NCBI GenBank assembly: GCA_965207885.1 | Contig: OZ242311.1 | Span: forward strand, 352,001-416,000 | Direction of reading: 5' to 3' | Length of the DNA stretch: 64,000 nt | From: Candidatus Latescibacterota bacterium | GTDB taxonomy: Bacteria; Latescibacterota; UBA2968 | In this document: piece by piece, positions 1 to 64,000 of the stretch | Layout of the letters: every line of letters starts with the position of its first letter | How positions within the stretch are numbered: the stretch's first letter is position 1 | Position numbers and translations under genes: made by a program | The notes under the pieces: generated by a model | Database searches by the model: none | What the model saw: only the letters and a program-made list of their open reading frames with translations | What the model was told of the DNA's origin: nothing

Positions 1-802
1 GAATCACCTGTTCGTAATCGACATAGGGACCTTCAATCAGTCGAGAGAAGATCTGGATGGCGTCTTCGTCGCCCAATGAAAAAAGTACATGGCTTTGCCC
101 GAGTTGTACTTTTTGAAGATCTGACCCTCCCCCCATGAGTTTTACCACCTGATTCAAAGCATGAGGGGGGACAATGGCCTCTCTGTTGTTATCGGGTAAC
201 CCATCCTGAATCCGCGAATATTTGACCAGACGGTGACCATCTGTTGCCACCATGGTCATGCGTCCATTGCCAACCTGCCAGAGCACCCCTGTGAGTACCG
301 GGCGGGTTTCATCGCGAGATACAGCAAAGATCGTCTTAGAAATCATTTCGCTGAGGACATTGCTATCAGCCGAAGAATCCTGAGCATCCTCATCTTCATC
401 GGATAAAAACGCGATCTCGGGACCATCGATCTCCGTAGGCAAGTCGGGAAAATCGTCAGATGGCACCGACATCAAGGCATAAGTTCCTTCGGCACCACTT
501 TGGCGCTGGAGCGTTACACGACCTTCTTCTGCGGTGAGGGATAGGGATTCTTCGGGCAACTCGCGCACAATTTCTGAGAATTTGCGCGCTGGCACCGTTG
601 TTGCCCCGGGGGCTTCGATGGTGGCCGAAAGTTTGCAGGTTATTGATATATCGAGATCTGTGGCACTCAAACACACATCGCTACCATTGTTTGCATCTAT
701 CAGGATATTGGACAATACTGGCAATGCGGTTTTGGAGGGCACGATATCGATCACAGCCTGGATACCTTTGAGGAGTTCATCTTTTTCTATTGATACTTTC
801 AT
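1..802 (-). CDS. dnaN: DNA polymerase III beta sliding clamp (3' end outside window)
   Basis: Manual translation from ATG at 802: MKVSIEKDELLKGIQAVIDIVPSKTALPVLSNILI...SATDLDISI...TTVPARKFSEIVRELP...DDFPDLP; the later SRDETRPVLTGV and VATDGHRL motifs are typical of DnaN. Not in the ORF track because it runs off the window edge. Confidence 0.95.
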   Translation of the reverse strand, partial: MKVSIEKDELLKGIQAVIDIVPSKTALPVLSNILIDANNGSDVCLSATDLDISITCKLSATIEAPGATTVPARKFSEIVRELPEESLSLTAEEGRVTLQRQSGAEGTYALMSVPSDDFPDLPTEIDGPEIAFLSDEDEDAQDSSADSNVLSEMISKTIFAVSRDETRPVLTGVLWQVGNGRMTMVATDGHRLVKYSRIQDGLPDNNREAIVPPHALNQVVKLMGGGSDLQKVQLGQSHVLFSLGDEDAIQIFSRLIEGPYVDYEQVI

Positions 803-1054
803 GAATGCGTCTCTCCCAAGCGCGTGAAGCCCTTTGTAAATGATTTTTTGAGGTGTTGTATAGCGCGTTTTTTTGAGGTCAAAAGTGGATGATTTTTTGT
901 TCAATTACAGACATCATAATTTACTGAATTTTAACGATTTTGTCAACCTTGCTTTTTGTCCGAAAACCCTCTGTGTCCCAAAGAGTTGTCAGGAAAAAAA
1001 AGAACAACTTAAATGGTTAAAAATTCACGTCTTGCCGTATCCTTTGTAATAACC

Positions 1055-1083
1055 TTGACATGTGCATCATTTGTGCATATATT
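1055..1083 (+). promoter_or_regulatory. sigma70 promoter of brnTA with a TGTGCAT direct repeat (possible antitoxin operator)
   Basis: TTGACA(1055-1060)-17 nt-TATATT(1078-1083); TGTGCAT occurs twice across the spacer; ATG at 1090 lies about 7 nt after the -10. Confidence 0.7.
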
Positions 1084-1089
1084 TGTTTT

Positions 1090-1371
1090 ATGAATTATCA
1101 ATGGGATCCAGAAAAAGCAGAATCAAATTTCCATACACATGGTGTTGATTTCGCTGACTCAATAGGCGTATTTGAGGATATCTGGGCATTGACCTTGAGA
1201 GAAGAGATTGTATCGGGTGAGCAACGATTTGCCACTCTTGGGACCGATTTCTTTGGACGAATTTTGGTTGTCGTTTATACATATCGAGACGAAGACATCC
1301 GTTTAATTTCCGCTCGTCCCGCAACGCGTCGGGAAAGGAGAATATATGAGCAAAAAAGAATATCATTTTGA
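1090..1371 (+). CDS. brnT: BrnT-family toxin (DUF497)
   Basis: YQWDPEKAESNFHTHGVDF...EQRFATLG...ILVVVYTYRDEDIRLISARPATRRERRIY; likely start is ATG 1090. Confidence 0.9.
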   Translation: MNYQWDPEKAESNFHTHGVDFADSIGVFEDIWALTLREEIVSGEQRFATLGTDFFGRILVVVYTYRDEDIRLISARPATRRERRIYEQKRISF

Positions 1372-1606
1372 GACCGCCCAACAAGGCCCTGTCGTTCAGC
1401 CACCACCCGGCAAAACGCGCATCACCATTCGCCTTGACACAGACATTCTGAATTGGTTTAAGAAACAGGTTCACGAAGCAGGGGGCGGAAATTATCAGAC
1501 GCTTGTGAATCAGGCCCTCAGGGAACACATCCAGGCTAACAATGGCGCATTGGAACAAACACTGCGCAAAGTCATTCGCGAAGAACTCGGTTCATACTCA
1601 GTATAG
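1346..1606 (+). CDS. brnA: BrnA-family antitoxin
   Basis: KTRITIRLDTDILNWFK...GNYQTLVNQALREHI; overlaps the end of brnT. Confidence 0.9.
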   Translation: MSKKEYHFETAQQGPVVQPPPGKTRITIRLDTDILNWFKKQVHEAGGGNYQTLVNQALREHIQANNGALEQTLRKVIREELGSYSV

Positions 1607-1614
1607 CAAAAAGA

Positions 1615-1649
1615 AAAGACGCCATTGCGACTCAGGTATCGGCGTCTTT
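1615..1649. terminator. Hairpin between convergent genes (probable terminator)
   Basis: AAAGACGCC(1615-1623)/GGCGTCTTT(1641-1649) inverted repeat with A- and T-rich flanks. Confidence 0.55.
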
Positions 1650-1675
1650 GTTCATAAATGACAGTGTCGATTCTC

Positions 1676-2692
1676 TCACATCTCCAGGTACGTTCTCAAC
1701 TCATTGGCCAAATTTTCTGCTTCATCCAGAGAAAGGTATGGCACTTTAATGGTTCGAGCGAAGAAAAAGCTCTTTCCAGTAATTTCAGATACTTTTCGAA
1801 AGGGCATGGCAGGTATCTCTTGACCCCTTTCGGGAACTGGAGTAATAAATTCCACAGCCCGATACTTGGCATTTTCATCATCCAGTGACACTATATTACC
1901 TGTTACTCGGCCAGCAGCAACAAGGCCAGTCCATCTGTGTGAAAAGAACACAATGTCACCCGGATAAATATATTCAATAAACCGCTTTGTATTTCCCCAT
2001 GCAGCTACTCGGTTATTTTCTATCATATACCAAATATAGTCTTCATCATAAGTTCTATTAGTATCGAACAACACCCCTTTGGTATCACTTGGGTTCCTGT
2101 GCTTATCATAAGGTAATGCAAAGAACTCAAAATATTGTTCGCCGTTCAGGTCATAGATTCTATACGGCAGAAAGTCGATTGAAATTCCCTGGTTTTTCCA
2201 ATAATCAACAGCATTTATGAGGCTATCGTCTGCGGCACTGCCGATTATTATTAGTCGTTGTTTGTTATTTATTTCTTTTTCGTCCAGTTTATGCTCAAGC
2301 TCAAAAGCCTCTTTGTGCGCCTTGCGTAAATCGGTATCTTCTTTTGTATATTGTCGGTATTTATTTTGCAAGGTTTTGTAACTCCATTGTCCGGCCTCTT
2401 GTGCATAACGTAGAGCCTGATGTACAGCATCTTCCCCAGCAGTTTCTCTTTTTAGTTCAAATATAATCAGTCTGCCTTTTTCATCTAATGCATAGATATC
2501 CGCTTCAGCTTGATATTGCCGCTCTTGAAATATTGGCATTAAACTGGCATCCTCAAATAGAACATCAAGAATGTTCCTCGCTATCAAATCCTCCAGGTCT
2601 TTTTCACGATTTCCAAAGCTAGAAAAATTCTTGAATGCTACGGGTTCGAGTGTATTGAACTTCCCGTCAGTTGAGCCAAGTTTGTACAGCAT
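1676..2692 (-). CDS. NucS-like PD-(D/E)XK endonuclease with putative C-terminal EVE/PUA-like domain
   Basis: EKDLEDLI...ADIYALDEKGRLIIFELKR...QALRYA catalytic signature; C-terminal AAWG...IYPGDIVFFSHRWTGLVAAGRV resembles EVE/PUA folds; AT-rich. Confidence 0.7.
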   Translation of the reverse strand: MLYKLGSTDGKFNTLEPVAFKNFSSFGNREKDLEDLIARNILDVLFEDASLMPIFQERQYQAEADIYALDEKGRLIIFELKRETAGEDAVHQALRYAQEAGQWSYKTLQNKYRQYTKEDTDLRKAHKEAFELEHKLDEKEINNKQRLIIIGSAADDSLINAVDYWKNQGISIDFLPYRIYDLNGEQYFEFFALPYDKHRNPSDTKGVLFDTNRTYDEDYIWYMIENNRVAAWGNTKRFIEYIYPGDIVFFSHRWTGLVAAGRVTGNIVSLDDENAKYRAVEFITPVPERGQEIPAMPFRKVSEITGKSFFFARTIKVPYLSLDEAENLANELRTYLEM

Positions 2693-2868
2693 AACATCTT
2701 CTCCTTTCGTCTATAATAGTCAAGATTGAGCTCGGTCCTTTCGGAGACCGAAACCATAGCATTTAACTGGCAGGAAGTTGTATAGATGATTCGGGATTAA
2801 CGGGTTATTGACGTGGAGCAGAAGGGTCTATTCCCCCAAATTTTTGAGTGAATTTACCTGTAATTCAG

Positions 2869-3012
2869 GCTTGTTACCTTAGTCCTTTTCGCTGTTGAGG
2901 CATGTAGAAAATGTGTTGTTTCGCCAGCAAGTATTTACTATAACAGCGAAAATTGGTGAGGAGATATTACCAGTATCCCCTCACTGAGGTTTTCATCTGA
3001 AAGGAAACAAGC
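2869..3012 (+). promoter_or_regulatory. Structured 5' leader of the transposase that pairs over the Shine-Dalgarno sequence
   Basis: 2869-2880 pairs with 3001-3012 (11/12, covers AAGGA); nested helices 2886-2896/2942-2952 (11/11) and 2953-2966/2974-2987. Confidence 0.55.
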
Positions 3013-3013
3013 T

Positions 3014-3925
3014 ATGAGTATTATTAAAGTGGTGGAAAAGTTCAAAAGTCAAGAGGATTGTATAGAGTTCCTTGAGTATTTGAGGTTCAACGACAATCCG
3101 TATTGTCCTCTGTGCAGTAGTCACAATGTAAGCAGGAAGAATCCGCAGGACAAAACAGAACGCTGGAGATGTCGAAGCTGTCGAAGTTCATTTAATGTCC
3201 TATCTGGAACAATATTCAGTGGAACGAGGACGCCTTTGAGAATCTGGTTTCTCGCAATCGTCTTGATGACTCACTCAAAGAAAGGAATATCGAGCTATAC
3301 GCTGGCAGAACTGCTTGATATATCACAAGATAACGCTTGGAGAATACAGGACAAGATAAGGCAAGAGATGTATGCTGAAGTCAACGAAACGCTTGTGCAA
3401 GCAATTACTGGAATATCTGAAATGGACGAGTCGTATGTGAGCATTAAAACAGAGTATCCACATAGTTCTTGGACAGACAAAATGGCAATTCTCGGAATTG
3501 TTTCAAGAAACGGCAAATTATCCGCTCGTAGGGTATATAGCACTGACACAGAAACGATGCAATGGTTTGCCTCCCAATACCTCGACCTGAACAACTCGAC
3601 GCTTTATACTGACCAATATCGCGGATACAACAAAATGAAAGAAATTGTAGAACAGGCGTATGTAAAAAGAAGGTACGGGAAATTTATTGACGATATACAT
3701 ACAAATAATATTGAGAGTCTTTGGGCAGTTGTCAAACGTACGTTCAAAGGAACGTATCATCATTGCAGCGAGGAACGTATAAATTGGTATCTCGCTGAAA
3801 CCTCGTTTAGATATAATTGGAAGCATTTGGATAAAGAGTCAGTATTTAGATATTTTCTCAAATTCTGTCTGTTCAAGCATCGTGATATAGCATATCACGT
3901 TATGAATGATAGCTGGTTGCTATGA
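3014..3925 (+). CDS. IS1595-family DDE transposase
   Basis: N-terminal zinc ribbon CPLC...CRSC, HTH (GISSYTLAELLDISQDNAW), catalytic EMDESY / LYTDQY / HTNNIESLW, and YLAETSFRYN. Confidence 0.93.
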   Translation: MSIIKVVEKFKSQEDCIEFLEYLRFNDNPYCPLCSSHNVSRKNPQDKTERWRCRSCRSSFNVLSGTIFSGTRTPLRIWFLAIVLMTHSKKGISSYTLAELLDISQDNAWRIQDKIRQEMYAEVNETLVQAITGISEMDESYVSIKTEYPHSSWTDKMAILGIVSRNGKLSARRVYSTDTETMQWFASQYLDLNNSTLYTDQYRGYNKMKEIVEQAYVKRRYGKFIDDIHTNNIESLWAVVKRTFKGTYHHCSEERINWYLAETSFRYNWKHLDKESVFRYFLKFCLFKHRDIAYHVMNDSWLL

Positions 3926-3967
3926 TCATTAGAAGGAAGCCCGTTTATTGTAGAAGTCCATTTTAGT

Positions 3968-3995
3968 TTGACAGATTCGGATAGGTAGTTATCTT
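3968..3995 (+). promoter_or_regulatory. Internal sigma70 promoter 1 of the IS
   Basis: TTGACA(3968-3973)-16 nt-TATCTT(3990-3995); predicted start about 4001-4003. Confidence 0.55.
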
Positions 3996-4001
3996 TCTAA
4001 A

Positions 4002-4195
4002 CGTCACAATCACGGCGGACCCGCTATGTCGGGTATCTGCTAAATACAACAACTCATTAAGCGATTTGGGGTAGCTCCCTGAATCCGAGTGAATAGGTAG
4101 AACTATCCCGCATTTTAAATCCGCGTGACTGTGACAATACCCGACACTTTTCGGTGTCGAGGCAGAAATCACGAACGGAGGACAGAATGCGGTAT
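4002..4195 (+). ncRNA. Candidate structured ncRNA or leader RNA inside the IS1595 element
   Basis: Helices 4003-4019/4120-4135, 4027-4036/4137-4146 (10/10), 4142-4147/4154-4159 and 4108-4115/4185-4192; begins at the predicted TSS; no plus-strand ORF in the track. Confidence 0.5.
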
Positions 4196-4219
4196 TTTTA
4201 TTCACAATAAGGATTCAGA

Positions 4220-4588
4220 ATGAGCGAGAATCAACAATCGAAAGAAGATTCGGAAACTATCTTCTGCTGGCAAAATCTGAAATTGTCACCTAAGATATTC
4301 TGGATTGCTATGATCGTGGCGATAGGAGGTGTTTGGATCAGATTTGATAACACACTATATGCTTTTACTTTAGGTCCGTTGGTAGCTGTTGGAGGATGGA
4401 TTTTATACCTCTGGTATTTCCTGCCGATGATCCTATCGCACAGGAGAAACCATCCCAAGAAGTACCAACGAGTAGTGACAATTATTAACTTCTTTCTTGG
4501 TTGGACTACAGTAGGATGGATTGTAGCACTATTTCTCGCCTTCGCACCTAAAATAAAGGAAGATAAAAATGAGGAAATGGGAATATGA
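4220..4588 (+). CDS. Superinfection immunity protein (T4 Imm-like membrane protein)
   Basis: YFLPMILSHRRNHPK...IINFFLGWTTVGWIVALFLAF matches the Imm signature (YFLP...N.FLGWT..GW..AL); extra N-terminal TM segments. Confidence 0.8.
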   Translation: MSENQQSKEDSETIFCWQNLKLSPKIFWIAMIVAIGGVWIRFDNTLYAFTLGPLVAVGGWILYLWYFLPMILSHRRNHPKKYQRVVTIINFFLGWTTVGWIVALFLAFAPKIKEDKNEEMGI

Positions 4589-4754
4589 AGTTATAGACTG
4601 TCTTTTAACGGATTTGAAGAAGCAGATGAACTTGAAAAAGCACCTAAAAGAAACCAAGAAAGATAGATTCAAAGTAAAACCGATGGGGTTGGCTACCTAC
4701 GAGGAAGACGGTCAAACAAAATGTGTTCTGGCGTACGGTTGGAAGAGAAGATAG
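4569..4754 (+). CDS. Small protein, possibly DUF4177-like
   Basis: MRKWEYEVI...WKRR resembles DUF4177 termini; overlaps the imm stop region. Confidence 0.45.
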   Translation: MRKWEYEVIDCLLTDLKKQMNLKKHLKETKKDRFKVKPMGLATYEEDGQTKCVLAYGWKRR

Positions 4755-4758
4755 ATAC

Positions 4759-4786
4759 TTGACAAAGTTTCAGAGTGTGATATTTT
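4759..4786 (+). promoter_or_regulatory. Internal sigma70 promoter 2 of the IS
   Basis: TTGACA(4759-4764)-16 nt-TATTTT(4781-4786) with an extended -10 TG. Confidence 0.5.
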
Positions 4787-4866
4787 GGAGAAGGTGGGCA
4801 GGGCAACCCAACCAAGAACCGCTCTGCCCGTAGCCGATCATAACCCTGCCCTATAAAGGAACCAAT

Positions 4867-5019
4867 ATGACCGACCAGAAATCAGTTGAAAGAGACCAGA
4901 GAATTGCAGAATTGAGACGTGAATTGCAAGACTTAACAAACGAGAAGAACCGTGTAGAAACCGCACCTATCTTGGCGAGATTTAGAGAAATGCAGAAGAT
5001 ATTACCTTGGATGAAGTAG
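4867..5019 (+). CDS. 50-aa coiled-coil small protein
   Basis: AAAGGA RBS, then MTDQKSVERDQRIAELRRELQDLTNEKNRVETAPILARFREMQKILPWMK*; below the ORF-track cutoff; followed by a terminator. Confidence 0.6.
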   Translation: MTDQKSVERDQRIAELRRELQDLTNEKNRVETAPILARFREMQKILPWMK

Positions 5020-5042
5020 GTATCGGAAACAAACGCAATTTT

Positions 5043-5078
5043 AATCCGCCTTAAAGAAATTGAGGCGGATTTTTATTT
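5043..5078 (+). terminator. Intrinsic terminator near the IS right end
   Basis: AATCCGCCT/AGGCGGATT stem followed by a T-rich tract. Confidence 0.7.
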
Positions 5079-5251
5079 ACCCTACTGTTTTTACTGAAGA
5101 TGACTAATTGCGCCAACTACCCGTTGTTCCCGATGATTCCTTTCGCTCCTCCCTGCCGTGACTGTGATTCTGAGGTATGCGCCATTAGGATATAGCATTA
5201 AGAGAGCAGTTGTGAAAAAAATGGTCTAACTTGGGTCGGGTGGGGCGCACT

Positions 5252-5875
5252 TCAGGCTATAGACTTTAGCGAACTTTTAATGTCTTTTTTTAAGTCACTG
5301 GCTCGGGCACCGGATTGAATAAAATTTTTAACATGGCTACGCCAAAATTTAGATCCAAATTTGCAATTGTACTTTAGTATTAGATGCTCTGTAAGATCAA
5401 TAACAGACCTAAAGACAGTCATGTTTAGCGTTATGTCAAATCCCTGTTGGTCTGCTTTTATCAGTACAGTCAAAATAGCCTCCAATCGTCTGGTGGCAGC
5501 ATTATTGTCGGACTTGATACCAAGATCATGGAAACGGATTCGTTCCTCCATATTAGTCGCCCATCTTTCATAGTGTTCTGTTAGTGAGCTAACAGCATCT
5601 CCTCGGTTACAGAATTCATCCCAGCGTTGGATAGCGAGACTAAATGTTTTCTCGTAGTTATCAAGCCAGTTATACCTTTTTGTTTCATACAGAGTGTAGG
5701 CGACGAAAATAAGAGCTGGAATGGTTAACAGGCCTCCAACATACGAGCCAAAGCTTCCCCAATCGAATTTATGTGACCCTGGAAATCCTACATGACAGAA
5801 GTAGCAGCCTAACACGGCGCAAACGTAGATGACTACAATCACAAAATAGATGCGCCACTTGGTTCTGTATTTCAT
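5252..5875 (-). CDS. Membrane-anchored hypothetical protein (WGxFGxxxGG type)
   Basis: Two N-terminal TM segments with DWGSFGSYVGGLL, then a soluble helical domain; GGGAG RBS. Confidence 0.6.
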   Translation of the reverse strand: MKYRTKWRIYFVIVVIYVCAVLGCYFCHVGFPGSHKFDWGSFGSYVGGLLTIPALIFVAYTLYETKRYNWLDNYEKTFSLAIQRWDEFCNRGDAVSSLTEHYERWATNMEERIRFHDLGIKSDNNAATRRLEAILTVLIKADQQGFDITLNMTVFRSVIDLTEHLILKYNCKFGSKFWRSHVKNFIQSGARASDLKKDIKSSLKSIA

Positions 5876-6122
5876 ATATGGTTTCTCCCCTCACAACTCG
5901 GACGCGGTTTCCAGCCAGCCCAAATATGAGAGATTTTTGAAGTAACACCTCTACGGGGATGCCTCTGTTATCCAAAATAGCGTGTTGTGGTCTGTTTGTC
6001 CAGTCCTGTAAAGAGATCCATGACCCTCTCAAGAAGAAGGTCCCTTATCCCACACAAAAACGCTCTTATTCCGAGGAATAAAAACGAAGGTAGGCGTAAG
6101 GCAAGCGAGGGTTTCGGGCAAC

Positions 6123-9100
6123 TTAAACTCCTTTAAATTCCCTTCGTTCCGTCAGCCACAAGCCCTTTGCGATGACCGTTTCACCGGTGAATTTCGTCCA
6201 GTGTCTGGCATAGGTGTTTACCTGGTCGGCTGTTTGTTCACACAGTGCCTGTACATCTTCGTCGGTTTTCACTGCATTGGTTTTGTAATCGACGATTTTC
6301 CATCCTCTGGGCAGGCGATAGACCAGGTCGATGACGCCGCGAATAATTTCGCTGGCGTTGTTCTTCGCTTGCGATACCGCAAAGGGGACTTCGGTATAGA
6401 CGGTTTCCGAGGCCTGTATTTCCGTCCATATCTCCGAGTTGCGAAATTGCTGCAATGCATCCAGTGCGTTCGGTAAAAACTCGGCGTCTGCACCTGCCTC
6501 CTGTAGCAAATGTATGACATAAGGTGTGGGATCATCGGGCAATCGCATGTTGATGGCGTCGTCGAATATCCGGTGGATTACGGTGCCATACGCAGCGCCT
6601 TTGCCTGCTGCTGATCGCTCTTCGTCCGTATATGTGATGTCCGCCCGGTCATCTGTTACCTGTATTACTTCAAAGGATTGTTTTTGCACGGTTTTCCAGA
6701 ATTGATCTCTTTGTACTCGTTCCATTTCTACAGACGGTGTTTTGGTTGATGGGGTTTCTGGGGTGGGTTGCGCTGAATGGTCGCCGTGCGCCAGTTCGGG
6801 CACGTTTTTTAGATGGGGATAGAGCGGCGACCACGGTCCATGGTCGGGTTTTTCCTCGTAGGTGGATACTACGAGCAAGTTTTCTGCGCGCGTTGCTGCT
6901 ACGTAGAGCAATCGCAGTTCTTCGCCTTGCAAAAATTGCGTTTCTTCAGCTTGGGCATCTTCCCAACTCACAGGTTCGGCGACAACCTCGCGTTGATACG
7001 GTCCGCGGGGTTTTGTAATGGGCAATGCCAAAAAGGGCTCTTCGCGGGTGCGAGATACGTGAAATTCGGGACCATAGCGCGTGTAACTCGTGTCATAGGG
7101 GTCGGCGAGGAAGACGATTTTGCCCTGTAATCCCTTGGCCTGATGCAGGTTCATCAATCGCACGACGTTTTCCTGTGCGGAGGGGATGGTCATTTGTTCA
7201 ATTTTGTAGTCTCTGTCGTCAATGAGGGCGCGCAGTTCGGTCACCACCTGCCCCCAATGCATTCCCTGTGCGCTCCATTCGCGGATGAGAGATAATATGC
7301 GGATGAGATTGCCAGCGTGTGTTTCTCCCATGGGCAGGGTGCGCACAAAAGGCAGGAGGCCGAGTCTTTCTACACAGCGCGCTATGGCAGTATCTGGCGA
7401 TAGGGAGTGTAACCATTCCAACGCTTTTTTGAGATGGTCATAAGCCTGCTCGAATGTTCGGCGCAATTCTCGATCCATTCCTTTGGGTAAATCGCGTGTC
7501 CAATTAAAATCACCACCTGCTTTTTTGAACGCATAGAGGGCATCATCTCCCAGGCCGACGAGATCTCCCCGCAAATAGGCGAGTAGTGGTAGCGGATTGT
7601 CGGGCATATAAACGGTTTCCAAAAAATCTGTGAGCGTATGCAATACGTCTGCTTCACCCAGGCGATTGCCTCCCGTGATTTCAAAGGGAATGCTGCGTTC
7701 CTCCAGTGCCTGGGCGTAATGGGACAAATAGCCAGAGGTGCGCGTTAAGATGAGAAAGTCGCCCGGCGATGCGTTGGCGGCTTCTCCATTAATTTCCGTT
7801 TTGCCTTCTATGGCTGTTGCGATGAAGTTTGCAATCCGCGCGGCGTCTTCCTCTGCGATCTGGCTTCGGCTGTTGCGATAGACTTTGTCGATTGAGATTC
7901 GGCGGACCGCCATATTTTCACCATTGGGTCTGTATTTGAATAGCGGAGCAAATTCGGCTTGATAGGGTTTTTCATGCGCGGTGAACAGGGGTTCAAATGC
8001 CGCGTTGATCCAATCGCAGAGGTGACCCAGTGAGCGAAAGTTCGTGTTCAGGTTGACGATATCGCCATTGGTATTGTCAATGCGGTTGCGGACGAGGTCA
8101 AAGGTTTCGACATCCGCGCGGCGAAAGCGATAGATCGATTGTTTGCCGTCGCCTACTAAAAATAAGCTGCCCGGGCGGGGTGTGAGTTTGCGCCAATCGG
8201 TTTCTTGCAGGTTTTCGCCGGTTAAATACAGCAATATTTCGGCCTGGATGGGATCGGTATCCTGAAATTCATCTACGAATAGGCAGTGATAGCGATCCTG
8301 AAAGTGGCGGCGCACTTCGGGGTGGTCGCGCAGTAATCGCGCGGCGAGTTCGAGCAGGTCTTGAAATGTGAGGCGGCCGGATTCGCGGCGGGTTCTGGCG
8401 TATTCTGCAACTGCGTCATCGACAAAAGGAGCAGCGAACCGGTAGATGTATTGCCGCCATCTGGTGAGGGTGGGGTCGAGTATTTCGGTTTGAAATTCGG
8501 GTAATAAGGTGTCTCGCAAGTGTTTTGCAAAATCCTGGTTGGGCGTCCAGCTTTTGAGGGTGACACCGAGGTTTCCGCTGAGTATTTTCAGGAGTTCGAT
8601 GCGATCCGCGTCGGACTGAATCCCCCGGTTCGACAGGAATAATCGCGCGCGGGACAATGCTGTCTGGAGGGCATCGCGTCTGCCGGAAAGTGGATCGGGG
8701 ATATGGGCTTCCGTGCGTTGCAGAAATGCTTCAAGTTGTGAAACTGCGGTCGATAAATCGGGTTTTTGTACTGGTTCGCTTACGAGCGGTACATCGCTGA
8801 ACTGGTAGCGTCTTTGAAAAAATCCATACAGGTCTTCCGGGCGCAGACCCAGTTCTTCAAATTTGACGAGTCGCGGGTCTTCAGATAGAAAACGCTGCTG
8901 GACAAATTGATCCCACGCTTCGCGGCGCATGACGGCTTCTTCGCGTTCTTCGACTTCTGAAAAGTCGGGTGGCAGGCTCGCTTCAACGGGTCGTTCTCGC
9001 AATAACTGGCCGCAGAATGAGTGTATGGTGCCAATAAAGCATTGATCTACTTTTTCGAGTGCGTTTTGAATGCGGTCCAGGTCCTCACCGTCTGCGTTTT

Positions 9101-9332
9101 TGGCACGCGATTTTAATTCACTGAAAAATCGCCCGCGCATTTCACCTGCTGCTTTGCGCGTAAAGGTGATGGCGGATAGTTGATCTACGGCTACGACCCC
9201 TTTTTCCACCGCGTTCACCATCCGCTGCACCAGCGCATAGGTTTTTCCCGCACCAGCTCCTGCGAGCACCATCATATTGCGATCCAGTGCTTCGGCTATT
9301 TTATCGCGTGCTTGTTGATCTCGAAGGTTCAT
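6123..9332 (-). CDS. addA: AddA-like ATP-dependent helicase/nuclease (UvrD family plus RecB-type nuclease)
   Basis: AGAGAGKT, TFTRKAAGE, DEFQD, GDGKQSIYRFR, HQAKGL, ELRLLYVAATRA; C-terminal RGVIDLV...IVDYKT. Confidence 0.88.
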   Translation of the reverse strand: MNLRDQQARDKIAEALDRNMMVLAGAGAGKTYALVQRMVNAVEKGVVAVDQLSAITFTRKAAGEMRGRFFSELKSRAKNADGEDLDRIQNALEKVDQCFIGTIHSFCGQLLRERPVEASLPPDFSEVEEREEAVMRREAWDQFVQQRFLSEDPRLVKFEELGLRPEDLYGFFQRRYQFSDVPLVSEPVQKPDLSTAVSQLEAFLQRTEAHIPDPLSGRRDALQTALSRARLFLSNRGIQSDADRIELLKILSGNLGVTLKSWTPNQDFAKHLRDTLLPEFQTEILDPTLTRWRQYIYRFAAPFVDDAVAEYARTRRESGRLTFQDLLELAARLLRDHPEVRRHFQDRYHCLFVDEFQDTDPIQAEILLYLTGENLQETDWRKLTPRPGSLFLVGDGKQSIYRFRRADVETFDLVRNRIDNTNGDIVNLNTNFRSLGHLCDWINAAFEPLFTAHEKPYQAEFAPLFKYRPNGENMAVRRISIDKVYRNSRSQIAEEDAARIANFIATAIEGKTEINGEAANASPGDFLILTRTSGYLSHYAQALEERSIPFEITGGNRLGEADVLHTLTDFLETVYMPDNPLPLLAYLRGDLVGLGDDALYAFKKAGGDFNWTRDLPKGMDRELRRTFEQAYDHLKKALEWLHSLSPDTAIARCVERLGLLPFVRTLPMGETHAGNLIRILSLIREWSAQGMHWGQVVTELRALIDDRDYKIEQMTIPSAQENVVRLMNLHQAKGLQGKIVFLADPYDTSYTRYGPEFHVSRTREEPFLALPITKPRGPYQREVVAEPVSWEDAQAEETQFLQGEELRLLYVAATRAENLLVVSTYEEKPDHGPWSPLYPHLKNVPELAHGDHSAQPTPETPSTKTPSVEMERVQRDQFWKTVQKQSFEVIQVTDDRADITYTDEERSAAGKGAAYGTVIHRIFDDAINMRLPDDPTPYVIHLLQEAGADAEFLPNALDALQQFRNSEIWTEIQASETVYTEVPFAVSQAKNNASEIIRGVIDLVYRLPRGWKIVDYKTNAVKTDEDVQALCEQTADQVNTYARHWTKFTGETVIAKGLWLTERREFKGV

Positions 9333-12304
9333 ATTCCCATCCAGCGATTGAGGCTGTCCAGCAAGAGTGCGAAGTCGGGGTCGTCGTCCATTGTTTCACG
9401 CGCGGTGGCGAGGGCGTTGGCGTCCAGGCGTTCTTTGCTGCAGACGCGGTTGTAGATGCAGTAGTCGCATTCCTGGGATTTTTGTATGTGAAAAAAGCCA
9501 CCGTTCTCTACCAGTTCGAGCAAGGGGCGCAACACATTGGCGAGTGTTTCGGGTGCTGGCGGCGTTTCTGAAAGCCTGCGGCCGTGTTCTCTGTCGCCGG
9601 GAAAGACGTAACCGGATAATTGTACGCGGCCAGGTTCGCGTTGTTGTCTCAAGATCGAATTCAGAGCATAAGCGTACAGTGCCCATTGCAGATGCGTGCC
9701 GCGTTTGAGCAGGTCCCGTTCGTCGTATTGCGCCATGGATCCGGTTTTGTAATCCCAAATTGCAAAGTTGTCTTCGACTCGATCTACGCGGTCAATACGC
9801 CCGCGGATGCGAATCGCGACATCTTCTGCGAGTTCGAGTGTCACAGGGGGTTCGCAATTCAGCCCGCCCGATTCGCCAAATCCGAAGCTCACTTCAAATG
9901 CGAGGGGATCGGCGTCTTTTTGATCGGACTCGACGGATAGAAATACCTGGGCGGCTTGCAATAGACGTTTGACGTCGGCGCGATACGCCGCTTCGTGTTC
10001 AACGGGATGGGTTTCTTTTTTGGCTTCTATTTCTCGTTCTAAGATTTCACGAATAAGCGTTCCGTGTCGTTCGCGGTCGGGGCGTTCTCCTCGCGCTTTC
10101 AGGGTTTGCATGAATTTGTGGAATAAGCTGTGTAATAACGCGCCAAAAGACAGGGGATCGAGCCATCGCGTGGGGTCGATTTCGATTTTTTCTATGGGTT
10201 GTATTTCGAGTACGTAGTTCAAAAAATACCGGTACGGACATCGGGCGAGCATTTCCAGTTTTGAGGGTGAAAAGATGCGGTGCTGTTCGGTAATCGCCAG
10301 TTCGGGTGTGGGCTTGCCGAGCCATCCATCATAGGTCGTCAATCCGTCCCATTCGCGATTGCGGCGCGCCTTTTGTCCTGCGACCAGATGGGGGAAGGTC
10401 TGATGCACAACGGATTCGTAGTCGGCTGAGGCGTGGTGCGCTATCAGTGCCTCTGCGTCGTCCAGCGCCTGTGTAGATGTTTGGGGCAAAGTGGGTGCAA
10501 CAGGTATAGGGTTGATGTTCATCTGTTCGGCGGCTTGCTGAAAGAGGGCGGCGGGATAGCGTTCCCGGCTGTCGGATAGGCTTCGATGGCAGGACAATAA
10601 TGTCACTTTGTTAGATGCCATGCCCAATACGCGGATGAGATGCCACACTTGCTCGGCGGGTCGCGTGCGGCGCAGTTCCAGTTCACCGGATACGCCCGAG
10701 CGCTCGCCATCTAATAGTATTGGGTCTTCTGTTGCGCCACCGGGGAAGGTGGCTTCGTCCAGGCCTGTGATGTAAATATGTGCGCGATTGGTGTATCCCG
10801 CGCGCGAAAGCGGGGCTATTGCCAGATGTCCGGATTTGGCTGCTTCGGCTTTAAAAGAGAGGTTGGCGATCAATTCAGATAGACGGTTTGCCAGTCGGCG
10901 TACAGGTGCTTTGCGGCGCACGGATTGGGCCACGTGGTGCAGACGATCCCGGATCGCGGTGAGGACCTCATCTTCGGCGTTTGCAAAGTGCGCGAGAAAT
11001 TGCAAGCCAGCATTGACCAGCGCACCAAGCGATACACGGGGTCCGCTGGGGATGAGATCGAATAAGCGTTTGAGTTCTTCTTCAACGGCTTCGATTTCCT
11101 CAAGGGTTAATCCGCGATGGTCGGTTTCCGAGTTTTCACTGTCTCTATGGCGCAGGTCGGCTTTTATCTGGTTCAGGGCAGTAAAATAACGCCGAGGACC
11201 TTCGCCTTCGCCAATATGCGCGTGTTGGAGGACGGTTGCAATTACAGGTGCGCCTTCGGTGGCGATCAGGCCCGCGCGGCACATCATTACGAGTTCGTCT
11301 GCGGGGTATCCAGCGCCTATCCACCGGTAGAAGTTCACCAGTGCGCGACCGGTTCGGGTTGTCGAAACAGGTATGCCTTCGGCAAATGTGGCGGGCAGCC
11401 CATATCGCTGAACCGCATCGCACAACAGGCTCACATAGGGCATTTCTGAGGTGTATGCGATTTCGACGGTGTCCAGGGGTATGGTTCCCGATCTTATGTC
11501 GCGCAATACGGTGCTGATTTCTGTTTCGATGCCGAGGGTTTCGCGCAGTTGGATTTGAGATTTGTCTCTGGGGAACAATCTCGATTTAGATATGTTTCCG
11601 CCTACTCCGATTTTGCCTGTGTTAGCGGGATAGGGTGCTTTGGGAAAGCGTTTTGCCGCACTGTGTGGCGGAGGCGATACACCCATATTATTTCGCCCGA
11701 TGCGGCAGATATAACACTGTGTTTTTTCACTGAGATAGTCGAATGCCAGTTTGGGTAATGGGGTTTCGTCCAGGATGGCATAGTGTGTGTTTTGTGAAGG
11801 TGTTAGATGTTTCAATGCACGTCGATACAATACGGCGTTGTCGTAGAGGTTATCTCTTTCAAATGTCGCGCAATACGTCTGGTAAAGTCGCTGTAATACC
11901 CGATGCCGCGTGCCTTTCTCAGAAAGCGAGTCGGGTTCCAGTTCCAAACCCGCTGCACGCAGGACGCGCAATGTGCGCAGGAAAGGTCGCGTGAGCGCGG
12001 TGGCCTGTTGTGCGAAGTAATCATCATTGACTTCGCGCACGGCCCGGGGGATCATTTCGTCCAGCCAGAATAAGTCCGCGTCTTGCACCATGCGCGCATG
12101 TCCTTCCGCGATGAGATGGGCACCCGCATCTTTTTCCGCGAGGCTGCGCGGGGTTTCGATTTGCAAGTTCAGCCACGAATATCCCGTTTCCGCAAGTGCG
12201 AGTGTCAGGTCGTGCCCTGTGGTCATGGTGGGGACGATCAGCACTTTTGCGTCGATTGGATGCGCGTCACAGAATGCTTTTAGTTGTGCGAGGTGGTATT
12301 GCAT
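9329..12304 (-). CDS. addB: AddB-like PD-(D/E)XK nuclease subunit with Fe-S cysteines
   Basis: SPSKLEMLARCPYRYF, RGRIDRVD...WDYKTG, QWALYA, CDYC...C; 4-bp overlap with addA. Confidence 0.85.
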   Translation of the reverse strand: MQYHLAQLKAFCDAHPIDAKVLIVPTMTTGHDLTLALAETGYSWLNLQIETPRSLAEKDAGAHLIAEGHARMVQDADLFWLDEMIPRAVREVNDDYFAQQATALTRPFLRTLRVLRAAGLELEPDSLSEKGTRHRVLQRLYQTYCATFERDNLYDNAVLYRRALKHLTPSQNTHYAILDETPLPKLAFDYLSEKTQCYICRIGRNNMGVSPPPHSAAKRFPKAPYPANTGKIGVGGNISKSRLFPRDKSQIQLRETLGIETEISTVLRDIRSGTIPLDTVEIAYTSEMPYVSLLCDAVQRYGLPATFAEGIPVSTTRTGRALVNFYRWIGAGYPADELVMMCRAGLIATEGAPVIATVLQHAHIGEGEGPRRYFTALNQIKADLRHRDSENSETDHRGLTLEEIEAVEEELKRLFDLIPSGPRVSLGALVNAGLQFLAHFANAEDEVLTAIRDRLHHVAQSVRRKAPVRRLANRLSELIANLSFKAEAAKSGHLAIAPLSRAGYTNRAHIYITGLDEATFPGGATEDPILLDGERSGVSGELELRRTRPAEQVWHLIRVLGMASNKVTLLSCHRSLSDSRERYPAALFQQAAEQMNINPIPVAPTLPQTSTQALDDAEALIAHHASADYESVVHQTFPHLVAGQKARRNREWDGLTTYDGWLGKPTPELAITEQHRIFSPSKLEMLARCPYRYFLNYVLEIQPIEKIEIDPTRWLDPLSFGALLHSLFHKFMQTLKARGERPDRERHGTLIREILEREIEAKKETHPVEHEAAYRADVKRLLQAAQVFLSVESDQKDADPLAFEVSFGFGESGGLNCEPPVTLELAEDVAIRIRGRIDRVDRVEDNFAIWDYKTGSMAQYDERDLLKRGTHLQWALYAYALNSILRQQREPGRVQLSGYVFPGDREHGRRLSETPPAPETLANVLRPLLELVENGGFFHIQKSQECDYCIYNRVCSKERLDANALATARETMDDDPDFALLLDSLNRWMGI

Positions 12305-12341
12305 GGAATTATTCCTGATAAATTTGCAATAATTTACGATC

Positions 12342-12368
12342 GGGCGGGCACAGGGGCACCGCCCCTAC
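12342..12368 (-). repeat. GTAG-type REP palindrome
   Basis: Minus strand GTAGGGGCGGTGCCCCTGTGCCCGCCC; related copies at 44764 and 61249. Confidence 0.7.
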
Positions 12369-14837
12369 CTACTCATATCGCAATGTCTCAGTGGGATTTG
12401 TTCGGGCGGCTTTCCACGCCTGTGTGCTTACGGTTAATAGCGCGATTCCCAATGTCAAGAGGCTTCCGAGGACGAATGGGGTCGCGCCGAGTTCAATCCG
12501 ATAGGCAAAATGCTGCAACCATCGATCCATTGCCAGATAAATAATCGGATAGGCGATCAGGTTTGCGATTCCGACGAGTATGACAAATTCTCTGCACAGG
12601 AGTATAACGAGATTCCAGACGGATGCGCCCATTGTTTTGCGTATGCCTATTTCTTTTGTGCGCTGTTCTGCGGTGAAGGCTGCCAGACCCAGCAGTCCCA
12701 GACACGCTACGAAGATCGCGATGACAAATGCCGCGCTGAATATTTGTCCCGTGCGCTGGTCGTCCCGATACCAGCGTTCCAATTGGTCGGACGCAAAGGC
12801 GATTTCGGGCGAGCGGGTGGGCAGAAATTCCGTCCAGGTGCGTTGTAGAAATGCCATTGTTTCTGAGAGTCCTTGCGGTCGAACCCGCATGGAGAGGTGA
12901 CTGAGGCGATACCACGCGGCTGTGATGACCAGTGGTTCGATGGTTTCGTAGAGGGGCCGATAGTGAAAGTCTTTGACCACGCCGATCACATGTCCTTTTC
13001 GAACGTGTGAGTTCAGTGTTTTTCCTATGGGGTCTGTCCAGCCAAATACTTTTGCTGCTGTTTCGTTTATGACGAATAATTCGCCGGGTTTGCCGCGTCT
13101 TTCCCACGCGCGTTCCGCGTACGTGCGGTCGTAATTTCGCCCGGATAGCAGGGGTATGTCGTAGCAGTCTATAAATGCCTCGTCTGCGCCAAATACCCGC
13201 ACTTCAACGCCCCGGTTTGGGTCGCCTTCTGGGAAGAACCACTCGCGGTTGGGCCAGCTGTTTCCCGGCAGATTCGATGTTGCCGATACGGCTGTGATGT
13301 TCGGGTGTTGTGAGAATGCGTCTTTTATCTGAAGATACCGCTTTTGCAACTGTCCGCCATTGCTCTGATATCGGTCTTGCCGGAAGATTGAGGCGACGAC
13401 GACTTCTTCTTTGTTAAATCCCAGGTCTTTTTCCTGGATCAATCGCATTTGATCGGCTACAATGATGGTTCCTATGATCAATATAATAGATATTGCAAAT
13501 TGCAATACGACGAGTCCTTTTCGCACATGAGCCTGGGCTGATCCGGCTTTGATTGCCCCGCCTTTCAATACGGTCGCGGGTTCGAATGCGGAGAGGTAGA
13601 GTGCGGGATAGCTTCCGGATAATAGCCCGACGAACAGGGTGATTCCCAGGATCCAGAGGGTTAATCCGCTGTTCAGGGTGAGGTTTTCTTGCACAAATGC
13701 GCTGAACGGAGGTAGTGCGAGATATACCAATCCGAGGGCTATACAGGCGGATAGGGAGGCTAAGAGGAGGGATTCGCCCAGGAATTGCTTTATGAGGTGC
13801 GAGCGATATGCACCTACGACTTTTCGGAGTCCCACTTCTTTTGCGCGGCTGGCGGATCGGGCTGTGGAGAGGTTCATGAAGTTGATGCAGGCTATTGTGA
13901 GGATGAAAAAGCCCACGAGTCCCAGCAGATAGATTTGCTGTATGTCTTTGTAGGGTCTTCCCGCGTCGCCTATAAATCCGGGCATATCGATTTTGGAATA
14001 CAGGTGCATGCGCGAGACGGGATGGAGATAATAGCGCACGGTTTCGCTTTCGTCTTCTGCGATTTCCGCATAGCGTTCGACGAGTTCCGGCAATTTCCGA
14101 GCGATGTCTTCGGGGTTGGCTCCGGGTTTCAGGCGCAGGTATGTGTTTGCCGGGCGCGAGTACGCTGGCGGCAACCAGTGATCCCACGATCTGCGCTGGC
14201 GAACGCCCTGTGGCATGGTGGCGGTGATGAAGTCATATTGAAACCGGGAGTTGTCGGGTGCTTGTCGAATGACGCCAGTGATTTGATATGTGCCGCCAAA
14301 TAGATTGTGATCTACGGTGATTATTTTTCCGATTGGATCGGTGGTTCCGAAGAATTTTCGTGCGATGGATTCTGTTATGACGACGGAAAATGGGTCTTGT
14401 AATACAGTTTGGGGATCGCCTGTCAGGACTTCAATGCCGAAGAATGCGAATACGTTGGGGTCGCTTAGCCAGAACATCTGTTGAAACGATTTTTCCCCGG
14501 CGTTTATCCAGCGGAGGCCAGCCCAAAAGCGCGTGGCGTCTTCCACGTCTGGAAATTCTTCGGGCAACACAGTTGCCAGTGGTCCCTGCTGGCCCGTGTT
14601 CCACGCTATCCGCCCGTTTGCATGGCGGGTTTGTTTCATGACGCGGTAGGTGCGCGCTACTTCTGGGCGAAACCGGTCGTAGCTCAGTTCATAGGAGATG
14701 TAGATCGCGAGCAATACCGCACACGCCATTCCGAGTGCCAGTCCCGATAAGTTGATCAATGAATAGCCCGGATGTCTCAGGAGGTTGCGGATGGCGATGG
14801 TGAGGTAGTTTTTTGCGAGGTAGAGGGTTTGTTTCAT
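12369..14837 (-). CDS. MacB/FtsX-type ABC transporter permease
   Basis: NYLTIAIRNL, IACINFMNLSTARS..RAKEVGLRKVVGA, RTKEIGIRK, NPTETLRYE; start taken at ATG 14837. Confidence 0.92.
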   Translation of the reverse strand: MKQTLYLAKNYLTIAIRNLLRHPGYSLINLSGLALGMACAVLLAIYISYELSYDRFRPEVARTYRVMKQTRHANGRIAWNTGQQGPLATVLPEEFPDVEDATRFWAGLRWINAGEKSFQQMFWLSDPNVFAFFGIEVLTGDPQTVLQDPFSVVITESIARKFFGTTDPIGKIITVDHNLFGGTYQITGVIRQAPDNSRFQYDFITATMPQGVRQRRSWDHWLPPAYSRPANTYLRLKPGANPEDIARKLPELVERYAEIAEDESETVRYYLHPVSRMHLYSKIDMPGFIGDAGRPYKDIQQIYLLGLVGFFILTIACINFMNLSTARSASRAKEVGLRKVVGAYRSHLIKQFLGESLLLASLSACIALGLVYLALPPFSAFVQENLTLNSGLTLWILGITLFVGLLSGSYPALYLSAFEPATVLKGGAIKAGSAQAHVRKGLVVLQFAISIILIIGTIIVADQMRLIQEKDLGFNKEEVVVASIFRQDRYQSNGGQLQKRYLQIKDAFSQHPNITAVSATSNLPGNSWPNREWFFPEGDPNRGVEVRVFGADEAFIDCYDIPLLSGRNYDRTYAERAWERRGKPGELFVINETAAKVFGWTDPIGKTLNSHVRKGHVIGVVKDFHYRPLYETIEPLVITAAWYRLSHLSMRVRPQGLSETMAFLQRTWTEFLPTRSPEIAFASDQLERWYRDDQRTGQIFSAAFVIAIFVACLGLLGLAAFTAEQRTKEIGIRKTMGASVWNLVILLCREFVILVGIANLIAYPIIYLAMDRWLQHFAYRIELGATPFVLGSLLTLGIALLTVSTQAWKAARTNPTETLRYE

Positions 14838-14869
14838 GGGATATAGGTATAAAGGGAGAAGAGAGGATC

Positions 14870-14906
14870 CCGTCATCGCGGCATGCAGTTGAGCCGCGAT
14901 CCAGAA
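14870..14906 (+). repeat. REP-like palindrome, family CCGTCATCGCGGC-N-GCCGCGATCCAG
   Basis: Four copies in the window (14870, 18876 rev, 34661, 61207 rev). Confidence 0.8.
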
Positions 14907-15001
14907 TGTTTTGAACTGTCATCCAAAAACCAACGCCGCTCGCCGCGCGAATTAATTATACGATACCTCTCCTGATAACAGAATTAAAATCCGTGAACAC
15001 A

Positions 15002-15673
15002 TCATATTGTATTCATACGAATAACTTTACGACGACGCACTTCGACCTTTGTGATATTTTTTAACGTCCATTCTTCTGGCTCACCCCCTCGTCGGCCATA
15101 CCGAGCATAAAAATGTATAATATCCCCTTCAGTAATATACTCAGCCCATTTTCCTTTACTCACAGATGTATAAGTACATGTAATAGATTCTCCAAATGTA
15201 CCATAATGAAATAGCACTCGTGTATCTGATACTTCTCCGCACTTATCACAAACTAAAAACACATCGGATAAACGTACCATTTCCAATTCTTCCGGTCCCT
15301 TAAACCAATAATTCGGTTCTTTGTAAATTTTTTCAACTGTGGCACAAAAGCGTTTTCTGGGCATCTTGTTTGTCCTCGCAACAGGATAAAATGATAATAC
15401 AGAAAAATTTTCGCTGTGCTGTACCAATTCTAAATTTTTTCTGTGTATCCCTGTATGTTCGGACAAAATATCCAATGCTTCTTTTTCACCCCAACAACCC
15501 TCTATATCTACCAGCCATCTCTCAGGCAACAATCCGTCAATCACAGGATAAAAACCAAGTTTTTCTGGTTCTTTTTCCACATGTCCCAAATACTTACCCG
15601 TCGTATTATCCCTTAATCCGTACAAGCCAGATTCAAAATTTGAATTAGCAAAAGAAAGTGTTTTTTTGCTCAT
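15002..15673 (-). CDS. AT-rich hypothetical protein with possible C-terminal OB-fold
   Basis: 223-aa ORF with GAGG RBS, much lower GC than its neighbours; C-terminal EGDIIHFYARY...WTLKNITKVEV. Confidence 0.6.
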   Translation of the reverse strand: MSKKTLSFANSNFESGLYGLRDNTTGKYLGHVEKEPEKLGFYPVIDGLLPERWLVDIEGCWGEKEALDILSEHTGIHRKNLELVQHSENFSVLSFYPVARTNKMPRKRFCATVEKIYKEPNYWFKGPEELEMVRLSDVFLVCDKCGEVSDTRVLFHYGTFGESITCTYTSVSKGKWAEYITEGDIIHFYARYGRRGGEPEEWTLKNITKVEVRRRKVIRMNTI

Positions 15674-15837
15674 GTGAGACCCTCAATGTGTAGCAAACAT
15701 CAAATCCTATCTACTTTCCACACCTTCCATCTTACCCTGACACACCGGACGGTTTGTCTTTTTTATCATAGTTAGACTGTTATATTCTTTCAAGGCATTT
15801 TTTTGTGGAACGGCATAAGGACGAGGGGAGCAGTCCA

Positions 15838-17154
15838 ATGGAATATGGCAGCCCGATTTTATATAAGCGAGTGGAGATTCCGCCTGAGTTCTGTGTTACG
15901 GGAGAGGAGGGGACCTATGGCGGGGATATCCGGATGGGCGATCTGGTGGGAAATGGGCGGGCAGATTTTCTGGTGTACCGGTCAGTTGACGATGCGCATG
16001 ATGGCGGGGGCATGAAGCCGTGTTTTCTCGGTGCTTTTACCGCGGATGGTGAGGTTCTGTGGCGGGTGGGAGAGGGTGGCGTCCAGCCCAGTCGGCCCGG
16101 TCCTGTCGCTATTTGCGATATTGATGGCGATGGTGCCGAGGAAATTATTTGCTTTTTTTTGGATCCCGCGGTTGAGGCGGATCCCGATTCGATGGCAAAT
16201 GTGGTTGTTCAGATTCGGGACGGGGCGAATGGGGATCTCGTGAAGCAAGATAGTCCCGCTGAGTTGCGGACGTGTCGGGGACAGGGGGCGAATTGGGTCC
16301 ATCAGCGGATTATGATTGCCAATTTTCGGGAGACCGATACGCCTCGAGATTTTGTGATTAAGCTCGGGGGCAAGGTTATTGCTTTTGATGAGGATCTTCA
16401 GGTTCTCTGGACCTATGAATCCAGGTGGACAGAGTACAGCCGATGTCCTGCGTACATTCCCTCGGTTGGAGATATTGACGGCGATGGCAGGGATGAGGTC
16501 AATGGCGGGTATTTTTTATTAGATCACGATGGGACGGTGCTCTGGGAGAAGCAACTTGGATGGAATATGGATTCGGTGTCTATCGCGGAGTGGGATAACG
16601 GGCAGGTGCGCGCGATTTGTTCCGGGTTTGGGCATGTGATGGACGGTTGCGGAAATGTGGTTCTGCGTCTCGGCGAGGAGAAGGTTCCCCACGGTCAGGA
16701 GGTGAGGGTGGCGCGGTTTAGCGCGCACGATCCGTCTCCCCAGATGGTGATTCGATATCAGGGGCACAATACGGATGTTATGGTCATCGATACAAAGGGG
16801 AATTGTCTCAATGATTTCCGTCTCAATCCTTCGCCCAACAATACGGGTATGGAGGTCGTGTACTGGAACGGATCAGACGCGCCTGCGCTTCTGTACAATG
16901 GTGGGATGCTGTGGCTGCCTCTTGAGGGGACCTCTATCCCACTGCCGGGTCTTCCGGATCCCAGACCCGTTGGACGCATGGCCTGGTATCACTGTATTCC
17001 GGCGGATGTGTGCGGAGACGAAAGAGAAGAGGTGGTTTTGTACAATCCGTGGGATACCGCGATCTATATTTATACCCCGTATCCCCTGGATGAGAGTCTG
17101 TATCGGGGATACCAGTCCTCTGCGAGACAATATAACGTGAGGTTGATGGATTGA
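15838..17154 (+). CDS. FG-GAP/beta-propeller protein, polysaccharide lyase family 11-like
   Basis: Repeated DxDGDGxxE Ca-binding motifs (DIDGDGAEEI, DIDGDGRDEV, DVCGDEREEV); start uncertain (15805 or 15838). Confidence 0.7.
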   Translation: MEYGSPILYKRVEIPPEFCVTGEEGTYGGDIRMGDLVGNGRADFLVYRSVDDAHDGGGMKPCFLGAFTADGEVLWRVGEGGVQPSRPGPVAICDIDGDGAEEIICFFLDPAVEADPDSMANVVVQIRDGANGDLVKQDSPAELRTCRGQGANWVHQRIMIANFRETDTPRDFVIKLGGKVIAFDEDLQVLWTYESRWTEYSRCPAYIPSVGDIDGDGRDEVNGGYFLLDHDGTVLWEKQLGWNMDSVSIAEWDNGQVRAICSGFGHVMDGCGNVVLRLGEEKVPHGQEVRVARFSAHDPSPQMVIRYQGHNTDVMVIDTKGNCLNDFRLNPSPNNTGMEVVYWNGSDAPALLYNGGMLWLPLEGTSIPLPGLPDPRPVGRMAWYHCIPADVCGDEREEVVLYNPWDTAIYIYTPYPLDESLYRGYQSSARQYNVRLMD

Positions 17155-17252
17155 GGGCGGTGCTCAGCAAGAAAACTATCTGGTTAATATTGTCATTTGA
17201 AGTTATATTTTAAGTCAACAAAGCACTACCCTTTGTGTAAGAAAGGACAGCC

Positions 17253-17600
17253 ATGGCTACTCTAACAGATCGTATCACGGTCAATCCCAATCAGTGCGGG
17301 GGACGACCCTGTATTCGAGGTATGCGGATTCGCGTCACGGATGTGCTGGATTTGCTCGCTCACGACTTGACGTGTGAACAAATCCTATCAGAGCATCCAG
17401 ACCTTGAATCTGAGGACATCCGCGCTTGTCTGCGATTTGCCAGTGATCGGCTTAACCATCCGGTTCTCAAAGATGAGCAGGCCTGGACAGAACGTTTTGA
17501 GGCTACAACGGATGAGCAGTGGGATCGTTTGGCTGAATCAGCGCGAAAGGAAATTGCTGCGGGTGATACGGACTATGACCAGTTACTCAAGCGTCTGTAA
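17253..17600 (+). CDS. DUF433-family antitoxin with chimeric C-terminal extension
   Basis: RITVNPNQCGGRPCIRGMRIRVTDVLDLLA...HPDLESEDIRACLRFA is DUF433. Confidence 0.8.
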   Translation: MATLTDRITVNPNQCGGRPCIRGMRIRVTDVLDLLAHDLTCEQILSEHPDLESEDIRACLRFASDRLNHPVLKDEQAWTERFEATTDEQWDRLAESARKEIAAGDTDYDQLLKRL

Positions 17601-17639
17601 TTGAAGTGTCGCGAAAGATGTATTGAACCTTATTTTTTT

Positions 17640-17674
17640 AGCCCAACGGACTCTGTCAAACCGTTGGGCTTTTT
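17640..17674 (+). terminator. Intrinsic terminator
   Basis: AGCCCAACGG/CCGTTGGGCT stem followed by TTTT. Confidence 0.75.
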
Positions 17675-17698
17675 CTATCTTCAGGAGGAGATGGCAAC

Positions 17699-18064
17699 AT
17701 GAGTAATTTGAGTTTACTGACCGGCGTTTACGCAGATGTCGAAGCGTATGCCGTGCTGATAGATAGGGTAATTGAACGGCTGGGACGAGGAGAGATCGGT
17801 TCGCCCGATCCAGATCAGAAGAAGCTCGGACAACTTCTCGTTGATGCCATTGATCAGGGCCTCGAATCACAATCTCTTGAGGCTCTGACTCTGGACAACT
17901 TGCTACGGTCAAACACCGGTGAGCCTTTGCCAGGTCTGAAGAGGCTTGGCGAGTGCCTGCTCAGTGGCAAAGTTGATATCAACTATCATAAACAGTTAGA
18001 GACGCTTGCCCAAAGACTGGAACAGGAACGGGTGGGGATAGCTCGTCAACTATGGGGACGTTAA
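17699..18064 (+). CDS. Helical hypothetical protein
   Basis: 121-aa ORF with AGGAGG RBS; no recognised motif. Confidence 0.6.
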   Translation: MSNLSLLTGVYADVEAYAVLIDRVIERLGRGEIGSPDPDQKKLGQLLVDAIDQGLESQSLEALTLDNLLRSNTGEPLPGLKRLGECLLSGKVDINYHKQLETLAQRLEQERVGIARQLWGR

Positions 18065-18104
18065 TTGACCAATCACTGGATCGGGCACGACATTTATACC
18101 AATC

Positions 18105-18362
18105 TTACGGCTTCCTATAAATCTCATGAGTCCCAACTCGGCGCAGACGGTAGGTATCGCCCACGATCTTGAATGTGAACCTGTAACTTTCGGTGACGCG
18201 GGCTTCCCAGATATCGGCTTGACCTCGCATCTTCCGGGTCTGAAGAGAACCGTGATGTGGATTAGCAAAGAGAAGCGAGAGTTGTTTGTCCACACGTTCC
18301 TGGATGTTCCGTGGCAGTCGCGCATAGTCGCGGTCAAATGATTTCTCAATAACGATTTTCAT
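18105..18362 (-). CDS. RelE/ParE-superfamily toxin
   Basis: SFDRDYARLP...NPHHGSLQTRKMRG..DIWEARVTESYRFTF...RRVGTHEI; coupled to the upstream antitoxin. Confidence 0.85.
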   Translation of the reverse strand: MKIVIEKSFDRDYARLPRNIQERVDKQLSLLFANPHHGSLQTRKMRGQADIWEARVTESYRFTFKIVGDTYRLRRVGTHEIYRKP

Positions 18363-18781
18363 GCACGCTGCTTATGAAGGTGGGCAAGGAGCCCCTCTGC
18401 CGTTTCAAATTCACTGGAAGACCGGCCCTCTCGCTCGTCTCGCTCAGCTTCTCGCTCGCCTTTCTGCCATGACTCCAGCCACCAGTACTTCTGCTCTGGA
18501 TCAATGAGACCTGCTTTTGTAGCCACGTTGACCTCTGCCTCGGTTAATCCTTTGGAATTAAGCATATCCTCGTTGATGGTCTTGATCTTGTCTTTTGCCC
18601 GCGCGAGAATCCGTTGTTCTTTTTTTGAAAGCTCTGGGGGACTCATCTGCTGCGGTATGAGGACGACTTTTCCATTCTCTTCAATTACCTCAATCATATC
18701 ACCCACTTTGAGGCCGAGTTTCTCAAACACCGGCTTGGGGATAGTGATCCGGTGGCTGGAGGTAATTTTTGAATGTGGCAT
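18359..18781 (-). CDS. AbrB/MazE-domain antitoxin
   Basis: KITSSHRITIPKPVFEKLGLKVGDMIEV...VVLIP; C-terminal IDPEQKYWW..SWQKGEREAE motif. Confidence 0.85.
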   Translation of the reverse strand: MPHSKITSSHRITIPKPVFEKLGLKVGDMIEVIEENGKVVLIPQQMSPPELSKKEQRILARAKDKIKTINEDMLNSKGLTEAEVNVATKAGLIDPEQKYWWLESWQKGEREAERDEREGRSSSEFETAEGLLAHLHKQRA

Positions 18782-18875
18782 TTCTCGTCTCCTATTTGTC
18801 ATTGCAAGTACTGAACATAGAATAAAATTAAAAAGCCCTGAAAAAAAGTCAATGACTTGCTGATAGGCAAAACCA

Positions 18876-18909
18876 CTGGATCGCGGCTAAAACCCTGCCG
18901 CGATGACGG
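18876..18909 (-). repeat. REP-like palindrome (CCGTCATCGCGGC family)
   Basis: CTGGATCGCGGCTAAAACCCTGCCGCGATGACGG. Confidence 0.8.
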
Positions 18910-19027
18910 CTTTAGTAATGGGTCGGGAAAAGAAATTCCTTCCTACCTGATGGCTCAACATCTTGCCGCGATGATGAGGGCTGATGGGTCAGGTCATGCC
19001 AGTGGTGCAAGTTATTTATTGCACTAT

Positions 19028-19352
19028 TGGCAAGTATTTGTCAACGATTTTGTTGACAAATACTTATTAAAAAAACAACAGGGAAGCGATAAAGTTATAA
19101 TAAACAAGCCTTTACTTGCAGTTCAATGAGTTGTTCTTGAGGCTCATTCAACAAGCCTATTGCACCTTCGCCTATGGCAAGGGGCAGGGGAAGAGTCAAC
19201 CGCGAGTTTTTTTGTTATGTCTTGCACATAAATGTGGAGTTATATTTTCAGTTAGCTGGTAAATATTTGTCAACAGATTTGTTGACAAATATTGTTAAAA
19301 AACAATTGGAAAGCAATAACATTATAATAAACAGGTCTTTGCTTGCAGTTCA
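19028..19352. repeat. Diverged ~97-bp direct repeat (19028-19125 and 19257-19352) containing the als 3' end and a 14-bp palindrome
   Basis: Both copies contain TATTTGTCAAC..GTTGACAAATA, AAAAAACAA, TTATAATAAACA and CTTGCAGTTCA. Confidence 0.85.
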
Positions 19353-20980
19353 TCTACGAGCACTTTCTGGTTTTCCGAGTAATCCACGGGTATTTCGACG
19401 AGGTGTACGCCGCCTTTGGTATAACATTTTTCCAGCAGGGGTACTGTCATTTCTGTGGATTTCACGCGGTGTCCATGCGCGCCGTAGCTGTTGGCGTACA
19501 TGACAAAATCCGGGTTGTCGAATTCCAGTCCAAAATCGGGAAGCCCCATCCCGTATTGTTTCCAGCGGATCATGCCGTAGGCATTGTCTCTTAAGATCAG
19601 GACGACGAGATTGAGGTTGAGTCTTACGGCTGTTTCCAATTCCTGGCTGTTCATCATAAAACCACCGTCGCCGCAAATCGCCATGACCCGCCGGTTGGGA
19701 TAAAACCGCGCGGCTTCCATTGCCGAGGGCAGGCCCGCGCCCATGGTGGCAAGGGCGTTGTCCAGCAATACGGTGTTGGGTTGCGTGGTCGGGTAGTTGC
19801 GCGCAAACCAGATTTTGTACACGCCGTTATCCAGCGCAATGATGCCGTCTTCGGGCAGGACTTTGCGGACGTCCCAGACGAGGCGCTGGGGTTTTATCGG
19901 GAAGCTGTTGTCGTTTTCTCCCAGACGAATGTGTTCCTGAATCTGGTCGCGGATGCGCATGTAATAGTCGAAGTCGTGCGAGGCTGTTTTGCCAGTTTTG
20001 TCGGCGAGGCGCTGGATCGTGTTTGCAATGTCGCCTACTACTTCCAGTTGTGGAAAATAGACATTATCTACCACGGCGGATTGGAAGTTGATGTGGATGA
20101 CCCGGGTTGCCCCTTCGTCGTGTGACATGAAAAATGGCGGTTTTTCCACGACATCGTGTCCGACGTTTATGATCAGATCGGCGCGTTCAATGGCGCAGTG
20201 GAGATAGTCGCCATCGGATAGTGCTGCGGTGCCCAGAAATAGAGGATGGAGACCGCCAACGACGCCTTTGCCCAGCTGGGTATTGAAAAAGGGTATGCCG
20301 GTTTTGTCGAGGAAGTGTGCCACGGATTCCCAGATGCGCTTGCGGTTGGTGCCCGCGCCCAGGAGGAGCAAGGGCCGCGTGGCTTCTTTGATCATTTTTA
20401 CCGCGTCGTCAATGGCGCGTTCATTGGCGTCGCCGCGTCTGCATGTGCTGATGTTAAAAACCGGCGTGGTGTGTTCGTCAACGGGTTCTTCGGCGACATC
20501 TTCCGGCAATTCCAGGTGTACGGCGCCGGGGCGCTCTTCTTGTGCGAGGCGAAATGCCTCCCGCACCATGGAGGGAATCATATCTACGTTGACGATTTGT
20601 CGGGTGTATTTTGTGAGGGGTTCCATCATGCTCACGACGTCGATGATCTGAAATTGGCCCTGTTTGCTCTTTTTGATGGGTTTTTGGCCCGTGATCATGA
20701 GCAGGGGCATGCCGCCCAGTTGGGCATAGGCGGCGCCCGTCACAAAATTGGTCGCGCCGGGACCGAGTGTGGCAAGGCAGACGCCGGCTTTGCCCGTGAG
20801 CCGTCCGTAAGTCGCAGCCATAAACGCAGCACCCTGTTCGTGGCGGGTCAGGATGAGTTTGATGCTCGATTTGCGAAGGGCTTCCAGAAAGGCGAGGTTT
20901 TCTTCTCCCGGCACGCCGTAGATATATTCCACGCCTTCATTTTCCAGTGCTTTGACAAATAGGTCCGAAGCGTTCATCAC
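19322..20980 (-). CDS. Acetolactate synthase large subunit-like TPP enzyme
   Basis: YGVPGEENL, TRHEQGAAFMA, TLGPGATN, GDGGFMMNSQELETA. Confidence 0.92.
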   Translation of the reverse strand: MMNASDLFVKALENEGVEYIYGVPGEENLAFLEALRKSSIKLILTRHEQGAAFMAATYGRLTGKAGVCLATLGPGATNFVTGAAYAQLGGMPLLMITGQKPIKKSKQGQFQIIDVVSMMEPLTKYTRQIVNVDMIPSMVREAFRLAQEERPGAVHLELPEDVAEEPVDEHTTPVFNISTCRRGDANERAIDDAVKMIKEATRPLLLLGAGTNRKRIWESVAHFLDKTGIPFFNTQLGKGVVGGLHPLFLGTAALSDGDYLHCAIERADLIINVGHDVVEKPPFFMSHDEGATRVIHINFQSAVVDNVYFPQLEVVGDIANTIQRLADKTGKTASHDFDYYMRIRDQIQEHIRLGENDNSFPIKPQRLVWDVRKVLPEDGIIALDNGVYKIWFARNYPTTQPNTVLLDNALATMGAGLPSAMEAARFYPNRRVMAICGDGGFMMNSQELETAVRLNLNLVVLILRDNAYGMIRWKQYGMGLPDFGLEFDNPDFVMYANSYGAHGHRVKSTEMTVPLLEKCYTKGGVHLVEIPVDYSENQKVLVDELQAKTCLL

Positions 20981-20991
20981 TTCCTCCGGGT

Positions 20992-22395
20992 TTATGCGGG
21001 GACACTGCGTCCCCTCGTTTTGTACTGGTTGAGCAGGTCGGTCAATCGCGATACGATTTCGGGGTGTTGCGCGTAGAGGTTTTCGCGTTCTCGGTAGCCG
21101 GTTTCCATGTCATAGAGTTGGCCGGGAGCATCATCCGGAGGGTCGTCGGGATAATCATTGCCGCCGGAGCTTTGGTGGAGGAGCAATTTCCATTTGTCCT
21201 GGCGGATGGCAAATTCGCCTTTGGAAGAGTGATGCACGGTGGCTTCGCGGATGGATGTCGCGCTCTGGCTCGTCAGGATGGGTAGGATGCTGCAACTGTC
21301 TTCGCCGGCATTTTCGGGAAGGGTATGGCCGATAATGTCGGCGGCTGTTGCGATGAGGTCTGTGAGACATACGATTTCGTCGCTGAAGGATCCAGACGCG
21401 ACTTTTTCGGGCCAGCGGGCGATAAAGGGGATGCGATGTCCGCCTTCCCAGTTGTCGCGTTTGCAGCCGCGGAAGTGATAGGCGCTGTAGTGATTGTATT
21501 CTTGTTTTCGCGCGTGCATAAAGCGTTCGGGTCCGTTGTCGCTGGTGACGATAAAGAGGGTGTTGTCGGTGGCGCCGGCTTTTTCAACAGCGTCCATGAT
21601 TTGACCCACTGCCCAGTCGCATTCGACGACGAAGTCGCCGTATTTGCCGGCCTGGCTTTTGCCTGTGAATGCTTTGTTTGGCGCGATGGGTGTGTGCGGT
21701 CCGGTTACGGGATAGTAGAGGAAAAAGGGCTGTTTGCCCGCTGCGGTTTCTTCGATGAAGGAGACCGCTTTTTTTGTGAGGTCTGGGATGACGTGTTCGG
21801 GTTTGAGGCCCGGCGCAGCGTGTCCTTCGCGTCCAAAGAGGCCCCTATGAGCACGGGCTGTTGGCTCGCAGATTGTGCGGTTGTTTTCGAGATAGACATA
21901 AGGCGGCATGTCCAGGGATGCGGAGATGCCGTAAAAGTAGTCGAATCCGAGGTCGCACGGTCCGCCGGTAAATGGTTGGGTGAAGTCTATGGCTTCGCCG
22001 CGGTTCCATCCCAGTTTGTAGTCTTCGAGGTGTTGGACGCCTTTTTTGCGCGTCCAGTTTAATCCCACATGCCATTTGCCGATGCAAGCGGTGTGATATC
22101 CGTGTTGTTTGAGCAGGGACGCGACGGTCAGGCGTTCGGGTTCGATGAGGGGTTCTGAGTATCCGTTGAGGACGCCATTTTGCAGTCGGGTGCGCCAGCA
22201 ATAGCGTCCGGTTAAGACGCCATAGCGCGAGGGGGAGCACACAGCGGAGCACGAGTGGACATCGGTGAAGCACATGCCTTCAGCGGACAGGCGGTCGATA
22301 TTGGGGGTTTGGATTTTGGATTCGGGATTGAGGTAGCTGATGTCCCCATAACCGAGGTCGTCGAAGAAGATATAGACGATGTTGGGATTGGACAT
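20992..22395 (-). CDS. Arylsulfatase (S1 family, Cys-type)
   Basis: PNIVYIFFDDLGYGD, CSPSRYGVLTGR, GKWHVG. Confidence 0.93.
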   Translation of the reverse strand: MSNPNIVYIFFDDLGYGDISYLNPESKIQTPNIDRLSAEGMCFTDVHSCSAVCSPSRYGVLTGRYCWRTRLQNGVLNGYSEPLIEPERLTVASLLKQHGYHTACIGKWHVGLNWTRKKGVQHLEDYKLGWNRGEAIDFTQPFTGGPCDLGFDYFYGISASLDMPPYVYLENNRTICEPTARAHRGLFGREGHAAPGLKPEHVIPDLTKKAVSFIEETAAGKQPFFLYYPVTGPHTPIAPNKAFTGKSQAGKYGDFVVECDWAVGQIMDAVEKAGATDNTLFIVTSDNGPERFMHARKQEYNHYSAYHFRGCKRDNWEGGHRIPFIARWPEKVASGSFSDEIVCLTDLIATAADIIGHTLPENAGEDSCSILPILTSQSATSIREATVHHSSKGEFAIRQDKWKLLLHQSSGGNDYPDDPPDDAPGQLYDMETGYRERENLYAQHPEIVSRLTDLLNQYKTRGRSVPA

Positions 22396-22422
22396 TGGGG
22401 TCTCCAATTGGTTGTATAAGGT

Positions 22423-23499
22423 TCATTTGGCGGGCGCGATGAAGATTTTGTCGCCCTCCTTACACCCAAGTGTCTTTGAGGCGTTTTCGTAGTTGCGAGC
22501 AATCCTCAAGCGGCCTTCCGCTGTCAAGAATGCAACCCATTCTCCGCGCGGTACGTCTCCATAAGTGGTGGCAAGCAACACTGTGAACGTCTGCTCCCCA
22601 TAGCTGACCTGAAAACGAGTTTTGGGAGAGATGCCAAGTTGCTGCAGGTCGCCCTCGATAAATTCGGTGTTGATGTTGCCGTAGGTCGAGGAGATGCTCT
22701 CTATCTTTGTGTAAGCCCCTCCTTCCACAAATTCCGCAGACGACACATGATTCGGAGCGATGGTCGCATCTTTGTCTCGTTCAATCGCACCGGTGTCCAG
22801 ATAGGCGTCGAGCGCGCGCAACGCGGTTTCCCGTTCGATCTCTCTGAGGTTGACGTGTCCGTCGCGTGCCACAGACCAGAATACTGGCACAGTCGGTGCC
22901 TTTACCGCTTTCTGGATGTACGCTTGGGGTCCCTCCACTTCACTCTGGTTACTGACGAAGAGCAACGGGAGACGTGGGGTATAACGCCATTCGTGGGGGT
23001 GCTCTGTATCTCGCACTTGCAGTGCCGCCCCCAACGCGAGCAAGCCGTCATAACCTTCGGGAGCGGTCTCGGCGATCAGTGTCACGATCGCACCGCCCAT
23101 TGAGCTACCCTGTACAATTACACGTTCAGGCGCGCCATAAGTTTGGACAATGTGCTGGCGTAGCAGTTCGATGTCCGCTACCGCATCGACGACGATCGCT
23201 CCGTTGCGGCGGTAGCTGGTAGATGCGATCATCCAGCCATCGGCAAGCAGATGCTGGTACGTGGGTGAGTCTGTGCGAAAATCGGCGCTCAGGGGCGCAT
23301 TTTCGGGGCGATAGCCGTGCGCCAGCAGCAGGAGTTTTCCGTTCCATGACTCCGGTATGGCGATGACGAATTTTGATTGCTGGAGTTGACCTGCTTCGGT
23401 GCGAAATTTAACTGCCTCTGCGGCTGGGGCGAGCAGTCCGCCGATGAGCAGGAAATAGCATATCCCTTGTACGAGTGTTGAACGGTAGATCGTTTTCAT
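22423..23499 (-). CDS. Secreted alpha/beta hydrolase fused to a SAM hydroxide adenosyltransferase (DUF62) C-terminal domain
   Basis: Signal peptide; AHGY, GSSMGG nucleophile elbow, GH; C-terminal YGNINT...TYGDVPRGE..AFLTAEGRLRIARNYENASKTLGCKEGDKI. Confidence 0.7.
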   Translation of the reverse strand: MKTIYRSTLVQGICYFLLIGGLLAPAAEAVKFRTEAGQLQQSKFVIAIPESWNGKLLLLAHGYRPENAPLSADFRTDSPTYQHLLADGWMIASTSYRRNGAIVVDAVADIELLRQHIVQTYGAPERVIVQGSSMGGAIVTLIAETAPEGYDGLLALGAALQVRDTEHPHEWRYTPRLPLLFVSNQSEVEGPQAYIQKAVKAPTVPVFWSVARDGHVNLREIERETALRALDAYLDTGAIERDKDATIAPNHVSSAEFVEGGAYTKIESISSTYGNINTEFIEGDLQQLGISPKTRFQVSYGEQTFTVLLATTYGDVPRGEWVAFLTAEGRLRIARNYENASKTLGCKEGDKIFIAPAK

Positions 23500-23579
23500 G
23501 ATGGCTCCTTTGGATTGTTTTGCCGGACAGTTTGTGGTGTCTATGCCCAGCCCCAGCAGTTCATACGTCCAGAGGTCTG

Positions 23580-24779
23580 TTATGTTCCGATGGTGTTTTG
23601 GTCGGTGTGATTCTGTTCTTTGAGGATTTGTTTTTGGAGGTATTCGGGCAGTTTGAGGACGCGCTGGAAGTAGGTGGGTTCGTCAAAGCGCAGGTTGTTG
23701 TTTTTGAAGAGGGGACGGTCTGTGTCGCGGCTGAGGTCGCAGTCGAATCGGGCGAGGACGGATTCGCTCATGCTGCCCCCGCCGTCCGGGTTGATATGGC
23801 ACAGTCCCCAGGTGATGCCGCGTCCATCGCCGTTGTCGGCAAATGCGTCGGGAACAAAGGGTCCGGGGGCGACAGGGGGCACCTGGAGCAGGGATTTCAT
23901 TTCGAAATGGAGGCCATCGGGCGCGTATTGTACGGTGTTTTTTTCGGGTCCGTCCAGGCTGACGATTGCGGCGATGCCCTCTTTGTAGGGCCAGAGGCAG
24001 GTTTCGTGGCCGGAGTTGAGGACGGGGTTTAGCGGTGATTTTTGGTATGGTCCTTCCGGATGGTCGGCAATGGCAACGCCCTGAGCGCGGATGATGTTTG
24101 CGCCGCCGCGTTTTTGTCCGGGCGAGCCTTTGTAATACATATGGATTTTGCCTTTGTAGATGAGGGGGAAGGGGTCGTGTATGCAGTTGCAGTCCCAGTC
24201 GTCGGGGCCGCCGGGTACTACGATCGGCCTACCCAGTCGAGTCCAGGGTCCATGGGGAGAGTCGGCGATGGCGATGGTGACGGGGCACGAGTCGCCGCCC
24301 TGAATGACTTCGCTATATGCCTGGTGGTAGAGGTAGTATTTGTTTTTCCAGACGAGGATGTCGGGGGTGCAGTTTGAGCGCCAGCCAAATTCGCCTTTTG
24401 AGGGACGGGTGGCGGCTGGTCCATGTTCTTCCCAGTGAAAGCCGTCTTCGCTGGTGGCATACCATATATCTGCAAGGTCCCAATCGACAGAGGGGATTTC
24501 GTCGGTGGCGTTTTCGTGTCCGACGGGCGGGCCTTTTGTGCGCCGGCAGGTGTACCAGATGTAATAGGTGCCGTCGATGCGGAGGACTTTGGATGGGTCA
24601 CGGCGAGAGACGTTGGGTTCTCGTGAGAATCCCGCGAGGGGGGAGTATTTGAAGTTGCTGAAAAATTCATTGCCGCGGTCTTCATGGGGGTTCCATATAT
24701 CGTACATGCGTTCCATTGAGGCACTGAGTTCGCGGTCTGGTTTTTCAAGTGGTAGTTTAGCGGGGAAGGGCGTTTGCAT
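23580..24779 (-). CDS. GH117-family glycoside hydrolase
   Basis: LSASMERM, SRRDPSKV, WDLADIWYATSEDG, TPDIL, HDPF, NPVLNSGHE, DGPEKNTVQYAPDG. Confidence 0.85.
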   Translation of the reverse strand: MQTPFPAKLPLEKPDRELSASMERMYDIWNPHEDRGNEFFSNFKYSPLAGFSREPNVSRRDPSKVLRIDGTYYIWYTCRRTKGPPVGHENATDEIPSVDWDLADIWYATSEDGFHWEEHGPAATRPSKGEFGWRSNCTPDILVWKNKYYLYHQAYSEVIQGGDSCPVTIAIADSPHGPWTRLGRPIVVPGGPDDWDCNCIHDPFPLIYKGKIHMYYKGSPGQKRGGANIIRAQGVAIADHPEGPYQKSPLNPVLNSGHETCLWPYKEGIAAIVSLDGPEKNTVQYAPDGLHFEMKSLLQVPPVAPGPFVPDAFADNGDGRGITWGLCHINPDGGGSMSESVLARFDCDLSRDTDRPLFKNNNLRFDEPTYFQRVLKLPEYLQKQILKEQNHTDQNTIGT

Positions 24780-26319
24780 GGGGGGTCCTCTGGTGATAAA
24801 TATCCAGTAGTTTTTCAGAGAGGGATTCGATGAGGTGGCTGTGTTGTTCTGATGTGATGAGGTTCTGGCGTTCGTCTTCTGTGGGGTTGTCTTTTAAGTT
24901 GAAGAGAGCGTGGTATTTTAATTTGTCTTCCAAAATGAGTTCTTGCCCGACGATCAATTTCCAATCGCCATCTCGCAGCGAGAGCATAGGTCCCATGATG
25001 TAGTCGTCGTGGAGGACGAGGGGATGGGGTTCAAATTCATCGTCTTTCAGGCCCGTGAGAAAGGGCGCGATGCTGGTGCTGTCTTCGGCAAATCCTTGAC
25101 GTGAGGATGCTTCGATGCCGACGAGGTCTGCGATGGATAATATGAGGTCGTTGAGTCCATACGTGATGTGGCTGGTGCGCCCGGAGGTCGCGTCGTTGCC
25201 GTCGCCGATGTTGCCCTGTTTCCAGAAGGCGATTGTGGGCACGCGATGGCCGCCTTCGTGGATGTGGGCTTTGCGACCGCGGTAGTAGCCGCTGGATTCT
25301 TTGCCCGCGTTTTCCGCGCCGTTGTCGCTGGAGAAGATAAAGAGGGTGTTGTCGATGAGTTTGTGGCCCGGGTTGCGCGGGTCGTCGTGGGTTTCGAGAT
25401 AGTTGAGCAATTGACCGACTGCGACGTCGTTTTCGTATATGAAGTCGAGGCGTTCGGGCGTGTTGTGCTCGCAGCCGCCGACCTGGTCGCGCTGTTTGCC
25501 CCATTCGGTGCTTTCCCAGCCATTGGGGTCGTTGGTGGTTGCGTGTGGGCGCGAGAGTTCGCGTTTGCCGTTTTTGAAGTGCGCCTGTCCCGTGATGGGT
25601 ACGCCGTTGAGTGCGTCGCACGGTGTGTGGGGTGTGTGATTGGAATTGGCGGCGTAGTAGAGGAAGAAGGGTTGTTGTTTTGTGTCTTCTTCTGCGAGAT
25701 GGGTGTCGAGAAAGCCAACGGCGTGCTGGAAGTTCATGGACCCGGTTTTGTACAGGTCGTAACCCGAGATGTCGTGAGGGTTTTTGCCGGTTGCGCCGAT
25801 GCAGCGGCGGTTTTCGATCCAGCCCGCATTGGCAGAGGTTCCATGGCTTCGGTTGGTGATGAAGTGGTAGTCAAAGCCGTGTTCTTCGGGGCAGTCGGTC
25901 AAGGGTTGGCGCACGTCTGCGTCGTCCCATCCCTCGGCGGGTGAGCCGTCGGATTTTGTGTAGGTCAGGCCCACGTGCCATTTGCCCGAGATGCCCGTGC
26001 GATATCCGGCTTCTTTGAGGATGGTGGCGAGTGTGGGCCGTTCTTTTTCGATGAGCGGCGGATAGTGGGGACCAAAGGCGACTTTGTGTTTGAGTTGCGT
26101 GCGCCAGCAATAGCGTCCGGTGAGGAGTGCGTAGCGCGTGGGAGTGCATACGGTTGATGGGGTATGTGCATCGGTAAAGCGCACGCCCAGGCGCGCAAGG
26201 CGTTCCAGGCTGGGGGTGTGAAGTTGTTCGTCGTCTCTATTGCCGGTCCAGTCCTGATACGCGCTGGTGTCGCCCGTGCCCATGTCATCGACGAGGAAGA
26301 TGATGATGTTGGGTTGCAT
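24757..26319 (-). CDS. Sulfatase (S1 family, Cys-type)
   Basis: PNIIIFLVDDMG, CTPTRYALLTGR, GKWHVG. Confidence 0.92.
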   Translation of the reverse strand: MQPNIIIFLVDDMGTGDTSAYQDWTGNRDDEQLHTPSLERLARLGVRFTDAHTPSTVCTPTRYALLTGRYCWRTQLKHKVAFGPHYPPLIEKERPTLATILKEAGYRTGISGKWHVGLTYTKSDGSPAEGWDDADVRQPLTDCPEEHGFDYHFITNRSHGTSANAGWIENRRCIGATGKNPHDISGYDLYKTGSMNFQHAVGFLDTHLAEEDTKQQPFFLYYAANSNHTPHTPCDALNGVPITGQAHFKNGKRELSRPHATTNDPNGWESTEWGKQRDQVGGCEHNTPERLDFIYENDVAVGQLLNYLETHDDPRNPGHKLIDNTLFIFSSDNGAENAGKESSGYYRGRKAHIHEGGHRVPTIAFWKQGNIGDGNDATSGRTSHITYGLNDLILSIADLVGIEASSRQGFAEDSTSIAPFLTGLKDDEFEPHPLVLHDDYIMGPMLSLRDGDWKLIVGQELILEDKLKYHALFNLKDNPTEDERQNLITSEQHSHLIESLSEKLLDIYHQRTPHANALPR

Positions 26320-26327
26320 GTGTCTCC

Positions 26328-28550
26328 TTATTTCATGTCGAGGAGTTGAACGCTCAGATAAGAGGGTTTTTGAGAGGGTAAGAGGATGGCGCAGATTGTG
26401 TTTTCGCCGGGGATCAGGATATCGAATTCGTCGGGATGGAGCAGGGCGCAGGTTTCCGAGATGGGTGCGGAGTGCTGCCTGACGCGGAGGCTGCGGATGA
26501 GTTGGCCGTTGATGAAGATCTGGCAGTCGGCAGATGAGGTGACGTAGAATAGGGGTTTATCAGGGCGTTGGTTCAGGTCGATGGTGGTGCGAAGATAGAC
26601 GGGGGTTCCTTCTGCTGTGCCATAAGGGCCTTTGCCCGCGTTCCAGGATGAATCGTCGAAGTGGGTTTGACACCAGTCGCCGCCGCAGTTTGGCAGGTTG
26701 GCGCGGGGCGAGGTGTGGATGGCGGGGAGAGGGGATACGTCGCCCGTGCTGTATCGCCATTCGGTGTGGGGACCGATGGTGGTTTCAAATTGCGGGGAAT
26801 CCCAGAGTGTGGCGTGGATTTTTCCGAGTTCGTCGGGGTCGATTTTGGAGATTTTGCGGTCGTAGGTGAGCCAGCCGTTGAGTTCGTGTTCGACGTCGGT
26901 GATCTGGGTATAGACGATGCCGTTGAGGGGGGTGAGGCCGACCATTGCGCGGAGGTTTTCGACCCAGAAGCGATAGTCGTCTTCCATCGCCTGTGGCGTT
27001 GGATATGTGGGGCGGGTGATGTCGTTGATGTGGTCGATGTGTTCGGATGGCTCTTCGTGGTCGTACCAGGTGTGACCCGGGATGCAGAGGTTGAATCCGC
27101 CCGCTTCGCCCAGGAGGACGATGCGGTCATTGGCGCTTTGTTGTTGCGCTGTGGCAGGATAGAAGGTGTAGTCGTGTATATCGCAGATGTCGCCCGTGCC
27201 CATGTCGGCCCAGCCGCTGGCGCTGGTGACGAGGCGAGAGGGGTCGCGTTGTGCGACGCGGTCTGTGAGGCGTTCGGTGTCGTGTTGCCCCCAGCCTTCG
27301 TTGAAGATGATCCACTGGACGACACTGGGATGGTTGTGCAGCCAGTCCATGATGTTGTCAAATTCGGTCTGCCATTGTTGTGCGGCTTCGGGGGTGACGT
27401 TTTGTCCGAATTTGGGCATGCAGACCATGTCTTGCCAGACCAATAGGCCGAGCCGGTCGCAGTGATAGTACCAGCGATCGGGATGGGTTTTGACGTGTAC
27501 GCGCACCATGTTGCAGGCGATTTGTTTGAGGTACTGGAGGTCGAAGAGGATGGCTTCGTCAGATGGCGGGGTGAGGATGCCGTCGGGCCAATAGCCCTGG
27601 TCCAGGGGTCCGAGTTGAAAGATGGGTTTGTCGTTGAGGAGGAAGCGTTTGATGCCGTTTTCGTCTTCGCCGATGGATATTTTTCGCATGCCAAAGTAGC
27701 TGTCGATTGTGTCGATGGTTTCGCCGTTGTGTTGTACTCTGACTTTGAGGTCGTAGAGGAAGGGGTGGTCCGGATGCCAGAGTTTTGCGTTTGGGATGCT
27801 GAGGGAGATGGTGCGGTCGGCCCGTCCGGTTGCTTCGGAGACTTGCTGGTTGCCGTCATAGGCGATTGTTTGAATTTGGGAATTCTCTAACCTTTCGCCT
27901 GAGACAATAATATCTATCTTTTCAGCGTCTATATCGGGTGTGAGACGAAGGGTGCGGATGGATTGCTCTGGTACGGCTTCGAGCCAGACGGTTTGCCAGA
28001 TGCCGCCGGTGGGTTGATACCGAAATCCCTGGCGGTTTTCCGGCATGATTTGTTTGCCAAGGGCTTGGGGCTGTTGCTCGGTGGCGTCCCAGCAGGAGAC
28101 GGTGAGTTCGTTCGCGCCGTCTGTTAAATGGTCGGTGATGTCAAAGGTGAAGGGGTCGTATCCGCCGCGATGTTGACCCGCTTGCTCGCCGTTGATATAG
28201 GCACTGGTTTCCCAGTCAGATGCCTGAAAATGGAGGAGTACGCGTTTGCCCTCCCATGCGTCGGGAACGATAATATTCCGACGATACCAGAGTCGCTGGT
28301 TCGGGCGGAGGATTTCCATGATGCCCGAGAGGGGGGCGTCTATGGCAAAGGGTACGAGGATTTGACCCTGATAGGTATCAGGTGCGCTGGTGTTGCCGAT
28401 GGGTTCGAGAGCGTAGTCCCACAATCCGTTGAGGTTTTGCCAGTGTTGGCGCACCATTTGAGGGCGCGGGTGTTCTGGCAGGGCGTTGTCGGGGGAGACG
28501 TTTTCCGCAAAAGGCGTTGAGATGTGTTTGGTCACGGGGTTCCAGGTCAT
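26328..28550 (-). CDS. GH2-family glycoside hydrolase
   Basis: WQNLNGLW, H.GGYDPF, GIWQTVWLE, GPLDQGYWPDG, WIIFNEGWGQ, YTQITDVEHE. Confidence 0.9.
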   Translation of the reverse strand: MTWNPVTKHISTPFAENVSPDNALPEHPRPQMVRQHWQNLNGLWDYALEPIGNTSAPDTYQGQILVPFAIDAPLSGIMEILRPNQRLWYRRNIIVPDAWEGKRVLLHFQASDWETSAYINGEQAGQHRGGYDPFTFDITDHLTDGANELTVSCWDATEQQPQALGKQIMPENRQGFRYQPTGGIWQTVWLEAVPEQSIRTLRLTPDIDAEKIDIIVSGERLENSQIQTIAYDGNQQVSEATGRADRTISLSIPNAKLWHPDHPFLYDLKVRVQHNGETIDTIDSYFGMRKISIGEDENGIKRFLLNDKPIFQLGPLDQGYWPDGILTPPSDEAILFDLQYLKQIACNMVRVHVKTHPDRWYYHCDRLGLLVWQDMVCMPKFGQNVTPEAAQQWQTEFDNIMDWLHNHPSVVQWIIFNEGWGQHDTERLTDRVAQRDPSRLVTSASGWADMGTGDICDIHDYTFYPATAQQQSANDRIVLLGEAGGFNLCIPGHTWYDHEEPSEHIDHINDITRPTYPTPQAMEDDYRFWVENLRAMVGLTPLNGIVYTQITDVEHELNGWLTYDRKISKIDPDELGKIHATLWDSPQFETTIGPHTEWRYSTGDVSPLPAIHTSPRANLPNCGGDWCQTHFDDSSWNAGKGPYGTAEGTPVYLRTTIDLNQRPDKPLFYVTSSADCQIFINGQLIRSLRVRQHSAPISETCALLHPDEFDILIPGENTICAILLPSQKPSYLSVQLLDMK

Positions 28551-28553
28551 CTC

Positions 28554-29963
28554 TCAAGCTACCTTTTTGGGTCTTCTTTGTGTCTGACCTCTGGGTTCGC
28601 TGTCCCAGCGCAGTGCCTGGAGGCGATGCATGGCGGCTCTGAGTGCTTCGGGCGTGCCGATGCGATAGAGGCCGTGTACCGCAAATCCTCGAACGTAGTG
28701 GTTGCCATCGCGCATGGCGTCTGCCAATTCGGGAATGGCTTCTTCGGCATGGATGCCCAATCGCGCGAGGGAGAGGGCGGCGTTGCGTCGCACAAAGTCG
28801 CTTTCATCCGTAGATAGGATGTCGGCGAGCGGGCGCACGGCTTCCGTGCTGTTCTGACTGGTGGTGCCCAGGGATTCCGCGGCGTGTGCGCGTGTGTCTT
28901 CGTCGGTGTCCTGCAACAGGGCGATGAGATCGGGCGTGGCTGAGTTTGCTCGCAAGCCCAGGTCGCCGAGTACATCGACTGCGCGCATGCGGATTTTTGG
29001 GTCCGGATTTTTGGTGAGTTCGATCAGTGCGGGTACGGCGACTTCGCCGACGTTTGTGAATCCGTATCCGGCGTTTCGAGGTGGGGCTTCATCTTCCGTA
29101 TCTTTGAGTGCGTCAATCATGGCGGGAATCGCTTTTTCGCCCTGTAATCCGAGGGTGTAGGACGCATGGAGCGCGGCGGCTTCGCTGGGGTTAGATAGTT
29201 GCTCGCTCAGGGTTTGGATTGATGTCCCATTGCTCGCGTGTTCGGGTGCTTTGCCCAGGTGCCAGTCCCACATGGCCTGCCATATCGGTTCTTGTGGATC
29301 GTCGGATGCGATCCATGTTTCGTCTCTGTGATCCCATGTGGGTTCGGTAGGCTCGGTCATGCGCGTGAATAGGAATTTGACCATGTGGCGCGTGATCTCT
29401 GTGTAGTTGGCTTCTTTTTTGTGGAGGATGTCGTAGTGGATAAGTGCGACGGTTCCAGCCGGTCCGGATGTGAAGAGGTGTTCTCCTTCCTGGTCGCGGG
29501 CGGTGATGTATTGCGATCTGGGGGTTACGCTGGTCGGTCCCATTTCGCGGGGTGTGTCCTGGGGGTAATACATCGCCATCATCCAGCGGCAGTGGTGATG
29601 ACGGCGGTTTTGGTCGGCGCAAAATCGGCTGTTGTGCAAGCTGTCTTTGTGCATGGTGCGCGCATCGCTGCCGGGACGGCTTTCGTGTACGTGGCGGTGC
29701 AGGTGCAGATAATAATCGGGTCCGAGGATGCTGGAAAATGCGCCGTGTACAATGGGGTGATCCCATACGTCTTGCAGTTCTGGTACGGCGGGGAGGAGGT
29801 TGTTGCCGGGATTTCTGCCGCTGTTTTTTTCAAAGGATTCATCGATGCGTTTATAGACTTTTTCGTGGAATCCCTCCGGGAAGTCGGGGTGGAGGATCAA
29901 ATATCCGTCGCGGATGAATTGCTGCATTTGCTCGTCGGTCAATAAGACGGGTTTGTCTGCCAT
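28554..29963 (-). CDS. PhyH-family Fe(II)/2OG dioxygenase fused to HEAT/PBS repeats
   Basis: QFIRDGYL, HKD and YDILH metal ligands; C-terminal repeats (AVPALIEL...RMRAVDVLG, VRRNAALSLARLG). Confidence 0.85.
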   Translation of the reverse strand: MADKPVLLTDEQMQQFIRDGYLILHPDFPEGFHEKVYKRIDESFEKNSGRNPGNNLLPAVPELQDVWDHPIVHGAFSSILGPDYYLHLHRHVHESRPGSDARTMHKDSLHNSRFCADQNRRHHHCRWMMAMYYPQDTPREMGPTSVTPRSQYITARDQEGEHLFTSGPAGTVALIHYDILHKKEANYTEITRHMVKFLFTRMTEPTEPTWDHRDETWIASDDPQEPIWQAMWDWHLGKAPEHASNGTSIQTLSEQLSNPSEAAALHASYTLGLQGEKAIPAMIDALKDTEDEAPPRNAGYGFTNVGEVAVPALIELTKNPDPKIRMRAVDVLGDLGLRANSATPDLIALLQDTDEDTRAHAAESLGTTSQNSTEAVRPLADILSTDESDFVRRNAALSLARLGIHAEEAIPELADAMRDGNHYVRGFAVHGLYRIGTPEALRAAMHRLQALRWDSEPRGQTQRRPKKVA

Positions 29964-30056
29964 GACAGTTTCCTTTCTGGTGTTATGGATGGTTGAATAT
30001 ATAAATATTTCATAATACCTCTATTTAATCAAGGACATTTTGTTTCTGAGCACATG

Positions 30057-30839
30057 CTACAATTGTAACGCGATACTGCCCCGATTTTTCTCGTTGAGTC
30101 TGTCCATGTAATCCCTGCGCTCAAAGAACTGGCTGGTGTCGTAGAGAAAGGCGTATTTGCCGTTCCGAGCACAGCCGGTTTCGAGGGCGACGCGGTTGAT
30201 TTCGGCGATGTTGGGATAGGAGGGCCAGAGTATGCCTTCTTCGCAGTAGGAGGTGTCGATGAAGTAGCGTTTGTAAATGCCGCCGCCGGGTTTGGGTCGG
30301 CGGGCGTGTTGCAGGGCGGAGTGGACGATGATGATGGATCCGGGGGCCAAATTGTCGATGGTGCGCGAGCCGGGCAGGTCTTCGAATTGAAATTGGCGAT
30401 AGGCATCGTTGGCCATGACTTTTTTGTGGGTGCCGGGCATGACGAGGAGGTCGCCCACTTCGCCGTTCAGGCCGTCCATGTACATGAATACATGGACCAT
30501 GAGGTGCGAGCGATTGGTCTGCGGGAGTTGTGCATAATCCTGATGCCACGGTGCCCCGCGTTCTCCGGGCAGTTGCCATCGGGCGTGGATGTGGTGATGG
30601 ACAAATTTTTTTCCATTCATCAGATCGGCCACGCGATCGACAACACCGGGTTCAGATGTGAGGAGGCCGAGTTCTGGATACGCCATGAGCATGGGGCGTT
30701 CACCTTTTTCGCGGTCGATCATGAGTTGATCGACATCGGCTTTGATGCGCTCGTTGAGGTCGTGGTCGAAGAGGCCTTCGAATACGAGGTATCCCTCTTC
30801 GTCGAATTGGGCGATGTCATCGGGTGTGAGATGGTTCAT
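30057..30839 (-). CDS. PhyH-family dioxygenase
   Basis: QFDEEGYL, WHQD, PGTHK, PGSIIIVHSALQH. Confidence 0.88.
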   Translation of the reverse strand: MNHLTPDDIAQFDEEGYLVFEGLFDHDLNERIKADVDQLMIDREKGERPMLMAYPELGLLTSEPGVVDRVADLMNGKKFVHHHIHARWQLPGERGAPWHQDYAQLPQTNRSHLMVHVFMYMDGLNGEVGDLLVMPGTHKKVMANDAYRQFQFEDLPGSRTIDNLAPGSIIIVHSALQHARRPKPGGGIYKRYFIDTSYCEEGILWPSYPNIAEINRVALETGCARNGKYAFLYDTSQFFERRDYMDRLNEKNRGSIALQL

Positions 30840-30852
30840 GGGTCCTCCTTAG

Positions 30853-30975
30853 CGAATCAACGAATCAACGAATCAACGAATCAACGAATCGAAGCTCGTA
30901 GTGATTTGGGGTGGTTGGGTGGGATTCGTCTATTCGTCTATTCGCGCTTTTCTCGTCTATTCGTCTATTCGTCTG
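30853..30975. repeat. Inverted pair of 8-bp tandem arrays
   Basis: (CGAATCAA)4CGAATC at 30853-30890 and several ATTCGTCT units at about 30924-30975. Confidence 0.85.
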
Positions 30976-30976
30976 T

Positions 30977-32476
30977 TCATCGCAGTTGTAAACTACCATT
31001 GTCGTACACGAATGCCAGATGCATATCGGGGTTGCCGTGGGCAAAGTTGCCGTCGCAGGCTCTGAGGAGTTGGCGTGCGAGTTGATCGACTTTGTCGGGA
31101 TATTCGACGGCGAGGTCGTTTTCTTCCCGGTAGTCGTCCAGGATGTTGTAGAGTTGAAAGCCGTTGGTTTTGTTGATGTGGCGCAATTTCCAGCCATCGG
31201 CTGTGGTGAGGGCGGGACCCAGGCGCGATGAAAAGACGACGGGTGCATGGGGGCGTTGCTCTTTGCCCAAAAGGGTGGGTAAGAAGGATTCGCCGTCTTT
31301 TCCGCCGGGTGTTTCCTGCCCTATGAGATCGGATAGCGTGGGCATAAAATCGTAATTGGCGATCATGTGATCGGTTGTGCCGGGGGAGATGTGACCGGGC
31401 CAGCGCGCGATGTAGGGCAGGCGAGTGCCGCCTTCCCAACTCGTCCATTTGAGACCGGCCATGCCGTCGTTGCCGTTGAAGATGTCGCCGCTTTGTTCGG
31501 TTGTGTGCCGGGTGGTGATGTCGTCATAGCGGATGCCGTCGAGGTTTTGCCTCTTGACAGTACGGCCTTGTTGTGCGGCGTAGATTTCGTGGCCGTTGTC
31601 AGAGCTGAAGAAGACGATGGTGTTGTCGGCAATGCCGAGTGCGTCGAGTTCCTCGAGGATGATGCCAACGGTGTCGTCGAGGCGAAGAATCATGGATGCG
31701 TATTCTTTTTCAAAGCCGGTGAGTTCTGGCGCGTCTTTTACGCCCGGGTGAATTTCGGGAACGGAGATGGGTCCGTGGGGCAGTTGTGAGGGGTGGAAGA
31801 GGAAGAAGGGGTGGTGGCGATGTTTGCGGAGGAAATCGACGATTTTGTCGTTGAAGAGGTCCTGGGAGTAGGTGACTTTCCCGGTCATGTCGTGGCGGAT
31901 GGCTGCGTTTTCCGGAGATTCTGAACCGGGGTGGTTGCCACAGTCGGGATGGGTGTTGCCGGGTATTTCGACTATGTCGCCATTTTCAAAGAGGAATGGC
32001 GGATAGAAGCCGTGGCAGAGTTGATGGTCGTAGTAGCCGTAGTGGTAGTCCCATCCATGCCGATGAATGCGTTCTGGTGTTGTGGCAAAGCCCCACTCGA
32101 GTTTGCCGATTTGTCCCGTGACATAGCCTGCGCGTTGTGCGATTTGTGCGAGGAAGACTTCGTCGGGGCGTTCTTGAAGGCCGGTGTTGTTGATGAGTTC
32201 GGCGATGTGTTCAAAGGTCATCGCGCCTTCGGCCATGGGGCGGTAGAGACCGCCTCTGGTGAAGGTCCATCGGCCCGCGTGTGCGTCGTGATAGCCGGTC
32301 ATGAGGCTGGCGCGCGCCGGGGCGCAAAAGATACAGCCATAGGCGCGGGTGAATTGCAAGCCTTCGCGGGAGAGGCGGTCGATATTGGGGGTTTGAAAGT
32401 GTTTTTGGCCGTAGCAGGAGAGCATGCCGCGGCCGAGATCGTCGCCGTAGATGTAGATGATGTTGGGATTGGACAT
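30977..32476 (-). CDS. Sulfatase (S1 family, Cys-type)
   Basis: PNIIYIYGDDLG, CAPARASLMTG, SSDNG, WEGGTRLP. Confidence 0.92.
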   Translation of the reverse strand: MSNPNIIYIYGDDLGRGMLSCYGQKHFQTPNIDRLSREGLQFTRAYGCIFCAPARASLMTGYHDAHAGRWTFTRGGLYRPMAEGAMTFEHIAELINNTGLQERPDEVFLAQIAQRAGYVTGQIGKLEWGFATTPERIHRHGWDYHYGYYDHQLCHGFYPPFLFENGDIVEIPGNTHPDCGNHPGSESPENAAIRHDMTGKVTYSQDLFNDKIVDFLRKHRHHPFFLFHPSQLPHGPISVPEIHPGVKDAPELTGFEKEYASMILRLDDTVGIILEELDALGIADNTIVFFSSDNGHEIYAAQQGRTVKRQNLDGIRYDDITTRHTTEQSGDIFNGNDGMAGLKWTSWEGGTRLPYIARWPGHISPGTTDHMIANYDFMPTLSDLIGQETPGGKDGESFLPTLLGKEQRPHAPVVFSSRLGPALTTADGWKLRHINKTNGFQLYNILDDYREENDLAVEYPDKVDQLARQLLRACDGNFAHGNPDMHLAFVYDNGSLQLR

Positions 32477-32487
32477 GGATATTCCTT

Positions 32488-33552
32488 TTATAGCTCGGTG
32501 ACATCGATAGCCTTGCGCTGTGTTGTCGCCTGGTGCGCGGCGTGGATGATCGAGAGGTTGTGGCGGGCGTGTTCGGCGGTGATTGGGGGTGAGTTGCCTT
32601 CTGCGAGTGCTTTGAAGGTGGCGGCAAAATAGTTGGCGTGTCCAGCGCGGGATAGGGCGTCTGTGCTGAGGCCGTGGTCGAGGTCAACGGGTTGCCATCT
32701 GCGGTCGGCTTTGTCGAGGTAGCGGAGTTCGCGCCCGCGCCCGACAATGCGGATGGCATGTGTGCGGGTATAGACTTCGCATATACTCTGATCGCCGCCG
32801 GGCATGCCCCAGGATGTTGAGACGGTAGAGATTGCGCCGTTTTCGTGTTCAAAGAGGAGGAAGGCGACGTCATCGACGTCGAAGTCGAAGAATTTGGTCT
32901 GTACGCGGGCTTCGACATAGCGCACGGGTGAGCCGATCATGGTTTCGACGAGGTAAATTTCGTGGTACGCAGTGTCGCCGATACAGCCGCCGCCGGCTGC
33001 TTTTGATGCGCGCCAGACGTTGTTGGGGTCGGCCTGGTCTTCTGTTTTGCCAAAGAGGGAGAGGGCGCGGCCCGTTTGGGGTATGCCTGTGTTTTCCTCG
33101 CGCAGTAGTCTGAGTGCTTCTGCGGTGCCGGGTGTGTAGAGGAAGTTGTGTACTATGGCGTAGGGGACGTTGTGTTTTTTTACGGCGTCGAGGAGGCGGT
33201 CGGCTTCTTCGAGGGATGTTGCCATGGGTTTTTCCGAGATGATGGCGACGCCCGCCTGTGCGGCCTCGATGACGTGTTCGGCGTGCAGGTGATGGGGGGT
33301 GGCGATGATGACGGCGTCGAGTTCGGCGCGGTCGAGCATGTGGCGATGGTCTTCGTAGCGTTGTTCTAAAGTGATGTCTGCTGCTGTGCCAACGCGATTT
33401 CTGTTTTCGGGGATGGGATCGGCTATTGCCGAGATATTTACGAGATCGGGTATATCGAGCAGGCCCTGGAGATGGGATTTTTGGACGATGCCGCCGCAGC
33501 CGATCAGGCCCAGGCGGATGGGGTGGTTTTGTTCACGGGGCATTGCGACCAT
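32488..33552 (-). CDS. Gfo/Idh/MocA oxidoreductase
   Basis: LGLIGCGGI, ATPHHLH, EKPMA, GGGCIGDTAYH. Confidence 0.9.
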   Translation of the reverse strand: MVAMPREQNHPIRLGLIGCGGIVQKSHLQGLLDIPDLVNISAIADPIPENRNRVGTAADITLEQRYEDHRHMLDRAELDAVIIATPHHLHAEHVIEAAQAGVAIISEKPMATSLEEADRLLDAVKKHNVPYAIVHNFLYTPGTAEALRLLREENTGIPQTGRALSLFGKTEDQADPNNVWRASKAAGGGCIGDTAYHEIYLVETMIGSPVRYVEARVQTKFFDFDVDDVAFLLFEHENGAISTVSTSWGMPGGDQSICEVYTRTHAIRIVGRGRELRYLDKADRRWQPVDLDHGLSTDALSRAGHANYFAATFKALAEGNSPPITAEHARHNLSIIHAAHQATTQRKAIDVTEL

Positions 33553-34642
33553 TCCTTTCTGCGATTTTTTGCGCGATGTATTCCGCGTCGCGTCCCACGC
33601 CGCGCAGGAGATGCGATCCGACGGTGTGTTGAAATTTCAAGCCGACGAAGAACAGGCCCGGGATGCAGACGCCGCGTCTGTGAATGGGTCCGTTTTTGTC
33701 AAATGCGGATTCGGGATGATGCACGCGGATGAATTTGTGGTCGGGTCTAAAGCCGGTACACCATAAGACGGTCAGGTTTCCTAAGCTGACAATTTTGTCG
33801 TTGGCACAGACGATTCCGCGATGGTCGGCATCTATTACGCGACCGACTCGTTGTACGCCATAGTGTTTTGAAAGCCAGCGCGGCGATGGCGCCATGGCGG
33901 GGTCGCCGCCCTGCCATTGGTGCATAATACGCCGTCCGATCAGCGTTTGTCGCTGGATTTCAAATACTGGGAGCATGCGCGAGAATACGCCGATGGGGAT
34001 TCCCAGTATAGACCATGGGACGACGCCGTTGCCGCTGAGTGCAAATGAGAGGTTTTCAAATTGATCCGATTGTGCCAGGTCCAGGCAGATTTGGACGCCA
34101 CTACTGCCGCTGCCGACGATGAGGACGTTTGGCGTTGTGATCTGGTCGGGGTTTCGATAGGCCGATGAGTGTAGCTGGGGGGTTGTTTGCGGCAGTTTTC
34201 TGGCGGCGTCTGGGACAAAGGGACGGGCTGCATGTCCGGTGCAGATGGCGACGTTGGTCGTTTGATACGTTTTGGTGTCTGTATGCACGTGCCAGGTGTT
34301 TTCTCCTTCGGCGACTTGCGTGACGGTGACGCCTTCTTTTAATGGCGGATTGACCATCTGGCGATACGCCTGGAAATAGTCGACTGCTTCTTCGCGTGTG
34401 GCAGTGTCATACCAGGCTTTGTGCGGTGCAAATGGTTTTTGCATGCCGGGCAAGGTGTTCATCCAATTGGCTGTGTTTAACCGGAAGCTGTCCCAGCAGT
34501 TGTGCCACGCAGAGAACGCCCGGTCGCGTTCCAATACGAGGTGCTCGACCCCGCGTTTTTGCAAGAAATAACTCAGTGTTATGCCGGCTTGTCCACCGCC
34601 TATAACGATGGTGTTTATTATATGGTGGTCTTTACGCATCAA
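33533..34642 (-). CDS. Flavin-dependent monooxygenase (CzcO/FMO-like)
   Basis: VIGGGQAG, WDSFRLNT, LHSSAYRNP, VGSGSSG, WCTGF, GVGRDA. Confidence 0.85.
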   Translation of the reverse strand: MMRKDHHIINTIVIGGGQAGITLSYFLQKRGVEHLVLERDRAFSAWHNCWDSFRLNTANWMNTLPGMQKPFAPHKAWYDTATREEAVDYFQAYRQMVNPPLKEGVTVTQVAEGENTWHVHTDTKTYQTTNVAICTGHAARPFVPDAARKLPQTTPQLHSSAYRNPDQITTPNVLIVGSGSSGVQICLDLAQSDQFENLSFALSGNGVVPWSILGIPIGVFSRMLPVFEIQRQTLIGRRIMHQWQGGDPAMAPSPRWLSKHYGVQRVGRVIDADHRGIVCANDKIVSLGNLTVLWCTGFRPDHKFIRVHHPESAFDKNGPIHRRGVCIPGLFFVGLKFQHTVGSHLLRGVGRDAEYIAQKIAERNGRNAP

Positions 34643-34660
34643 TCAATCCTATCAACAGAG

Positions 34661-34703
34661 CCGTCATCGCGGCGTGGCGTTGAGCCGCGATCCAGAAGAT
34701 TTT
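34661..34703 (+). repeat. REP-like palindrome (CCGTCATCGCGGC family) overlapping the 3' end of the membrane-protein gene
   Basis: CCGTCATCGCGGCGTGGCGTTGAGCCGCGATCCAG; contains that gene's stop codon. Confidence 0.8.
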
Positions 34704-37123
34704 CGCTTCTGTTCCACAAAAACCAGAGCCAGAGCTCCCAATAACATAACTGCTGAGAAGCCAATAAGACCTCTTCGCAGAGGAGAGAGTCGCGCTTGAA
34801 TCACAATATCGTGCTCACCAGCCTCAAGAGGCAACGCAATGAAGCGGCCAGCCGTTTCCAGAGGTTCTACAGGTGTTCCATCTACAGTAATCTGCAAATA
34901 GGGAAAATACGCATAAGATAGTCGCGCATAGCAGGCTTCGGAGATAGCCACCTTCATTTCTACCTGTTGGTGGCGAACCACATGTGCCAGGACCTGTGCC
35001 GTTGGCTCTGTCCCCAGGTCGCTTCCCTCCTGGTCCCGAATGAAAATGTGTTCACAGGAATTGTTCTGAGGGCGGATGCCCATCTCGCCAATGATCCACA
35101 GGACTTGCGAAATTGAGCGTGCAGACAGGCTGTCCGGGTTGGCACTGGTGATTTCGACGTGATAGGCAGACTCCGAATCATAACTGACCAGGCGCGAGGA
35201 GACGATGATCGGGCTGTTGGGAGCGAGGGAAATCGGCCGGAATTCATTATTTGATGACAAGATCACGTAGCGCGTATTGAGCAGGTAAAAGCCCCCTCTC
35301 AGCAGTACCATTTCGGTTTCGTTCGTGTTAAACCGGTCAGGTTTTGTTGCCAAAGCTGTTTCCATATAGCGTGCCATCTGGAGGAAGGGATCCGTAAATG
35401 TGCTGCGGGTACGCAGTTCTCCCGGGTGAAATGCCTCGGATATCGGTGTTTCGTGCATAAAGAGTGGGAATGCCATGCGTAAGAAGGGAAATTGATCATT
35501 ATCTATCCAATGTGCGCGATAATTGGGCAATTCGCCCCGCTCTGAAAAGGGGGTGGATGCTTTCCAAATATCTTCAAATCCACCACTCGAAGACCGGTCA
35601 GGAGACTGTTGATAGGCATGCAAGAAGGTGGTGGGGAAGAGATCGATCCATAAAAAAAGAAACAAGAGAGTAAAACAGCGATTTCGCGAGAGCCATCCGG
35701 GGCGGTGCTGCAAAAGTATGAGTGTGCCAATGCCCGCTGCGAGTGCGAGAAAGAACGCGAGAAAGAGCAGGTAGCGGGAGGCGTTGGAGGCATGGACGAG
35801 CGACAGCATATTGAACGGGGGCAGGCGGTAGGCAAAGATGATCAGAACAGATAACACCAGACAGGCCCAACTTGCCACAAAGTGCCGCAGGCCGTTGCGC
35901 CGGAACAGCGCGATCCCGACGCCAGCCAGAGCCAACACGCACAAGGAGATGCCCAAATATCCGCCGTACCAGTGGAATGGTTCGGGAGGTATCAGCCAAA
36001 AGCGGTGGTTTGACCAGCCCAGCAGGTGTCGCCAGGTGGGGTCGGGCTGGCTGGCCATGCCGACTTGCTCGGTGGTGCCTTTTAAGCCGAAGCGGAAGTC
36101 GTGCATGTCGGTATGCTCGCGTTCGAACCACATACCGATGTTCATGTAGGCACTAAAAGCGACGCCCAGGATCAGGAGTAAAACGCCAGCGCGGAAGATC
36201 GATTTCAGGTCGGGATAGCTCCATAAGGACCAGAGCCGTACGACACAGTAGCATCCCCAAAATACCATCGCATAAGTCCCGTAGCCCGGGTGCGTGAAAT
36301 TTAGCAGGGCGATGCCCAATCCTCCTATGAGGGCCGCTCGCACTTTGTATGACGAACGAACCATGTACTCGACCGCATAGAAGGGCCAGGGCAAGAGGGC
36401 GTAAAATAGAGACAGGGGCAATCGTCCCATGATGAGTACATGCTGCGTGTGCCAAAAACAGAGTACATAGCCCAGACCTGCGATAAACCCGGCGCGGCGA
36501 GATTGGCACAGGCTGCTCGCCAGATAGTACATGCCGATGCCAGAGAGTACGTGTGTGGTGCCCATGACCAGTTTTAGAGACAGGAATATATCCCGGCAAA
36601 AGAAATCGACCAGGCCGACGAGATAAAAGAAGGCAAAGCCGTAATTTTGCATGTAAGGCGATCCATTGCCCAGGAAGAATGTCCACATGGGCAATTCGCC
36701 GTCCGCGAAGGCTCTGGCGACGAGATAGGATTGGGCGATATGGTGGGAAGCATCTGCGGCCCAGTGCATGCCGCCGCGGGCAAAGTAAAAACGGACGCAT
36801 ACGAGCGAGCAGGCCAGAAGCAAAAACAGGGTTTTGCGCTCGCTGAAGAACACATTTTGCAAAAAGTCGGTGAGTGCCCGTTTGCTCTTCTCTTGCCACA
36901 AGACCAGTGCGCTGGTCGCAAGGAACAGGACAGACAGCGAGATATCAATCCATCCGAAAGAGACATTCTCATTAATGGCCTGTATATATTCTGTCAGGGT
37001 ACCGAAGGTTTTGGCTGGGGAAAGCACCGAGAGTTTGTCAATCGTGATGTACTGCATACAGATCGATAAACAGCCCAGGAAGATCAGTATCCACAATGTG
37101 GGAAATGGACGCTTGTAGATCAC
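34664..37123 (-). CDS. Polytopic membrane protein, PTPS-related/YfhO-like GT-C fold
   Basis: Many TM helices; DASHH...GELPMW...GNGSPYMQNY; C-terminal YFPYLQITVDG...LEAGEHDI (YfhO-like). Confidence 0.7.
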   Translation of the reverse strand: MIYKRPFPTLWILIFLGCLSICMQYITIDKLSVLSPAKTFGTLTEYIQAINENVSFGWIDISLSVLFLATSALVLWQEKSKRALTDFLQNVFFSERKTLFLLLACSLVCVRFYFARGGMHWAADASHHIAQSYLVARAFADGELPMWTFFLGNGSPYMQNYGFAFFYLVGLVDFFCRDIFLSLKLVMGTTHVLSGIGMYYLASSLCQSRRAGFIAGLGYVLCFWHTQHVLIMGRLPLSLFYALLPWPFYAVEYMVRSSYKVRAALIGGLGIALLNFTHPGYGTYAMVFWGCYCVVRLWSLWSYPDLKSIFRAGVLLLILGVAFSAYMNIGMWFEREHTDMHDFRFGLKGTTEQVGMASQPDPTWRHLLGWSNHRFWLIPPEPFHWYGGYLGISLCVLALAGVGIALFRRNGLRHFVASWACLVLSVLIIFAYRLPPFNMLSLVHASNASRYLLFLAFFLALAAGIGTLILLQHRPGWLSRNRCFTLLFLFLWIDLFPTTFLHAYQQSPDRSSSGGFEDIWKASTPFSERGELPNYRAHWIDNDQFPFLRMAFPLFMHETPISEAFHPGELRTRSTFTDPFLQMARYMETALATKPDRFNTNETEMVLLRGGFYLLNTRYVILSSNNEFRPISLAPNSPIIVSSRLVSYDSESAYHVEITSANPDSLSARSISQVLWIIGEMGIRPQNNSCEHIFIRDQEGSDLGTEPTAQVLAHVVRHQQVEMKVAISEACYARLSYAYFPYLQITVDGTPVEPLETAGRFIALPLEAGEHDIVIQARLSPLRRGLIGFSAVMLLGALALVFVEQKRKSSGSRLNATPR

Positions 37124-37281
37124 AGAGTCAGCCTTCTTGTGTTTGGGTTACACTTTATATTTCAAAATAGCGCGTTGCCAGAAGTTTTGCAAGCCAGTTC
37201 AAATTTGGTCTGACGATGGGGGATTTTGGATGTATATTGAAGTGGTGCGTTTTTATAGCTTTGGATTGAAAGGATGGGATT

Positions 37282-38841
37282 ATGTTGATGACTGGCGGTC
37301 AGGCTGTGGTTGAGACATTGGATGCATGGGGAGTGGATGTGGTGTTTGGTATTCCGGGAGTTCACACGCTCGCGCTTTACGATGCGCTTTACGAGCATCC
37401 GCGAATTCGGCATGTGACGACGCGGCACGAGCAGGGGGCGGGTTTTATGGCCGATGGGTATGCGCGGGCTTCTGGGCGCGTGGGCGTGGCGTTGACGACG
37501 ACGGGTCCGGCGGCGGTGAATGCGTTGACGCCGATTGGGGAAGCGCACGCGGAGTCGTCGCCCGTGTTGCTGATATGTAGTGGTCCGACGGATGAAACAA
37601 ATGGCACAGATGCGGGTGTCTTACATGATATGCGGGACCAGTTTGGGACGTTGTTTTCGGTGACGGGGCGCGGGCAGCGCGTTTCGCGTGTAGAGGAGAT
37701 ACCAGATGCGCTATCAGAGGGTTTTGAGGCGATGAAGTACGGGCGTCCCCGTCCCTATATTTTTGAAGTTCCACTGGATGTTTTTAAGGAAGAAGCAGAT
37801 GTAAAGATTGACGAGCCAGCGCACCGCCCGCCGCATAAGCCTGAGGAGGCTGCGCTCAATGCAGCGGCGGAGATGATTCAGTCTGCGCGTAAGCCGGTGT
37901 TGATCGCGGGTGGGGGAACGCAAGATGCGAGCGATGATGTGATTAAGTTAGCGGAAAAACTCGGCTTGCCGGTGGCTGTTACCGCCAATGGGCAGGGGGC
38001 TGTTCCGGCGGATCACCCTTTGCTGGTGCGCGGTGAGGCGATGAACAAGTGTTTGAACGAGGCGGATGTGGTGATTGCTGTGGGTACGCGTTTGGGCTTT
38101 CGATTTGAGCAGATGTGGAAGGGGACACCGGAGAAGCTCATTCATCTGGATATTGATCCGGAGGTGATCGGGCGGTCGTTTGAGCCAGATGTTGCGCTGA
38201 TTGGCGATGCGGGCGAGGGGTTGAGGGGGTTGTACGCGCGGTTGGATGGGGTAAAGTCCGCGTGGGATGTCCGTGGTTCTGTGTCGCAGGCGTCCGGTCA
38301 GTGGGAGGAGAAACCTTTTCCCGAATTGTTGGGGGTTTTGCGGGATGTTCTGGATCGGGATGCGGTGGTTGTGAACGATATGACGATGATTAGCTATCAG
38401 GCGCGTCGCCATTTTCCGGTTTATCAGCCGCGCACGTTTTTGTCGCCCACGGTTTATGGAACGCTGGGGTTTTCCATGCCAGCGGCTGTGGGTGCCAAGG
38501 TCGCGTGTCCAGATAAGCAGGTGGTGTCGCTGTGTGGCGATGGTGGGTTTATGTACACGGCGACAGAGCTTTCGACCGCGGTTCAGCAGGGGGTGTCATT
38601 GCCGGTTGTTTTGTGCAATGACAATACTTATGACGCGATTAAACGCGCGCAAGATCGGGAATGTGATGGGCGGAATATTGCCGTGGAGTTGGCGAATCCC
38701 GATTTTGTGATGTTTGCACAGAGTTTTGGTGTGCAGAGCGTTCGCGTGACTGATGGACAGGGATTTGGTGAGGCGCTCGAAGAGGCGTTGCAGGCTGAGG
38801 GTCCGACGCTGATTGAGGTTTTTTTGCCTGATTATTCTTGA
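37282..38841 (+). CDS. Thiamine pyrophosphate-binding enzyme (ALS/decarboxylase family)
   Basis: FGIPGVHTL, RHEQGAGFMADGYAR, GDGGFMYT. Confidence 0.9.
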   Translation: MLMTGGQAVVETLDAWGVDVVFGIPGVHTLALYDALYEHPRIRHVTTRHEQGAGFMADGYARASGRVGVALTTTGPAAVNALTPIGEAHAESSPVLLICSGPTDETNGTDAGVLHDMRDQFGTLFSVTGRGQRVSRVEEIPDALSEGFEAMKYGRPRPYIFEVPLDVFKEEADVKIDEPAHRPPHKPEEAALNAAAEMIQSARKPVLIAGGGTQDASDDVIKLAEKLGLPVAVTANGQGAVPADHPLLVRGEAMNKCLNEADVVIAVGTRLGFRFEQMWKGTPEKLIHLDIDPEVIGRSFEPDVALIGDAGEGLRGLYARLDGVKSAWDVRGSVSQASGQWEEKPFPELLGVLRDVLDRDAVVVNDMTMISYQARRHFPVYQPRTFLSPTVYGTLGFSMPAAVGAKVACPDKQVVSLCGDGGFMYTATELSTAVQQGVSLPVVLCNDNTYDAIKRAQDRECDGRNIAVELANPDFVMFAQSFGVQSVRVTDGQGFGEALEEALQAEGPTLIEVFLPDYS

Positions 38842-38892
38842 GAAGTGCATCCTTATAAGTATTTAGATAGAGATAGGACACGGGAGAATGTT

Positions 38893-40611
38893 ATGGCAAC
38901 AAAGCGAAAAAAGAGGCGGCACAGAGGGGCTGCTGGCAAGGCGAATGCAGATTTGACGGCGCATATTCGGTCGCTGGGGTTGACGAGTGTGGGGCAATAT
39001 CAGGCGTGGTGTCGCGATCACGGTTTTAATGGGGCGCTGAATAAGAGCTGGCAGGAACGACGGCAGGAGCGCAAGGTTGCAGACCGGGCGATTGATGAGG
39101 AATTGGCCGAGCAGGAATTTGTGCGCCATATCAGCGCGTTGGGGTTAAAGACGGTTGCGGATTATACCGCGTGGTGTACTGCGCACGGGTTGAGTACGGG
39201 GACGCACAAGAGTGTTGCTCAACGCAAGAAAGAGCGCGATTTGGCCGAGCGCATAGAGAGCGATGCGGTTTTGGCGAGGATGAAAAATCACACGCGGCGG
39301 CCACAAGAGACGATTCAGGCGATTTATGAGGGCAAGCTGTCGGAGGCGGAGTTAAATCGCCCGCATTTGCAAAAGATCCAGCGGGCTTTTGATGGGCTGG
39401 GGAGAGACCGCAAGGGGCGGCGCGCGCTGTTGCAGTTGTTGCTTCACGTAGAAAAACGAGGCGATTTTTTTGACGTCAAGCCCGCGATTGTGCGCCTGGG
39501 TCCCTGTGATGGCAATACATTTATCGAGGGTTTGGGCGCCCTGGCGCGCTGGCACAAGCGGTGGTTGCGCGATCCAGGGGAGTGGCGGCCAGACTCGCAC
39601 AATGGGCGCAAGCAGTTTGGTTCACTTGCGCGACATTTGCTCGCGAAGTACGATGTGCCCGCGTTTATGGATATTGCGTGGTTTCTCGGTGAGGAAGACG
39701 AGGCGCGGCAGCAGCAGGGATGGTTTGTGCATGTGGGAACGGGTGGAAATATTCGCAAGGCAGATGTTCCGCTGACGCTGACGAAGAAGATGGCGCATTT
39801 GTTTTTGGAGTCGCCGCACGATTGCACGATTTACGAGGCGTTTCGGCGGGGTCAAATTCTGGGGCTTGGCGGGGAGGAGCCGCTGGTGCGCGCGGTGAAC
39901 AGTACGCGGTTGGGGTCGTCTTTTGGATGCGAGGATTTCTGGCATAAGGTGGTGCATTTTTTTGTGAATAATCCAATGCTCGATCCCGATGAGGTGGGAC
40001 CGATTGTGGATTATATTCACAATCAGAAATACGTGCCTCGAGAAGAGACGGTTGGTGGCGAGGTTGTGCAGTTGCCTCCCGAGCAGCCGAATTTTTCGAT
40101 TAAGGGACGCAGTATGGTCAAGTTGCTTCGGCAGGTCGAGATGTGGCACCGGCAGTTGGCGCGGCAGAATCGCTTGCCCGCAAAGGTGTGGGCGCCTTCG
40201 GGTCTCAATGATCTGGATTGGACGGCGACGGATAATTATGGGAATGAAAAGGAGCGGTGGACGATTACGGAGTTGCTGTCGGTCAAAGAGTTGTCCCTCG
40301 AGGGACGCAAGATGCACCACTGCGTGGGGTCTTATGCGAATAATTGCAAAACCGGGAGGTCGTCGATCTGGACAATGCAGGTTACGACGCCAGAGGATGA
40401 GACGCATCGGGTGATGACGATTGCGGTGCAAAATGGCAGCCGAAGCATTACGCAGGCGCGCGGGAAGTGCAATGCGCGACCCAATGGCAGGACGCCCAGT
40501 GGCAAGCGTCGGGATTTTAGCAAGGAGTATGAACGCCATTTGCGGAAGTCGCGCCATGTGTTGTATTTGTGGCGAGAGCAAGAGGGGTTGTCTATGTCGC
40601 GTGGTGTGTGA
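38893..40611 (+). CDS. PcfJ-like domain protein with duplicated N-terminal motif
   Basis: ELLSVKELSLEGRKMHHCVGSY...SSIW...TQARGKCN; start taken at MATKRKK. Confidence 0.75.
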   Translation: MATKRKKRRHRGAAGKANADLTAHIRSLGLTSVGQYQAWCRDHGFNGALNKSWQERRQERKVADRAIDEELAEQEFVRHISALGLKTVADYTAWCTAHGLSTGTHKSVAQRKKERDLAERIESDAVLARMKNHTRRPQETIQAIYEGKLSEAELNRPHLQKIQRAFDGLGRDRKGRRALLQLLLHVEKRGDFFDVKPAIVRLGPCDGNTFIEGLGALARWHKRWLRDPGEWRPDSHNGRKQFGSLARHLLAKYDVPAFMDIAWFLGEEDEARQQQGWFVHVGTGGNIRKADVPLTLTKKMAHLFLESPHDCTIYEAFRRGQILGLGGEEPLVRAVNSTRLGSSFGCEDFWHKVVHFFVNNPMLDPDEVGPIVDYIHNQKYVPREETVGGEVVQLPPEQPNFSIKGRSMVKLLRQVEMWHRQLARQNRLPAKVWAPSGLNDLDWTATDNYGNEKERWTITELLSVKELSLEGRKMHHCVGSYANNCKTGRSSIWTMQVTTPEDETHRVMTIAVQNGSRSITQARGKCNARPNGRTPSGKRRDFSKEYERHLRKSRHVLYLWREQEGLSMSRGV

Positions 40612-40614
40612 GGG

Positions 40615-43017
40615 CTATTCATATCGCAATGCTGTGGCTGGGTCGGTCAAGGCTGCGCGAATCGCCTGCGTACTCACGGTCATGATCGCGATTGCCATTG
40701 TCAGTAATCCGCTCAATACAAAGACCAGCGCGCCCAGATCTATGCGATACGCAAACCCCGCCAACCATTCATTCATGACCCAATAGGCCAGCGGAAATGC
40801 GATTAGATTGGCCAGCAGTACCAGAATCACAACTTCCCGCGAGAGCAAGCGTACGATATTGGGTACGGATGCGCCCAGGGTCTTGCGGATGCCAATTTCT
40901 TTGGTGCGCTGCTCTGCTGTAAATGCCGCCAGGCCAAATAAGCCCAGGCACGCTATTATAATCGCCAGCCCGGCGAATACAGTTATAAGTGTTCCTATCC
41001 GTTGTTCGGCGAGATAAAAATTCGCTAAATTTTCGTCTAAAAATCGGTAATAAAACGGCTTTTCGGGAATATATTTTCGCCACATTTCTCCGATATATTT
41101 AAGGGTTTCATCAATATTCTCACCGCGAATTTTTAGTGTTAGCACGTTGAATTTGGGTTGCCACATCGCAATCGCCACGGGGCGGATGATTTCGTGTAGT
41201 GACCGGTTGTGAAAATCTTTTACCACGCCGATTACAACGCCTTTTTCCCGGTTGTGCGCAGCCCATCCAAATTCCTTTCCAAGCGGCTCGGTCCACCCCA
41301 ATCGCTTCACGGCAGTTTCGTTCAGGATAAATGCCTGAGACGTATCGGTTGTCACTGATAGTGAAAAATTGCGGCCCGCTGTGAGTTCCAGATTATAGGT
41401 GTCTAAAAAGGCTTCATCCACGCCCAGGACGCGCATCCGCCAGTCTTCCCCTCCCCTGCCCTCGGGAAATACCCTGTCCAGTTGTCCTCCATATCCCATC
41501 GAAGAATGCGATGCCGATGCTTTCAAGATGTTTGGGTGTTTCAAATATTCATTTTTGATATTCAAATAATCATCTGTCAAGCGTCGATCTGTAGAAAATA
41601 GCCAGGTTAGAACTATGAGATCTTTATCAAATCCCAGATTTTTGTTCTGTACATAATTCAACTGTTGATACACCGTGTATGTGCCCGCGATTAAAAATGT
41701 CGAGATCGCAAATTGAAATACCACGAGGATCTGTCGCAGCCGGCCGCTTCTAGTACTCGAGACAAGCGTGCCTTTCAGTACTGTTACGGGCCGAAAACTG
41801 GATAGAAATAGCGCGGGATATCCTCCGGAGAGCAGGCTTACCAGCACGGTTAAAACAAATAGTCCGGCAATCGCGTACCACAGGGTCTGTCCTTCGAGCG
41901 CGATAGTTTTTTGGGCAAAGTTATTCAGGAGGGGTAGTGAAATTTTCACCAGAATTAGCGACAATAACCCGGCCAACAGTGCGGTCAAAAACGTCTCTCC
42001 CAAAAACTGTCGGATCAATTGGGCGCGATAGGCTCCCACTACTTTTCGCAATCCGACTTCGCGTGCCCGTCGCGCAGAGCGCGCTGTCGATAGGTTCATA
42101 AAATTGATGCACGCAATCAGCAAGATAAATAGCCCGATGATGGCAAACAGGTACACATACGTGATGTCGCTATGAGATGAGATGCCATAATCCACTTTGG
42201 AATACAGATAGATTCGCTCTAAGGGTTGCAAAAAATAGGTGCTCTTTTTGACGATCTCGTCGCCCATATATCGCGCCATGAATTCAGGCAATTTTGCTTC
42301 GAGTGCTTTAACATCTGCGCCTTCTCGCAATAAGATGTAATTGTGTGCCGGTCGCCAGGTTGAATCCACGGCCCACGTTTCAAATACGTTCCGCGTCCAA
42401 TAGGTGTTCACGGTTGCACATACAATGTCAAATTGCATGGTTGATTGTCGAGGCACGTTTTTCAGTACTCCCGTAATCGTATATACCCCGCCCATATACC
42501 GATCATCGACGGTAAGCACTTTTCCTATTGGGTCGTCATCCCCAAAAAATCGCTGCGCGGTTGCTTCTGTCACCAGGATGGAAAGCGGTTCTTTGAGTAC
42601 TGTCGCGCGATCTCCCTTCACCAGTTCAAAATCGAAGACTTCCAAAAAATCGGGGTCCGTCAAACAGAATCGCTGATCAAATTTGCGGTCTTTATAAGTG
42701 GTCCAGATATAATTCCACGACAGATATCGCACGACTGTTTCGATTTCTGAATAGTCTTTTTTTAGCGCGGGTCCCGCTGCTCCCGATGTGCCAAAACCCA
42801 TGTCGCGGGTGCCGTCATCGTTGCGCATCTCGCGGATCAATTTGTAGATTCGATCGCTCTTTTTGTGAAACCGATCTACGCGAAATTCATCGTGAATAAA
42901 TAATCCGATGAGGACACAACAAGCCACGCCTACCGATAATCCCAGTACATTGATCAGCGAGTATCCTTTGTGGCGCATCAAATTTCGCAGGGCGATTTTC
43001 AGATAGTTTTGGAACAT
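40615..43017 (-). CDS. MacB/FtsX-type ABC transporter permease
   Basis: MFQNYLKIALRNL, IACINFMNLSTARS, RTKEIGIRK, DPATALRYE. Confidence 0.93.
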   Translation of the reverse strand: MFQNYLKIALRNLMRHKGYSLINVLGLSVGVACCVLIGLFIHDEFRVDRFHKKSDRIYKLIREMRNDDGTRDMGFGTSGAAGPALKKDYSEIETVVRYLSWNYIWTTYKDRKFDQRFCLTDPDFLEVFDFELVKGDRATVLKEPLSILVTEATAQRFFGDDDPIGKVLTVDDRYMGGVYTITGVLKNVPRQSTMQFDIVCATVNTYWTRNVFETWAVDSTWRPAHNYILLREGADVKALEAKLPEFMARYMGDEIVKKSTYFLQPLERIYLYSKVDYGISSHSDITYVYLFAIIGLFILLIACINFMNLSTARSARRAREVGLRKVVGAYRAQLIRQFLGETFLTALLAGLLSLILVKISLPLLNNFAQKTIALEGQTLWYAIAGLFVLTVLVSLLSGGYPALFLSSFRPVTVLKGTLVSSTRSGRLRQILVVFQFAISTFLIAGTYTVYQQLNYVQNKNLGFDKDLIVLTWLFSTDRRLTDDYLNIKNEYLKHPNILKASASHSSMGYGGQLDRVFPEGRGGEDWRMRVLGVDEAFLDTYNLELTAGRNFSLSVTTDTSQAFILNETAVKRLGWTEPLGKEFGWAAHNREKGVVIGVVKDFHNRSLHEIIRPVAIAMWQPKFNVLTLKIRGENIDETLKYIGEMWRKYIPEKPFYYRFLDENLANFYLAEQRIGTLITVFAGLAIIIACLGLFGLAAFTAEQRTKEIGIRKTLGASVPNIVRLLSREVVILVLLANLIAFPLAYWVMNEWLAGFAYRIDLGALVFVLSGLLTMAIAIMTVSTQAIRAALTDPATALRYE

Positions 43018-43033
43018 GATTGTTTTTTAAAAC

Positions 43034-43860
43034 GGGATTATAGCTGTTCATCCCGGTCTAACCATCCGTCCGATAGATGTATGATGCGGTCTCCGTAAGA
43101 GGCGTTTTTCTCTGACATTGGTCGGGCAACCAGTCACTTCAGACAATGCGCCACTGCGTCCCTGTACGTTTCGAGCCTTGGGGTTTCCAGGTTCTTCACC
43201 TTGGCCAGATCATCCCATTTCCTGAGGTGCACGGCATTCTGGTAGTAAGGATTGCTTTCGAACTCGGTCCTTTCCCGATCTGACATGAGGCCTCCTTGTA
43301 GTTGGAAACTATGCTTAGAGGCTTCGGAAAGGGTGTTGTAGTAGGTCGAATCCGTGGTGCAGATGTATCGCTTGGCCGGAACGTGAAGTTTCACCGGTTC
43401 GGTCACCGCCTCGATAAAAAAGGGCGCTATGTACGCGGCGCCCACTTCTTCGTGGAGAAAGTCCTGGGTGTGGAAATCTGCGTTTTCTGCGTGTTCGTCC
43501 ATCAGAAAATGGCCGATATCGTGCAATAGTGCGGCAGTTATCTGAATCGCGTCTCCATTGGCGAGCTGGGCCAGATTGGCGCACTGGAGCGCGTGTTCGA
43601 GTTGCGTTACGACTTCGTCGTAGTGGGACTGGCCCCTCGCTTCCATGTAGGTGAACAGGGCATTTATTTTTTTTTCGGGACTGCCTTCGGCCAATTCGTT
43701 CGCGAGTGTTGGATCGACGTGTTCCTTCATTTTGGCACCATCTTTCTCTGAAAATTTCGCGTGATAAATTTAATTGGAGGGATTACAACTGCTCATCCCG
43801 GTCTAACCATCCGTCCGATAGGTGTACGATGCGGTCTCCGTAAGCGGCGTTTTTCTCTGA
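43034..43860. repeat. 82-bp direct repeat (43034-43115 and 43779-43860) duplicating the ABC ATPase 3' end around the HD gene
   Basis: Six mismatches in 82 bp by manual alignment; copies encode [25 protein letters not shown] and [25 protein letters not shown]. Confidence 0.9.
43134..43730 (-). CDS. HD-domain oxygenase, PhnZ/TmpB-like
   Basis: YDEVVTQLEHALQCA, ALLHDIGH, HEEVGA, HVPAKRY, LSEASKHS..LQGG, WDDLAK. Confidence 0.85.
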   Translation of the reverse strand: MKEHVDPTLANELAEGSPEKKINALFTYMEARGQSHYDEVVTQLEHALQCANLAQLANGDAIQITAALLHDIGHFLMDEHAENADFHTQDFLHEEVGAAYIAPFFIEAVTEPVKLHVPAKRYICTTDSTYYNTLSEASKHSFQLQGGLMSDRERTEFESNPYYQNAVHLRKWDDLAKVKNLETPRLETYRDAVAHCLK

Positions 43861-44457
43861 GTGCGTGCATTGGACGATGGTTACACCTTCGGCATTCAGG
43901 TGTTTGAAGAGGGTCATGATCCGCTCGCCTTCTGCCGAGTTTAAGTTGCCGGTTGGCTCGTCTGCCAGGATCAGTTTTGGCTGTGTGATCAATGCCCGGG
44001 CTATGCCTACCAGTTGTTGTTGTCCGCCGGATAATTGGTTGGGGAATAGTCGCTTTTTTGCCACGATGTTGAAGCGGTCCAGCATTTCGGCGATGCGGCC
44101 TTTGCGTTCAGCGCCTTTTACTTTTTGATATAAGAGAGGCGTTTCCAAATTTTCGCCGACGGTTAGTTCGTCGATGAGATGGTAGCTTTGAAATACAAAT
44201 CCGATGTGATCGCGGTGCAGTTCGGTCAATGCGCGTTCATCCAGTTTGTGAACTGCGCGGTTGTAAAAATGATACTCTCCATTCGAGGCGGTGTCCAGCA
44301 TGCCCAGGATGTGCAATAGGGTTGATTTGCCAGCACCGGATGGTCCCATGATGGACACAAATTCCCCTTCGCGGATTTGTAGATCAATGCGCCGCAGTAC
44401 GAATGTTTTTACGATGCCGTTTTCGTAGTATTTTTCGATGTTTTTTAGTTCGATCAT
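43783..44457 (-). CDS. ABC transporter ATP-binding protein
   Basis: [24 protein letters not shown]; start at MIELKNIEK with AAGGAG RBS. Confidence 0.93.
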
Positions 44458-44479
44458 CTCTATCTCCTTCCTGCATGAC

Positions 44480-44737
44480 TTATGCGCGTCGTTCGAATAG
44501 GATAGATACCTCGTGTTCGGATGGTTCGCCAATTTCTACGAGCGACCAGTCTTCGTCGTAGTTTTCCACAATCCGTTTCAAACTCGTTACTCTCTGTTCG
44601 TGGGGTTCGACGTGTTCCTCCCAGGCGAAGAGTTCCATCCGGTAATCGTATTTTCTGCTTTTGCCGTTTACCACCACGGTTACTTCCACGGTGTCTTCGG
44701 CGTCTAAAGGTGGCAATTTGATCGAGATTTTGGGCAT
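44480..44737 (-). CDS. Small hypothetical protein in the ABC operon
   Basis: MPKISIKLP... with GGAG RBS, in operon orientation. Confidence 0.6.
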   Translation of the reverse strand: MPKISIKLPPLDAEDTVEVTVVVNGKSRKYDYRMELFAWEEHVEPHEQRVTSLKRIVENYDEDWSLVEIGEPSEHEVSILFERRA

Positions 44738-44763
44738 GGTGATTCTCCGGAACAACGGTCAGC

Positions 44764-44789
44764 GGGTGACCACAGGGGGTCGCCCCTAC
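44764..44789 (-). repeat. GTAG-type REP palindrome
   Basis: Minus strand GTAGGGGCGACCCCCTGTGGTCACCC; its TAG is the permease stop codon. Confidence 0.7.
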
Positions 44790-47203
44790 TCATACCGCAG
44801 GGCGTCAACGGGATTGGAACGCGCAGCGCGGATGGCTTGAAGGCTTATGGTACACAGGGCGATGACAACGGCTAATAGGCTACACAGAATATAGATTTTT
44901 ATGCCGGGTTCAATGCGATACGCAAAGCCGTTGAGCCACTGTCCCATTGCCCAGTAGGCTATGGGCCAGGCGATGAGATTGGCAATGGTGAGGAGGAGTA
45001 CAAATTCTCGTGACAACAGTGCAATAATCTCACTTACCGATGCGCCCAATACTTTGCGGATGCCTATTTCTTTGGTGCGCTGAGAAACAGATAGGGATGC
45101 GAGGCCGAATAAACCCAGACACGCGATTAAGATTCCAAATCCCGATGCGTACCAGACGATTTGGAGCCAGCGCTGTTCTCTGCGGTATTGCTGGTTGACC
45201 TGTTGGTCCAGGAATGTAAATGCAAATGGGCGCGCGGGTTCTATTTTTTTCCAGGTTTCTCGCAGCAATTCAATACTGCCGTTTACGTCTTCTGGACGAA
45301 TACGCACGAGAATGACGCTGGGACCACCATCTGGCGATGTGTGAAATACGATTGGGTCGATTTCGTTGTGAAGCGATTCGAAGTGAAAATTTTTCACCAC
45401 GCCAACCACCTGGTGCGGCTCTGTTCTGTTCAGTACGGGAAAGGGTTGTCCAATTGGATCTTCCCATTCAAAGATGTCTGCGAGTGTTTCATTGACGATT
45501 ACGGCGCGGTTGGGGTCGCTGGGAAATTCTGGGGAAAAGTTTCGCCCCATTTTCAGATCGATGCCCAGTGTTTTCAGATAGGCTTCGTCAATCCACATGG
45601 ACCAGATCCTGAGCAAGGTGCCATCGGGCAAGAGGTGGCCTCTCAGTTTTGTGCTGTTGATGAATGAATAGCCACCACCGGCAATATTTACGATGTGGTC
45701 GTGGTCGCGCAAGACTTCGCGCAAGCGCTGGAGGTTTTCGCGCGTGGCGTTGCGCAAGACGACGGTCTGCTCGCTGGTATATCCCAAATTTTTTGTCTGC
45801 AAATAGTCCAGTTGCTGCGCCATGATTCCCGTGCAGATCATCAATACGATTGACAAGGCATATTGCACGATGACGAGGGCGCTTGTGAAGGGTTTGCGCC
45901 GTTTTGTCCGCGTGTTGCCCTTGAATACCGATATGGGTTGTAATTTTGACAATATTAGTGCTGGATAACTGCCTGCGGCGAGTCCGACAAATACGAGTAC
46001 ACCTGTAAGCGCGACGATCAATTCCCAACCGGGGATGAGTGTCACTTCTCCGGCAATCATGGCGTTGAATACGGGTAAAAACAATCTGGCAAGTACCAGT
46101 CCCAGGATCAGGGCGAGCAAGCTCATGAACAGGGTTTCACCCCAGAATTGTTGCATGACGTTGCCGCGATGTGCGCCCAATACTTTGCGCATGCCCACTT
46201 CCAGTGACCGCCGCGCCGAGTATCCGAGGGACAGGGTTGTGAAATTGATGCACGCGATCAACAGCACTGCTATGCCAATGGCTGATAGGACATAGGCGAA
46301 CATGGGGCTGATGGTTTGTTCGTATCCTCCGGTTACTTCGTTTTGAAAATGAATTTTTACGAGTGGTTGTAATTGGAATTGAAATGCATCGGCGCGATCT
46401 TGAATGCGCCCCCATCTGATCCAGTTACTTCGCTGTCTGGTCAGTCGCTCGGTGGTAAATGTGGCGAGTTTTTCGTTTAATGCGGTCGCCTGATTCGCGT
46501 CGTGGATTTGAACATAAGTCGATACGCGCGCGCCCGACGCATTCGACATTTGAAAATGCCATTTGTTATCTCGATACGCACTCTCAAAGGGGATGAGTAT
46601 GTCATTTCCACGCATGCTCGAGGTCAGTGGCAATGCTTTCATAATGCCTGTGACGACATACTCCCGGGGGTCCCGAATGCCCTTGATACGCAGCGACTGG
46701 CCGATCACACGGGCGTAATTTTCTGTTTCATCAAAGTATTTTTTCGCCACGCGCTCGCTGATGACCACGCTGTGCATGTCGTCAAGTGCGGTATTTGCAT
46801 CTCCGGCTAATAGCGGATAGGTGAATATCTGCAAATACGCGGGATCTATTAGTGCAATGCGTTCCCCAAATAGCTTATTCCCACGCTCGATAATCACATT
46901 TGAATTGGCAAATCGCGTTGTGTGAGCGATTTCTGGGAATGCTTCTTTCAAGGCGGCTGCGAGATCTTCTGGCTGTTTTACCGTTCGTGCGATTTCGCCT
47001 TCTTTCGTGATTTCCCGCGCCAATACCCGAAAGATCACATCCCTGTTTTTGTGAAACCGATCAAAAGACCACTGCTGATGCACTGCCGAAAAAATGAGCA
47101 CACAGCACGCCATCCCTATCGCGAGTCCCAGGATGTTAATTGATGCGTACAATTTGTTCCGCATCAAATTGCGCAGGGCGATTTTGAGATAGTTTGTAAG
47201 CAT
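44786..47203 (-). CDS. MacB/FtsX-type ABC transporter permease
   Basis: MLTNYLKIALRNL, IACINF, RTKEIGIRKVLGA, NPVDALRYE. Confidence 0.93.
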   Translation of the reverse strand: MLTNYLKIALRNLMRNKLYASINILGLAIGMACCVLIFSAVHQQWSFDRFHKNRDVIFRVLAREITKEGEIARTVKQPEDLAAALKEAFPEIAHTTRFANSNVIIERGNKLFGERIALIDPAYLQIFTYPLLAGDANTALDDMHSVVISERVAKKYFDETENYARVIGQSLRIKGIRDPREYVVTGIMKALPLTSSMRGNDILIPFESAYRDNKWHFQMSNASGARVSTYVQIHDANQATALNEKLATFTTERLTRQRSNWIRWGRIQDRADAFQFQLQPLVKIHFQNEVTGGYEQTISPMFAYVLSAIGIAVLLIACINFTTLSLGYSARRSLEVGMRKVLGAHRGNVMQQFWGETLFMSLLALILGLVLARLFLPVFNAMIAGEVTLIPGWELIVALTGVLVFVGLAAGSYPALILSKLQPISVFKGNTRTKRRKPFTSALVIVQYALSIVLMICTGIMAQQLDYLQTKNLGYTSEQTVVLRNATRENLQRLREVLRDHDHIVNIAGGGYSFINSTKLRGHLLPDGTLLRIWSMWIDEAYLKTLGIDLKMGRNFSPEFPSDPNRAVIVNETLADIFEWEDPIGQPFPVLNRTEPHQVVGVVKNFHFESLHNEIDPIVFHTSPDGGPSVILVRIRPEDVNGSIELLRETWKKIEPARPFAFTFLDQQVNQQYRREQRWLQIVWYASGFGILIACLGLFGLASLSVSQRTKEIGIRKVLGASVSEIIALLSREFVLLLTIANLIAWPIAYWAMGQWLNGFAYRIEPGIKIYILCSLLAVVIALCTISLQAIRAARSNPVDALRYE

Positions 47204-47215
47204 GCGGTTTTTCCG

Positions 47216-47893
47216 CTATCCCCTGATGTTTTCTGTGACGACATGACCGTCGAACAGGTGGATGACGCGATGGGCGTACCCCGCGTCGTGGGAGTTATGC
47301 GTCACCATTACGATTGTGGTGCCGTTTTTGTTCAGTTCGGTCAACAGATCCATGACTTCGTTGCCGTTTGCCGAGTCGAGATTACCCGTTGGCTCGTCTG
47401 CGAGGATGATGTTGGGGTTTGCTATGACGGCTCTCGCTACGGCTACGCGCTGCTGCTGACCGCCTGATAATTGCTGCGGGAAATGCTTTTCGCGGTGTTT
47501 GATGCCCATGTATTCGAGGGATTCGTCCAGGCGCTGTTTGCGCTCGCTGGCCGGTAAGCCCAGATATAACAGGGGCAGTTCCACGTTTTCGGCAACGGTC
47601 AGTTCGTCGATGAGGTTGAAACTTTGAAATACAAAGCCGATGTTTGACTTGCGGGTGTTGGCTCTTTGCCGTTCGGTGTGTTTGGATACTTCTTCTTCGT
47701 TCAGAAAGTATTCTCCGTCGCTCGGGTTGTCCAGCAGGCCGAGTACGTTCAAGAGTGTGGATTTGCCGCATCCTGAGGGTCCCATTACGGCGACGAATTC
47801 GCCTTCGTCAATGTCTATATTGACACTGTTCAGGGCGGTTGTTTCCACTTCTTCTGTGGTATAGACTTTCTGGAGGTTGACGGTTTTGATCAT
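47216..47893 (-). CDS. ABC transporter ATP-binding protein
   Basis: [26 protein letters not shown]. Confidence 0.95.
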   Translation of the reverse strand: MIKTVNLQKVYTTEEVETTALNSVNIDIDEGEFVAVMGPSGCGKSTLLNVLGLLDNPSDGEYFLNEEEVSKHTERQRANTRKSNIGFVFQSFNLIDELTVAENVELPLLYLGLPASERKQRLDESLEYMGIKHREKHFPQQLSGGQQQRVAVARAVIANPNIILADEPTGNLDSANGNEVMDLLTELNKNGTTIVMVTHNSHDAGYAHRVIHLFDGHVVTENIRG

Positions 47894-47924
47894 TGTGAGA
47901 CTCCTTTTGTAAAAAGCGATTGGT

Positions 47925-49283
47925 TTACCGCTTTAAAACCAGCTTGTCGATTTCTTCGTAATTATCATAAGACGATGTGACCACGCGCTCGCCGGGAGAG
48001 AGGCCGGCGAGGACTTCGAAGTATTCGGGGCTTTGGCGGCCTATGCGCACTTCGCGGCGTATGGCTTCGTCGCCTTCGACGACAAATACCCAGTTGCCGC
48101 CTGTTGTTTGATAAAATCCACCGCGCGGAAGCAAGAGGGCTTCTTCGGGTGCGTCGAGTTCCAATCGTATCTGTTCTGTTTGACCGCGCCGAATGCTTTG
48201 AGGTGTCGCATCCACAAAATCCATATCGACTTCAAATTGTCCTTCTAAGACTTCAGGAAAGACCCGACGGATTGTGAGTTCATAAGCTTCATCGTCGATT
48301 TCAATGGTGCCTTTGAGTCCTTTTGTGATTCTCGTGATGTAAAATTCATCGATGCCCACCCGCATTTTATAGGCGTCGAGTACATCGACCTGGCCAATGC
48401 GCCTTCCCCTGTTCATCAACTGACCGATTTCTGCATTTAATTGGGACAATTGGCCGGCAATGGGGGCGCGTACGGTCAGGTTTTCCAATGGGCGGCGCAC
48501 ATGCTCCAATTGCCGTTGCAAACTCCTGGCGCTCGTGTCCAGTGCAGCGAGTTGGTTGATGCGATACAGCGAGTCCTGGCGTACTGTTTCCAATGCAAAT
48601 GACCTGCGTTTTTGATCGTTTTGATATCGATCCCGCGCACTTTCAAACAGGTCTTGGGAAGTCAATCCGCGTTCGAACAAAACTTTCTGCTTTTCGTGTT
48701 GGCGTTCTGTCTCCCGCAAGTTCAATTCAACGCGCATCAGTTCCTGACGGTTGCGAATAGCCCGATTTTCCAGATTCAACCGGGTGTTTTCCATGTTGTT
48801 GATTTGTTCAAATAAACGGGCTTCCTGGGTTAAAATATTTTGTTCCAGGGTGGGATTCGACAATTTCAAAATGGGCATGCCTTTTTCGACCATTGTTCCT
48901 TCTTCCAGGAAGATTTCCTCTATTTGTCCGCCTTCCAGTGCGTCGATATAATATGTCTGAATCGGCAATACCGTGCCGCGCTGGACTGTAAATTCCTGAA
49001 AGGGACCGCGCGTGACTTCTGAAATGGTAATTCGATCAACCTGTACATTGAGTCTGGCGCTGTGGTCACCAAAGACAGCCATGTAGATCACGGCACACAC
49101 AAATACCGCGATCCCGCCGATGCTGGCGATGCGCTTTGGTGTCCATACTTTTTTTTCGACCCTGCGGTCCATGCCGTCCTGGCTCGTGGCTTCCGGTGAC
49201 GGTTCGGACGAGGAAGAACCCCTGCCTACAAAGCTGGGTACGGCTTTCTTTTTTTGTGGATCATCTCGTTCGGGTGTTGACAC
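47925..49283 (-). CDS. Periplasmic adaptor (HlyD/MFP) subunit
   Basis: N-terminal TM, lipoyl-like EGGQIEEIFLEEG, coiled coil, VRAPIAGQL, GLSPGERVV. Confidence 0.88.
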   Translation of the reverse strand: MSTPERDDPQKKKAVPSFVGRGSSSSEPSPEATSQDGMDRRVEKKVWTPKRIASIGGIAVFVCAVIYMAVFGDHSARLNVQVDRITISEVTRGPFQEFTVQRGTVLPIQTYYIDALEGGQIEEIFLEEGTMVEKGMPILKLSNPTLEQNILTQEARLFEQINNMENTRLNLENRAIRNRQELMRVELNLRETERQHEKQKVLFERGLTSQDLFESARDRYQNDQKRRSFALETVRQDSLYRINQLAALDTSARSLQRQLEHVRRPLENLTVRAPIAGQLSQLNAEIGQLMNRGRRIGQVDVLDAYKMRVGIDEFYITRITKGLKGTIEIDDEAYELTIRRVFPEVLEGQFEVDMDFVDATPQSIRRGQTEQIRLELDAPEEALLLPRGGFYQTTGGNWVFVVEGDEAIRREVRIGRQSPEYFEVLAGLSPGERVVTSSYDNYEEIDKLVLKR

Positions 49284-49386
49284 GTTTGTACCCTCTATCC
49301 AGAGTTTGGTGTGAATGCTGAATGGGAAAAATAGTCATACTTTGAACAATATTCAACTTTGTTTTGCGTCAATGGGACTCTTATTT

Positions 49387-51804
49387 TTACTCCGTCCGCA
49401 AGGCATCCACTGGATTTGTCCGGGCGGCTTTGAGGGTCTGGGTGGTGACGGTTGTGAGTACGACGAGGAACAGGGCTATGCTGCCGAGTAAGAATATACT
49501 AATACCCAATTCGGTGCGGTAGGCGAAGGTTTGTAACCATTGATTGGTCGCGTAATAGGCGATGGGGAATGCGATGAGGCTCGATAGGGCGATGTAGAGG
49601 ACAAATTCTCGCGAGAGCAGGGATAGAATTTGCGTCTGTGATGCGCCCAGGACTTTGCGAATGCCTATTTCTTTGGTGCGTCTTGTTGTGGCGAGAGCAG
49701 CCAGTCCGAAAGCGCCGAGTGCAGCGATGAAGATGGCGAATCCCGTGGCGTATTGGATCATGAGATTCCAGCGTTCTTCTTTGTGGTATTGTCTGTCTAT
49801 GTATTCATCGACAAACGAAAAGTCGAATTCCAGAGCGGGTGCGATTTCTTTCCATTTTTCTTTCATAAATGCGATGGTGCCGGGCACATTTTCGGGATGG
49901 ATGCGAACCAGCAGGCTATGCTGGCTAATTGTGGAGAGGGGCATAATGACGGGTCCAATTTCATGGTGCAAAGAGCGAAAATGAAAGTCGCGTACGACGC
50001 CGATGATGGTCTTGGACTTGGAAATAGTACGCTTTTCGTGTGGATTATTCATTCGCGAGTCTTTTAGAACCTCTTTAATCGTTTTGCCAATGGGATCTTC
50101 TATACCGAGTTTTTTGACCAACGCCTCGTTGACGATAATCGATTTTTTTCGATCGGTTGGAAATTCCTCAGAATATTCCCGACCTGCAACGAGTTTTATG
50201 TCGAGTGTCTTGAACACATCGTAAGCAATAGGCATCATTTCAACCGGTTGTTCTTGAATGTCTTCATAACTCACAAAAATATTAGGAGGGCGCGGAGGCG
50301 CGAACATATTGCTGTATAAATCGCCACCATCAAACCAGGTTGTGCTGATCACCGCCGGATAGGACTGTAGTGCATCCCGAAAAACAGTGGGCAGGTTTCT
50401 GTACTCCGGTCTGAAGACCATATAAAAGGTCGAAATGGAAACGAGGTGTTCGGCCTGAAATCCCAGGGGTTTGGTTCGCAAATAAGCGAGTTGTTTGCCC
50501 ATCATCAGGGCGGTGATGATGAAGAATATGGATAGGGCAAACTGAAAAACGACCAGTACGCGACCAAAGCGATTGCCCGTTTTGACTCTCAATCGGCTCG
50601 TTATGATCTGGGTTGGCTGCAAGCGGGATAGTACAAAGGCGGGATATCCCCCTGCTGTGATGCCGACGAGGCTGATCAGCAGAATAAGAAAGGCGAGTGT
50701 TGTGAAATTGAGGCCGTCGCTCATAGACAGGGATTGGTGAGATAGGTTATTGAATGTTGGCAGGGCGAGTTCTGCTATGGCAATGCCAGCGATGCACGCG
50801 ATGGTGATGAGTAGGAGCGATTCGCCGATAAATTGTTTTGCGATTTGCAGGCGTCCTGCGCCGACGACTTTTCGCAAGCCGACTTCTCGCGCCCGGGTTG
50901 CCTGTCGTCCGAGTGTCAGGGTTGTGAAGTTGACACATGCGATAAATAGCACGAGTAGTGCAATGCCCGATAAGATGTACGTATAAATGGGATTGCTGGC
51001 ATCCGAGGTCTGGACAATTGGGTTAAAGTGCATTTGCGTGAGTGGCTGAAGTTTGAGCTGGTTTTCGCTCTTTTCTCCCCACCAGATTTTGGTCCATTTG
51101 GGAAATTGTTGTTCAAGGCTATTGGGATTTACATTTGGCGGAAGCAGCATATACGTGTCCGCTCTGGCGTATTTACTATCAGCGTACTCGCTTCCTTCAA
51201 AAGGCAATAGCATGTCAAATTGAAGCGTAGAATTTTTGGGCACATTTTTTAGAATACCCGTGACGGTGTAATTTTTAATTTCGTCTTTGCGCAGCACGGG
51301 ATTGAAATGCTGGATGGGAAGTGTCTCGCCAATCGCATTGGCATCTTTGAAATATTTTTCAGCAATTCTTTCCGTTATAAGCGCGGAATACTTGTCTTGA
51401 AGAGAGGCCTCGCCGCGAATGACTGGAAACGAAAAAAATTCGAGGAAGTTGGGATCAACATAACTCCACAAGGCTTCAAAAGCCCGATCGTCTATGCCAA
51501 TTTTTCCAAATCCCCCCCCTGAACGAGCCGTTTGCATCTCGGGGAATGCCTCCCTCAGTGCCGCGCCGTCAGTAGCTCGGGGGTCTTCTCCAATCCCGGA
51601 GGGCGTTTGCACATAGACCTGATAGATGCGGTTGGCGTTTTCGTGAAAGGTGTCGTAGGTCCATTCGTGGTGGACAAAGAGGTAGGTGATAATGCAGAAT
51701 GCGAGGCCGATGGACAGGCCGACGATGTTGATGGCGGAGTAGATGCGGTGTCTGGCGAGGTTGCGGATCGCTGTTTTCAGATAGCTAATAAATAGAGACA
51801 ACAT
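49387..51804 (-). CDS. MacB/FtsX-type ABC transporter permease
   Basis: YLKTAIRNL, IACVNF, RTKEIGIRKVLGA, NPVDALRTE; start at 51804 with AGGAG RBS. Confidence 0.92.
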   Translation of the reverse strand: MLSLFISYLKTAIRNLARHRIYSAINIVGLSIGLAFCIITYLFVHHEWTYDTFHENANRIYQVYVQTPSGIGEDPRATDGAALREAFPEMQTARSGGGFGKIGIDDRAFEALWSYVDPNFLEFFSFPVIRGEASLQDKYSALITERIAEKYFKDANAIGETLPIQHFNPVLRKDEIKNYTVTGILKNVPKNSTLQFDMLLPFEGSEYADSKYARADTYMLLPPNVNPNSLEQQFPKWTKIWWGEKSENQLKLQPLTQMHFNPIVQTSDASNPIYTYILSGIALLVLFIACVNFTTLTLGRQATRAREVGLRKVVGAGRLQIAKQFIGESLLLITIACIAGIAIAELALPTFNNLSHQSLSMSDGLNFTTLAFLILLISLVGITAGGYPAFVLSRLQPTQIITSRLRVKTGNRFGRVLVVFQFALSIFFIITALMMGKQLAYLRTKPLGFQAEHLVSISTFYMVFRPEYRNLPTVFRDALQSYPAVISTTWFDGGDLYSNMFAPPRPPNIFVSYEDIQEQPVEMMPIAYDVFKTLDIKLVAGREYSEEFPTDRKKSIIVNEALVKKLGIEDPIGKTIKEVLKDSRMNNPHEKRTISKSKTIIGVVRDFHFRSLHHEIGPVIMPLSTISQHSLLVRIHPENVPGTIAFMKEKWKEIAPALEFDFSFVDEYIDRQYHKEERWNLMIQYATGFAIFIAALGAFGLAALATTRRTKEIGIRKVLGASQTQILSLLSREFVLYIALSSLIAFPIAYYATNQWLQTFAYRTELGISIFLLGSIALFLVVLTTVTTQTLKAARTNPVDALRTE

Positions 51805-51869
51805 TGGTTTCTCCTGTGCAGGGATAGGACTCGCACCATACAGGTAAAGTGAATCTGTAAAAAATAGCA

Positions 51870-51987
51870 AGCAATTCCCGTGCCAAAAACATCTTCTCTA
51901 TGTTTTACAAGTAGTTATGAAAATCTGTGCCATGAACGCCGTTCACTAAGTGTCCGATTTTGATACAGTAGTGTCCGAAAATGAACA
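51870..51987 (-). promoter_or_regulatory. sigma54 promoter with candidate IHF site and tandem upstream activator sites
   Basis: Minus strand TGGCACGGGAATTGCT (51885-51870) is a -24/-12 consensus; IHF-like TTACAAGTAGTTA at about 51905-51917; TGTCCGATTTTGATACA (51951-51967) and TGTCCGAAAATGAACA (51972-51987). Confidence 0.75.
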
Positions 51988-52093
51988 CTTTATAAAAAAA
52001 CAGGAACATTGTTTTTAGTTCAATGTGCCTGCTGTATTATCGGAAGCAGGCATGATATAAGTCGCACGAAATTTGCCAGATTTTTCACTTCAC

Positions 52094-52137
52094 AAGCCCT
52101 TACCTCCCAAGTTTTTAAACTTGGGAGGTAAGGGCTT
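52094..52137. repeat. Perfect 21-bp inverted repeat
   Basis: AAGCCCTTACCTCCCAAGTTT-TT-AAACTTGGGAGGTAAGGGCTT. Confidence 0.9.
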
Positions 52138-52165
52138 AGAATTTGTTTTGCTTTAGCAAATTGAT

Positions 52166-53384
52166 CCTTACCAAAGCGTGTTATGTTGAGTATATTTGTC
52201 AATATGAAACTCACACTTCAAATACAACTGTTACCGGACGTTGCCACAGGCCAGAAGCTAAAAGCGACTGTTGCACGGTTCAATGAGGCTGCCAACTATC
52301 TTGCATCGAAGGCTTATGAGCGCACGTTGGCGAGTAAGTTTGCCCTACAAAAGCTGTACTATTCAGACTTGCGTCGCCAATTTGGTTTGTCCGCACAAAT
52401 GGCTATCCGTTGCATTGCCCAGGTTGTAGAAGCATTTAAGCGCGATAAAACGGTGCAACCGTCGTTTCGCCCAACTGCTGCTATGCCCTATGATCAACGG
52501 TTGTATAGCTTTAAGGGCATAGATCGTGTTTCGTTGCTCACCCTTGAAGGGCGCGTGCTTGTGCCGATGCTTATGGGCAACTACCAGCGTGAGCAGTTCG
52601 GCTATGCCAAAGGACAGGCAGACCTTGTGTTGCGTAAAGACGGCAAGTGGTTCTTGCTTGTCTCTGTCGATGTGCCTGATGGCACGCCAATACCGACCAC
52701 TGACTTTATCGGCGTTGATCTCGGGACAACAAACCTTGCTGTTACAGACGATGGTGAAACATTCTCCGGTGACACGGTTGAAAATGTTCGCCAGAAGATG
52801 CACGATCTGAAAAAGTCGCTCCAGCAGAAAGCGTCTGCCCTTGTCAAGCAAGGCAAAAGGCCGAAGAATGTCCGCAGAAAACTCTCTGTCATCTCTGGCA
52901 GGGAGAGCCGATTTCGCAGGAACACCAACCATATCATCTCTAAGCGCATTGTTGAGAAGGCTAAAGACACTGGCAAAGCGATTGCTCTTGAAGACCTCGA
53001 AGGCATACGCAAGAGCCAGAAACGGTTTCGCAAGCCTCAACGTGCTAAAATGTCTGGGTGGTCTTTCTTCCAACTGCGCACCTTTATCGAATATAAGGCA
53101 AAGCGTGCTGGTATCCGCATAGAACCTGTTGACCCCAAATATACCAGCCAGACGTGTGCCGAGTGTGGACATTGTGAGAAATCCAATAGACAAACCCAGG
53201 CATCCTTCCTGTGCAAAGTGTGTGGTCATAAAGACCATGCTGACCGCAACGCTGCTCGGAATATCCGAGCAAAGGCTTTGTGTCAACAAGCCTAAAGTCT
53301 CGCCATACCCCAATGGTGGTGTCAACCACCGGGGGAATCATGTGGCAGGGACAAGCCCACAGGCTTTAGACGTGGGTGGTTGAC
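52166..53384 (+). mobile_element. TnpB-only IS200/IS605-type (IS1341-like) element
   Basis: tnpB without tnpA; right end ACAAGCCCACAGGCTTTAGACGTGGGTGGTTGAC to 53384; left boundary tentative, placed after TTGAT (52161-52165). Confidence 0.7.
52204..53295 (+). CDS. tnpB: RNA-guided endonuclease TnpB
   Basis: RuvC-I GVDLG, RuvC-II IALEDL, zinc finger CAEC/CKVC, RuvC-III ADRNAARNI; all catalytic residues present. Confidence 0.93.
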   Translation: MKLTLQIQLLPDVATGQKLKATVARFNEAANYLASKAYERTLASKFALQKLYYSDLRRQFGLSAQMAIRCIAQVVEAFKRDKTVQPSFRPTAAMPYDQRLYSFKGIDRVSLLTLEGRVLVPMLMGNYQREQFGYAKGQADLVLRKDGKWFLLVSVDVPDGTPIPTTDFIGVDLGTTNLAVTDDGETFSGDTVENVRQKMHDLKKSLQQKASALVKQGKRPKNVRRKLSVISGRESRFRRNTNHIISKRIVEKAKDTGKAIALEDLEGIRKSQKRFRKPQRAKMSGWSFFQLRTFIEYKAKRAGIRIEPVDPKYTSQTCAECGHCEKSNRQTQASFLCKVCGHKDHADRNAARNIRAKALCQQA

Positions 53385-53404
53385 GTTCGACAGAACCTGA
53401 AAAA
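53250..53404 (+). ncRNA. Putative TnpB omega/reRNA scaffold plus guide
   Basis: Hairpins GGTGGT/ACCACC and GCCCAC/GTGGGT at the right end; established TnpB biology puts the guide right after the right end. The 5' boundary is a guess. Confidence 0.55.
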
Positions 53405-53417
53405 CCTCTTCTATTAG

Positions 53418-53524
53418 TTGACAAAAAGCAGGGCATACACTACATTTGGCTCATATCCGCTACGCTCGTAGGCGAGTCTATCTTTTAGCCCCCGTGTGGT
53501 GACGCACAGGGGCTTTTATTTTTT
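53418..53524 (+). promoter_or_regulatory. sigma70 promoter followed by a ~70-nt leader ending in an intrinsic terminator
   Basis: TTGACA(53418)-17 nt-TACATT(53441); stem AGCCCC.GTGTG-GTGA-CGCAC.GGGGCT (53487-53514) plus T-tract. Confidence 0.65.
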
Positions 53525-53578
53525 AATAAAGGTGAAAAATGCGTCGAATATTTTGATCTTTGGAAAGGAAGATGCCTT

Positions 53579-54667
53579 ATGTCTGAACATATTACAATTT
53601 TGGGTGGGGGTAATACGGCGTTTGCCGCGGCTGCGAATCTGACGTTGAAGGGGTTTGGTGTTACGCTTTGCGAATTGCCGGATTTCAGGGAGATGCTCGA
53701 TCCCGTGCGCGATAGTGGGGTGATTCATCTGGTAGGTGTTGAGGAGACGGGGGCGGCGAAGGTTCACAGTTTGACCACGGATATTGAGGCAGCTTTGAAG
53801 GCCTCGGATCTGATTCTGGTGATTGTGCCAGCGTATGCACATAAGCCTTTTGCGCTGGCGTGTGCGCCCTATCTGGGACCCGAGCATACGGTTGTGCTGA
53901 TGCCGGGTACGCTGGGTACGCTGGAATGGGCGACGTTGTTGAGAGAACAGGGTGTGGCGGGGGTCACGCTTGCCGAGGTGGATACTGCGCCTTATGTGTG
54001 TCGGAAGACTGCGCCGGATACGGCGACGATTTGGGGTACTGTGACCGGATTAGGTCTGGGGGTTTTGCCGGCGACGGAGACTGAGCGGGTGCGCGAGCGT
54101 TTGTCGCCTTTTTTTCCGGGGATTCAGGCGTATCCAACGGCGATGGCGTGTGGTTTGTCTGCGATGAATCCGGTTGTGCATCCCGCGGGTGTGTTGATGA
54201 ACACGGGGCGGATTGAGTATTCTCACGGGGAGTTCTATTTTTACGAGGAGGGGGTTTCCCCGTCTGTGGCGAAGACGATTATGGCTGTGGATGCAGAGCG
54301 CAGAGCCATTGCAAAGGCTTTGGGGTATGATCTGGTGGGGGCTGATGAGGCGTTTTATCGCGCGGGTTTTGGTCCGAAGGGGGATTTGTGGGCCGCGATT
54401 AATGGCAGCCGGATGCTGACGCAGCTCAAGGCACCGGGGTCGCTTGAGAGCCGATGGCTTACGGAGGATATTCCCTATGGTCTTTCAGCGTGGCACGATG
54501 TGGGCGCGCAATACGGGGTGGATGCGCCTTTGATGCGCGGGCTGGTGGATATTGCGTCTGTGGTGATGGGTTTTGATGGATGGACTTCAGGGCGCAGCGT
54601 GCGCGAGTTGGGGATTGAGGGGATGGATCTGGATGGTTTGAATGCGTTTTTGGAGACGGGATTATGA
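53579..54667 (+). CDS. NAD/NADP-dependent opine (octopine/nopaline) dehydrogenase family protein
   Basis: ILGGGN, NPVVHP, FYFYEEGVSP, RWLTEDIPYGL. Confidence 0.88.
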   Translation: MSEHITILGGGNTAFAAAANLTLKGFGVTLCELPDFREMLDPVRDSGVIHLVGVEETGAAKVHSLTTDIEAALKASDLILVIVPAYAHKPFALACAPYLGPEHTVVLMPGTLGTLEWATLLREQGVAGVTLAEVDTAPYVCRKTAPDTATIWGTVTGLGLGVLPATETERVRERLSPFFPGIQAYPTAMACGLSAMNPVVHPAGVLMNTGRIEYSHGEFYFYEEGVSPSVAKTIMAVDAERRAIAKALGYDLVGADEAFYRAGFGPKGDLWAAINGSRMLTQLKAPGSLESRWLTEDIPYGLSAWHDVGAQYGVDAPLMRGLVDIASVVMGFDGWTSGRSVRELGIEGMDLDGLNAFLETGL

Positions 54668-54723
54668 AGTGAGAAGAGTAAAGTAAGAAGGCATAAGACT
54701 AAAGACAGTTCGATATATGTAAA

Positions 54724-54751
54724 AGCCCACCTGCTGGGGAGCGGGTGGGCT
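54724..54751. terminator. Hairpin between convergent genes
   Basis: AGCCCACCTGCT-GGGG-AGCGGGTGGGCT with an upstream A-tract. Confidence 0.65.
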
Positions 54752-54755
54752 ACTT

Positions 54756-56090
54756 TCATTCAATCAATTCTTTGACATTGTGAACGCGAATATCGACTTC
54801 GGGCAAATGGGTGTTCAGGATTTCGATAATGTGATCCTTGGGGCCGACGAAGAGCATGATCATATTCTGCGGCACAAAGAATTTTTCGAGAAAGGCGCGC
54901 ACTTCATCATCGGTGACGGCATCAGAGCCGCCTTTGCGGCGTGGTGATTTGTAAATGGCTCTGCTTACCGCGCGGTTGAGTCTCTGCTGTGGTGTTCTGT
55001 CGTGGACAAAAGATATATCGTCAGTTTCACGGTGTTCTTTGAGTGTTTCCCAAAAGCGAGGGTTGTCGGGCAGGTTTTGGATGAAGTCGAACATTTTTGT
55101 GATCAATTCTTCGCTGTTATGAAGTTGGGGATCGGCAGAGATTTCGAGATATCGTACATTTTGTTCGGATTGATACTGGCAAGAAGTCCCATAGACCAAT
55201 TTCAATTCTTCTCTGAAATATTTATAGAGCAACCTGTTAGGAGATCCGCGAAGCGTGTTCGTTATCAGGTTTGGAATATAATTTTCTTCACCCGTGCGGC
55301 CGCATGGGATCATCCAACGACAGAATACATTTTTTAAGTGTGAATAACCCTCAAAAATAAAAACCGTGGGACCAACTTTGGCATTTGTCGATGGAATATT
55401 CAATGAATGCACAAAGCCGCCCGCCTGTCCGCGCATCTTCCTTTCTTCTGTTAATGGACGAAGTACCTTCGCAATTTCAGTGGAATCTCGGTCTGAGATG
55501 ACCTTAAAGAATACCACGTCTGTTTTCAGGAGTTGATCCCCGTATTGTCTGACGTCGTATAGTGAGAGATCATTCAGCATTTTTAATGAGCGCATTTTCA
55601 GGAGGCCAAGGGTTTGTGACAGTGCCAGATTTTTCATTAGTGCATAGGTTGGGTGTTTGATCTGATTTTTGTAATCGGCACTTAGTTGTGATTTTACATA
55701 TTTCAGATCATACTCTGTAAACGCGAGATTATATATCAGATCGCGGACTATTTCTATTGCTTTGCCACTGTTCTCGGATAAGCCATAAATGGAGATGGTC
55801 TGGTATTCAGTGCTGGTCGTGATATTCAGATGGGTGCCCAATGCTTCGAGTTGATCCAGAGGCTCCTGTTTTTTTGCCGTTTCCCAAATTAATTTTTCGA
55901 CTGTTTCTGCAAGGCCAATCTGCGAAGCGTGTTCCGCACCGGTTCCCGCGCCGAGAAAGACAATCTCAATTCTGGTGAGGGGGGCGCGTTTGTCGATGCG
56001 ATAAAAGATGTGGTGGTTGGGAATTTCGGCAAACGCAGGTAGGGTACCAAAGAGAATAAAGCTAAATATCGGGGTTAAAAATCGCTTCAT
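54756..56090 (-). CDS. M16 peptidase-like protein, non-catalytic subunit
   Basis: Signal peptide, no HxxEH, RLLYKYFREELKLVYG (R/Y motif); coupled to the upstream M16 gene. Confidence 0.7.
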   Translation of the reverse strand: MKRFLTPIFSFILFGTLPAFAEIPNHHIFYRIDKRAPLTRIEIVFLGAGTGAEHASQIGLAETVEKLIWETAKKQEPLDQLEALGTHLNITTSTEYQTISIYGLSENSGKAIEIVRDLIYNLAFTEYDLKYVKSQLSADYKNQIKHPTYALMKNLALSQTLGLLKMRSLKMLNDLSLYDVRQYGDQLLKTDVVFFKVISDRDSTEIAKVLRPLTEERKMRGQAGGFVHSLNIPSTNAKVGPTVFIFEGYSHLKNVFCRWMIPCGRTGEENYIPNLITNTLRGSPNRLLYKYFREELKLVYGTSCQYQSEQNVRYLEISADPQLHNSEELITKMFDFIQNLPDNPRFWETLKEHRETDDISFVHDRTPQQRLNRAVSRAIYKSPRRKGGSDAVTDDEVRAFLEKFFVPQNMIMLFVGPKDHIIEILNTHLPEVDIRVHNVKELIE

Positions 56091-57567
56091 TGAGTATCAC
56101 CTTTTGAGAAGTGGAGGCAGGCGTCCTGGCCTTTCTCCGCCATTTTTTTCCCCATCCATATAGTGCGACAATACCGCCTAACAGGGTTAGAGCTCCGATC
56201 AATGTCAATACTATAACTGTATAGTGCCCAAAGTGCAGGGATCTTCGCGGAGCCGATTCTATCTTTGTGAGGGAGTGGGTAATTGAATTGTCATCTTTCA
56301 GGTATTGATCGATGATGCGCGGAATATCTTCTGCGCGGATGGATTTAAGGTCTTGTATCAATTTGGGATAGAGAAGGGGATCATCTGCGTGGGCAAATGC
56401 GCCGCCAAATGAAGTCGCCAGGCTCGATCGGTTGTAAAATGCGGAATACAGGTTGGTCAACTGTCGGTTTCGGGCGGCATTGAATTCTGCATCAGAAATG
56501 GTTTTGAGATTTACCAATGCCACATGGATCATGTCCTGGATCGTATTTCTGGATGTATTATGGGGCAGTTCTGCATAGCAAGTCATCAAGCCGAATCCCT
56601 TAAAGCTGCCTACTGAGACGCCGAAAGATTTTGCGAGCCGAGAATCGACGAGAGATGCGCGCAGGGAATTTGAGGGCTTTTCCAGCAGACGTTCCACAAT
56701 GAGCAGACCCGCATAGTCGCGATTGCCTAAATTGGGTGTGTACCAACCCTTCCTGAATATGGTAAAGTTGAGATTGTTTGATGAGTTTTTTCGTCTTTTT
56801 CCAAGTACGTCATGGTCGGGGAATTGGGGCGAGTACAATTTGACCGGCACTATATCATTGCCATAAGCCTCGTCGAGTTTGGTGAGGACATGGTCGATAT
56901 CCACATCGCCAATGATAACGACGAGTCTTTTTTGCTCGCGCAGGAAATTTTCGTAGTAATCTTTCAAACCAACGGGTTCGAGTTGTCGAATAAATGTCTC
57001 TGCTCCAAGACTATTAAAATTTTTCTTTCCATAGATTAAACCGTAAAAATAATTCAAAGATCGGCGTGTTGGTCGTGCCAGTCTTTGGCTTCTTTCTGTC
57101 AGTACGATCTTTTTTTCTTTCTCCACGACTTCTTCATCAATTACTGTATCGTAATATATGTTGCGGTCTATCTCAACGGCGAGGTCAAATTTGTCCTTCG
57201 GAAATCTCAGTGTAAAGCGCGTGAAATGGTAATATGTCGCGGCGTGTCTTTGCCCGCCATTGTCGGCGATAATCTGGTTGAGTTCGCCGGGTTCATAGCT
57301 TCCTCTGCCCATCATAATATGCTCTAAGAAGTGGAGCCGTCCTTGTTTGCCTTCGGCTTCATCTGCGGAACCCGCGCAGTAGAAGGTCTGGTATTCAAAG
57401 GTCGGGATGGTGCGCTCGACGACGATGACGGCGTCGAGCTTGGGGTTGATGGTGTAGTGCTGCGCGACGAGTGTTTCCGATAATGTCGCTGTGCCGATAA
57501 GTTCGTAGGCCGTGCAGGTACACGGCAAGAGGCATGCAAGAATAATGATGTGCGCGTAGTGCTTCAT
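56062..57567 (-). CDS. M16 (insulinase-family) zinc peptidase
   Basis: AGSADE..GKQGRLHFLEHIM (HxxEH), EKKIVLTE. Confidence 0.82.
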   Translation of the reverse strand: MKHYAHIIILACLLPCTCTAYELIGTATLSETLVAQHYTINPKLDAVIVVERTIPTFEYQTFYCAGSADEAEGKQGRLHFLEHIMMGRGSYEPGELNQIIADNGGQRHAATYYHFTRFTLRFPKDKFDLAVEIDRNIYYDTVIDEEVVEKEKKIVLTERSQRLARPTRRSLNYFYGLIYGKKNFNSLGAETFIRQLEPVGLKDYYENFLREQKRLVVIIGDVDIDHVLTKLDEAYGNDIVPVKLYSPQFPDHDVLGKRRKNSSNNLNFTIFRKGWYTPNLGNRDYAGLLIVERLLEKPSNSLRASLVDSRLAKSFGVSVGSFKGFGLMTCYAELPHNTSRNTIQDMIHVALVNLKTISDAEFNAARNRQLTNLYSAFYNRSSLATSFGGAFAHADDPLLYPKLIQDLKSIRAEDIPRIIDQYLKDDNSITHSLTKIESAPRRSLHFGHYTVIVLTLIGALTLLGGIVALYGWGKKWRRKARTPASTSQKVILNEAIFNPDI

Positions 57568-57587
57568 ATTGGATATTCGTGATAAAG

Positions 57588-57616
57588 GCAGGCGCGACCG
57601 GACTGGTCGCGCCTGC
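57588..57616. repeat. 12-bp perfect intergenic hairpin
   Basis: GCAGGCGCGACC/GGTCGCGCCTGC. Confidence 0.7.
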
Positions 57617-57628
57617 TTGTGCTATGTG

Positions 57629-58207
57629 TTAGAGTTTTTCGATTTCTATGTTGCGGAACCAGATCTGGTTGCCGTGGTCTTGTAGGCCGATGTACCCGGC
57701 TTCGGTCATTTCGCGGAATGCGCGGTTGAATTTGTTGCGCGTGCCGTCGGGGTTCTGGTTCGGCGTGGTCCAGCGGTTGAGGTCCATGTCGGTGATTTGC
57801 TCGCCGTTTAAGGTGACGCGGATGATGTTGTCCATGGTGTAGAGGATCATGTGATTCCATTCACCCGCGGGTTTGCAGGTGTTGTGCGTGGGGGCTTGTA
57901 GATCATAGACTGCGCCGCAGCATTTGGTGGTTGCGGGTTCGTGTCCGTGTGTGTCCAGAATTTGGATTTCAATGCCGGTTTGCACGGGGTTGTCCAGATC
58001 GGTCCAGCGGAAGAAGACACCGCTGTTGGTTCTGGGGGGATGTTTGAATTCGAGCGAGAGTTCAAAGTTTTTGAACTGGTCTTCTGTGTAGTACAGGTAT
58101 TTCCCCTGTTCTGCGGTGCAGAAGAGGCAGCCGTGATCTACGATCCAACCGTCGGGATTGCCGGTGGCTGCCCAGCCGTTGAGGGTTTTGCCGTCGAAGA
58201 GTTGCAT
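57629..58207 (-). CDS. DUF1080 (3-keto-disaccharide hydrolase family) protein
   Basis: LFDGKTLNGW, NSGVFFR, EIQILD, GEWNHM, GYIGLQDHG..IWFRNI. Confidence 0.9.
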   Translation of the reverse strand: MQLFDGKTLNGWAATGNPDGWIVDHGCLFCTAEQGKYLYYTEDQFKNFELSLEFKHPPRTNSGVFFRWTDLDNPVQTGIEIQILDTHGHEPATTKCCGAVYDLQAPTHNTCKPAGEWNHMILYTMDNIIRVTLNGEQITDMDLNRWTTPNQNPDGTRNKFNRAFREMTEAGYIGLQDHGNQIWFRNIEIEKL

Positions 58208-58219
58208 GTAGCCTCCTTG

Positions 58220-59167
58220 TTAATATGTGATTGCGACGGGTTCTGTGAGATGTTCGCCGCGCATGGCGCGCGAGCGGTCGTAATAGGTCCACAGGTCTTC
58301 GAGTTCAAATTCCGCTTCGATGTCTTCTACGGATATATCTTCCATGAGGGATTCGAGTACGAATGTGGCTTCGGGGCGCATGATGTGGATGCGGATTCCC
58401 GCGCCATAGGTGCTGTGGATGTCGCCGAGTTTGTTCTGGTTGAAGTCGAGGTGGTACGCTTTGGTGTCTACGTTGATTTCGGCAAATGCAAAGGGCGGGA
58501 GTTTGCCCTGTTCCACGAGGGGCTCACTATAGCCTTGCCACGCGAGGCGGTGACCGCACATGTCGGTGATGGAGCTTTCCTGGGATTGGCTGACGATGAG
58601 GAATACGCCGTAGTCGCGCGCCCAGGCGGCGTGTCGCATGCCGCCATTGAACATGCTGGGGAAGAAGACCATGCGCGCACCTGAGCGGGCGAGCATCATG
58701 GCAACTTCGGGGAATTTGAGATCAAAGCAGATGCACATGCCCACGCGTCCACGGTCTGTGGCATAAGAGTTGGCCTGTGTGCCGGGCAGGGTGCCGCGTT
58801 CCATTTCGTTGACGGTGGGTTGCACTTTGTGGTAGCGGCCCAAGACGTTTCCATCTCGTCCGATGAGGACGGCGGCGTTGAAGGTCTGGTCTTCCCATCG
58901 CTCTTGCATGCCGACGATGACATGGGTGCCGATTTCCGCGGCTGCTTTGCCAATGGCTTCGGTTGTGGGACCGGGTATGGGTTCGCCCATCCAGGCATCG
59001 CTGTCTTGCGGACAGCCGAGTTCTCGCGCGACTTCGGTGAAGCATACAAAGTCGGGGCAATAAGGGGCTGTTTCTTCGAGGTGGCGCACCATGTGTTCTA
59101 CGTTTTGTTCCGCGTTTTTGTACCCACCTCTGGGAAATGAGACGCTGAGGAGTCGGACGGTTTTCAC
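58220..59167 (-). CDS. Carbon-nitrogen hydrolase family protein
   Basis: E-K-C triad: FTEV, YHKV, CICFDLKFPE. Confidence 0.88.
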   Translation of the reverse strand: MKTVRLLSVSFPRGGYKNAEQNVEHMVRHLEETAPYCPDFVCFTEVARELGCPQDSDAWMGEPIPGPTTEAIGKAAAEIGTHVIVGMQERWEDQTFNAAVLIGRDGNVLGRYHKVQPTVNEMERGTLPGTQANSYATDRGRVGMCICFDLKFPEVAMMLARSGARMVFFPSMFNGGMRHAAWARDYGVFLIVSQSQESSITDMCGHRLAWQGYSEPLVEQGKLPPFAFAEINVDTKAYHLDFNQNKLGDIHSTYGAGIRIHIMRPEATFVLESLMEDISVEDIEAEFELEDLWTYYDRSRAMRGEHLTEPVAITY

Positions 59168-59191
59168 GGTGTTCTCCTTTTTTGAGATGAA

Positions 59192-60163
59192 CTATCGCTC
59201 TCCGTAATAGGTAATCAAGCACTGGTCCATGACCCAGGATGCACGGGCACCGGTTTCTCCGGTGGATACGCATTGGCCTTCGCCGCGCAGTTCGTTGACG
59301 ATGGTTTGTATCAGGGGTTGTTGGACGTGTGGAGGATTGGGCGCGGAGATGTGTTCTTCTGCGCCATTGCGTTTGAGGATGATGTCGGTGTCTGCGAAGA
59401 CGGGGGTCTGGATTTCGCCTTCGGATCCCGTGAATATGATGCGGTTGTCGGCGTGGTCGGCGTGGAAGTTCCAGATGCCTGTTCCCACGACGCCGCTTTC
59501 AAATTCAAATGCAGCGGTTGTTACGTCTTCGGCTTCGTACGTTCCGCCGGTGTTGAGTGCGTAGCCGCTGGCGCGGGTGATGGGGCTGACGAGGAAGTCG
59601 AGGATGTCGATGCCGTGTGATGCGAGGTCGAGGAATTTGCCTGCGCCGGCGATGGATGGATCGAATCGCCAGTTGTTGGGGTTTGTGTCGAGTTTGCTGT
59701 ATTGGACGATGTGTACAGATGTGAGGGTTCCTATGGCGCCTTCGCGGAGGAGTTCGCGGACTTTCAGGAAGCGGGGGAGTCCGCGGCGGTAATAGGCGAC
59801 AAAGAGGGGCAGGTTTTTGGCTTTGAAGGCTTCGACCATTTGTACGCATTCGCGGTGGTTCATGGCCATGGGTTTTTCGACGTAACATGGTTTGCCTGCT
59901 TCGGCGACGCGGAGAGCGTAGTCGCAGTGCGAGGAGGGCGGGGTGGCGATGTACACGGCGTTGACGTCGGGATGATGGATGACTTCGTCGGCGTTGCTGG
60001 TGGATTGGGATATGCCGTGGCGTTTGGCGAAGTCCGCGGCTTTTTCACCGTCCCGGCGCATGACGATGACGAGTTCTGAGTGGTCCGCCTTGTAAAATCC
60101 CGGGCCACTTTTGACTTCGCATACGTCACCACAACCGATGATGCCCCATTTTACTGTTTGCAT
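59192..60163 (-). CDS. Gfo/Idh/MocA oxidoreductase
   Basis: WGIIGCGDV, ATPPSSH, VEKPMA, DLASH. Confidence 0.9.
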   Translation of the reverse strand: MQTVKWGIIGCGDVCEVKSGPGFYKADHSELVIVMRRDGEKAADFAKRHGISQSTSNADEVIHHPDVNAVYIATPPSSHCDYALRVAEAGKPCYVEKPMAMNHRECVQMVEAFKAKNLPLFVAYYRRGLPRFLKVRELLREGAIGTLTSVHIVQYSKLDTNPNNWRFDPSIAGAGKFLDLASHGIDILDFLVSPITRASGYALNTGGTYEAEDVTTAAFEFESGVVGTGIWNFHADHADNRIIFTGSEGEIQTPVFADTDIILKRNGAEEHISAPNPPHVQQPLIQTIVNELRGEGQCVSTGETGARASWVMDQCLITYYGER

Positions 60164-60353
60164 GATAAATCCCTTTCGATAAGATTCAGCCCCTTGCTTC
60201 TTCTCGCAAGCTCAGAAGTTCACGCGGAGACAGGCATCACGCGATCTGACAGAATTGGCTTGACAGGCAAGGGATGATTTTCTTAACTATTCATTGTTAT
60301 AGACAGCGATTATGAGCGTCACATTGCCTCACGATGATTAAAAAGGAAATGTT

Positions 60354-60587
60354 ATGGCTATCGTTCACATTGATCTGACAGATCGCGAAAATGATTGTCT
60401 TATGACAATTGCACGCGAGACTGGCAAGAGTCAGGATGAAGTACTACGCGATGCTATCAATCTTATGATTTCGCAATTTCGGCAGTCAGACCGACGCGCC
60501 TTGCTTCAGAGTGCCCGCGGAATGTGGAAAGATCGTACAGATCTACCTCCTGCTGAGGAGCTTCGACGCGAATGGGACAGACTGTAA
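60354..60587 (+). CDS. CopG/RHH-family antitoxin-like protein
   Basis: HIDLT...IARETGKSQDEVLRDAI...GMWKDRTDLP..ELRREWDR. Confidence 0.75.
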   Translation: MAIVHIDLTDRENDCLMTIARETGKSQDEVLRDAINLMISQFRQSDRRALLQSARGMWKDRTDLPPAEELRREWDRL

Positions 60588-60623
60588 GATATGGCTATCC
60601 GACTTTTATATGAACTCGCAATC

Positions 60624-61166
60624 TCAGAATGATTGCGGGTTCTTTTTTGCAAAATTCTGTAATTTTGACAGTAGAGAGCCGCCTGAGAGCAGGTAGATTC
60701 CCAGGCCCAGATAAATTATAGCGGCGGTTCCCTCTGACCAGAGATGCGAGGGCAGGTCACGAATCCAGAGATACCAGGGCATGGTTTTATTTTCGATAAA
60801 AAAAAGCAAGATAATTCCCTGCTTAATTATTTTGGGCACACCTGTGAACACCATATAGACCCCGATGAGGCGCATGCCCACGTTGTAAAGTATCTTAGAC
60901 CAATTATTGTCGGGTGAAATTTCAATTTCTCTTTCAACAGGATCTAATTTTTGCGCGATTGCGTCGGCGTATTTCAAGAATATATACGCGAAGATGAGAT
61001 AGAGAAACGGTAGAGCAAAGTATCCATAAAGTGCACTTGTCGGCGTATCGGGCTGGATCATTATAAGTCCCTGGGGTATAAATCCAAGCCAACTCACCAC
61101 ATTTACCAGAAACATCAATCCGAGAATTTTACAGGCGACTTTAATGAGCGCGTGTGAATGGATCAT
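60624..61166 (-). CDS. Four-TM hypothetical membrane protein
   Basis: 180 aa with two similar TM hairpins. Confidence 0.65.
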   Translation of the reverse strand: MIHSHALIKVACKILGLMFLVNVVSWLGFIPQGLIMIQPDTPTSALYGYFALPFLYLIFAYIFLKYADAIAQKLDPVEREIEISPDNNWSKILYNVGMRLIGVYMVFTGVPKIIKQGIILLFFIENKTMPWYLWIRDLPSHLWSEGTAAIIYLGLGIYLLSGGSLLSKLQNFAKKNPQSF

Positions 61167-61206
61167 GGTTATCGTCTCTCAATCTATGTTTTCATGCGGG
61201 GTGGCT

Positions 61207-61274
61207 CAAAACCTTCTGGATCGCGGCTCAGAACCATGCCGCGATGACGGGTGGGCACGGGGACCCGCCCCTAC
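61207..61274 (-). repeat. Composite of the two REP-like families
   Basis: CTGGATCGCGGCTCAGAACCATGCCGCGATGACGG joined to GGGTGGGCACGGGGACCCGCCCCTAC. Confidence 0.8.
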
Positions 61275-61315
61275 AACATATACAACAATTGGTCTCCTAC
61301 TTCCTCCTTCACACT

Positions 61316-62341
61316 TCAATCCGGTGTCGGCGCGTCTTCTCGTAGCAAGCCTTCGGATTTTAGTTCGGCCCAGAGGTCTGAGGGTATGGGGTGCTGGTAG
61401 TTTTTGATGTTTGCATGGATGTATTCGGGCTTGAGAGCACCGGGGATGATGGCGGCGACGCTGGGGTGTGCGAGTGGGAACTGGATGGCTGCTGCCGGGA
61501 GCGGTACGTTGTGTGCGTTGCATATTGTTTCTATTTTTCGGGTTTTTTCAAGGATTTCCGAGGTTGCGGTGTCGTAGGCGTATAATGCGCCTTCCACTGG
61601 TCCTGTGGCGAGGATGCCGGAGGCGAATACAGAGCCGATGACGATGTCGGCGCCGTGTTCGGCGCATTTTGGAAATTCTTCGTCCAATGGGTCCTGGTCG
61701 AGGAGGGTATAGGGCATGGCGACGATGAAGAAGTCTATATCTATCATGTCCAGGAATCGGGGAATGAGTCCCAGCATGTTGAGCCCCACGCCAATGCCTT
61801 TGATTTGTCCGCTTGAGCGCAGTTCGTCCAGGGCGCGCCAGCCGCTTGTGTAGATTTGGGCAAGGGTGGCGGTTACCATGTCTTCGGAGGTGTGAAAGAA
61901 GTAGTCGGGGTCGTGTATGAGGAGCAGATCTACGGCGTGTAAGCTCAGTCGCTGTAGGCTGTCTTCATAAGATCGCATGATGCCGTCATAGCTGTAGTCG
62001 AAGGCGTATTCAAAGGGCAAGCCGCCGATCCACATGTCTTTGTCAAATGTTTTGAGGTCGCGCGTGGCTTTTAATACGCGTCCGACTTTGGTGGAGATGG
62101 CAAATTCTTCTCTGTTCTGTTGTCGCAGAAAATGTCCGAGGCGATGCTCGCTTTTACCATAGCCGTAAAAGGGGGCTGTGTCGAAGTACCGAATGCCCGC
62201 ATCCCAGGCGGCTTGTAAGGTGTTTTGCGCCTGTGTTTCGCTTACGAGTTCGAATAGATCACCTATGGGCGCGCCGCCCATGCCCATTTCGGTTACTTCG
62301 AGACCTGTTTGGCCAACGGTTCGCGTTTTGATTGTGTTCAT
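61316..62341 (-). CDS. Aldo/keto reductase (D-threo-aldose 1-dehydrogenase-like)
   Basis: FDTAPFYG.G.SE, STKVGR, FDYSYDG, LLIHD. Confidence 0.9.
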   Translation of the reverse strand: MNTIKTRTVGQTGLEVTEMGMGGAPIGDLFELVSETQAQNTLQAAWDAGIRYFDTAPFYGYGKSEHRLGHFLRQQNREEFAISTKVGRVLKATRDLKTFDKDMWIGGLPFEYAFDYSYDGIMRSYEDSLQRLSLHAVDLLLIHDPDYFFHTSEDMVTATLAQIYTSGWRALDELRSSGQIKGIGVGLNMLGLIPRFLDMIDIDFFIVAMPYTLLDQDPLDEEFPKCAEHGADIVIGSVFASGILATGPVEGALYAYDTATSEILEKTRKIETICNAHNVPLPAAAIQFPLAHPSVAAIIPGALKPEYIHANIKNYQHPIPSDLWAELKSEGLLREDAPTPD

Positions 62342-62359
62342 GAGGTATTTCTCCTGATC

Positions 62360-63781
62360 TTATACTGTAGGTAGTGGCGCGTCGTCGTCCGTTTCGCGTT
62401 GCCAGAGGCGAATTTTTGCCGCCATTTTGCGTATGCGGTCTCTATGTACGGGTTCGTCGAATAGGTTTATGAGTTCATGGGGATCGCTGTTCAGGTCGAA
62501 TAATTCGCATTGGTCGCCTGCGCATAGATTGAGTTTCCATCGGTCGGCTGTTACGATTGAACGCCAGGGGAGGGTGGCGATTAAGTTGATCTGCGGTGAG
62601 CCGAGGTTGCGATCTCCCAGTCCGTTCCACTGAATGAAGACTTCGTTATCGTCGAGTGTTTCTCTGCCTTCGAGGACGGGTACCCGGCTGGTGCCTTGCA
62701 GGTGATCGGGCACGGGTTGTCCCATGAGGTCTAATAAGGTGGGGACGAGATCGATATGGCCGATGTTGCCGGGGATCATTCGGCGTTCGCGCCCGAGATG
62801 GGGGATCCGCATCATGAGGGGGACTTTGGCAGAGGGTTCGTAGAATGCGCGTTTTTCCCGCATGCCCTGGTCACCTGCCATTTCGCCGTGGTCAGAGCTG
62901 AATACGACTATGGTGTTGTCGGCGTGACCCGATTTTTCAAGGGCGTCCATCAGTCTGCCCAGTGCCCGATCTACGAGTGTGACGGTGCCGTAGTATTCGG
63001 CGCGGAATTTTCTCAGTTTTGCTTCTGCGGCGCGTTGTTCTTCTGAGGAACTATCTAACTGTATATTGCGTTCTGCTCTCAGTCTGTTAAATAGCGATGC
63101 GCCCTTGGGATAGCGCGTGAATGCGGGACCTACTGGCATTTTGTTGGGGTCGTGTATATGTTTCATCGGTCCGGAGACGGGCGGGTGTGGTTCGGGGCAG
63201 TGGACCTGTAGCATGAAGGGTTTGTCGCGTTCTGCCATCAGAAAGCGGGCGGCTTCGTCACATAGAAATGATACCATGGAGAGGTGTTCGGGCAAGTCTG
63301 CGCGCAGTTGTCCAGAGAATACGCGGTGTCCGGCTTCTGTTGTTTTGTCTGGTTCGATTCCATTTTCCACCAGGAACTGGTGATACGGTGTGTCCGGGTG
63401 GTCGATGACCCAGGGCAATTCAAAGACGGGCAGCCATTCGTCAAATCCGTGTTGTCGCGTTGTTTCTTTACCCAGGTGCCATTTGCCGTAGTAGGCTTTG
63501 TGGTAATCGTCTGATGTCATTTCTGCGATGGATTTGATTTCTGGGTCGAGCAGGATGTTGTTTTTGACCATTCTGGCGGAGTGTGGATATAGTCCCGTTA
63601 CGAGGGTTGCGCGCGATGGCGTGCAGACGGGTTGCGCGCAATAGGGGTTTTCGAAGACAAAGCTTTCGTTGGCGAGGGCGTTCATGTTCGGCGTCTGGAT
63701 CCAGTCGTTGCCATAGCACGCCATGGTGTCGGAGCGTTGTTGGTCGGTGATGAATAGCAGAATGTTGGGGTGACGTTGCAT
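62360..63781 (-). CDS. Sulfatase (S1 family, Cys-type)
   Basis: PNILLFITDQQR, CTPSRATLVTG, GKWHLG, SDHG; start at MQRHPN. Confidence 0.92.
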   Translation of the reverse strand: MQRHPNILLFITDQQRSDTMACYGNDWIQTPNMNALANESFVFENPYCAQPVCTPSRATLVTGLYPHSARMVKNNILLDPEIKSIAEMTSDDYHKAYYGKWHLGKETTRQHGFDEWLPVFELPWVIDHPDTPYHQFLVENGIEPDKTTEAGHRVFSGQLRADLPEHLSMVSFLCDEAARFLMAERDKPFMLQVHCPEPHPPVSGPMKHIHDPNKMPVGPAFTRYPKGASLFNRLRAERNIQLDSSSEEQRAAEAKLRKFRAEYYGTVTLVDRALGRLMDALEKSGHADNTIVVFSSDHGEMAGDQGMREKRAFYEPSAKVPLMMRIPHLGRERRMIPGNIGHIDLVPTLLDLMGQPVPDHLQGTSRVPVLEGRETLDDNEVFIQWNGLGDRNLGSPQINLIATLPWRSIVTADRWKLNLCAGDQCELFDLNSDPHELINLFDEPVHRDRIRKMAAKIRLWQRETDDDAPLPTV

Positions 63782-63891
63782 GTGTGCCTTTCTATCTTGA
63801 TGCTGAAGGGAGGCAGGAACAATCAAGGGGAAATATCTGTCAAATTGGGTGAAAAACAAGTTGAAAATCACATTGCTAAGGAGGAGATTCT

Positions 63892-64000
63892 ATGGTTGGT
63901 CATATTGTTCGTATGGTTTGTGTTCTGGCTCTTGTTCCGCTGAGTGTTGATGCAGATAATTGGCCGCAGTGGCGGGGTCCGCAGCAAGATGGGGTGAGTA
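63892..64000 (+). CDS. PQQ-binding-like beta-propeller protein (5' fragment)
   Basis: AGGAGG RBS; MVGHIVRMVCVLALVPLSVDADNWPQWRGPQQDGVS (signal peptide plus WPQWRGP motif); runs off the window. Confidence 0.75.
   Translation, partial: MVGHIVRMVCVLALVPLSVDADNWPQWRGPQQDGVS

Follow-up and report, generated by a model that had tools for sequence, protein, structure and literature searches.

A covarying, apparently undescribed family of leader RNAs in Latescibacterota, with a member among the cargo of an IS1595-family element

The window analysed here, a stretch of 64,000 nucleotides from a Candidatus Latescibacterota genome (NCBI GenBank assembly GCA_965207885.1, contig OZ242311.1, positions 352,001 to 416,000 of the forward strand), carries an insertion sequence of the IS1595 family with several passenger genes (Table 1). 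The borders of the element follow from an empty site in the related genome G002 (locus L172), which joins window position 2792 to 5132 with one copy of GATGATTC, so that the inserted DNA is 2793-5131. The transposase has the zinc ribbon (Zn_ribbon_IS1595, PF12760, E = 4.2e-6) and the DDE domain (DDE_Tnp_IS1595, PF12762, E = 1.3e-23) expected of the family, scoring 132.9 bits against NCBIfam NF033547 (cut-off 75), and terminal inverted repeats and an 8-bp target duplication, the figure given for the IS1595 family by ISfinder, complete the set of features by which such elements are assigned. IS1595-family elements with passenger genes form the ISfinder subgroups marked '+'; the window element resembles these in its transposase domains, 8-bp duplication, short inverted repeats and extra genes between the ends, and differs in that its cargo is accompanied by a conserved structured leader RNA. 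The original prediction had located such an RNA inside the insertion sequence, between the transposase and imm, a placement borne out by IS ends mapped at 2793 and 5131.

The surroundings are themselves variable: dnaN (window 1-1038) directly adjoins a helicase gene (6118-9400, AddA/UvrD-like) in most relatives of the genus, and here the two are separated by about 5 kb of accessory DNA (1039-6117), a mosaic island of which G020 and G002 carry the parts 1-2792 and 5132-5963, without the IS. Within the island, two small overlapping ORFs at 1060-1371 and 1346-1606 (region 1040-1610) form a candidate toxin-antitoxin-like pair that recurs at 93-94% identity in relatives and at two further sites of the window's own genome, G000:5876064 and G000:19580.

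Table 1. Features of the IS1595-family element and its leader RNA, in window coordinates.
Feature	Position	Strand	Remarks
Left target-site duplication	2785-2792		8 bp, GATGATTC; empty site in relative G002
IS1595-family element	2793-5131	+	2339 bp; from comparison with empty site; passenger genes inside
Terminal inverted repeats	IRL 2793-2810, IRR 5114-5131		IRL GGGATTAACGGGTTATTG; 14 of 18 positions match when inverted
Transposase, IS1595-family	3014-3925	+	303 aa; Pfam, NCBIfam
Sigma-70-like promoter	3968-3995	+	TTGACA 3968-3973, 16-nt spacer, TATCTT 3990-3995; 10/12 matches
Structured leader RNA	4002-4199	+	covariance-model core 4002-4160; S5 and U-run in tail to about 4199
Helix P1 (helix A of the original prediction)	4003-4019 with 4120-4135	+	one bulged G
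Pseudoknot S1:S3	4027-4036 with 4137-4146	+	10 perfect pairs; crosses P1
Long arm	4037-4100	+	P3 4037-4040/4097-4100, P4 4052-4055/4087-4090, P5 4063-4071/4077-4085
S2	4108-4116	+	CCGCAUUUU; partner S5, alternatively S1
S3:S4 hairpin	4142-4147 with 4154-4159	+	4142-4146 common to pseudoknot strand S3
S2:S5 helix	4108-4116 with 4184-4192	+	9 pairs, one G-U
Expression platform	4177-4210	+	SD-like GGAGG 4177-4181; S5 4184-4192; U-rich run 4193-4199; 7-codon ORF 4187-4210
imm, passenger	4220-4588	+	superinfection-immunity domain, 122 aa; Pfam Imm_superinfect E = 1.6e-12
Small passenger ORF	4569-4754	+	61 aa; no Pfam family
Small passenger ORF	4867-5019	+	50 aa; from ORF list
Terminator-like hairpin, then T-run	5043-5071	+	end of passenger module; sole match of terminator scan
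Right target-site duplication	5132-5139		GATGATTC; empty-site comparison

Each pairing that had been proposed for the leader, namely helix A, a 10-bp pairing crossing it, a hairpin at 4142-4159 and a duplex of 4108-4115 with 4185-4192, was found where it had been placed, as was a promoter site suited to transcription starting at helix A (here P1). The arm that P1 encloses has conserved internal loops containing GAAUA and ends in the tip GGGUAGCUCCC. P1, S1:S3 and S2:S5 cross one another, and two strands have a choice of partner: S1 can pair with S2 or S3, and S3 with S1 or S4. Towards the 3' end, S5 of the window copy holds an ATG (4187-4189) behind GGAGG and is followed by UAUUUUU, so that 4184-4199 consists of one side of a long-range stem (S2:S5, nine pairs) and then the U-run, an arrangement which gives no match in a simple terminator scan and which is kept, with 7-8 U, in two orthologous groups. 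That ATG opens an ORF of merely seven codons; imm starts at 4220 with its own AAGGA.

Taken as a single sequence, the region 4000-4200 folds with -63.3 kcal/mol (z = -3.0; none of 200 shuffles equally stable), and its minus strand also folds stably (z = -3.9), so that folding energy has no power to assign the strand. Promoter-like sites in the AT-rich stretch 2700-5300 number eight, against 6.1 +/- 2.3 in shuffles, which puts the promoter by itself at chance level. With the promoter at chance level and both strands folding, the single-sequence evidence is no more than suggestive, and the case depends on homologues: it is the covariance-model score of the window copy and the covariation among its relatives that lift the feature above chance.

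BLASTN with the region returned two further copies from the window's own genome, and 28 of 61 related genomes also gave matches. An alignment of 26 copies served to build a covariance model (R1; 170 positions, 45 pairs). Against this model the window copy reaches 128 bits (E = 7e-26), on the plus strand only. Within the class, 72 of 132 genomes contain matches; as many as 13 copies occur in one genome, and the window's own has nine. Across a phylum-wide sample, 62 of 151 genomes were positive; outside the class the count was one of 36, the exception being G134, a 3.1-Mb genome of another class-level lineage with nine copies, five of them at most 4 kb away from an IS1595 transposase gene or gene fragment. 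Given those five, the G134 copies would fit a horizontal spread by way of the IS. In named public genomes, a pattern scan placed the family in Candidatus Latescibacterota metagenome-assembled genomes and a few bins labelled Gemmatimonadota; four further pattern matches outside Latescibacterota (L084, L090, L100, L111) have no covariance-model match and were taken as chance, and a transposase-based search for related loci in public contigs led to two distant Bacteroidaceae loci of no use.

The RNA had been put forward as undescribed, and the comparison with Rfam 15 agrees: at E <= 10, window 2500-5500 gave four weak matches, none of them within 3968-4219, and ten other member loci (59,321 bases) gave none at E <= 1. 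ARAGORN reported neither tRNA nor tmRNA in window 1-10000. In the available text of the literature on Latescibacteria, sponge symbionts and IS1595, no description of the leader was found, and supplementary lists of motif surveys could hold a related one. Window 4002 to about 4199 belongs to a large family of structured leader RNAs that is apparently undescribed. In being found by covariation, in lying between genes in an uncultivated lineage and in having no assigned function, the leader is like the orphan structured RNA candidates that comparative genomics has yielded (Weinberg et al. 2017, PMC5737381); unlike that set, to judge by the words of the main text alone, it comes from Latescibacteria, as neither this name nor sponge, Poribacteria or PAUC34f occurs there, and the supplements may list a related motif.

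Support for the helices comes from 95 model matches, comprising 82 distinct sequences, in an alignment fitted to R1, a procedure that favours the nested helices in the pair counts. Over the nested helices and the crossing pairing of these 82 homologues, 95.2% of pair cells hold standard pairs against 75.8% in shuffles, and in 36 of 42 pairs both positions have changed; none of 500 shuffles reaches the observed values on any of five measures, a control which overstates significance because the sequences share kinship. When partners are slid by 1-3 columns, pairing falls to 32-43%. Both-side changes occur in all 14 modelled pairs of P1 and all 16 pairs of the arm helices P3, P4 and P5. The pseudoknot S1:S3 covaries although it is absent from model R1, with columns 66-209 holding AU 54, CG 12, GU 6, GC 3, UG 3 and UA 2 and only two of 82 sequences unpaired; the competing S1:S2 pairing proposed by RNAalifold leaves 14 unpaired at this variable pseudoknot position. 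The S3:S4 hairpin covaries as well, pair 216-268 being GC in 54 sequences and AU in 17, and pair 218-266 occurring as four pair types.

For the long-range S2:S5 helix, the S2 of each RNA was scored against its own 110-nt tail, with S2 segments permuted among sequences as the control, and the mean best-duplex score was 16.83 with the own tail versus 15.25 +/- 0.23 (maximum 16.10) in 200 permutations. Compensatory cases include L156 (GACGCAUUU/AGAUGCGUC), L080 with 12 pairs, L073 (CGCAGU/ACUGCG) and L021 (UCGCAU/AUGCGA). Crossing and alternative pairings, on which the original prediction turned, are accordingly conserved and covarying among homologues, and the covariation whose absence was to count against that prediction is present.

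The same data bear on the suspicion that the region is the remnant of a protein gene, or that its complementarity arose by chance. An 80-aa antisense ORF does run through 3963-4205, and among 52 representatives 29 have an antisense frame with no stop across the core, above chance expectation; the ORF belongs to no Pfam family, however, conserved blocks are spaced at distances that include all three values modulo 3, indels of 1 nt fall within the most conserved blocks, and the compensatory changes counted above speak against chance complementarity. On the strength of the covariation and the modulo-3 spacing, both ideas were judged refuted, and we regard them as vanishingly improbable.

Evidence of expression comes from contigs of four sponge metatranscriptome runs, all from a single study and with DNA carry-over uncontrolled. 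The contigs cover leader and cargo: in run X1, one contig of 1106 nt (3996-5100) begins right after the -10 box and continues a short way past the terminator hairpin, and the contigs that lie towards the transposase stop at 3960 and 3972. Gaps, which carry no evidence against transcription, comprise stretches of the transposase gene and 3973-3995. The contigs hint at transcription of leader and cargo, with transcript ends, strand and the question of a single transcript lying beyond their reach. The metatranscriptome strain differs from the window at four positions in the leader, two unpaired (4061, 4152) and two in helices, where C4129>T turns the A4009.C mismatch in P1 into A-T and G4081>A turns the T4067.G wobble in P5 into T-A.

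These contigs also touch on the idea of a self-cleaving ribozyme or other catalytic RNA spread by mobile elements, which would suit the several crossing helices, the near-invariant junction nucleotides, the many copies and the link with mobile DNA. The RNA contigs are unbroken across the element, weak evidence against cleavage since contigs merge molecules, and no ribozyme family of Rfam 15 matches; we hold a catalytic RNA to be very improbable.

For counts of what lies before and behind the RNA, the 82 distinct copies were reduced to 52 clusters by grouping at 85% identity. In 29 of the 52, a promoter-like site with 8/12 or more matches has its -10 box end 5-7 nt ahead of P1. Behind the core, 25 clusters have an ORF of 45 aa or more, preceded by an SD, whose start is no more than 60 nt away, a number that rises to 32 if 120 nt are allowed; 11 have a T-run inside 110 nt, and 15 have neither a nearby SD-ORF nor a T-run. 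In the relatives, S5 either covers the SD/AUG region of the next gene or directly precedes the T-run. Cis-regulatory switches are marked by just such a conserved domain, one strand of which pairs to the ribosome site or forms part of a stem ahead of a U-run, and two of the features by which riboswitches are recognised were found here: a conserved, covarying structured domain in the 5' untranslated region and a competing expression platform, in terminator and SD-sequestering forms.

A third, a shared pathway related to a ligand, was not found among the genes that follow. Of 70 downstream ORFs, 54 were scanned with Pfam, the 16 dropped being mostly near-duplicate orthologues (two large ortholog clusters and the L126 group), together with locus L012. 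The scan yielded four WD40 proteins, three subtilases (with TIG domains), two dynamin-like proteins, two DUF1232 proteins and two UDG-like proteins with scores just below the Pfam cut-off, besides single cases of LRR, ankyrin, cadherin-like/fn3, SNase (a secreted nuclease), OMP barrel, PEGA, Rce1-like and, in the window, Imm_superinfect; metallopeptidase-like proteins also occur downstream, many downstream proteins start with a signal peptide as judged by eye, and 26 of the 54 belong to no Pfam family. No common pathway emerges from these 54, which is unusual for a metabolite riboswitch.

We favour, with moderate confidence, a reading of the leader as a cis-acting conformational switch, riboswitch-like in kind, which would control whether the downstream cargo, in this case imm, is transcribed or translated. 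The RNA has a sigma-70-type promoter of its own and forms the long closing helix P1 around a single extended arm (P3-P5), and its junction strands reach out, S1 to S3 as the pseudoknot and S2 to S5 over the start codon behind GGAGG and before the U-run. An alternative state, with S1:S2 and the S3:S4 hairpin formed, would leave S5 free, and because the alternative pairings free S5 the RNA should be able to toggle between the two. One state, presumably 'off', would end transcription or hide the ribosome site; the other, presumably 'on', would let transcription or translation enter imm and the two small ORFs, up to the terminator, with a ligand or a protein likely to set the state. The whole leader-imm cassette is cargo of the IS1595-family element. 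A switch controlling imm had been one of two options offered at the outset, and it has become the best-supported mechanism, the use of the alternative pairings as a switch being probable. The great diversity of downstream genes, the 15 clusters with neither SD-ORF nor T-run nearby, and the fact that the window copy directly precedes its 7-codon ORF rather than imm all weigh against it.

Several of the same observations would be accounted for if the leader were a small RNA of about 190 nt that stands by itself, has a promoter and a terminator of its own and acts in trans; its SD/AUG-like 3' end would then be incidental or a seed. A T-run closes the RNA in the two largest orthologous groups, where the next gene starts 80-230 nt later or was not found, and such ends would fit a free-standing small RNA too; a T-run likewise follows S5 in the window, as in the 11 clusters counted above, the promoter abuts P1, and genomes hold several copies. 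Opposed to this are the 25 clusters in which an SD-ORF follows within 60 nt of the core and no T-run intervenes, copies that would therefore be unable to end as discrete RNAs, the X1 contig, which continues from the leader through imm, and the covariation of S5 with S2, which indicates an intramolecular role. A small RNA acting in trans is, on balance, unlikely.

The switch reading can be set beside the c-di-GMP-I/GEMM type, an example of a riboswitch with both terminator and SD-sequestering platforms that occurs in many copies before varied genes. Like it, the leader has a conserved, covarying 5' core with a pseudoknot and a strand that pairs with the ribosome-binding region or forms the stem before the U-run, and several copies per genome, some on mobile DNA, stand before varied genes that often encode secreted or surface proteins. 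Unlike it, the leader has neither an Rfam 15 match nor an inferable ligand, its core of about 160 nt exceeds most aptamers, its promoter abuts P1, and it is strongly tied to one IS family. A search of the window's own genome with RF01051 gave no match and is void as to c-di-GMP, as the control gave none in 14 reference genomes either; the one clear GGDEF match in that genome has no bearing either way on c-di-GMP as the ligand.

Should the switch reading hold, the family would constitute a new class of riboswitch-like leaders in an uncultivated phylum of sponge symbionts, placed before kinds of gene thought to interact with the host (WD40, ankyrin, LRR, cadherin-like, secreted proteases and nucleases) as well as before IS1595 cargo. 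Its trigger, once found, would disclose a signal sensed by the symbionts and their mobile elements, and the leader itself is a potential regulatory part of about 200 nt. The tight tie to a single family of DDE transposons is unusual, and offers a testable case of a regulatory RNA that spreads with transposon cargo.

This tie was assessed in a flanking scan of 209 ORFs of at least 140 aa within 2.6 kb of the RNAs (216, less seven duplicates from two-RNA loci). An IS1595 transposase lies within that distance in 20 of the 52 clusters, a second copy in the window's own genome making a 21st, or about 40% of distinct members; 31 clusters have none. Seen from the transposase, an RNA stands within 4 kb of 11 of the 20 IS1595 transposase genes in five genomes, where 13 of 46 RNA copies are within 4 kb of a transposase gene or fragment against an estimated 1% or so for random placement, and in the window's own genome the RNA is downstream of two of three such genes. 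The layout varies: a transposase on the strand of the RNA precedes it in 6-7 loci and follows it in one, and in about 10 loci the transposase stands behind the cargo in convergent orientation. Often the RNA comes straight after the transposase stop, 77 nt behind it in the window and a few hundred nt behind it in loci of G020, G070 and G100. Other copies sit beside IS701/IS4, IS110, IS1380, IS982, IS3 or ISKra4 transposases, or at plain chromosomal loci before ordinary genes. We read the leader and its cargo as a cassette commonly carried by IS1595 elements of this lineage. The original description of a transposon-encoded non-coding RNA therefore stands in part: the window copy does lie within an IS, but it is no one-off, belonging as it does to a family with hundreds of copies in Latescibacterota, most clusters of which have no IS1595 transposase within 2.6 kb.

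An association so far above chance, together with the frequent position right behind the transposase stop, could mean that the RNA serves the transposon itself, binding or regulating the DDE transposase or aiding transposition, and does not regulate cargo. Such an RNA would sit poorly with the variable place and orientation relative to the transposase, with the 31 clusters away from any IS1595 transposase and four identical copies on an IS1-like element, and with a 3' end tied to the SD/AUG of the following gene, and we consider it distinctly unlikely. IS-encoded structured RNAs that work with a transposase or nuclease are known in the bridge RNA of IS110 and the omega RNA of IS200/IS605. The leader is like these in being a structured non-coding RNA in an IS beside the transposase gene, conserved over diverged copies of the IS family; it is unlike them in that the partner would be a DDE transposase of IS1595 and not of the IS110 or TnpB/IscB type, that its place relative to IS ends and transposase is variable, that it also occurs without an IS, and that its 3' end is coupled to the start of the next gene. 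The marks of a transposon guide RNA, namely a partner enzyme like those of IS110 or TnpB/IscB and a constant position next to an IS end, were accordingly not found in the family.

The co-occurrence with 11 of 20 transposase genes in five genomes and in 20-21 of 52 clusters keeps in view a broader proposal, in which the RNA, beyond regulating cargo, would be a functional partner of IS1595-family DDE transposons, either needed by the element or sensing the state of the cell to gate transposition or cargo. This we hold to be quite improbable; if true, IS1595 would be the first family of DDE insertion sequences to have a conserved structured RNA dedicated to it. To our knowledge there is no earlier report of IS1595 cargo with a conserved structured leader RNA, nor was one found in the available text of the literature searched. 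Published papers do mention IS1595 together with passenger genes.

Several loci illustrate the range of these arrangements. The second IS1595-type element of the window's own genome (L005, G000:C1:2241154-2245014) has an IS3-family insert (OrfA/OrfB) between its transposase and leader copy, and an Imm_superinfect-like ORF, judged by eye, upstream of the transposase. The same genome holds four identical copies of a 2766-bp IS1-like element (L069:3526-6291 = G000:C1:304526-307291), each with a leader RNA, which contains a 71-aa basic ORF, a terminator, the leader copy, a 210-aa signal-peptide ORF and an IS1-family transposase. The terminal-repeat motif of the window element was sought at 19 other loci near IS1595 transposases, with nothing convincing, and three equal-scoring copies in G058, considered as an intact repeated IS, were rejected as fragments. 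Same-strand pairs of diverged leader copies occur in G020, 0.3 kb apart at L162 (G020:C1:1318039-1318682) and 2 kb apart at L161 (G020:C1:660397-662649). At L128:578-1099, a 174-aa ORF that adjoins two IS1595 transposase ORFs and a leader copy weakly resembles IscB/Cas9d in the HNH region (NCBIfam E = 3.7e-10, far under the cut-off). Two unrelated leader-cargo-IS1595 modules (L080:2555-7506 and L152:3001-5909) have type II Zorya anti-phage genes (ZorA2, ZorB2 and ZorE; NCBIfam) as immediate neighbours, which suggests insertion into defence islands.
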